From NCBI GenBank assembly GCA_003695265.1, contig RFII01000047.1:1-43371 (forward strand): 43,371 nucleotides of DNA, in the 5' to 3' direction. Numbering within the stretch: position 1 is the stretch's first letter; each line of letters starts with the position of its first letter. The position numbers and the translations under genes are program-made. Positions 1-43,371 of this stretch are shown piece by piece. The notes beneath the pieces are model-generated. The model saw only the letters and a program-made list of their open reading frames with translations. It was not told where the DNA came from and did no database searches. The DNA is from Candidatus Woesearchaeota archaeon. Lineage in GTDB: Archaea; Nanobdellota; Nanobdellia; Woesearchaeales; J072.

Positions 1-449
1 TGTTTTAATAAATCAGATAACACGCTTAGAGGTGTTTTTTCGTTCACGATAGGAGGAGGATCAAACATCACATCATTTACTTTCATATTAGAAGATGATT
101 CCTTTAATATTGAGTTTAAGATTGATTTCTCTGATATCATTCCAACAACTCTTTTGTCATCAAGCACAGGCATCTGAGATATTGCATATTTCTTCATTTT
201 TTGAATGGCTTTCTTTATAGGGTCTTCAGGGCAGACAAACACAACATTTTTAATCATTATTTTTTTTGCAGTAATCTCCTTTGAAGTCCTCAAGCTTTTT
301 AATGTGTTAATAATAGCTGTTGCTTTTGAATAAGTCGGGTCAATGGATCCTGCTTCGATCTTTGCAATCAATGACTGGGACACACCAGCTTGCTTTGCAA
401 GCTCTCCCTGGGTTAAGCCAAGCTTCTTCCTAAGCTTCTTAATCTCATT
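1..449 (-). CDS. XRE-type HTH + CBS-pair domain regulator (3' end runs off the window)
   Basis: Not in the ORF track because there is no stop in the window. Manual minus-strand translation from the ATG at 449 gives MELRSLGRSFGLTQGELAKQAGVSQSLIAKIEAG (HTH_3-like), then ITAKKIMIKNVVFVCPEDPIKKAIQKMKKYAISQMPVLDDKRVVGMISEKSIL and VNDVMFDPPPIVNEKTPLSVLSDLLK (CBS repeats). The frame stays open to position 3. Confidence 0.75.
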
Positions 450-596
450 TATGGTTATCATGGCAGACAATAATTATTAATTGTATTTATTCTTATCGCA
501 TTTATTCCTATTGGAATTTTCTAAGTAGAAAATATTATAAATAGATTTGTTACGACTACACTCTAAAAACACAAATAAAAATTTTATGAGGAAAAA

Positions 597-1760
597 ATGG
601 GAAACGAAACATACTTTATCACGAGTGAAAGCGTTACAGAAGGTCACCCTGACAAGATCTGTGATCAAATAAGTGATGCAATTCTTGATGAGATGTTAAA
701 GCAGGACCAGAATTCAAGAGTGGCTGTTGAGTGCCTGACAACAACTGGGCTTGTTGTTGTTGCTGGGGAAGTTACAACTCAAGGTTATGTTGATATCCAA
801 AAAGTGGTTAGAAGAACATTGAAAGAAATAGGTTATACTGATCCGCGTTTTGGGATTGACTGTGAGGATGCTGGAGTTCTGGTATCAGTGCATGAGCAAA
901 GCCCGGACATTGCCATGGGAGTTGATTCTAGAGATGATAAGGATCAAGGAGCAGGAGACCAGGGAATGATGTACGGCTTTGCGTGTGATGAAACACCAGA
1001 ATTAATGCCTTTGCCAATCGTTTTGGCGCATAAGCTCACTTTGAGGTTGTCTGAGGTTAGAAAAAAGAAGATTCTTGGTTATCTCGGTCCTGATGGCAAG
1101 TCTCAGGTGACTGTTGAGTACTTTAAGAACGGAAAGCCAAAAAGGATTGAAGCAATTGTAATTGCTAACCAGCACACAAAGGATATTTCTATAAGCAGAT
1201 TAAGGAGAGAAATCTTCAGCAAAGTGATTAAGCCTGTGTGCGGAAAACTTATAGACAAAAAAACAAAGATTCACATAAATGCTACTGGAAGATTTGTGAT
1301 TGGCGGTCCAGAAGGGGATTCAGGAGTTACAGGAAGAAAAATAATAGTTGACACCTATGGTGGTGTTGGAAGGGTTGGAGGAGGCTGCTTCTCAGGAAAA
1401 GACCCTTCTAAGGTGGACAGGTCTGCAGCTTATATGGCAAGGTACATTACCAAGAACATCGTTGCAGCCGGATTAGCAAGAAGGTGTGAAGTCCAATTAA
1501 GCTATGCTATAGGAGTTCCAGAGCCAACCTCAGTTTATGTTGATTGTTTTGGAACAAACAAAGTTCCTGAGGACCTTATAATATCTCTTATAAGAAAGCA
1601 TTTCCCACTTAGACCAGCAGCGATAATAAACCATCTTAAACTGAAAAGGCCTATTTACAGGAAAACTGCTGCTTACGGTCATTTCGGAAGAAGAGATCCT
1701 GATTTCACATGGGAAAGAACAGACAAAGCACAGATTCTAAGAAAGGAAGCGGGCTTATGA
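597..1760 (+). CDS. metK: S-adenosylmethionine synthetase, bacterial/eukaryotic MetK type
   Basis: 387 aa. Classical MetK signatures: [57 protein letters not shown] lies 5-6 nt before the ATG. Confidence 0.95.
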
Positions 1761-1796
1761 CAAAGTTTTTATAATCTCTTTTTCTGCTTTTCTCTT

Positions 1797-3077
1797 ATGA
1801 ATGTATGCATAAAGACTTACGGCTGCTCATTGAACCAATCGGATTCAGAGGCGATTGCAGGATTATTGGTGGAGTCAGGCCACTGCATTGTTGAGGAGGA
1901 GAATGCGGATGTGTTTATAGTCAATACCTGCATGGTTAAGGGTCCTACAGAGACAAAGGTTTTGCGCGAGATTAAGCGGTTAGACAGGCTTAAAAAAAGC
2001 ATTGTTGTTGCTGGCTGCCTGCCGCAATCAAAGCACGGCCAGGAAAAGCTTAAGAAATTCAGCATTGTTGGACCCAGCCAGATAGGAAGAATCATTGAGG
2101 CTGCAGAAAAGACGCTAAATGGGGGAAAAGTAACTTTCATTGATGAAAGCCAGGACACTGAGCGCGTAAAATACCCTGTCATCAGCAAGAACAAGGTAAT
2201 CAGTATAATACCTATAAATAGTGGTTGTTTGGGAGCGTGTAGTTTTTGCATTGCAAAAAAAGCAAGAGGAAACCTTGTTTCTTATCAGAAAAAGGACATA
2301 ATCAGCCAGATAAAGAAATCTGTTTTTTATGGCGCAAGAGAAATATGGCTTACCTCCCCGGATACTGCTGTTTACGGCAAGGACATCGGAACAAATATTG
2401 TCGAATTGCTTGAGGAAGTGACTGGTTTAAGGGGTGGTTTTAAAGTAAGGCTTGGAATGGGAAACCCTGATTACATCCTAAAAAACTTAAAGGGTTTAAT
2501 CAATGTTTTTAAGCATGAGAAAATGTTCAAGTTCTTGCATGTGCCAGTACAGTCAGGAAATGATAAGGTTTTAAGAGAAATGCTTAGGCCTTACTCTGTT
2601 TCTGACTTCAAAAAAATTGTTAATTTATTTAGGAAAGAGATCCCTAACATAACAATAAGCACAGACATTATCTGTGGCTTTCCGACAGAAACAGAAGAGC
2701 AATTCAATGACTCCTTGGCACTTGTAAAGGAGATTAAGCCTGATGTTCTCAACATATCCCGATTTTGGCCAAGACCGAACACAAGGGCAGCTGAGCTAAA
2801 TCAGCTTCCCGGCTCTGTAACAAAAGAAAGGTCTCGCAGGCTCTCAAAGCTTTTTGAAGATATATCTCTTGAGAAAAACAAAAAATGGGTTGGTTGGCAG
2901 GGTAACATAATAATTGATGAGCTCGGGAAGAATAACACATTTATTGGCAGAAATTTTGCTTACAAACAGGTTGTTATAAAAGGAAACTTTAATCTTGGTG
3001 ATGAAATAAGTGTGAAAATAACTGATGCAACAAAGAATGATTTGCGCGCAATTATGCTAGATAACCTAATCCTTTAG
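1797..3077 (+). CDS. Radical-SAM methylthiotransferase, archaeal MiaB-like / CDKAL1-MtaB type
   Basis: 426 aa. N-terminal UPF0004-like IKTYGCSLNQSDSE, radical-SAM cluster motif CLGACSFC, C-terminal TRAM-like segment. Confidence 0.85.
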   Translation: MNVCIKTYGCSLNQSDSEAIAGLLVESGHCIVEEENADVFIVNTCMVKGPTETKVLREIKRLDRLKKSIVVAGCLPQSKHGQEKLKKFSIVGPSQIGRIIEAAEKTLNGGKVTFIDESQDTERVKYPVISKNKVISIIPINSGCLGACSFCIAKKARGNLVSYQKKDIISQIKKSVFYGAREIWLTSPDTAVYGKDIGTNIVELLEEVTGLRGGFKVRLGMGNPDYILKNLKGLINVFKHEKMFKFLHVPVQSGNDKVLREMLRPYSVSDFKKIVNLFRKEIPNITISTDIICGFPTETEEQFNDSLALVKEIKPDVLNISRFWPRPNTRAAELNQLPGSVTKERSRRLSKLFEDISLEKNKKWVGWQGNIIIDELGKNNTFIGRNFAYKQVVIKGNFNLGDEISVKITDATKNDLRAIMLDNLIL

Positions 3078-3144
3078 CTGTTAAATAAATCAGATAAGCA
3101 GCTATTCCAAGGATTATCACCCAGATTACAGCTTTGAAGCCCAT
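3052..3144 (-). CDS. Candidate 30-aa single-TM micropeptide (MGFKAVIWVIILGIAAYLIYLTAKGLGYLA)
   Basis: Manual translation; below the ORF-track cutoff. CTTAAATAC box (plus-strand 3167-3175) is centred about 27 nt upstream of the ATG. Overlaps the last 26 nt of the convergent methylthiotransferase gene. Confidence 0.25.
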   Translation of the reverse strand: MGFKAVIWVIILGIAAYLIYLTAKGLGYLA

Positions 3145-3183
3145 AATTCTTATTATTTAAGAATAAGTATTTAAGTTTTTGTT

Positions 3184-4101
3184 TTAGAAATACTCTTTTT
3201 CAATCTTTTCTGCTACAAAGCCATAAACCCTTTGCCTTGACTCCCCGCTTATGCTTGGCAAAAGAACAATACCACCTGAGCCGTGCTCTCTCCCACCGCC
3301 GTTGAATATTCTTCCAAGCCTTGGAAGGTCAAGTTTTGTGTCTGACTGTTTTTTGAAGATTATTTCTCCTGTCTCAAAAACAGTTGCTGCGAGATCAGCT
3401 TCAGGAAACTCGCTCAAGAGGTAATCTGCTCCTGCTTTCATGTAAAACAGCTTGTCTGCTATGCTGATGACCATTTTTATACCATTTATCCTTATTAATT
3501 CCGCGTTCTTTATCATTCTTTCTTTTGCAGGTCCTTCTTTTTCCTTGTATTTGGCCACTGCCTCTCTCAATGTTTTTGTTCTTAAGTTTCCTGATGCGAT
3601 TTCCCTTATTATTTGCATTCTTTTATAATTTGCTTGCACTGCATTCTCAAGAAGTATTACGTCTGGGTTTTTCTCACCAAAGTCTGATTGGTGTGCGAGC
3701 TGAGAAAGTGTTATAGCATATTCATCTCTGGGAAGAAATCTTTCTTGAACTAATTCTGTGGTGCACTTTCTTGGGTTTAATGTGAGCTCAATAAATCTTT
3801 CTAAAGACCTGTCAGAATGAGACCAGTCATGGTGGTCAAACCATTCAACACTTATTTCTTTCTCTTTAAGTTTTCTAAACTCTGGCTCCAGCGCGTTTAA
3901 TGTTGCGTTGTAGCCAGTGTCCCCTATTATTAACCTACCTTCTTCAACTCTAAGATTTCTCACAACATCAACTATATTTGCATAGGTTATCTCAACGTTT
4001 TCTACTCTTGGACCTCCAAGCAAGTGGGTTCTTCTCATAACAGCATGGCTGAGCAAGCCGTCCAAATCGTCTGTGTGTGCCAAATAAGTGATGCTCTTCA
4101 T
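3184..4101 (-). CDS. DHH-family phosphoesterase
   Basis: Motifs HTDDLDG, IGDTGYN, WFDHHDW. The ATG at 4101 is preferred over the TTG at 4170 because a TTTATAAAG box (4126-4135) sits about 29 nt upstream of 4101. Confidence 0.7.
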   Translation of the reverse strand: MKSITYLAHTDDLDGLLSHAVMRRTHLLGGPRVENVEITYANIVDVVRNLRVEEGRLIIGDTGYNATLNALEPEFRKLKEKEISVEWFDHHDWSHSDRSLERFIELTLNPRKCTTELVQERFLPRDEYAITLSQLAHQSDFGEKNPDVILLENAVQANYKRMQIIREIASGNLRTKTLREAVAKYKEKEGPAKERMIKNAELIRINGIKMVISIADKLFYMKAGADYLLSEFPEADLAATVFETGEIIFKKQSDTKLDLPRLGRIFNGGGREHGSGGIVLLPSISGESRQRVYGFVAEKIEKEYF

Positions 4102-4186
4102 TATCAACCAGTTGATTTTTTTTAACTTTATAAAACTTACTATTACATAACCACTATTAAGTAATATCAATTTTAAGTAATATTAA

Positions 4187-5182
4187 TTACAGTTTTTTTG
4201 CATATTCATAAGAAAGTCTGAAATACTTTATCATCTCATTATTGATGCTTCTTAACTCTTCTGGGTCTGTGTTTGGGTCATTAATCCTAAAATAATTGAT
4301 TTTAGCCCTTACAAAAGCCCTGTAACACTTATAAAAATCAATTAATGACCTCAACTCTTCGTCATTGCTGAAATGTATGTAATAATCAACAAATCTTCTT
4401 GAGAGTTCTTCAAAGCTCAAATAGTCTAAGTCCATTGCCAGAAAAGCAACGTCAGATGCAGTGTCAGAGTAAGCAAATCTTCTGTTGAATTCTATGCAGT
4501 CAACTATATGAATTTTATCAGTTATGAATATGTTTGACGCGTGCAGATCACCATGGCACCTTTTTATTCTGCCTTCGCGAACACGCTTTTCAAACAAATC
4601 TTTCTTATCTTTGATAAACTTGTTGACAGCCTTTCTTATTTCTAAAATTTTATCTTTGCTGTATAAATGCTGGTCTTTTACCTGCTCAAAGTTTTCATCC
4701 CAGTTTTTTCTGATAACACTAAGCGATCCATAAACATCAGTGTCTTTTGATGAGCTAAGCTTTGAATGGAATTCTGCTATTATCCTTGCAATATCCTTTA
4801 TTTGTTTCTCAGAAACTTCATTGTTTAACAAGAGATTCCTCATAATTCTTTCTTGTGGAAGTTCAAGCATTTTCACAGCGTAGTCTATTATTTTGCCTTT
4901 CCCACTTATCCTTAAGTCAGATGTTATTGGAACAACACCTAGGTATATCTCTGGTGCAAGCCTCTTGTTCAGTGCAACTTCTTGCCGGCAGAAATGCTTC
5001 CTCTTATCAAGTGTTGTGAAATCAAGAAATCCAAAGTTCACAGGCTTCTTTACTTTGTAAACATATTTTCCTGTCAGAAAAACGCAGGATATCGCTGTTT
5101 GAACAAGCTTTATCTGTTTTGGCTTCTCAGGGTAAGAATTGGGTTTCATCAAGGCGTTAATTATCCTTTTGGTATGCTCCAT
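4187..5182 (-). CDS. APH/ChoK-like phosphotransferase (protein-kinase-like fold)
   Basis: 331 aa. Catalytic-loop motif CHGDLHASNIF and IVDCIEF, typical of the aminoglycoside-phosphotransferase-like family. Confidence 0.7.
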   Translation of the reverse strand: MEHTKRIINALMKPNSYPEKPKQIKLVQTAISCVFLTGKYVYKVKKPVNFGFLDFTTLDKRKHFCRQEVALNKRLAPEIYLGVVPITSDLRISGKGKIIDYAVKMLELPQERIMRNLLLNNEVSEKQIKDIARIIAEFHSKLSSSKDTDVYGSLSVIRKNWDENFEQVKDQHLYSKDKILEIRKAVNKFIKDKKDLFEKRVREGRIKRCHGDLHASNIFITDKIHIVDCIEFNRRFAYSDTASDVAFLAMDLDYLSFEELSRRFVDYYIHFSNDEELRSLIDFYKCYRAFVRAKINYFRINDPNTDPEELRSINNEMIKYFRLSYEYAKKL

Positions 5183-5188
5183 TTGTTC

Positions 5189-5707
5189 TTACAGCTTTAT
5201 CTTTTTTGCTTTCTCAGAAATAATAGCGCTGTTGCCTGTTGGGTCCTCAAGGATGAGCTTTGCCTTTTCTTGCCCCCATATGATTCTCGTAATTTTCTTA
5301 AGGAGATTCTTTGCTTTCTTCTTTTCAGACTTTTCTTCTGCGTCATCCCTTATCGTTTCTATTTGCTCTTTTATTCTCTGGAATATGCCTTCAACATTAG
5401 TAACGTAACCGTCTGCAGATGGGCCTGGAGAAATAGTTCCAACATGAGGTATCTTAACAGTTGCTTCGCTTGACTTAACAACCCTTATTTTCATGTCATC
5501 TTCTTTGCTTATTTCTAGTTCATACTTGCACGGCTCTTGTTCTTCTGCCGGCTCAACGTCAGCCTTGTGGTAACCGCATTCTGAGCAGTTCATTGAGAAC
5601 AAGAAAACCTTTCCAAAGTAAGGAATCTCCATCTCTTTTTCTGCGAGAGTTAGCTTTGGTTTCTTGCACATCGGGCATTGCTGCCCTTCAATCTTCTCTT
5701 CCGCCAT
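5189..5707 (-). CDS. ZPR1-type zinc-finger protein
   Basis: 172 aa. CPMCKK...EIPYFGKV...CSECGY zinc ribbon followed by a ZPR1 beta domain. The archaeal ZPR1 homologue has this size. Confidence 0.8.
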   Translation of the reverse strand: MAEEKIEGQQCPMCKKPKLTLAEKEMEIPYFGKVFLFSMNCSECGYHKADVEPAEEQEPCKYELEISKEDDMKIRVVKSSEATVKIPHVGTISPGPSADGYVTNVEGIFQRIKEQIETIRDDAEEKSEKKKAKNLLKKITRIIWGQEKAKLILEDPTGNSAIISEKAKKIKL

Positions 5708-5719
5708 AATAAAAAAATT

Positions 5720-5735
5720 AATTGAGCGCTCAATT
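5720..5735. promoter_or_regulatory. 16-bp perfect palindrome AATTGAGCGCTCAATT between the TATA-like box and the ATG of the ZPR1 gene
   Basis: Read directly. It has no loop, so a protein-binding site is more likely than a hairpin. Confidence 0.35.
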
Positions 5736-5771
5736 TATATATTTTTTGGTAGTAGAAAATAGATGAAAGAC

Positions 5772-6182
5772 TTACTCTTCATCAATCTTTTTTGTCTGCT
5801 TAGTCCTGTATATTTCTGCAAATGCAGGCACTATTACAATGTAATCCTCGCCGAAGCCCGCTATGTCTCCCTCAATAGCATCACAAGTCTTTTTGAGCTT
5901 GTTTATTGCGCGCTTTAATTCAACCAAGTCCTTGTCCTTAAGAGGTTTTATGTTGACCAACGCGACAGTATAACCTTCCCTCAAAGAATCTAAGATTGGT
6001 TTTACATCAGAAAAATCCTCAAGCGTGAAAGGCCTCACAACAATCTTTGCTGCTTCGTGTTCTCCAACTTCTTCTGTGTTCAGCTCAACGTATTCTTCTT
6101 CGCCTTTTTCTGTAGGCTCTTCTCTCATTGTTCCTTGAAGTTTGCTGGATATTTTTGAGAATAACTTTTTCATTTTGCTCAC
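5772..6182 (-). CDS. sepF: SepF-like cell-division protein (DUF552)
   Basis: 136 aa. The C-terminal domain KIVVRPFTLEDFSDVKPILDSLREGYTVALVNIKPL...AIEGDIAGFGEDYIVIVP matches the SepF core. TTTAAATA box about 27 nt upstream. Confidence 0.8.
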   Translation of the reverse strand: MSKMKKLFSKISSKLQGTMREEPTEKGEEEYVELNTEEVGEHEAAKIVVRPFTLEDFSDVKPILDSLREGYTVALVNIKPLKDKDLVELKRAINKLKKTCDAIEGDIAGFGEDYIVIVPAFAEIYRTKQTKKIDEE

Positions 6183-6204
6183 ACAATTCTTAGTTATTCA
6201 CATC

Positions 6205-6212
6205 TATTTAAA
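6205..6212 (-). promoter_or_regulatory. TATA box TTTAAATA (minus strand), ~27 nt upstream of the sepF ATG
   Basis: Read directly. Confidence 0.45.
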
Positions 6213-6220
6213 TGTTACGG

Positions 6221-7189
6221 TTACTTTCCAAGTTTCTTCTTGAAGTCTTCAATAACACTTACAGGTACGGGATCAACTTTGTTCTTCAGAGCTAAATAAT
6301 AAGAACACCAGTCTCCTATGTAAATTGCTGACAGTAGCTTTGTTATATGGGAGCTTCCTTTCAACGCTATTTCAGTAACATCAACGCCGCAGTCTTCAAT
6401 TATTTTCTTAGTAAGCCTAATTCGTTTTAGCATGCGCTCATCATCATTGTTGTCTTTTAATATTATAATATGATACTTTCCATTTAGTTTTGTAAAGCCC
6501 ACTATTTCATTATGGTTAAGTTCTGAAAAGCAGTTTGCGAACGCATGAATCTTTGAATTCTCATTGAACTGGGTTTTCCACCTCAACGCAGCTGCGAAAA
6601 GGTGGTTTGAAGAATAAATGATTGGTATTTTTTTGTGGATTGTTTCTGCCAAGCTTTCCCCCATTTCCCTGAACACAGGCTTTTTTAGTGTTCTTATCAC
6701 ATGGTCCCAGTCAGTTCTTGGTGCTATTCCTGTGTTCTCAAGAATCTTTGCAGTGCTTGTGAACAAATATCCTAATGCTGCTCTTGGCTGGAATCCAGAA
6801 GGAATCTTTATCAGCTCAGTGTTATTTATATTGCTTAACGTCTCAAGCTTCCCTCCAGAGGTTATTGCAATAATAACACAGGATTTTCTTACTGCTTCTC
6901 TATAAGCGCTTATTGTCTCTTCTGTGTTTCCCGAGTAGGAGATTGCAAAAACCAACGTGTTTTTGTCAGCAAAAGCAGGCAAATGATAACTTCTGTTTGT
7001 GAAGACAGGCACCGGAACTTTTTTTAAGAAAGCAGCTAAGACATCGCCTGGGATTGCGCTGCCGCCCATTCCAGTAATTATTATCTTATTAACTTTTTTT
7101 GTTATACTTCTTTTTCCAATAATCTCAATAGCTTTTTTGATCTGCTCTGGAAAGCTTTCTATAACCCTATAATATTCTGTGTCAGACAT
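6221..7189 (-). CDS. Bifunctional phosphoglucose/phosphomannose isomerase (SIS domain)
   Basis: 322 aa. SIS motifs IIITGMGGSAIPGDV and AISYSGNTEET. Length and architecture fit archaeal PGI/PMI. Confidence 0.8.
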   Translation of the reverse strand: MSDTEYYRVIESFPEQIKKAIEIIGKRSITKKVNKIIITGMGGSAIPGDVLAAFLKKVPVPVFTNRSYHLPAFADKNTLVFAISYSGNTEETISAYREAVRKSCVIIAITSGGKLETLSNINNTELIKIPSGFQPRAALGYLFTSTAKILENTGIAPRTDWDHVIRTLKKPVFREMGESLAETIHKKIPIIYSSNHLFAAALRWKTQFNENSKIHAFANCFSELNHNEIVGFTKLNGKYHIIILKDNNDDERMLKRIRLTKKIIEDCGVDVTEIALKGSSHITKLLSAIYIGDWCSYYLALKNKVDPVPVSVIEDFKKKLGK

Positions 7190-7212
7190 CTTTTTTTGTG
7201 AAGTTAGATAGG

Positions 7213-7220
7213 TTTAAATA
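7213..7220 (-). promoter_or_regulatory. TATA box (TTTAAATA on plus, near-palindromic), ~27 nt upstream of the PGI/PMI ATG at 7189
   Basis: Read directly. Confidence 0.4.
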
Positions 7221-7251
7221 TTTTATGCAAAAGAACAACTGCCTTCTACTC

Positions 7252-7371
7252 TCATTTTTTCTTTGTTTTTCGCTTTTTAACGAAGTCCCTGAAGTTCTTT
7301 TTCTTCTTTGACAGTATAAACTCTTTTATAAGATCTGCTCCCTTAAGCTTTGTTCTCGGCTCTTTTGCCAT
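7252..7371 (-). CDS. Candidate 39-aa highly basic micro-ORF (MAKEPRTKLKGADLIKEFILSKKKKNFRDFVKKRKTKKK)
   Basis: Manual translation; below the ORF-track cutoff. GCTTAAATAC box (7397-7406 on plus) lies about 30 nt upstream of the ATG. Confidence 0.25.
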   Translation of the reverse strand: MAKEPRTKLKGADLIKEFILSKKKKNFRDFVKKRKTKKK

Positions 7372-7472
7372 AATCTTATATTAAATATGGTTTTGAGTAT
7401 TTAAGCTTTTTGATAATCATACTTCATCATACAATCATAAATTATTTATATTACTTGCAATTTTGGGATTTT

Positions 7473-8309
7473 ATGAAAGAAAGAGTAACCTTAACAATAG
7501 AAAAATCGTTGTTGGACAGGGTGGACAAAAGGATTGACAGGCACAGAATAAAAAACAGGAGTCATGCAGTGGAGCTCTTGCTCTCAAAAGCTCTTTCTGA
7601 AAACTCCCCTGGAAAAGCAGTGATTCTTGCAGGCGGTCAAGGGACTAGGCTGAGGCCTATAACTTACGAAATCCCAAAGGCTTTGATACCTATACAAGGA
7701 AAAACTATGACAGAGCACCTCTTTGACTTGTTTAAAAAGTATGGTGTCAGAGACATTTATCTTTCTGTTGGCTACTTAAAAGATAAGATTATCCAGGCTT
7801 ATGGTGATGGCTCAAGGTTTGGTATTAGCATAAGATACATAAAAGAGGAAGAAGCTTTAGGGACTGCCGGACCGTTGAAATTGGTGAAGGATGAGCTAAG
7901 CTCAACATTTTTTGTGTCAAACGGTGATGAACTAAAGAATATTAATCTGGAGGAAATGTGGGAATTCCACAAAAAGAATAAGGCACTTGCAACAATAGCA
8001 CTTACCACAGTAGAGGATCCGAGCGCCTACGGAGTTGCCCGGTTAAACGGCTCAAAAATAATGGAATTCGTTGAGAAGCCAAAAAAAAGCGAGGCACCTT
8101 CAAACCTCATAAACGCCGGCTTGTATTTGTTCGAGCCAGAAGTAATTGGCATGGTTAAGGATGGTTTCTGCATGCTCGAAAAAGATGTTTTTCCAAAATT
8201 AGCCAGAAAAGGACAATTGTTTGGTTATCCTTTCTCAGGACAGTGGTTTGACACGGGCAATAATGACCGCTATGCCAGAGCAATAAGAGAATGGAAGGGA
8301 ATAAAATGA
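7473..8309 (+). CDS. Sugar-1-phosphate nucleotidylyltransferase with an N-terminal ribbon-helix-helix (CopG-like) domain
   Basis: From the ATG at 7473: MKERVTLTIEKSLLDRVDKRIDRHRIKNRSHAVELLLSKAL (RHH pattern), then the NTP-transferase motif AVILAGGQGTRLRPITYEIPKALIP. TATA-like box about 25 nt upstream. Confidence 0.85.
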   Translation: MKERVTLTIEKSLLDRVDKRIDRHRIKNRSHAVELLLSKALSENSPGKAVILAGGQGTRLRPITYEIPKALIPIQGKTMTEHLFDLFKKYGVRDIYLSVGYLKDKIIQAYGDGSRFGISIRYIKEEEALGTAGPLKLVKDELSSTFFVSNGDELKNINLEEMWEFHKKNKALATIALTTVEDPSAYGVARLNGSKIMEFVEKPKKSEAPSNLINAGLYLFEPEVIGMVKDGFCMLEKDVFPKLARKGQLFGYPFSGQWFDTGNNDRYARAIREWKGIK

Positions 8310-9619
8310 GCATCTTCAGGTCTTATGACATTAGAGGGACTTACCCTGACCAATTGAATGAGGAAATCGCCTATAAAATTGGAAGAGCTTTTGCGAGGCG
8401 CTCAAAGGCAAGCGAAATTACAGTGGGAAATGATATGAGGCTGTCAGGACCTGTGCTGAAAAAGGCTTTAATAAGAGGAATTACAGATGAGGGCGTGAAT
8501 GTTAAGGACATAGGCCTCGTTCCAGTGGATGCAGTCTACTCTTCTGTCGGAATTTTTGGTGATGAAGCAGCTGTGATGATAACCGCTTCTCATAATCCAA
8601 AAGAATACAATGGTTTTAAAATGGTTCTTAAGGGAATGAACTGGGTTCGCGGCTTAGAGCTTGAAGAAGACATAAAAAAGCTTCCCGGACTAGAAAAAAA
8701 GCAAAAAGGAAATGTCAGGAAAGAAGATATTATTCCCAAATACATTAATCATGTTTTATCATTTGTGGAAATCAACAAAATAAAACCATTCAAAGTAGTG
8801 GTTGATGCTGGGAATGGAATGGCAGGAAAAATAATACCAATCCTTGAAAAAAGGCTTCCTATTAAGGTGATACCTTTAAATTTTGAGTTGGACGGCAATT
8901 TTCCAGCGCATCCCTCCAACCCATTATTGCCTGAAAGCCAAAAGCAGGCAAGTGAGGCTGTTCTGGAAAAAAATGCTGACTTCGGCGTGATATTTGACGG
9001 TGACACGGACAGAGTTTTTTTCATAGACGAGAAAGGAAAATTTGTAAGGGCTGACATAACATTGCTTCTTCTTGCAAGACTATTCTTGAAAAAAGAGCCT
9101 GGAAGCGGCATTGTTTATAATGTTATCTGCTCACACATAGTTCCTGAGATGATAAAAAAGTGGGGTGGTAAGCCAATAATATCAAAAGTAGGTTTTGTGA
9201 ACATTTCTAGAAACCTGAGGGAGAAAAATGGCATTATGGGTGGTGAATTGTCAGCTCATTACTCTTTCAGAGACAACGCTTATGCTGATTCTGGTTTTAT
9301 AGCTTTCCTAATATTATTGCAAGAATTATCTGCATATGATAAAAAGCTTTCAGAGATTGTAAAACCTTTTAATAAGTACGTAAAAACAGATGAGATCAAC
9401 CTCAAGCTTGACAACATCCCAATGGCTCTTGAGAAAATAAAACAAGAGTTCAAAGACGGGAAAATTGATGAGTTAGATGGCATTACAGTAAATTATGATA
9501 ACTGGTGGTTTAATGCCCGCCCGTCAAACACCGAGCCATTACTAAGAATAACTGTTGAAGCTGATTCTGAGACAGTACTAAACACTAACAAAAACAGGAT
9601 TTTAGAGCTTCTCAAATAA
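8306..9619 (+). CDS. Phosphomannomutase/phosphoglucomutase
   Basis: MSIFRSYDIRG, active-site TASHNPKEYNGFK, metal loop FDGDTDR. ATGA start/stop overlap with the upstream gene. Confidence 0.9.
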   Translation: MSIFRSYDIRGTYPDQLNEEIAYKIGRAFARRSKASEITVGNDMRLSGPVLKKALIRGITDEGVNVKDIGLVPVDAVYSSVGIFGDEAAVMITASHNPKEYNGFKMVLKGMNWVRGLELEEDIKKLPGLEKKQKGNVRKEDIIPKYINHVLSFVEINKIKPFKVVVDAGNGMAGKIIPILEKRLPIKVIPLNFELDGNFPAHPSNPLLPESQKQASEAVLEKNADFGVIFDGDTDRVFFIDEKGKFVRADITLLLLARLFLKKEPGSGIVYNVICSHIVPEMIKKWGGKPIISKVGFVNISRNLREKNGIMGGELSAHYSFRDNAYADSGFIAFLILLQELSAYDKKLSEIVKPFNKYVKTDEINLKLDNIPMALEKIKQEFKDGKIDELDGITVNYDNWWFNARPSNTEPLLRITVEADSETVLNTNKNRILELLK

Positions 9620-9717
9620 AGAAAAAACAGAAAACCACAACTTTTATATATAGGAATAATTTCTTTTATTCTTGAGAGAGAAAGGAAGTGGGAAAAAAGT
9701 GCTTTCTCGTGAATATT

Positions 9718-10098
9718 ATGGCTAAAACCAAACCTTTATTACCAAGTCTTCGTGAGAATAAACGATACCTTGTTTTCAAAGTAATTTCAAAAGGAAAACT
9801 GACTGACTTTTCAAAAATAGCCAAGGCAATAGAATTAGCAGCAAACAAACTCCTAGGATTCTTAGGCGTTGCAAAAGCCGGAATAGTGCCCCTAAGGGAT
9901 AAATGGAATCAGAGAACCCAGACAGGAATAATCAGAGTTAACACAAAATACGTTGATCACCTGAAATCAAGCTTAAGCCTCATCAATAAAATTGGTAGGA
10001 AGAGCGTTGTTATTAGGAGTTTGGGCGTTTCAGGCATACTGAAGAAAACCGAGCGCTTCGGTGCAGAAAGATCTTATAAAGTGGTGTATAAGAAATGA
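9718..10098 (+). CDS. rnp2: RNase P protein component 2 (Pop5 homologue)
   Basis: LPSLRENKRYLVFKVIS N-terminus is typical of archaeal Pop5. It holds the first position of the conserved exosome superoperon. Confidence 0.7.
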   Translation: MAKTKPLLPSLRENKRYLVFKVISKGKLTDFSKIAKAIELAANKLLGFLGVAKAGIVPLRDKWNQRTQTGIIRVNTKYVDHLKSSLSLINKIGRKSVVIRSLGVSGILKKTERFGAERSYKVVYKK

Positions 10099-10168
10099 AA
10101 TTACAAAACTTTCACGAAATGTTTATTTTTGTAATAAATGCAACAACTGTAAAAGGAGGAGAACCAAA

Positions 10169-10897
10169 ATGCAACAACCATTACCTCACCAATTAATGGG
10201 ATATGACAGAGCAATAACAATGTTCAGCCCTGATGGAAGGCTGCTGCAGGTAGAATACGCTAAGAAAACTGTTAAGCAGGGCTCAACAGCTATTGGGGTT
10301 GTGTGCAAGGATGGCGTTTTGCTCGTGACTGACAAGAGAATAATAGACAAACTGGTCGTGCCTGAAGCTGTTGAGAAAATTTCCCAAATAGATGATCACA
10401 TAGCTGCAACCGCATCCGGCATAATATCTGATGCACGCGTCCTCATTGAAAGAGCGCAGCTTTACGCGCAGCAACACCGCGTAACATATGACTCACCTAT
10501 TGATGTTCTGAGCGTTGTGAAAGATATTTGCTCATTAAAGCAGATATGCACTCAGTCAGGCGGTTTGAGGCCCTTTGGGGTTTCGCTATTAATAGCAGGT
10601 ATTGACAATGGAAAACCAAAGCTTTTCCAAACAGACCCTACAGGAATATACTTTATGTATAAAGCTGTTGTTATTGGGGAATTCAGCAGTGAGATAGAGG
10701 AAGTCCTCCATAAAAAGTACAAGCCAGACATTACTATTGATGAAGCCTTAAAGCTTCTTGTAAAAACTTTGGCAGACGTTTTGGAGGACAACTTTTCTGA
10801 GGACAGGATAGACGCTGTTTACATAAAAACTGAGGATAAAAAATTCACGCCTGTGCCCCAATCATCAATAATGAGAATAATCAGCAAGAAAAAATAA
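10169..10897 (+). CDS. psmA: Proteasome subunit alpha
   Basis: GYDRAITMFSPDGRLLQVEYA signature. AGGAGG lies 8 nt before the ATG at 10169. Confidence 0.95.
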   Translation: MQQPLPHQLMGYDRAITMFSPDGRLLQVEYAKKTVKQGSTAIGVVCKDGVLLVTDKRIIDKLVVPEAVEKISQIDDHIAATASGIISDARVLIERAQLYAQQHRVTYDSPIDVLSVVKDICSLKQICTQSGGLRPFGVSLLIAGIDNGKPKLFQTDPTGIYFMYKAVVIGEFSSEIEEVLHKKYKPDITIDEALKLLVKTLADVLEDNFSEDRIDAVYIKTEDKKFTPVPQSSIMRIISKKK

Positions 10898-10898
10898 G

Positions 10899-11618
10899 AT
10901 GGACAGGAAAACATTTGACCATGAAAGAATAACTTTTAATCTAGCCAGGTTAAGAAAGGGCGGGAAAACTTTTGAGATAGCAATAGACCCTGACTTGGCA
11001 ATAAGCTACAAGCACGGCGCAGATGTTGATATAAGTGAAATAGTAAAGTCTGAGCACATTTTCTCTGACGTAAAAAAAGGAGAATTAGCAAGTGAAACTG
11101 ACCTGAGAAACATTTTTGGAACTGAAAAACCGTTAGAGGTTGCAGAAATAATAATTAAAGAAGGTGAGATTCAGTTAACAGCAGAGTATCGCAAAAAAGT
11201 ACGTGAAGAAAAACTAAACAAAATAATTTATTTGATTCACCGCAACGCAGTAGACCCAAAAACCAACTTACCACACCCCCCAGATAGAATCCAATCTGCT
11301 ATTAAAGAAGCAAAAGTTAGGATTGATGAGTTCAAAAAAGCAGAGGACCAAGTGCAGGACGTGCTAAAGAACATTCGAGAAATTATTCCGATAAAATTAG
11401 AGGTTAAAAAACTTCAAGTTGTTATTCCAGCAGAATATGCTGCTAAATCATATTCCACCGTTAAGAGATTTGGCAAAATGCTCAAGGAGCAATGGAACAA
11501 TGATGGTTCTTTAACTGCTGTTATTGAGGTTCCTGGAGGAATGGAATCAAACTTTTATGATAAGCTAAACTCTTTAACTCATGGAAACAATGAGGTTAAA
11601 GTGTTAAACACAATGTAG
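10899..11618 (+). CDS. SBDS-family ribosome maturation protein
   Basis: 239 aa. Sits between psmA and rrp4, as in the archaeal superoperon. N-terminal FYSH-like LARLRKGGKTFEIAIDPD. Confidence 0.85.
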   Translation: MDRKTFDHERITFNLARLRKGGKTFEIAIDPDLAISYKHGADVDISEIVKSEHIFSDVKKGELASETDLRNIFGTEKPLEVAEIIIKEGEIQLTAEYRKKVREEKLNKIIYLIHRNAVDPKTNLPHPPDRIQSAIKEAKVRIDEFKKAEDQVQDVLKNIREIIPIKLEVKKLQVVIPAEYAAKSYSTVKRFGKMLKEQWNNDGSLTAVIEVPGGMESNFYDKLNSLTHGNNEVKVLNTM

Positions 11619-11631
11619 AGGATTGATAAAA

Positions 11632-12318
11632 ATGAGTGAATTAATAGCAAAGGAGAGAGATGTTGTTATTCCAGGAGAGATAATTGCAAAAGGAATGGAT
11701 TATTTGCCTGGGATTAACGCATCAAGACAAGGAGAAAATATAATTGCGAACAGGACAGGACTAGTTGAGATAAATGGTAGGGTAATAAAAATAATACCTT
11801 TATCAGGAAGGTACATGCCAAAAGAGAAGGATAGGGTTATAGGAAAAATCATAGATATAAACCTGGGCGGATGGAGGCTTGACATAAACTCAGCTTACAC
11901 TGCAATGCTCTCTATGAAAGAGGCAACTTCAGACTTTATCACGAAAGGAGCTGATTTAACCCAGTACTTTGACATTGGTGATTATGTTATAACTAGAATA
12001 ACCCAAGTCACAAGCCAAAAACTGGTTGATGTTTCGATGAAAGGCCCTGGATTAGGCAAGCTCAAGAATGGTAGGATCCTATCAATAAAGCCTAACAAGG
12101 TGCCGAGAGTTATTGGCAAGCAAGGATCAATGGTCAACCTTATTAAAGAAAAAACAAATTGTAAGATTGTAGTTGGCCAGAATGGGCTTGTCTGGATACA
12201 GGGGAGCCCAAAAGATGAATTAAAAGCTGTTGAGACTATAAGAATGATTGAGGAAAAAGCTCACATACCTGGTTTAACAGACAAAATCAAGGAATTTCTT
12301 GAGACAAACAAGCAATAA
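11632..12318 (+). CDS. rrp4: Exosome RNA-binding subunit Rrp4 (S1 + KH)
   Basis: S1-like GDRVIGKIIDINLGGWRLDI and KH-like KVPRVIGKQGSMVNLIKEKT. The ATG at 11632 follows GAGGA. Confidence 0.9.
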   Translation: MSELIAKERDVVIPGEIIAKGMDYLPGINASRQGENIIANRTGLVEINGRVIKIIPLSGRYMPKEKDRVIGKIIDINLGGWRLDINSAYTAMLSMKEATSDFITKGADLTQYFDIGDYVITRITQVTSQKLVDVSMKGPGLGKLKNGRILSIKPNKVPRVIGKQGSMVNLIKEKTNCKIVVGQNGLVWIQGSPKDELKAVETIRMIEEKAHIPGLTDKIKEFLETNKQ

Positions 12319-12330
12319 TAGGTGATTATT

Positions 12331-13044
12331 ATGGTTTACAAAGAAAGACTAAACAAGAGAGGTTTTGATGAGCCTCGGAAAATAGAAGCAAAAACTGGAG
12401 TAATAAAGAAAGCTGATGGGTCAGCTTACTTCAGAATAGGTAACACTGCTGCTTACGCAGCTGTTTATGGCCCGAGAGATCTCTACCCTAAATTCTTGCA
12501 GAACCCAAAAGAAGGTATTTTGAGATGCAAATACAATATGATGCCATTCTCAGGAAGAGGGGAAAGAGTAAGACCAGGGCCTTCAAGGAGGTCAAGGGAA
12601 ATATCTTTAGTTACTGAGAGGGCTCTTCTGCCCGTCCTGAACCTTGAGGATTTCCCAAACGCTGTCGTAGACGTTTTTATCGAGCTCCCTCAAACAGAGG
12701 CTGGCTCGAGATGTGCTGGCATTTGCGCTGCTTCAATGGCTTTGGCTGATGCTGGCATTCCAATGAAAGGAATGGTAAGTGCTGTCTCTGTGGGAAGGGT
12801 TGATGATAAGATTTTGGTTGATCTTGACTATACTGAGGAGTCCTACGAGGGCGGCCCGGTTGCTGACATTCCAATAGCAATTGTTCATGAAACAGGACAG
12901 TTCAGCCTCTTGCAAATGGACGGCTGCATAACAAAGGACATGCTCAGTAAAGCGTTTGAGCTCGGAAAAAAAGTGTGCGCAAAAATATATGAGGCACAAA
13001 AGCAGGCAATAAAAGACAGGTATAAGATTGGTGATGACAAATGA
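12331..13044 (+). CDS. rrp41: Exosome exonuclease subunit Rrp41 (RNase PH domain)
   Basis: RNase PH fold motifs DGSAYFRIGNTAAYAAVYGP and SRRSREISL. AGGTGA lies 5 nt before the ATG at 12331. Confidence 0.9.
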   Translation: MVYKERLNKRGFDEPRKIEAKTGVIKKADGSAYFRIGNTAAYAAVYGPRDLYPKFLQNPKEGILRCKYNMMPFSGRGERVRPGPSRRSREISLVTERALLPVLNLEDFPNAVVDVFIELPQTEAGSRCAGICAASMALADAGIPMKGMVSAVSVGRVDDKILVDLDYTEESYEGGPVADIPIAIVHETGQFSLLQMDGCITKDMLSKAFELGKKVCAKIYEAQKQAIKDRYKIGDDK

Positions 13045-13820
13045 ACAAAGAATTAAGAGAAAGCATACTCAAATCACTTAAAGAGGGAATAAGGTTTGAT
13101 GGTCGAAAACTTGATGAGTTTAGGAAGATTGAAGTGGAAACAGGCAGCATAAACACGGCAGAAGGCTCTGCCCATGTGAAAATAGGGAATACTGAAGTTC
13201 TTGCAGGAATAAAACTTCAGATTGAAGAACCCTACCCAGACACACCTGATGAAGGAATGATGATGGTTGGAATGGAATTGTTGCCTTTAGCTAATCCAGA
13301 GTTTGAGAGCGGCCCACCGACAGAAGAAGCTATTGAGATATCAAGAGTTATTGATAGGGGGATAAGAGAATCAAAGTGTATTGACATGAAGAAACTGAAT
13401 GTTAAGAAGGGAGAAAAAAGCTGGGCGGTCATGGTTGATATCGCGCCAATAAACGATGCTGGCAACCTTTTAGATGCGGGGTCATTAGCCGCAATACTAG
13501 CATTAAAAAACACAACAATGCCTGAATTTGACGGTGAGAAAATTGACTATAAAAAGAAGACGTCAAAAAAACTTCCATTAGGTAAGCTTCCTGTTTCAGT
13601 GACAATAGCCAAAATCGGTGATTATTTCATAGTTGATCCTAGCAGTGAGGAGGAGGAAGCATTAGACGCTAAGCTCACAGTTGCTTCTCTTGATGATGGC
13701 ACTTTATGTGCGATGCAAAAAGCTGGCTATAAGCCTTTAAGCGAGGATGACATTATGAAAATGATTGATATGTCGCTTAAAGCTGCCAAGAAACTGAGGG
13801 TGTACCATGAAAAAGCATGA
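13041..13820 (+). CDS. rrp42: Exosome subunit Rrp42 (RNase PH domain)
   Basis: GIRFDGRKLDEFRKIEVETG...AEGSAHVKIGNTEVLAGIK. ATGA overlap with rrp41. Confidence 0.9.
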   Translation: MNKELRESILKSLKEGIRFDGRKLDEFRKIEVETGSINTAEGSAHVKIGNTEVLAGIKLQIEEPYPDTPDEGMMMVGMELLPLANPEFESGPPTEEAIEISRVIDRGIRESKCIDMKKLNVKKGEKSWAVMVDIAPINDAGNLLDAGSLAAILALKNTTMPEFDGEKIDYKKKTSKKLPLGKLPVSVTIAKIGDYFIVDPSSEEEEALDAKLTVASLDDGTLCAMQKAGYKPLSEDDIMKMIDMSLKAAKKLRVYHEKA

Positions 13821-14043
13821 AACTCTTGGAAGGGAAACATTTACTAAGTATGAGAAGGCAAGGATTATTGGGAGCAGGGCTTTACAGCTCTCTTTGGGTG
13901 CTCCAATACTTGTTCCTATGGACGCAAAAAAACTCAAAGAGGTTGAGTACAACCCCATAAGAATTGCTTTGTTAGAATATGAAAAAGGGGTTATTCCAAT
14001 AACTATTAGAAGGCCCTTACCCAAAAAGAAGAAAACAAGCTAG
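13807..14043 (+). CDS. rpoK: DNA-directed RNA polymerase subunit K (Rpb6 homologue)
   Basis: 78 aa. TKYEKARIIGSRALQLSLGAP is the RpoK/Rpb6 core. Overlaps the rrp42 3' end by 14 nt. Confidence 0.85.
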   Translation: MKKHETLGRETFTKYEKARIIGSRALQLSLGAPILVPMDAKKLKEVEYNPIRIALLEYEKGVIPITIRRPLPKKKKTS

Positions 14044-14156
14044 AAAAGTATGTTGCATTTTTTGCAGTAAAACCTTATTGTTTTGTTTCCTTTCAGACAT
14101 CCGCCGCAGATAGGGCACGTTTTTAAAGTCACTGTTTTAGTTCTTCTTATACTCAT
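14040..14156 (-). CDS. Candidate 38-aa zinc-ribbon micro-protein (MSIRRTKTVTLKTCPICGGCLKGNKTIRFYCKKCNILF)
   Basis: Manual codon-by-codon translation. CPxC-x13-CxxC spacing. Starts 13 nt after the stop of the upstream minus-strand gene. Its stop overlaps the rpoK stop. Confidence 0.35.
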   Translation of the reverse strand: MSIRRTKTVTLKTCPICGGCLKGNKTIRFYCKKCNILF

Positions 14157-14169
14157 CAAAAAAAGCTGC

Positions 14170-15000
14170 TTAGCCGCCCATATAATAATTTAGCGGTTTT
14201 TCCTTTCTTTCCATCATACGAACAATTTCTTTTTTTGTGAGTGCCTTTTCTAAATGCTCTTTCATATTCTTGTTTTTTAGAAGCTCGCGCAGAAACTTGA
14301 AATTAGAGCGTTTGCTAAGGATTTCAGGAATAGTCTTAGATAGTTTTTCTGGCTGTCTCAATGTTGATTTTCTCAGAATTTCTTTTATTTCCTCCTCAAA
14401 ACTTTTCTTAGCAAGAATCCTGATTATTTCTGAGTCCTTCAGAAGGTTTTTAATTAGTTTTTCTCTTGCAGGAATTGTCAGGGCCTGAAAAGTGCCTTGT
14501 TGAGTGATCAATCTGGCAAGCATTTCTGGTTGGGCAAGGTGCAAATATTTGATAAGTTGCAAAGATCTTATTATGTTATTTTGGTAATTCTGCTTGTCTA
14601 ATTCAAGTAAAACCTCGCTTAAGACTTTGTTAAAATCTAAAATTGTGATTCCCGTGATCTTTTCCAATTCTTCCCTCTTTGTTGTATGGCCAACAACAAG
14701 TACTTTCTGGTAAGGGATATCCTTGCCGACGTACTTGTTTATTATTTGATTAATCATTTTAGTTACTGTTCTATCATTGAATTTGTTCTGGTAATCTTCT
14801 ATTGTTAAATTATCAGTTGTTGTTGAGCAGCTTATTTCGATATGAGCAAAATCTTTGAGAACGCCCTTCTGCATTCTCAGCGCAATCATGTCAATAACCT
14901 TGTTTTTAGACGCGTTTATGCTGTTAATAGTGAAGAAACCTCTCTTGTTAAGCCACCAAGTAACTATTTCGTTCTCAGGCTTCAATCCTGACACCCCCAA
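14170..15000 (-). CDS. Hypothetical protein: N-terminal Hjc/PD-(D/E)xK-like segment plus helical K/E/L-rich C-terminal half
   Basis: 276 aa. ENEIVTWWLNKRGFF...IDMIAL...HIEISC resembles the E...D...ExK nuclease-fold pattern, but with Ser at the Lys position. The start is TTG at 15000 or GTG two codons later; there is no nearby ATG. Confidence 0.55.
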   Translation of the reverse strand: MGVSGLKPENEIVTWWLNKRGFFTINSINASKNKVIDMIALRMQKGVLKDFAHIEISCSTTTDNLTIEDYQNKFNDRTVTKMINQIINKYVGKDIPYQKVLVVGHTTKREELEKITGITILDFNKVLSEVLLELDKQNYQNNIIRSLQLIKYLHLAQPEMLARLITQQGTFQALTIPAREKLIKNLLKDSEIIRILAKKSFEEEIKEILRKSTLRQPEKLSKTIPEILSKRSNFKFLRELLKNKNMKEHLEKALTKKEIVRMMERKEKPLNYYMGG

Positions 15001-15004
15001 CGTG

Positions 15005-15550
15005 TTATAAAGGTTTATCTGCTGACGCAGGCCTGACTCTAATCAAAAATATTAGGTAAGCATAGGATATTATTAGGTTCACAAACAGCAGAACGCCTAT
15101 GTCAAGCTGCTGAAAATAAAGCGGGCTGTACATTGCAAGAAAATAATACCCTATGCATAATAATAATGGGATAATCCATAGAAAGGACCTTTTCTCAAAC
15201 GATATTCTTCTCACAATATAAATAGTTAAGAATAGGCTGACTGTCAGTGGCAGGAGACCAAGTACTATGTTAAAAACGTTTTCAGCATTAGATGCTGACA
15301 AGAATAATATCAGAAGAAGATATGTTGCTATTGCAGCAACGATTGTAAAAACACCATACTCTTTTTTTGACCTTGATTTACTATCTTTTGTATGCTTCTC
15401 CTGCACGCTTGTAATCTCCTCAATTAGCTTTGGGTCATGGCCTACATCAACAAGAACTTTTTTTAAAGTTTCTAGAGAATGACCTTTCTCCATCTCAGTA
15501 ACTATGTATTCTAATATCTCTCTTTTCAGAGCCTCTTTTTCATTGGTCAT
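15005..15550 (-). CDS. Membrane protein with a soluble N-terminal domain and about 4 TM helices
   Basis: 181 aa. Hydrophilic residues 1-65, then hydrophobic helices (VFTIVAAIATYLLLILFL, VLGLLPLTVSLFLTIYIV, and others). A 4-nt gap separates it from the downstream gene. Confidence 0.6.
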   Translation of the reverse strand: MTNEKEALKREILEYIVTEMEKGHSLETLKKVLVDVGHDPKLIEEITSVQEKHTKDSKSRSKKEYGVFTIVAAIATYLLLILFLSASNAENVFNIVLGLLPLTVSLFLTIYIVRRISFEKRSFLWIIPLLLCIGYYFLAMYSPLYFQQLDIGVLLFVNLIISYAYLIFLIRVRPASADKPL

Positions 15551-15718
15551 ACGCTATATGAGGCTGTTTTAGTATATAAAAGTTGTGCATTTTAGTTAAG
15601 CCAGCTTAATTGTGATGAACATTATTGTTAAGGAGTATGGGTGAGGTTAAGAATTTTTACATAATTAATTGGATTTCAAAAAGCTTAAATAAGATAAGTT
15701 GGACAAATTAATAGTGTT

Positions 15719-15931
15719 ATGCCAAAAAAAGGGTATGTTTCAGAAGATGAATACAATAAGTTGAAGAAATGGTATGAGGAGGCTCTTGCTGAAAAGGATA
15801 AGAAAATAAAAGAGTTAGAGGAAAAGAATCTCTTGCTCTTGAAAACAGCTTTAAAGCAGTCAGAGCACGCAGAGCATTGGGCTCACTTAGCGCACAGATT
15901 GGAAGGAGAAAAGAAGAAAAGAGGAAAATAA
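15719..15931 (+). CDS. Small coiled-coil protein, 70 aa
   Basis: ORF track. Heptad-like K/E/L sequence. CTTAAATAA box (15684-15692) lies about 31 nt upstream of the ATG. Confidence 0.45.
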   Translation: MPKKGYVSEDEYNKLKKWYEEALAEKDKKIKELEEKNLLLLKTALKQSEHAEHWAHLAHRLEGEKKKRGK

Positions 15932-16024
15932 ATACAAAAAAATATTTTTTCAAACCTGTCTGCACTGGAAACAAATAAAATATATGCAAAAAATTTAAAA
16001 AATAGTTGTTTCCAAAAAACCAAA

Positions 16025-16195
16025 ATGCAAGAAGAAGATTATATGGATGATGAAGCAGACATTTATGAAGAGAGAGAAGCAGAGGACCTCCTTGAGAACG
16101 ACGAGGTAAGCCCGGAAGAGGAAGCCTTCATGAAAGGGTATGACGAGGAGGACGAGGCTTTTGCTAATAGTGGCAAGGATGAGGAGGAAGAGTAA
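16025..16195 (+). CDS. Candidate 56-aa extremely acidic protein (MQEEDYMDDEADIYEEREAEDLLENDEVSPEEEAFMKGYDEEDEAFANSGKDEEEE)
   Basis: Manual translation; below the ORF-track cutoff. ATTTAAAAAATA box (15992-16003) is centred about 28 nt upstream of the ATG. Confidence 0.4.
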   Translation: MQEEDYMDDEADIYEEREAEDLLENDEVSPEEEAFMKGYDEEDEAFANSGKDEEEE

Positions 16196-16243
16196 ATAGA
16201 TTTCTTTGCTTTTTTATAGGGAAACCTATCTTAAAATAACCTA

Positions 16244-16255
16244 AAATTATAAATA
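16244..16255 (+). promoter_or_regulatory. TATA-like AAATTATAAATA, ~28 nt upstream of the argS copy 1 ATG
   Basis: Read directly. Confidence 0.4.
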
Positions 16256-16277
16256 TGTGCTGGAATTTTATTCTCTT

Positions 16278-17972
16278 ATGAACTTTAAAAGAGAAATCAT
16301 CAAGTTATTGAAAGAGCATATTGCCAAATACACGGATTTTGCTGAAAGCAGCATTGAGGTGCCTCCCGACACCAAGATGGGGGATTATGCCTTCCCATGC
16401 TTTTCTCTTGCCAAAAATCTTAATAAAAACCCTGCGCAAATAGCTGCTGATCTTAAGAAAAAAATAAAAGTAAAGTCGCCATTATTAGCAGTTGAGGCAA
16501 AAGGGCCTTACCTTAATTTCTTTCTGGACAAAAAAAGCGTTATTGAAGCAGCACTAAAGAAAATCTGTAACGAAAAGGAAAAGTATGGCGCTGGAGCAAA
16601 ACAAAAGGAGAAAGTCATGGTCGAGTTCTCGCAGCCAAACACTCATAAAGAATTCCACATAGGCCATCTGAGAAACTGTTGTTTAGGCGACGCATTGTCT
16701 AAAGTGCTCTCATTCTACGGCTTCCCTGTCATTACCGCAAATTACATTAATGACACTGGAGCTCACGTTGCGAAATGCCTATGGATATACAAAAAATTTT
16801 ATGATGGAAAAGAGCCCGAGAATGATAAAGGCAGATGGTTAGGCCAGATTTACGCAGAAGCAACAAAAAAGGTTGAGGAGAACCCTCAGTTTAAGGCTGA
16901 AGTGGACGAAGTTTTGCAAAAGCTGGAGTCAAAAGACCCTGAAATAATGAGGTTGTGGGAAAAAACAAAAAAATGGAGCATGGAAGGCTTCATGAGGATT
17001 TACAAAATATTGAATGTTAAGTTTGACACGTGGTTTTTTGACAACGAATTAATAGAACCCGCAAAAAGAATTGTTGAGGACATGAAAAAGAAAGGTATTG
17101 TTGTTGAGAGCGAGGGCGCGTTAATAGCTGACCTGGAGAGATTTAATCTTCACAAAGTAATAATATTGAAGAGTGACGGCACAACGCCTTACATAACAAA
17201 GGACTTTGAGCTTGCAAACCAGAAGTTTACTAAGTACAAGATTGACAGGTCTATTTATGTTGTTGGCGTTGATCAAAGACTTCATTTCCAGCAACTCTTC
17301 AAAATACTTGAGCTGTATGGTTTTAAGCAGGCGAAGAAGTGTTATCATCTTTCATATGAGCTCGTGCATTTAAAGGAAGGGAAGATGTCATCTCGCCATG
17401 GCAATGCTGTTCTTTTCCTTGACTTATATGAACTTGTGAGGAGGAAGGCATTGGAAGAAGTTGAAAAAAGGCATAAGGACTGGTCGAAGGATGAGAAAAA
17501 AAAGGCAGTAGAACAAATCACTTTGGCTGCGCTTAAGTTCGGAATGGTTTCAATTGAGAACAACAAGGTGATAATATTTGATCCTGATAAGGCGCTTGAC
17601 TTCGAGGGTGAGTCAGGCCCTTACATACAATACACTCACGCGCGGATATGCAGCATAATAAAAAAAGCGTCTAATAAGCAGAAGAAAGTGGATTATTCCC
17701 TTTTAAGAGAGGAATCAGAATACGTTATTGTTAAGAAACTCATGCAGTTCCCAAACATAGTGGAGGAGTCTGCGCAGCATTACAAAGTTCATAACATTGC
17801 CCGCTACTTAATCGAGCTCTGCCAGCTTTTCAACAACTATTACCATTCTGTTAAGGTTATACAAGACGATAAGGAGGTTGAGGCGAGCAGGCTCGCATTA
17901 ATAAATGCTGTTCGGCACGTAATAAGAAACGGCTTAAACCTATTAGGAATTCCTTCTCCGGAAAGAATGTGA
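16278..17972 (+). CDS. argS: Arginyl-tRNA synthetase, copy 1
   Basis: GPYLNFF (Add-1 domain), class-I HIGHLRN, GKMSSRHG (KMSKS equivalent), SGPYIQYTHAR, DALR-type C-terminus ending in M. The ATG at 16278 has a TATA-like box about 28 nt upstream. Confidence 0.93.
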   Translation: MNFKREIIKLLKEHIAKYTDFAESSIEVPPDTKMGDYAFPCFSLAKNLNKNPAQIAADLKKKIKVKSPLLAVEAKGPYLNFFLDKKSVIEAALKKICNEKEKYGAGAKQKEKVMVEFSQPNTHKEFHIGHLRNCCLGDALSKVLSFYGFPVITANYINDTGAHVAKCLWIYKKFYDGKEPENDKGRWLGQIYAEATKKVEENPQFKAEVDEVLQKLESKDPEIMRLWEKTKKWSMEGFMRIYKILNVKFDTWFFDNELIEPAKRIVEDMKKKGIVVESEGALIADLERFNLHKVIILKSDGTTPYITKDFELANQKFTKYKIDRSIYVVGVDQRLHFQQLFKILELYGFKQAKKCYHLSYELVHLKEGKMSSRHGNAVLFLDLYELVRRKALEEVEKRHKDWSKDEKKKAVEQITLAALKFGMVSIENNKVIIFDPDKALDFEGESGPYIQYTHARICSIIKKASNKQKKVDYSLLREESEYVIVKKLMQFPNIVEESAQHYKVHNIARYLIELCQLFNNYYHSVKVIQDDKEVEASRLALINAVRHVIRNGLNLLGIPSPERM

Positions 17973-17979
17973 TAAAATA

Positions 17980-18008
17980 AAATCTTTCAATTTTTTTTAG
18001 AAAGATTT
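17980..18008 (+). terminator. Inverted repeat AAATCTTTC / GAAAGATTT enclosing a T8 run, 3' of argS copy 1
   Basis: 9-bp perfect arms read directly from the sequence. An oligo-T tract (17991-17998) is the usual archaeal termination signal. Confidence 0.4.
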
Positions 18009-18075
18009 AAAAACTGCTTTTTATTGATGTTTCTCTTGCTAAAAAAAGAATAATTGAGGTTTTAGAAGAAGTAGA

Positions 18076-18858
18076 ATGAAAATATTAAAGATTCCTTTCT
18101 CAGCCGGCGGCCTCGGAAAAACAAAGGGGTGTGAACTTGCCCCTGATGCAATTGAGAATGAGGTGAAAAACTTTTTTCTGACAGAATCAGGAGTCTTGCC
18201 AGTTTTTGATTCATCTCAGCTTAAAATAAACCAGTCGAACATTGAAGCAACCAATAAATCTGTGGGAGAAGCGATTAAGAATGTTAATGAGCCCGCAATA
18301 ATACTTGGAGGAGACCACTCAATAACTTACGCCGCTTTTAGCGCGTTTGCAAAAAAATACTCTTCTCCAGGCATCGTTGTTTTTGACGCTCATTTTGACT
18401 GCCAGAGCGACATGGAGCCGCCGACGCATGAGGATTATTTGAGAATGCTAATAAGAAAAGGTGTTGTTTCGCCGCAGAATGTTGTTGTTATAGGCACGAG
18501 AAACTGGCATAAAGATGAGCTTGAGTTTGTGAAGGAGCAGAGAATAAAACATTTCAGCATGAAAGAGATCTCATTTGAAGGCATTAGAGAAGTGTGCGAT
18601 GCTGCAATGTCCATAGCTAAGAATTGGGATGCAATTTATCTTTCAGTTGATATTGACGTTCTGGACCCTTCTTTTGCGCCTGGCACTGGCTATCAAGAGC
18701 CAGGAGGCATGAGTTCGAGAGAATTAATTTATTTTCTTCAACGCTTCAAAAACCTGCGCAAATTAGAAATGATTGATATTGTGGAGGTTAATCCCAAAAA
18801 AGATGTTAATAATATTACAGTAAAGACCGCTGCCAAGATTGTCGTCGAGATGTCCTAG
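18076..18858 (+). CDS. Ureohydrolase (arginase/agmatinase/formiminoglutamase family)
   Basis: All Mn-ligand motifs are present: GGDHSIT, VFDAHFD, SVDIDVLDPSFAPGTG, DIVEVNP. At 260 aa it is short for the family. Confidence 0.85.
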   Translation: MKILKIPFSAGGLGKTKGCELAPDAIENEVKNFFLTESGVLPVFDSSQLKINQSNIEATNKSVGEAIKNVNEPAIILGGDHSITYAAFSAFAKKYSSPGIVVFDAHFDCQSDMEPPTHEDYLRMLIRKGVVSPQNVVVIGTRNWHKDELEFVKEQRIKHFSMKEISFEGIREVCDAAMSIAKNWDAIYLSVDIDVLDPSFAPGTGYQEPGGMSSRELIYFLQRFKNLRKLEMIDIVEVNPKKDVNNITVKTAAKIVVEMS

Positions 18859-18904
18859 CCTAAAACAAAAAATTTATATATTCACCATAATTCTCTCGCC
18901 TTTA

Positions 18905-19096
18905 ATGGGACGGATAAAGACTAAATTGATAAAGCGAATAACATTAGAGCTCTTTGAGGAGCACGGCGACAAGTTTAGTGAGGAATATGAAAAGAACAAG
19001 CAGAAATTAACAGAGTTCGTTGATCTGCCCTCAAAGAAGATGAGAAACATCATTGCAGGTTATTTAACCAGATTAGTAAAAAACAATAAAACCTAG
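18905..19096 (+). CDS. rps17e: 30S ribosomal protein S17e
   Basis: MGRIKTKLIKRITLELFEEH is the S17e N-terminus. The ATG at 18905 lies inside the longer track ORF. Confidence 0.9.
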   Translation: MGRIKTKLIKRITLELFEEHGDKFSEEYEKNKQKLTEFVDLPSKKMRNIIAGYLTRLVKNNKT

Positions 19097-19107
19097 GGGT
19101 GGTATTT

Positions 19108-19398
19108 ATGGCAGAGGAAACATCTGACAACTGCGTCTTTATCGGCGGAAAGCCTTTTATGAACTACGTTACTGGAGTTGTGATGCAGTTCACAACAAAA
19201 AAGGCAACTGAAGTCCTGCTTAAAGCACGAGGAAAATTCATAAGCAGGGCAGTAGACGTTGCAGAAGTAGCGACAAAAAGGTTTATGAAAGGCCAAGCTG
19301 AGGTCAAGGACATCAGAATTGACTCAGAGGAATTTGAGAACAAAGAAGGAAAACAGGTAAGAGTCTCAACCATTGAAATCCTCATCGGCAAGAAATAA
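19108..19398 (+). CDS. albA: DNA/RNA-binding protein Alba
   Basis: NCVFIGGKPFMNYVTGVVMQF...ARGKFISRAVDVAE...VSTIEI matches Alba. GGGGTGG lies before the ATG at 19108. Confidence 0.9.
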   Translation: MAEETSDNCVFIGGKPFMNYVTGVVMQFTTKKATEVLLKARGKFISRAVDVAEVATKRFMKGQAEVKDIRIDSEEFENKEGKQVRVSTIEILIGKK

Positions 19399-19412
19399 TT
19401 TGTTAGGGGATT

Positions 19413-19432
19413 CAAAGGGCATTCTCCCTTTG
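19413..19432 (+). terminator. Hairpin CAAAGGG-cattct-CCCTTTG followed by a T-rich tract, 3' of albA
   Basis: 7-bp perfect stem read from the sequence. TAAATTATTTTTTT follows. Confidence 0.45.
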
Positions 19433-19500
19433 TAAATTATTTTTTTATTCTCTAAAATTCCATTACTTTTAAATACATCTTATCTTATTAGTATCCTTTT

Positions 19501-19585
19501 GGGCCTGTGGTGTAATGGATGCTTCTGCCATAAAGCACAACCGGCTTCGGACCGGTTAATCGGGGTTCGAATCCTCGCAGGCCCA
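19501..19585 (+). tRNA. tRNA-Arg (anticodon UCG) with a 21-nt D-loop (probable ~11-nt insertion/intron)
   Basis: Manual fold: GGGCCTG TG GTGT [AATGGATGCTTCTGCCATAAA] GCAC A ACCGG CTTCGGA CCGGT TAAT CGGGG TTCGAAT CCTCG CAGGCCC A. Anticodon at 19547-19549. No encoded CCA. Confidence 0.8.
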
Positions 19586-19880
19586 TGCTTCATAATCGGT
19601 TCGTCTTCCTATAAAACCCCTAATTAATCCTATGTTATAAAGGTGGGCTAAGTCTTTACAAACTCGCCTGTCATAACAACTAATGTTAAGAAATCTGTCC
19701 AGCCTTGAGGCAAAATCAGGATTATTACAGGCCATATCAGCCGCAATACTAAATTGTTTATCATCTCTCAATAATTCTTCACCAAGGTCTGAGCCAAACT
19801 GGTCGAATTTCATTGAGCATTACAAATTATGGCATAACAAATATAAATTTATTTTGTTTTTATTTTAATCATAAACCTTA

Positions 19881-20123
19881 TTACTTAATTTTCCTTTCCA
19901 AAAGAACCAGCTGCATTACTTTCATTAGTTTTATTTCTTCTTTTAATTCGTTAAGCTCGTTTTTTAAGGTTAGAATCAGCTCGTAATTGTGGTTTGTGTT
20001 GTTAACGTTTTCGTTAATAATCTTCTCAATGTTTTCAATGGAAGACATGCGTGCGTCAATGTCTTTGACCCAGCCGTCTATGTTGGATTTAAGTTCTTTT
20101 ACCTCTTTTTCCACCAGCGCCAT
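19881..20123 (-). CDS. Small coiled-coil protein, 80 aa
   Basis: ORF track. Heptad-rich sequence (VKELKSNIDGWVKDIDARMSSIENIEKIINE...). No recognisable family. Confidence 0.4.
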   Translation of the reverse strand: MALVEKEVKELKSNIDGWVKDIDARMSSIENIEKIINENVNNTNHNYELILTLKNELNELKEEIKLMKVMQLVLLERKIK

Positions 20124-20233
20124 CTTAAATTAACCTATATGTATCTTAATATACATTATGATATACTAACTTATATTTATATGTTTGGATTTTTTTAAGG
20201 TTCCAAAGAGGATATGGTGCTTTGTGAAACAAT

Positions 20234-20241
20234 TTTAAATA
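20234..20241 (+). promoter_or_regulatory. TATA box TTTAAATA, ~27 nt upstream of the tgt ATG
   Basis: Read directly. Confidence 0.45.
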
Positions 20242-20264
20242 ATAGGTGTTAATCTTCACTTTTT

Positions 20265-21395
20265 ATGTTCAAAATAACAGAAGAAGAGGGTCAAGCAAGA
20301 ACAGGCATATTAAAAACATCCCACGGCAAAGTCGAAACGCCGAGCTTTAAGGCAGTCGCTACAAAAGGTGCTGTAAAATTTGTAACGACAGACGAATTGA
20401 AAGAAACAGGAGCGCAGGCCATTATTTCAAACGCGTTTATTCTTTACCTGCGGCCCGGCCTAAACATAATTGAGGAGAGCGGAGGATTGCACAAGTTCAT
20501 GGGTTGGGACAGGACAATATTTACTGATTGCGGCGGCTTCCAGGTTTTCTCGCTCGAGGGCGACTTCCACATTAGGACTATTGATGAGGGCATCGCCTTT
20601 AAGAGTCCTTTTGACGGCTCAAAGCACTTGTTAACGCCCAAAAAAACAATAGAAATCCAGTTGCGGCTAGGCTCAGACGTTGCAATGGCTCTTGACCATA
20701 TGCCTTTGGCTGGATGCACGAAAGCCCAGGCAATTGAATCATTGAAGCACACGCACAAGTGGATGCAGGAATGCAAGAAAATTCATGACAAGGAGAATAA
20801 TAGCAAGCAATTACTCTTTGGAATTGCGCAAGGCTCAATATTTCCTGACTTGCGTCTGAAATCCATAAGGTTTATAGACAGCCTTGATTTTGATGGCATT
20901 GCTTTTGGAGGACTTGCCATAGGAGAACCCAAGGAGAAAATGTATGAGATGATAAGGATAAGCTCTGCAAACTGCTCAGCAGAAAAGCCGCGCTACGTCA
21001 TGGGAGTCGGCTCGCCAATGGATATTCTAAAATGCGTCGCTTTAGGAGTGGACACTTTTGACTCTGTTTTTCCCACAAGAAATGCTAGGCACGGCCAGCT
21101 CTTCACAAGAAAAGGGCCAATAAACATTGAGAATTCCGCATTTAGGAAAGACTTTTCTCCTGTTGACGAGCATTGCAAATGTTTTAGCTGCAAAAAACAC
21201 ACCAGGGCTTACATACATCACCTTTTTAAGACGTCAGAGCCACTAGGCAAAATACTGGCAAGTTACCACAACCTTTTTTTCATACAGCAAATGCTGAGAG
21301 ACGTGAGAAAAGCAATTAAAGGCAATGAATTCAATTATTTCAAAAACACTTTCATAGAGGATTATAAGGGGGTAAATCATAAAGGAAGAAAATGA
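20265..21395 (+). CDS. tgt: tRNA-guanine transglycosylase, bacterial (queuine/preQ1) type
   Basis: TDCGGFQVFSL, FGIAQGS, DGIAFGGLAIGEP, KPRYVMGVGSP, DTFDSVFPTRNARHG, zinc site CKCFSCKKHTRAYIHHL. By eye it aligns much more closely with bacterial Tgt than with archaeosine TGT. There is no C-terminal PUA extension. Confidence 0.88.
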   Translation: MFKITEEEGQARTGILKTSHGKVETPSFKAVATKGAVKFVTTDELKETGAQAIISNAFILYLRPGLNIIEESGGLHKFMGWDRTIFTDCGGFQVFSLEGDFHIRTIDEGIAFKSPFDGSKHLLTPKKTIEIQLRLGSDVAMALDHMPLAGCTKAQAIESLKHTHKWMQECKKIHDKENNSKQLLFGIAQGSIFPDLRLKSIRFIDSLDFDGIAFGGLAIGEPKEKMYEMIRISSANCSAEKPRYVMGVGSPMDILKCVALGVDTFDSVFPTRNARHGQLFTRKGPINIENSAFRKDFSPVDEHCKCFSCKKHTRAYIHHLFKTSEPLGKILASYHNLFFIQQMLRDVRKAIKGNEFNYFKNTFIEDYKGVNHKGRK

Positions 21396-22393
21396 GGTTG
21401 AAATTGAGTGATTTTGATTATGAGCTTCCAAAAGAATTGATTGCGCAGCACGCCTCAATCCCAAAAGACAGCTCTAAGCTGATGATTGTCAGGAAGGATT
21501 CTGTTGAACATAAAAAATTCAGTGATGTAATCAATTATTTGGAGAAAGGGGACGTTCTCGTCATTAATGAGGCAAAGGTTAGCAGAGCAAAGCTTAGGGG
21601 AAGAAAAGAGAGTGGCGGAAAAGCAGAAGTAATACTGTGCAAAAGGCTTGGCAAGGATTTGTTTAAGTGTAGGATAAAAGGCAGTAGGCTGAGAGAAGGC
21701 ATAATCATAAAGTTTAAGCAGGGGTTAAGCTCGAAAATCGTTAAGAAAAATGATGATGTTTTCACAATAAAGTTTAATAAGCCGATTAGTGAGAACCTGA
21801 AAAGACTTTTTGAGCTTCCGCTGCCCCCTTATGTTAAGGAGCCCTTAAAGGACGAGTCTGAGTACCAAACGGTTTACTCCAAAAAAGAAGGATCATTAGC
21901 TGCTCCTACTGCCGGCCTGCATTTCACAGATGAGCTTCTTAAAAGAATAAAGGAGAAAGGTGTTAAGATAGCAAAGATTTGCCTGCACATAGATTTCGGA
22001 ACGTTTCTGCCGATCAGAGGAAAGATTAAAGATCACAAGATGCATGAGGAATGCTTTGAGATTAGCAAAAGAAATGCAGAAATAATCAATAATAGGAAAG
22101 GCCGCTTAATAGTCGTGGGAACAACGTGCGTCCGCGCTTTAGAATCATCTGCTGATGAGAAAGGAAATATTATTCCGCAGAAGAGCAAAACATCTCTTTT
22201 TATCTATCCTGGTTACAGGTTCAAGACTAGAATTGATGCTATAATAACTAATTTTCACCTGCCAAAATCTACTCTGCTCCTCTTGGTTTCTGCATACTTT
22301 GGCAGAGAAAGAATTCTTGAAGCGTACAAGCTTGCAGTAGAAAAAAAGTATAGGTTTTACAGTTTGGGAGATGCTATGATACTTATTTCCTAA
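21392..22393 (+). CDS. queA: S-adenosylmethionine:tRNA ribosyltransferase-isomerase
   Basis: LSDFDYELPKELIAQHA, GTTCVRALES, ITNFHLPKSTLLLLVSAY are QueA hallmarks. ATGA overlap with tgt. Confidence 0.92.
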   Translation: MRLKLSDFDYELPKELIAQHASIPKDSSKLMIVRKDSVEHKKFSDVINYLEKGDVLVINEAKVSRAKLRGRKESGGKAEVILCKRLGKDLFKCRIKGSRLREGIIIKFKQGLSSKIVKKNDDVFTIKFNKPISENLKRLFELPLPPYVKEPLKDESEYQTVYSKKEGSLAAPTAGLHFTDELLKRIKEKGVKIAKICLHIDFGTFLPIRGKIKDHKMHEECFEISKRNAEIINNRKGRLIVVGTTCVRALESSADEKGNIIPQKSKTSLFIYPGYRFKTRIDAIITNFHLPKSTLLLLVSAYFGRERILEAYKLAVEKKYRFYSLGDAMILIS

Positions 22394-22901
22394 TGCTGAA
22401 CTCACACCCACAATAGTTCTGCCTGTAAAGGCCGTGCTTTTTGCTCAGCTCAACAGAACGCCTAAATCCATCCTTCTTTTTTAAATCAATTTCGAGGAAT
22501 CTTCCAAGCTTTCTGCCAATGGAGAATATTTTTTGAGAATTCTTGTGCGGGCTTATTGTTAGGGTTGTTGTGAAAAGGTCAAAGCCGTGCTCCTCAGCAT
22601 AGTCACGAGCCCTTTTCAGGTTGAATTCAAAGCATTTCTCGCATCTCCTGCCGCCTTCTGGCTCTGCCTCAAGGCCTTTGATGAATTCCCGCCAAGCAGC
22701 GTGATTATAAGAATCTTCAACTAATTCTAAATCATAGATTTTTGCTATTTTTCTGGCTTCATTAAGCCTTTTTTCATACTCTTCTTTTGGGTAAATGTTG
22801 GAGCCAGAGAAAAACAATGTGACTTTATAATCTTTTTTTAATTCTTCTATCGAGTGCGTTGAGCATGGCGCGCAGCAAACATGCAACAATAATTTTTTCA
22901 T
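22383..22901 (-). CDS. queH: Epoxyqueuosine reductase QueH (DUF208)
   Basis: 172 aa. LLLHVCCAPCS N-terminal cluster motif and C-terminal YCGCEFS. Convergent with queA, with an 11-nt 3' overlap. Confidence 0.85.
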   Translation of the reverse strand: MKKLLLHVCCAPCSTHSIEELKKDYKVTLFFSGSNIYPKEEYEKRLNEARKIAKIYDLELVEDSYNHAAWREFIKGLEAEPEGGRRCEKCFEFNLKRARDYAEEHGFDLFTTTLTISPHKNSQKIFSIGRKLGRFLEIDLKKKDGFRRSVELSKKHGLYRQNYCGCEFSIRK

Positions 22902-22920
22902 AGGATTCGAGGATGAAATA

Positions 22921-22933
22921 ATAATATAAATAA
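22921..22933 (-). promoter_or_regulatory. TATA-like TTATTTATATTAT (minus strand), ~27 nt upstream of the queH ATG
   Basis: Read directly. Confidence 0.4.
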
Positions 22934-23014
22934 TTAACCAATGCAGATCGAAATAGCTATATATTGGATATTGGGTTGCGAAAGCAGATATAATCCACTC
23001 ATAAATCGGGGTTT

Positions 23015-23033
23015 CAAAGGGGAGTCCCCTTTG
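23015..23033 (-). terminator. Hairpin CAAAGGGG-agt-CCCCTTTG abutting the stop of the 23039..23674 gene
   Basis: 8-bp perfect stem. Same flanks (TTCAAAGGG...CCCTTTGTAAATT) as the hairpin after albA. Confidence 0.45.
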
Positions 23034-23038
23034 TAAAT

Positions 23039-23674
23039 TTATTTCTTAAGTTTCTGATATTCAATGTAAGAATAAACAAACACGAGCAAAACAACAAGTA
23101 AAACAGGAATAATAACAAACCACACGGCATAACCGCTAAAAAAGACTCCGAGCAGAGCAATGATTGCAGCATACTTGAAGAGCTTGCCGCCGATTTTGTG
23201 GGTTTTCTCCCAGACTTCGTCGCTGCTTAAAGTCCAAGGAGTTCTTATGCCTATGAACCAGTTTCGCTCGAAATGCTGCATTATTGTTCCTAAATAATAA
23301 AAAAGAAGGCCTAGAGCAATTGGTATGAGAATGTTCGGGCTTATTTTTATGCCAGCATTCCACAAGGCAATCTGCAGTTGCATTATAATCATAAAAAAAG
23401 ACAATGCTATGATGAAATTGTAGTAATGCTTCTTGAACTTTTCAACGTTTTTCCTAAGAGGGTCAATTTTTGGTATTAGGATAAAAAGGATTATCATTGC
23501 AGAAAGAATTATTGGCACAAGGAAAGAGCCCCAGAATTTTGGCATGTAACCATTGACTTCTCCTCTTGAGTTCCAGTGTGAGGCAAGCTGCTCAGGCATC
23601 CTGGGATAAAAGAACAGGGCAATCAGGAAAGACAATACTACAAGGGCAAGAAGCAAAAAGCTTATTTTCCTCAT
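23039..23674 (-). CDS. SdpI/DUF1648-family integral membrane protein
   Basis: 211 aa. N-terminal YPRMPEQLASHWNSRGEVNGY (DUF1648-like) and NWFIGIRTPWTLSSDEVWEKTH (SdpI-like). About 6 TM helices. Confidence 0.75.
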   Translation of the reverse strand: MRKISFLLLALVVLSFLIALFFYPRMPEQLASHWNSRGEVNGYMPKFWGSFLVPIILSAMIILFILIPKIDPLRKNVEKFKKHYYNFIIALSFFMIIMQLQIALWNAGIKISPNILIPIALGLLFYYLGTIMQHFERNWFIGIRTPWTLSSDEVWEKTHKIGGKLFKYAAIIALLGVFFSGYAVWFVIIPVLLVVLLVFVYSYIEYQKLKK

Positions 23675-23762
23675 ATTATCTTATTCTTTTTTCCTATTTA
23701 AAAACTTTTTTAACTATTCCTGAAAAAACTTAAATATCTGAATTAAATTTTTCTTCTTTTAT

Positions 23763-23863
23763 GGGGCTGTAGTGTAGCTTGGGCGCATCAATTCATTGGT
23801 GCGGAGCACCTATCATTGGGGGTTCGGGGCCTCCAGACCGGAGTTCAAATCTCCGCAGCCCCA
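23763..23863 (+). tRNA. tRNA with ~28 nt of extra sequence between the D-arm and the anticodon stem; best model tRNA-Pro (CGG)
   Basis: Manual fold: GGGGCTG TA GTGT AGCTTGGGC GCAT C [AATTCATTGGTGCGGAGCACCTATCATT] GGGGG TTCGGGG CCTCC AGAC CGGAG TTCAAAT CTCCG CAGCCCC A. Acceptor and T arms are unambiguous. The anticodon (23825-23827) and insertion boundaries are tentative. Confidence 0.7.
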
Positions 23864-24053
23864 TTTTCTTCTGAGTATAATCTGAAAATATTCCGAAAAT
23901 AAAATCAATATCCCGAAAGATTATCGCTTTAACCAAATATTTTACGATTTTTTCTTAAAAGATTTTATTAGAGCCGAACAATTAACAAAAAAACATTAGG
24001 ACTTAGCTTTGGTTGAGAACAGGATTATTTTTTTAAGTAGAGGTAGCTCTAAA

Positions 24054-33679: not shown

Positions 33680-34687
33680 TTCGTCGCTCATCTTAGCAAA
33701 TGCCTCATCTTTTTCTGTTCTTTGTTCTTTGCCAAGAATCCACGGCGACTTAACACCCGTTATTATTGTCATAACGCAGACTTTTCCTGTCATTCCTTCA
33801 TTTATTCTTGCCCCCCATATCACATTTGCGTCAACGTCAAGGCTTTCTGTAACTAATTCGCCGATCTTGTTGATCTCATCAAGCGTCATGTCAGGACCGC
33901 CCTCAATATGTATTAGCGCTCCTTGCGCTCCTTCATAATTGATGTCAAGCAATGGGTTTGAGAGGGCTCCTTTAACTGCTTCTTCCACGCGGTTGTTTGT
34001 GTCTGATGAGCCTATTCCAATAGCCGCTACGCCGCCATCAGTCATTATTGCTTTTACGTCAGCATAATCCAAGTTTACTAGGCTTGGAACAGCTATTGTC
34101 TCAACTATTCCTCTTATCATTGTTGCTATAAGCTCATTTGCAACTGCGAAAGCCTGTTGGATTGGCAAATCACCAGCGATTGAGACTAATCTGTTGTTAT
34201 CAATTACAATTACTGTGTCTGACACTTTCCTTAATTCTTGCAAACCGAATTCTGCCTTATCAATCCTTGCCCTTTCTATTTTGAAGGGCATTGTCACAGT
34301 GCCTATGACTATTGCGCCGTTGCTCTTTGCAACATTGGCAATTATCGGAGCTGCTCCTGTGCCTGTTCCGCCACCCATCCCCGCGCAGACAAAAACCATG
34401 TCAGAGCCGTTAACGCAGTCTTTTATCTCATTAATTGTTTCTTGGGCGGATGCAGCTCCCTTCTCTGGAAATCCACCACATCCTAAGCCGCGAGTAATGT
34501 TTTTTCCTATTAGGAATTTGTGATCAGCATCTGTTATTTGTAAGTGTTGCTCGTCTGTGTTGCATGCTATAATCTCGGCTCCCCTAATGCCTTTGTTGTA
34601 GAGCCAGTTTATCATGTTTGAACCTGCGCCCCCGACGCCAATCACTTTTATGTTAGCTTTTCCAACAGAACTTGTGGCACCATCCAT
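33659..34687 (-). CDS. ftsZ: Cell-division GTPase FtsZ
   Basis: IKVIGVGGAGSN and the tubulin signature GMGGGTGTGAAP. GAGGTGA lies 7 nt before the ATG. Confidence 0.95.
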   Translation of the reverse strand: MDGATSSVGKANIKVIGVGGAGSNMINWLYNKGIRGAEIIACNTDEQHLQITDADHKFLIGKNITRGLGCGGFPEKGAASAQETINEIKDCVNGSDMVFVCAGMGGGTGTGAAPIIANVAKSNGAIVIGTVTMPFKIERARIDKAEFGLQELRKVSDTVIVIDNNRLVSIAGDLPIQQAFAVANELIATMIRGIVETIAVPSLVNLDYADVKAIMTDGGVAAIGIGSSDTNNRVEEAVKGALSNPLLDINYEGAQGALIHIEGGPDMTLDEINKIGELVTESLDVDANVIWGARINEGMTGKVCVMTIITGVKSPWILGKEQRTEKDEAFAKMSDELGIVPL

Positions 34688-34858
34688 TCTATTTTCACCT
34701 CTTTTGGTCTTTGGTTTTTTAAAATTTCAAAAAACAATACAAATATTTCATACATAAACTAGTATATAAAGTTTACGGATTTGTATACTGAGATATCTTT
34801 CTTATCTTTGTTTTTTGGAAAGAAATAATGTTATTTAGGATTAAAAAAAGAAAAGAAT

Positions 34859-34873
34859 GAGGCTCTAAGCCTC
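34859..34873 (-). terminator. GAGGCT-cta-AGCCTC hairpin, followed on the minus strand by a T-rich run
   Basis: 6-bp stem located 29 nt after the stop of the coiled-coil gene. The T-rich tract lies at 34836-34855 (minus-strand sense). Confidence 0.45.
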
Positions 34874-34901
34874 AAAAAAACACACCTCTTTTTCCACCAA
34901 A

Positions 34902-36446
34902 CTAGGCTAAATTAATAATATCATAAAGGTCTCGAATGGTGTTTTTTAAAGCCTGCTTCTCATCATTGCTTAGTTTTAGCTCATAGAAAAGGCTTCTTAT
35001 CTCATTGTAGAGTTGCTTTGCCTCATCAATTTTCTTCTTTGTGACAAGATCTTTGCATTCATTAATCATCCTGTATATTTTTGCTTGATTGGGTTCAGGA
35101 ATTTTTAAGCGCTCATGAACGTTCTCAATATGGCTTATTTCCTTGCTGTCATCAGCAATTCCTGCCATCTTTTTTTCCATGTAAAAGTGGAATTCCTCAT
35201 CCTCAAGCTCTGCCTTTTCTTTGTCATATTCTGACTCAACATAGTCTAAAGCGCGGTCTTCTAGCTCTATCATTTTTTCTTTTTTCTCTAATTCTTTCTC
35301 TTTTTCCTTGAATTTTTTCTCAAACTCTGCCTCAAGCCTTTTTCTCCTTTCCGCTAAGGATTTCTCAGCTTTTCTAAGCTCAAACTCTTTTTTTTGCAAT
35401 TCTGCTTTGAGCGCAGAAATCTCTTTTTGCTCTTTCTTCTTTTTCAGCTCCCATTGTGAGATATCTTTCTGCAACTTATTCTTTCTTTGAGATAATTGTT
35501 TCTCATCTTTGACAACGAGCTGTTCGCGCTTCATCAGCTCATTTTTTTTCTTGACTAATCTTGCCTCCTTATTTTTTAATGAAATCTTGAGGTCCTCTAG
35601 CTGGTGCTTTAGTTTCTTTAGCTCAGATTCCTTGCTCTTTAATTCTTCGCTTTTTCTCTTAACAATCTCTTCTCTTGATTTCAGTTTCTGCTCTCTTAAG
35701 TCTGCTTTTTTTATGCGCACCACCAGCTCCTTTTCACTCGCTTGAACTAATTTCCTGCGCTCTGCAATATCAAAGTCTGCTCTTTTTCTCTGCTGCTCAA
35801 GGTTCAGTATTTCTCTTTTAAGAAGCTCTTTTCTTGCTTTTAAGTCTTCTAAATCGCGCTGTATTTTCTTTTCTTTTCTCAAAAGCTTGTCCATTTCTTT
35901 TTTTATTGTTTCAGGAACAACTTCTTCTTTTTTGGAGCTTGTAGTTGTTTTTTCTGTACTTGTTTTTCCTGGTTTTTTTGTTTTTGGCTTTGGAGGGGCT
36001 ATTCTGCATATTCTTTTGTCAATGTCAAGCCCGACTTTTCTGAAAGCCTCTTTAGCTTCCTTCTGTTTCTGGTCAGCGATCCTTTTATCAATGTCTATTC
36101 CTATTTTTTTGAATGATTCCTTAGCAGCCGTTGAGCTTTCCTGGGTTGCTGTCTCTGTTTTTTTTGGTTTTGGCGGCTCCGCTGGCTTTGCTGGTTGCCA
36201 TTTTGCCTCAGTAGCCTGAGCTTCTTGCTGTTTTGTCTCACTGGGCTTTTCATCTTCAAGAGATGTTGGCAATTCTATGCCCTCAAACTCAAATTGCTTT
36301 TTTTCTTTTTTAGAGAAAATTCTTTTAAAGAATCCTGGCTTTTTTTCTTTCTTCTCATTTTTTTCTCTTTCAATAAGTTCTGGCGGCTTGGGAGAAGCAG
36401 GGAATTCAGGTAAGTCTAAGTCTCTTTTCGTTTTGTTCCCGAACAT
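34902..36446 (-). CDS. Large K/E-rich coiled-coil protein, disordered N-terminus, conserved-looking helical C-terminal domain
   Basis: About 514 aa from the ATG at 36446 (the track start at 36452 is GTG). Internal repeat FKKIGIDIDKRI / FRKVGLDIDKRI. About 250 aa of continuous heptad-like K/E/L sequence. Confidence 0.7.
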   Translation of the reverse strand: MFGNKTKRDLDLPEFPASPKPPELIEREKNEKKEKKPGFFKRIFSKKEKKQFEFEGIELPTSLEDEKPSETKQQEAQATEAKWQPAKPAEPPKPKKTETATQESSTAAKESFKKIGIDIDKRIADQKQKEAKEAFRKVGLDIDKRICRIAPPKPKTKKPGKTSTEKTTTSSKKEEVVPETIKKEMDKLLRKEKKIQRDLEDLKARKELLKREILNLEQQRKRADFDIAERRKLVQASEKELVVRIKKADLREQKLKSREEIVKRKSEELKSKESELKKLKHQLEDLKISLKNKEARLVKKKNELMKREQLVVKDEKQLSQRKNKLQKDISQWELKKKKEQKEISALKAELQKKEFELRKAEKSLAERRKRLEAEFEKKFKEKEKELEKKEKMIELEDRALDYVESEYDKEKAELEDEEFHFYMEKKMAGIADDSKEISHIENVHERLKIPEPNQAKIYRMINECKDLVTKKKIDEAKQLYNEIRSLFYELKLSNDEKQALKNTIRDLYDIINLA

Positions 36447-36528
36447 GAGCACTTTGAATTAGATTGAGTATTTATACTTTTGTTGCAATTTTATAATAGA
36501 AACAGAAATAAAAAAGGAAGAAAGAATC

Positions 36529-36762
36529 TTATTTTCTTCCGCGAGCCATTTTTGCTCTTGAAACATCACCGTTCTTGTCAACAAAATATAGGTAGCCTGC
36601 TTCTTTTTTAACACCAACTTTTGCGACTTTCTCAACTTTTGTTCTCCCTTTCTTTCTGCCACCCCTTGCCATGACAGCACGTGAAATATCACCGTTCTTG
36701 TCAACAAAATATAGGTAGCCTGCTTCTTTCTTTACACCTGCTTTTGCAACTTTTTCTGCCAT
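36529..36762 (-). CDS. Small basic protein made of two tandem ~38-aa modules
   Basis: 77 aa. The two modules are AEKVAKAGVKKEAGYLYFVDKNGDISRAVMARGGRKKG and VEKVAKVGVKKEAGYLYFVDKNGDVSRAKMARGRK. AAGGTGA lies before the ATG. Confidence 0.7.
   Translation of the reverse strand: MAEKVAKAGVKKEAGYLYFVDKNGDISRAVMARGGRKKGRTKVEKVAKVGVKKEAGYLYFVDKNGDVSRAKMARGRK
36565..36606. repeat. 42-nt perfect direct repeat, copy 1 (intragenic)
   Basis: ATCACCGTTCTTGTCAACAAAATATAGGTAGCCTGCTTCTTT is identical at 36688-36729. Period 123 nt = 41 codons. Confidence 0.95.
36688..36729. repeat. 42-nt perfect direct repeat, copy 2 (intragenic)
   Basis: Identical to 36565-36606. Confidence 0.95.
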
Positions 36763-36937
36763 ATTTTATCACCTTTTTCAATTTTAAAAAATTGGCTTAT
36801 TCTCCACGATAAATCTCTTTACTTTATTAATCTTTCGTTTTTTCCGACTAAAAAACATATTTTTCTCGTCTATATTTTTACTACAAAAAAGTGAGAAACC
36901 GACGACAAACCGATCATTCTGATTTAAATGATTATAT

Positions 36938-37783
36938 TTAAATAACAGAGATTAGAGCTTTTATTGCGACTTCAATCATTTTGTTATCCGGCCTGGCAGT
37001 TGTTATTTTCTGGATCATTTTCCCAGGCCATGTTATTATTGTTGAGAGCAGGTTGTTTTTTATTTTTGGCGTTATTCTCAGTATTTCATAAGAAATTCCT
37101 GCAATAAGCGGGATGAGGATTATTCTAGACAGGAGCCTCATTGCCCATGTTTTTGGTGTAATAAGTGAAAAAGTTATTATGGCAATTATCAGAACGATCA
37201 TTATAAAGCTGGTGCCGCACCTTTTATGAAAAGTGGGGCATTTCTTCACGTTCCTCACTGTTAATGGCTCTCCTTTCTCATAACAGTTTACCACCATGTG
37301 CTCTGCTCCGTGGTATTGGAAGAGTCTTTTCACATCACCCATAGTTGAGATTATTAGAACATAAGAAACAAAAAGTATTATCCTTATGATTCCATCAATA
37401 AGATTGAATGTTAAGTTGTATTCTTTTGTAATCCATTTTGTCAAAAAAAAAGGAATTATTAAGAAAACACCCACAGCTAAAAAAGTAGAAATAAACATTA
37501 TAAGACTAATCTCTTTTTTGCTCATTTTGTTTTCTTCTTTCCCCTCTGCTTCATTAGCACTGTAAGTTAGCGCTTTTAGCCCGATGATTAATGTTTCAAC
37601 CAAAATTCTGAAGCCCCTTATAAAAGGCCATTTTAAGAGTTGTACGCTTGGTTCTCTAAGAAGCTCTTTTTTAATCTTTATTTTTCCGTTTGGCTTTCTT
37701 ACTGCGATTGCTATTTTGTTCTCATTTTTCATAAGAACACCCTCAATGACTGCTTGGCCGCCGATAATATTTTTCCCTGGCAT
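36938..37783 (-). CDS. DUF1385-family membrane protein (YqhQ-like)
   Basis: IGGQAVIEGVLMK N-terminus, YHGAEHMVVNCYE motif, several TM helices. Confidence 0.85.
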   Translation of the reverse strand: MPGKNIIGGQAVIEGVLMKNENKIAIAVRKPNGKIKIKKELLREPSVQLLKWPFIRGFRILVETLIIGLKALTYSANEAEGKEENKMSKKEISLIMFISTFLAVGVFLIIPFFLTKWITKEYNLTFNLIDGIIRIILFVSYVLIISTMGDVKRLFQYHGAEHMVVNCYEKGEPLTVRNVKKCPTFHKRCGTSFIMIVLIIAIITFSLITPKTWAMRLLSRIILIPLIAGISYEILRITPKIKNNLLSTIITWPGKMIQKITTARPDNKMIEVAIKALISVI

Positions 37784-37923
37784 TTATAACGTTGAGTAGA
37801 ACTAATCTTATATATATTTTATTAAAGACCGGTGCTGTCAGCTTAAGTAAGAAAGTTTTAGTGGTGTGGGCGGGACTAAAAATCTTTATAATTTTTTAAC
37901 TCAACAAAATTGATTTAACCACC

Positions 37924-38331
37924 TTAAAGACCTAACTGCTCATCTATGTCTTTTGCCACATCTTTAAGTGCTGCGCATGCCTTGTTAAGATTGTCCTGAA
38001 CTAAGTCGACAAGTCCGGCAAGATTGTCAACAGCCAAGTAATATTTGTTGTTCTTGCTTATAACAATCCCCGAGTCCATCAATTTGTTAAGGTGATGAAC
38101 AACTGTCCCTCTGGAAAGGTTTGATTCAAATGCAATTTCGTCGCTTGACATTGGCTTGCCGATTTTTCTTGACTTAACGAGAACTATGAAGATGCGAAAA
38201 CAGCTCTTGTCTTTATCCCGTAGATTGAATAGGCCGAGCGAGCTCCCAAACCACTGCAGTTTTTGGTTTATGTCTGTGTACTTTGGCTTGTCTGACCTTA
38301 TTATGGTTATTTTGGAGTAGTGGAATCTCAT
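37924..38331 (-). CDS. Winged-helix transcriptional regulator, divergent from grpE
   Basis: 135 aa. CFRIFIVLVKSRKIGKPMSSDEIAFESNLSRGTVVHHLNKLMDSGIVISKNNKYYL is an ArsR/MarR-like wHTH. Confidence 0.75.
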   Translation of the reverse strand: MRFHYSKITIIRSDKPKYTDINQKLQWFGSSLGLFNLRDKDKSCFRIFIVLVKSRKIGKPMSSDEIAFESNLSRGTVVHHLNKLMDSGIVISKNNKYYLAVDNLAGLVDLVQDNLNKACAALKDVAKDIDEQLGL

Positions 38332-38357
38332 GAGATTATTGTTTGTTATAATTGCTT

Positions 38358-38383
38358 TATAAATTTTTGCCGAAAAATTTATA
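38358..38383. promoter_or_regulatory. 26-bp perfect palindrome TATAAATTTTT-gccg-AAAAATTTATA in the regulator/grpE divergent promoter
   Basis: 11-bp arms read directly. Each arm contains a TATA-like sequence. Confidence 0.5.
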
Positions 38384-38410
38384 TATTACCTGTTTATCTT
38401 ATGTGGACTG

Positions 38411-38429
38411 TGTTGATTTTAAATCAACA
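38411..38429. promoter_or_regulatory. 19-bp palindrome TGTTGATTT-t-AAATCAACA, 31 nt upstream of the grpE ATG
   Basis: 9-bp arms read directly. Lies between the putative TATA region and the GAGGTGA Shine-Dalgarno of grpE. Confidence 0.5.
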
Positions 38430-38459
38430 AAAATTTATGGTTATCGAGGTGAGTCATTT

Positions 38460-38918
38460 ATGACAAAGAAAAAAACGACAACGGCAAAAACGCCAAAAAA
38501 AGAGGATGAGGTGAATGATCTTAAAGAAACATTGCAAAGAGTTCAAGCAGATTTCGAGAATTACAAAAAGAGAATTGAGAAAGAAAATGAGCTCATCATA
38601 GAAAGAGCAAAGGCAGATCTTATCAATAAACTTTTGCCAATAATTGACAGCTTTGACCTCGCTTTAACCAACAAAGATAAATGTGAAGATTTCATAAAAG
38701 GAATCGAACTAATTTATGCCCAGTTTATGGATATTATGAAAAAAGAAGGACTCGAGCAGATAAAAGCTCTTAATGAAAAGTTCGACCCTTTCAAGCATGA
38801 AGTTCTCTTGCAAGAAGAATCAAATAAAGAGAAAGGAACTGTCCTGGAAGAGCTCCAGAAAGGGTACATGTTCAAAGATAAGGTTTTACGCCCGACAAAA
38901 GTCAAAATAAGCAAATAA
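38460..38918 (+). CDS. grpE: Nucleotide exchange factor GrpE
   Basis: LQRVQADFENYKKR...LLPIIDSFDLAL...KFDPFKHE...GYMFKDKVLRPTKV. GAGGTGA lies 7 nt before the ATG at 38460. Confidence 0.9.
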   Translation: MTKKKTTTAKTPKKEDEVNDLKETLQRVQADFENYKKRIEKENELIIERAKADLINKLLPIIDSFDLALTNKDKCEDFIKGIELIYAQFMDIMKKEGLEQIKALNEKFDPFKHEVLLQEESNKEKGTVLEELQKGYMFKDKVLRPTKVKISK

Positions 38919-38936
38919 TAAAGATGAGGTAAAAAA

Positions 38937-39248
38937 ATGGAGAAAACCACACAAAAAATGTTTTTGAAAGCAGAAGGGATACTAAAATATCTGGAAGGTA
39001 ATAATGATAAAATAGACACTTTAATTATGTGCAAACCAAATAATATTGAGCTTGTCACAACAGATCAAAGCCTGTACGAGGCTGTTGGCTCAGTTAAAGA
39101 TAAGACAAAAATAAATTATGCAAAACTAGTAAAGTTCTTGGAAGTGGTTAATATTGTTTCTTTTAAGGAAAAAATGCAAAAGCCGCGCACAATCCTAAAG
39201 GAGGAGCGTGTGAAAGAATTAAGAAAAAAAGTCTCAGGAGGTGAATAA
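38937..39248 (+). CDS. Hypothetical 103-aa protein inserted between grpE and dnaK
   Basis: ORF track. GAGGT lies before the ATG. Its stop is 2 nt before dnaK. No family recognised. Confidence 0.6.
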
Positions 39249-39250
39249 TC

Positions 39251-41149
39251 ATGGCTGAAAAAACAAAAAAGGAGAAAATAATAGGCATAGATTTAGGAAC
39301 ATCAAATTCCGCGGCTGCAGTTCTTCAGGCAGGAAAACCAGTAATGATTCCATCAGCAGAAGGCACTTCACAGTATGGAAAGGCATTCCCAAGTGTTGTG
39401 GCCTTCACTAAAGATGGCCAGCTTCTCGTAGGAGAACCTGCAAGAAGGCAGGCAGTTTCAAACCCAGAGAACACAATAATTGCTGCAAAAAGAAAGATGG
39501 GCCAAAAATTTGAATATAATATAAATGGTAAGAAATACACACCGCAGCAAATCTCAGCATTTATTCTTCAAAAGATTAAGAAAGACGCTGAAGAGTTCAT
39601 CGGAGAACCTATCAGCAAAGCAGTGATTACCTGCCCGGCATATTTTGATGATGATCAGAGGCAGGCAACAAAGGACGCTGGTACGATTGCCGGCTTAGAG
39701 GTTGTGCGCATAATAAACGAGCCAACAGCAGCATGCTTGGCATATGGTCTTGACAAATCAGATAAAGAAATGAAAATACTTGTGTTTGACTTTGGAGGAG
39801 GAACCTTAGATGTTACTATAATGGAATTTGGAGAAGGCGTCTTTGAGGTTAAGTCAACCTCAGGAGACACGCAGCTCGGCGGAACAGACATGGACAACGC
39901 ATTGATGAATTTTATAATTGAGGATTTCAAGAAAAAAGAAGGAATAGACTTGAGCGAGGACGACACTGCAATGCAGCGCTTAAGAGAAGCCGCTGAGAAA
40001 GCAAAAATAGAGCTCTCAACAACATTAGAAACAGAGATTAATCTGCCGTTCATAACAGCAACTGATAAAGGACCAAAACATCTTAATATGAAAATAACAA
40101 GAGCAAAGCTCGAACAATTAGTAGAGCCTATTATTAAGAAATGCAAAGCACCTATGGAGCAGGCAATAAAAGACGCTAAACTAAAAGCAGATGATATTGA
40201 TAAGATAATTCTTGTAGGTGGGCCAACAAGAATGCCAATAGTAAGAAAATTCGTTGAAGATTTTATAGGTAAAAAAGCAGAACGTGGCATTGATCCTATG
40301 GAGTGTGTTGCTCAAGGAGCAGCAATCCAAGGAGGCGTTCTAGCAGGAGAAGTAAAAGATATCTTGTTGTTAGATGTGACTCCATTAACACTTGGAATAG
40401 AAACTCTTGGCGGTGTAAGAACACCTTTGATTGAAAGGAACACAACAATCCCAACAAAGAAAACACAGATTTTTTCCACTGCAAGCGACAATCAGACTGC
40501 AGTTACGATAAACGTTTTGCAGGGAGAAAGGCCTATGGCAGCTGACAACAAAAGCTTAGGCAGGTTTGACCTTGTTGGAATACCTCCTGCTCCGAGAGGT
40601 GTTCCTCAGATTGAGGTAACTTTTGACATTGACGCTAACGGAATCCTCCATGTTACAGCAAAGGATCTTGGTACTGGCAAAGAGCAGAGTATCAAGATCA
40701 CTGCTCCAAACAAGCTAAGCGAAGAAGAAGTTGAGCGCATGAAAAAAGAGGCAGAGGAACACGCGGAAGAAGACAGGAAAAGAAAAGAAGAGGTTGAAGT
40801 AGTAAATCAAGCAGACAGCTTAGTGTATAGCTCTGAGAAAATATTCAAAGAGTTTGAGGGTAAGATTGACAAGAAAGAAATTGAAGAAGTGAAGAAAGAA
40901 GTAGATGAATTAAAGAAAATGCTCAAAGAGGACAAAAAAGACGTTGAAAAGATGAAGAAAAAGATCGAAGAGATTAATCAGAAAATGCAAAAACTGTCAA
41001 CAGAGCTTTACCAAAAGGTTTCTGCTGAGCAGGCAAAGCAGCAACAACAGGGAGAAACAGGAGACACTAAGGAAGAAAACAAGAAAAAAGACGAAAAAGT
41101 GGTTGACGCAGAGTACAAAGAAAAGAATGACGAGAAGAAAAAGGATTAG
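39251..41149 (+). CDS. dnaK: Hsp70 chaperone DnaK
   Basis: [29 protein letters not shown], plus an acidic/K-rich C-terminal tail. GGAGGTGA lies before the ATG. Confidence 0.97.
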
Positions 41150-41180
41150 CTTTATAAGCTAGTCCTAATTCCAAAGCCAA

Positions 41181-42302
41181 ATGGCTAAAGATTATTATAA
41201 AATACTCGGCGTTGACAAAAACGCCACAAAAGAAGAAATAAAAAGAGCCTACAAAAGACTGGCAAAAAAGTACCATCCTGATATTAATAAAGATCCTGGA
41301 GCTGCAGAAAAATTTAAGGAAATCTCAGAAGCAGCAGCAGTGCTTTCAGACGACCAGAAAAGAGAGCAGTATGACCAGTTTGGCAGCGCAGGCCCGGGTA
41401 TGGGTGGTTTTGAAGGGTTCAGCGGGTTTAATGACTTTGATTTCGGCTCCATGGACTTGAATGACATTTTTGATTCTATATTTGGAGGAGACTTCTTTGG
41501 CAGCAGATTCAGAAGAAGGCAAGGCCCAGTGCAAGGCTCTGACTTGCTGTACAATCTAGAAGTTGATTTGGAGGAAGCTGCTTTCGGCGCAAAAAAAGAG
41601 ATAAGTGTTCCGAGGCATGAAACGTGCAGTAATTGCAATGGCTCAGGCGCGGAAAGCCCATCTGATATTGTTTCATGCAGTGACTGCGGAGGGACAGGAG
41701 TTCTAAGAAGAACACAAAGGACTCCTTTTGGCATGTTTAGTACACAGACAACATGTAGGAAATGCCATGGCTCCGGAAAATTTATAAGAAATAATTGTCA
41801 CATATGCAAAGGGTCTGGGATTGTTAAGAAGGTTAGTAAGATAGAGGTTGAGGTTCCTAAAGGTGTTTTCACTGGCTCAAAGCTTAGAATAAGAGGTCAT
41901 GGAGAGGCAGGACAGAAAGGAGGGCCTCCTGGAGACTTGTTCGTTGCTATCAAGGTTAAGCCACACCCCATTTTTGAGAGGGATGGAAACAATATTTACA
42001 TTACTGTACCGATTAATTTTACAGAGGCTGCACTGGGGACAAGCATAGAGGTTCCAACTTTAAAAGGAAAGGCTGTTCTCAAAGTTCCTCCTGGCACGCA
42101 ATCAGGCACGATTCTAAAAATGAGTGGGAAGGGAATCCCTGATTTGCACTCTGGAAGGCCTGGCAACCAGATGGTCCGAATAATTGTCGAAACGCCAACA
42201 AAGCTAACAAAAAAACAAAAGGATTTGCTTAAAAAGCTAGACTTAAAAAGCCCGCGAAAAAAGAAAGGGCTGTTTGATAAGATCAAAGGCTCACTCTTAT
42301 AA
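41181..42302 (+). CDS. dnaJ: Hsp40 co-chaperone DnaJ
   Basis: J domain YYKILGV...[11 protein letters not shown] region, four CxxCxGxG zinc motifs. Confidence 0.95.
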
Positions 42303-42371
42303 CTACCTCTCAAGAGGAACATTTAAATACTTCTTTTTGTAGAGTAAAAAACTTAAACAAGGTGATGAACT

Positions 42372-43283
42372 ATGAAAGAAGAAAACAGACAAGCACAAAT
42401 TAGTGGACAGAACCCCATCCCAGCGAGTAGTTCTGCCTACAGGAGAAGTTATTATCACAGCGCGGATAATTCTGGCTGGAAATTTGTTGGGGCATTATTC
42501 GGTGGGGCGGCTGCAATAATTGCAGGATTATTAGTTTATGATAACTTAAAAGGCCCTAAAAAGCCTGAGTATCTGCCCACAAGCATGATCAACGTGGTTA
42601 ATCACCTAAGAGTTGAGCCGCATAATGAGAAGTGGTTTGTGAACTCAAGAGTTATTTACGCTTCTGGCTCAAACGCCTTAGTAAAAGAGGGCAGTAGTTC
42701 ACTTTATTTGCAGGGAGAGGGCATTGAAAGCACTTTAAAAAATGCAAGAGGTTTATTCTTAAGTGAATCAGGTGAAGGCGGCTTATCCTTAATCATTGAG
42801 GGTATTAGAACAGGAGATGGCACGCAGATGGGCCTTGACCAAGCCATACGAATCAATACTGATTTTGATGGACAATTCGCAAACGCAAATCATTATAAAC
42901 ACTTGCCTAGCACGCTAAGGCATGACAGGAAAGGAAGCATAAAGAAAGTTATTGGCGGCGCAGACGGCGGAGCTTTAGTCAGCGCAAAAGGCGCAGTTGA
43001 GTTTAACCAGGACTTAAAAGGGTATGTTGTTAGGTTCGGAGAAGGCCCCACGGGAGTATTGCTAACAGGTATTAGCCCAGACCAAGAGTTTTTCCTTGAC
43101 GCAGCAATGAGCAGCAAAACGAAGGTCCAAGTTTTCGGGAGTGCAGAAAGCTTGTGGGATTATAAAGGAAAAGTAAGTTATGATCCCTCAACAGGCAAAG
43201 GAAGCGGAAGAGGAAGCTCTGGCATTATTGCAGCGCTTAAAGTTGATAATGTAGCTGCTTTTGGTAAAAATATTCCAAAATAA
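42372..43283 (+). CDS. Membrane-anchored hypothetical protein (single N-terminal TM, G/S-rich extracytoplasmic domain)
   Basis: 303 aa. TM helix WKFVGALFGGAAAIIAGLLVY. AGGTGA lies before the ATG. Composition is visibly less K/E-rich than the neighbouring genes. Confidence 0.6.
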   Translation: MKEENRQAQISGQNPIPASSSAYRRSYYHSADNSGWKFVGALFGGAAAIIAGLLVYDNLKGPKKPEYLPTSMINVVNHLRVEPHNEKWFVNSRVIYASGSNALVKEGSSSLYLQGEGIESTLKNARGLFLSESGEGGLSLIIEGIRTGDGTQMGLDQAIRINTDFDGQFANANHYKHLPSTLRHDRKGSIKKVIGGADGGALVSAKGAVEFNQDLKGYVVRFGEGPTGVLLTGISPDQEFFLDAAMSSKTKVQVFGSAESLWDYKGKVSYDPSTGKGSGRGSSGIIAALKVDNVAAFGKNIPK

Positions 43284-43371
43284 AATTTGGGTGCCTGGTG
43301 GTGAATAAATAATATTATTAATTTTCTTTTTTCTTCTTACAATACATTAAGAAAGATATTTATATTAGTAA

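Follow-up and report, generated by a model that had tools for sequence, protein, structure and literature searches.

The window, a stretch of 43,371 nucleotides analysed here at its full length, carries the genes tgt, queA and queH. The reading that we favour, with a probability of roughly 0.72, is that a DPANN archaeon of the Woesearchaeota type genuinely harbours them as a resident late-queuosine module, which is ultimately of bacterial origin, was acquired long ago, has descended vertically within the order and is fed by salvaged preQ1. The cell, unable to make 7-deazaguanines, would import preQ1 released by neighbouring bacteria, and Tgt would exchange G34 of the tRNAs with GUN anticodons (Asn, Asp, His, Tyr) for this base; QueA would add an epoxy-cyclopentanediol derived from SAM to give epoxyqueuosine, which QueH would reduce to queuosine. 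Archaeosine at G15 would not be made, since the lineage lacks arcTGT. Weighing against this reading are an importer that was not found, a methionine at position 158 in the base pocket of Tgt, the patchy occurrence of QueA and QueH among relatives, and the literature searched, which yielded no biochemical evidence of queuosine in any archaeal tRNA.

The three genes and their products

The first-pass annotation had called a late queuosine module of Tgt, QueA and QueH, and the open reading frames lie exactly where it had placed them, with the overlaps that it had described. The module and its surroundings comprise the following features:

20265-21395, plus strand: tgt, bacterial-type tRNA-guanine(34) transglycosylase, 376 aa (TIGR00430, PF01702)
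21392-22393, plus strand: queA, 333 aa (NF001140, TIGR00113)
22383-22901, minus strand: queH, epoxyqueuosine reductase (DUF208 type), 172 aa (PF02677)
20233-20242, plus strand: TATA-like box TTTTAAATAA, about 27 nt 5' of the tgt ATG (read from the sequence)
22922-22933, minus strand: TATA-like box TTATTTATATTA (minus-strand letters), about 26 nt 5' of the queH ATG (read from the sequence)
18839-19096: S17e
19099-19398: Alba
9688-13820: Pop5, proteasome alpha, SBDS, Rrp4, Rrp41 and Rrp42
19501-19585: intron-bearing tRNA
23763-23863: intron-bearing tRNA

As read from the sequence, tgt and queA share an ATGA overlap, and queA and queH are convergent with an 11-nt overlap at 22383-22393. The ATGA predicts that queA is translationally coupled to tgt. 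As a promoter of the archaeal type, the box TTTTAAATAA may drive a tgt-queA transcript with a short leader or none, and TTATTTATATTA may be a separate promoter for queH. An Rfam scan around the cluster, with E values up to 5, returned no preQ1 riboswitch or other element. The flanking genes had been described as archaeal, and S17e, Alba, Pop5, proteasome alpha, SBDS and Rrp4/41/42 were indeed all found.

The three genes are intact, and each product exceeds the curated cut-offs of its profiles. QueA scored 393.6 bits against NF001140 (cut-off 324) and 365.4 bits against TIGR00113 (cut-off 267), and gave a full-length match to Thermotoga maritima QueA (1VKY; E 5e-88, residues 3-331). QueH scored 205.8 bits against PF02677 (cut-off 23.5) and matched T. 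maritima QueH (7LC5) over its full length with an E of 1.7e-28. The conserved Cys motifs of QueH hold metal centres; those of the window's protein, CCAPC, RCEKC and YCGC, align to CCAPD, RCERC and YCGC of 7LC5, the first motif ending in Cys in the former and in Asp in the latter.

Tgt had been proposed to be of the bacterial type rather than an archaeosine transglycosylase, and the profile and structure matches bear this out. It scored 437.9 bits against TIGR00430, the G34 transglycosylase equivalog (cut-off 306.75), and 465.5 bits against PF01702, and its top PDB match is T. maritima Tgt (2ASH, E 6.4e-105), as compared with 2e-22 for the Pyrococcus horikoshii arcTGT. With arcTGT (TgtA), which acts at G15 with preQ0 as its substrate, it shares the TIM-barrel TGT superfamily and a 7-deazaguanine chemistry on tRNA, but it falls below the cut-off of the arcTGT model TIGR00432 (162.8 against 350 bits), and none of the arcTGT C-terminal domains is present in its 376 residues. 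The motifs GGLAIGEP, FDSVFPTRNARHG and CKCFSC...HN are all present.

The residues of Tgt were compared in an alignment of the window's protein with 80 bacterial and 38 archaeal sequences, and also with 2ASH (Zymomonas mobilis numbering throughout). The catalytic Asp102, the nucleophile Asp280 and Asp156 are kept, as are the Zn site formed by Cys318, Cys320, Cys323 and His349 and the residues Glu235, Gly230 and Leu231. The pair Cys158/Val233 of the preQ1 pocket is not matched, these positions being Met158 and Ile233 in the window; Ile233 is also found in T. maritima Tgt. Cys158, which has been described as "highly conserved in bacterial Tgt" (PMC3660597), occurs in 80 of the 80 bacterial sequences and in only one of the 28 members of clade I, the archaeal clade to which the window's protein belongs. 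The substitution Cys158Val raises the Km for preQ1 of the Z. mobilis enzyme from 0.9 to 16 µM (reported with PMC3660597), and for this reason the affinity or specificity of the window's Tgt may differ from that of the bacterial enzymes. The change at Cys158 in the archaeal clade is a specificity feature and not a criterion of fold or family. Within clade I, position 233 is Ile, Leu, Phe or Met, and Met, Val or Leu stands in place of the bacterial Cys158.

Precursor supply and the tRNA substrate

Salvage of the precursor had been suggested from the lack of preQ1 synthesis genes in the window. We confirmed that no gene of the queC/D/E/F type is present within the 43,371 nt, and a search of the whole genome (1.06 Mb, 94.6% complete) for QueC, QueD and QueF detected none of these three either. 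The wider order gives further support to salvage: none of its 61 genomes has a QueC above cut-off, and one has a QueF, a borderline case. No arcTGT, for which a genome search had been advised, was found anywhere in the genome. The likewise recommended check for YhhQ- or QueT-type transporters was negative: none of the preQ0/preQ1 importers YhhQ (PF02592), QueT (PF06177), QrtT (PF12822), HlyIII (PF03006) and UPS (PF07168) was detected in the genome, in a search of these five non-MFS families, and a tblastn of the genome with the YhhQ of a relative was negative. As the assembly is 94.6% complete, an importer gene could sit in the missing 5% or so. Given that arcTGT, QueC, QueD, QueF and the known preQ transporters were not found in the genome, salvage of preQ1 is the best reading of how the module would be supplied.

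Among the 61 genomes of the order, 23 have YhhQ/QPTR; of the 11 that carry Tgt, QueA and QueH together, 8 have it. Of the three closest relatives whose flanks are sequenced, two (G023 and G035) have yhhQ directly 5' of queH, and the matching slot of the window is taken by an unrelated SdpI-like gene and a tRNA gene. That this SdpI/DUF1648 membrane protein (23039-23674) is the missing importer, or a specific partner of the module, was considered and rejected as unlikely: its homologues occur in 18 of the 61 genomes, including the Tgt-less G004, G005, G040 and G047, and never adjoin que genes in the order, a terminator-like hairpin (about 23015-23032) follows the gene, and queH has a TATA-like box of its own.

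U33-G34-U35 is the element recognised by bacterial Tgt. The annotation had asked whether the tRNAs for Asn, Asp, His and Tyr carry G34-U35, and this could be seen for Asn alone. After removal of its canonical 37/38 intron, the tRNA at C54:100-185 reads C32-U33-G34-U35-U36-A37, which, together with G1-C72 and G73, identifies it as tRNA-Asn(GUU). A tRNA-Tyr(GUA) call made by ARAGORN (C54:99-186) was dropped in favour of Asn(GUU) on the grounds of the canonical intron position, G1-C72 and G73.

Distribution, descent and known counterparts

A Tgt of the bacterial type exceeds its cut-off in 40 of the order's 61 families. In the phylum it does so in 161 of the 301 good genomes, a count that takes in two unpublished genomes (G276 and G277). 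Matches of the arcTGT kind are restricted to 4 of these 301 genomes. Of the 61 genomes of the order, only 16 have QueA and only 16 have QueH, implying that the full pathway is dispensable and has often been lost, and about half of the genomes with a clade I Tgt lack both proteins. The tgt-queA coupling and the convergent arrangement of queA and queH are kept in relatives.

In a tree of Tgt inferred under LG+C20, the sampled archaeal proteins all fall on one side of a branch (support 99/83), and the support for clade I, which contains the window's protein, is 100/100. The QueA tree places 15 of the 16 archaeal sequences in a single group (98), and in that of QueH all 16 archaeal sequences lie on one side of a branch (99). 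The window belongs to the same five-genome subclade in both of these trees, and the members of this subclade that are represented in the Tgt tree (G023, G035 and G050) are its nearest relatives there. The presence of archaeal clades in each of the three trees points to one old acquisition followed by vertical descent and frequent loss. A recent bacterial donor had been expected; the trees show deep archaeal clades instead, and the best bacterial identity was only 42-48% among the matches listed in a peptide-pattern scan. Where the 120 best database matches of a word-based protein search (50-73% identity) are named, the labels read Nanoarchaeota, Woesearchaeota or archaeon; the assignment to DPANN/Woesearchaeota is drawn from these named homologues and from the genome size of 1.06 Mb. 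All matches listed by the peptide-pattern scan of contigs were bacterial, which was set aside as evidence of a close donor because it reflects a limit of that method; the word-based search gave archaeal best matches. A donor within the Chloroflexota (Dehalococcoidia) was likewise rejected: a quick tree placed this group next to the archaeal Tgts as their sister (97 SH-aLRT), but the split implying this has a support of only 81/54 under the mixture model, so that a Chloroflexota affinity is a weak hint.

Queuosine genes in an archaeon had been presented as a surprise with respect to textbook knowledge. The genes are real, but the surprise has already been published: Castelle et al. (2021; Front Microbiol 12:660052, PMC8204110) show in their Fig. 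4 co-localised QueA, QueH-like and Tgt in 12 DPANN genomes, and 34 archaeal genomes in total, including Methanosarcinales. The window agrees with those DPANN clusters in that tgt, queA and queH are co-localised on an archaeal contig, in the same kind of organism, with a bacterial pathway kept in an archaeon, and it is thus one more genome of a known group. What we see beyond that figure is the spread of bacterial-type Tgt over 40 of the order's 61 families and some half of the good phylum genomes, the order-wide lack of arcTGT and of QueC/QueF, the single archaeal clades, the linkage of yhhQ to queH in close relatives and the change at position 158. Reviews still call queuosine absent from Archaea (e.g. 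PMC8879553).

The module consists of the same enzyme families as the Tgt-QueA-QueH pathway of the T. maritima type, and the T. maritima proteins are the best solved matches for all three; it differs in having an archaeal host with intron-bearing tRNAs and without archaeosine. T. maritima has QueF and synthesises preQ1 de novo, whereas the window's genome lacks QueF, QueC and QueD. The likeness to bacterial salvage through YhhQ/QPTR (Quaiyum et al., 2024, PMC11130926) lies in the importer family found beside queH in two close relatives; the differences are that no known importer was found in the window's genome and that Met replaces Cys158. If a wobble modification depends on a precursor that bacteria alone produce, translation in these tiny archaea would be bound to the bacteria around them, in keeping with the life on bacteria that has been proposed for some Woesearchaeota and Pacearchaeota. 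The wider counts (of Tgt, of arcTGT in 4 of 301 genomes and of QueC/QueF), together with the yhhQ linkage and the pocket change, could guide a test at the bench.

Competing readings and contig integrity

A broader and rather unlikely proposal is that DPANN archaea of the Woesearchaeales type gave up archaeosine at G15 and retained one ancient bacterial Tgt lineage as their sole tRNA 7-deazaguanine enzyme, with a pocket remodelled (Met/Val/Leu158, Ile/Leu233) for scavenging from bacteria with altered affinity or specificity, and that Tgt-only genomes end in a product other than queuosine. Wobble decoding in these archaea would then hang on a bacterial metabolite.

We think it unlikely that the module, although active, has a remodelled Tgt pocket that prefers preQ0, a guanine-like base or another 7-deazaguanine, giving a non-canonical product at least in the Tgt-only relatives. 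The absence of Cys158 from 27 of the 28 clade I sequences, as against none of the 80 bacterial ones, would be in agreement with such a change, as would the roughly tenfold loss of preQ1 affinity caused by Cys158Val in Z. mobilis Tgt and the clade I genomes, about half, that carry neither QueA nor QueH. The window itself, however, retains both, and by established enzymology QueA acts only on preQ1-tRNA and QueH only on oQ-tRNA. Further evidence against another base comes from the retained Glu235, Gly230 and Leu231, from the lack of a QueF to handle preQ0, and from the bulky Ile233, shared with T. maritima Tgt, which speaks against a queuine-type pocket.

Quite improbable, in our estimation, is that the three genes are an intact but idle relic of a pathway that is being lost, as in many relatives. 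With neither precursor synthesis nor an importer, the pathway would have no substrate, and this finds some support in the known transporters not found in the genome, in the unrelated gene and tRNA gene that fill the yhhQ slot of the two close relatives, and in the loss of QueA and QueH across most of the order. Idleness is nevertheless at odds with three intact reading frames that retain their catalytic and metal-binding residues and with the conservation of the tgt-queA coupling and of the convergent queA/queH pair in relatives. The substrate argument is itself weakened by the 5% or so of the genome missing from the assembly and by the several unrelated transporter families that can carry preQ1 (PMC11130926).

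The residence of the module in archaeal DNA was assessed by composition and by read depth. In tetranucleotide usage, 20265-22901 correlates with the genome at 0.939, which places it at the 72nd percentile of genome windows; the GC3 of the que genes is within the genome range. The stretch was present, as contigs, in only one public run of Logan, a hot-spring metagenome that is probably the source, and its contigs have a depth of 11.6 across tgt, queA and queH, and of 11.3 across the arginine (ADI-ArgRS) island that follows downstream. The Logan contigs start at 19900 and break at 22803/22839, so that the left junction is not bridged independently, and 16.0-19.3 kb is covered by none of the contigs listed. 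The chimeric contig about which the annotation had cautioned was rejected on the negative tetranucleotide and GC3 tests and is at variance with the depths. An assembly or binning artefact, in which a bacterial piece is fused to archaeal DNA, could draw on the contigs that begin at 19900 without spanning the left junction, but it is effectively refuted by the lack of a compositional break, the equal depth on either side of 22803/22839, a break that falls inside queH and whose two pieces are therefore joined by this gene, the fact that each of the three genes has archaeal sequences as its closest homologues, carried on many independent archaeal contigs, some of them from closed or near-closed genomes, and the TATA-like boxes at archaeal spacing from the tgt and queH start codons.

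The late queuosine genes in their archaeal setting

The open reading frames of tgt, queA and queH lie exactly where the first-pass annotation had placed them, with tgt and queA overlapping by ATGA (the ATG of queA and the TGA of tgt) and queH converging on queA with an 11-nt overlap, as read from the sequence.

Features of the que locus and its surroundings
9688-13820, genes for Pop5, proteasome alpha, SBDS, Rrp4, Rrp41 and Rrp42
18839-19096, S17e gene, 0.9 kb upstream of the que cluster together with Alba
19099-19398, Alba gene
20265-21395, + strand, tgt (376 aa)
21392-22393, + strand, queA (333 aa)
22383-22901, - strand, queH (172 aa)
23015-23032, terminator-like G+C-rich hairpin (AAAGGGGA..TCCCCTTT), 3' of the SdpI/DUF1648 gene
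23039-23674, - strand, SdpI/DUF1648 membrane-protein gene

The window Tgt scores 437.9 bits against TIGR00430, the G34-transglycosylase equivalog (cut-off 306.75), and only 162.8 bits against the model of the archaeosine-type enzyme (arcTGT), under its cut-off of 350, which bears out its assignment to the bacterial type. QueA exceeds both of its profile cut-offs (393.6 bits against 324 and 365.4 bits against 267), and QueH matches PF02677 with 205.8 bits. The top solved-structure matches of all three are Thermotoga maritima enzymes (2ASH for Tgt, E 6e-105; 1VKY for QueA, E 5e-88; 7LC5 for QueH, E 2e-28). In the alignments Tgt retains the catalytic Asp102, Asp156 and Asp280 and the zinc ligands Cys318, Cys320, Cys323 and His349, and QueH retains all three cysteine motifs of 7LC5, although the first reads CCAPC (QueH residue 13) in the window and CCAPD in the solved enzyme. 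TATA-like boxes stand about 26-27 nt 5' of the start codon in both tgt and queH, a spacing that would fit leaderless archaeal transcripts.

The archaeal context described in the first-pass annotation is borne out by the ribosomal, Alba, proteasome and exosome genes on the same contig and by the two intron-bearing tRNA genes that flank the que cluster. A chimeric contig, with bacterial DNA joined to archaeal, was rejected: the GC profile is level along the whole window, tetranucleotide frequencies in 20265-22901 and in the whole genome correlate at r = 0.939 (exceeding 72% of equal-sized genome windows), and the GC3 of the three genes (0.42-0.47) falls inside the range of their neighbors. The only public run that contains the stretch, a hot-spring metagenome examined as Logan contigs, gives a depth of 11.6 over 19900-22803 and 11.3 over 22839-27000; these contigs do not bridge the left junction of the cluster, and because their break falls inside queH, this gene links the que cluster with the archaeal arginine island. 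Among the best 120 database matches to Tgt (50-73% identity), all the named ones are Nanoarchaeota, Woesearchaeota or archaeon. Around the cluster there are also genes for arginase, an arginine-deiminase-like protein, argG and argH, and two full-length ArgRS genes occur in the window (16257-17972 and 25393-27114).

Precursor genes, importers and substrate tRNA

The genome (1.06 Mb in 103 contigs, 94.6% complete, 0.57% contaminated) was searched for the rest of the pathway. No second TGT-family gene was found in it, and therefore no arcTGT; QueD and QueF were not found, nor was QueC, for which there were only weak PP-loop matches, one of them argG. None of the preQ0/preQ1 importer families searched (YhhQ, QueT, QrtT, HlyIII, UPS) was found in the genome, a tblastn search of it with the YhhQ of a close relative was negative, and no preQ1 riboswitch was found around the que cluster.

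The same pattern extends to relatives. In 61 genomes of the order, one per family, bacterial-type Tgt was over the cut-off in 40, QueA and QueH in 16 each, and all three in 11, while a second, arcTGT-like match was found in none of the 61 by a search that was positive in all four archaeal controls. Since QueC passed its cut-off in 0/61 and QueF in one, borderline, the whole order looks dependent on salvage. At the phylum level Tgt was over the cut-off in 161 of 301 good genomes (159 of 299 without the unpublished G276 and G277), and weak arcTGT-like matches were confined to four tiny genomes, all of another order. YhhQ/QPTR occurs in 23 of the 61 genomes; of the 11 that have all three late genes, 8 encode it. 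The relatives G023 and G035 have yhhQ directly upstream of queH, and yhhQ-queH is convergent with tgt-queA; in the window the SdpI/DUF1648 gene occupies this slot together with a tRNA gene. Elsewhere in the relatives the SdpI-like family has no linkage to que genes.

We consider preQ1 salvage followed by formation of Q34, in a lineage without archaeosine, the best explanation, with a probability of about 0.7. Here preQ1 would be imported, and Tgt, then QueA, then QueH would act to place queuosine in tRNA. The late module noted in the first-pass annotation is confirmed, and its salvage reading is supported. Castelle et al. 2021 (PMC8204110) described the bacterial queuosine pathway, whole or in part, in 34 genomes of archaea, 12 of them DPANN genomes with co-localized QueA, QueH-like and Tgt; the window trio is a further case of this kind. 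No bench test of an archaeal queuosine pathway was found in the literature searched.

A substrate-type tRNA is present. The gene at positions 100-185 of contig C54 has C-U-G-U-U-A preceding a canonical 37/38 intron, G1-C72 and G73, and on these features is tRNA-Asn(GUU); the intron, G1-C72 and G73 led us to reject the ARAGORN call of Tyr. ARAGORN or Rfam RF00005 detects only about 8-12 tRNA genes in the 1.06 Mb, 94.6% complete assembly. Nearly all full-length matches are 84-101 nt long with introns (C54:100-185, C32:3514-3598 and C84:3370-3456, for example), the two in the window (19501-19585 and 23763-23863) having introns at non-canonical positions. Ordinary genes of 72-76 nt are almost wholly absent, being either unassembled or disrupted beyond the tools' detection.

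The preQ1 pocket of the archaeal Tgt

In a quick tree of 119 sequences the Tgt of the order formed two strongly supported clades: clade I, with 28 rows including the window (nearest G023, G035 and G050, 69-73% identity), and clade II, with 11 rows that are 36-42% identical to the window. In Z. mobilis numbering, Cys158 is present in 80/80 bacterial Tgt compared, and clade I has Met, Val or Leu in 27/28 (Met in the window) and Cys in one; position 233 is Ile, Leu, Phe or Met instead of Val. It has been reported that Cys158Val raises the Km for preQ1 about tenfold and that Val233Gly makes the pocket accessible to queuine (PMC3660597), and the changed pocket may have an effect here. With Met/Val/Leu158 and Ile/Leu/Phe/Met233, the predicted pocket of the window clade is neither of the queuine type nor canonically bacterial. 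Because the window retains QueA and QueH, preQ1 is most likely the substrate.

The bacterial Glu157-Cys158 pair is replaced in clade I by His/Asp-Met/Val/Leu. The clade II enzymes (loci L107-L114, L126 and L145; about 400-420 aa) retain it, have GG-SLG(K/R) instead of GGLxVGE and Leu in place of Met260, and mostly occur without QueA or QueH; they directly adjoin YhhQ at two loci (L111, L114) and Translin at three.

Origin of the genes

In a second tree (LG+C20+F+G4 with bootstraps) against 39 bacterial Tgt from many phyla, clades I and II, the former with the window, shared one side of a branch (99/83), and for this reason a single old acquisition would fit. In relatives, loci of both clades have common neighbors, namely genes for a GAD-domain AspRS of bacterial type, for Translin and for GatA as well as an uncharacterized tandem family, which suggests one ancestral locus. 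Bacterial Tgt reach at most 42-48% identity to the window among the matches listed, and a Chloroflexota affinity is only weakly supported.

The QueA and QueH trees, whose small bacterial sampling was taken from Tgt loci, place 15/16 archaeal QueA in one group (98) and all 16 archaeal QueH together on the same side of a branch (99); in both trees the window sits in the same five-genome subclade. The QueA of order member G006 (locus L155) groups with Bacillota, apart from the other 15, which suggests a separate, later transfer.

QueA uses SAM as its co-substrate, and the SAM synthetase of the window (597-1760, + strand) belongs to the MetK type of bacteria and eukaryotes (PF00438/PF02772/PF02773) and not to the archaeal MAT type. 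The tRNAs for Asp and Asn are queuosine substrates, and in 14 relatives tgt lies within 0-2 kb of the GAD-domain AspRS gene, often with GatA nearby (L122-L124, L129, L132, L135, L136 and L139, for example).
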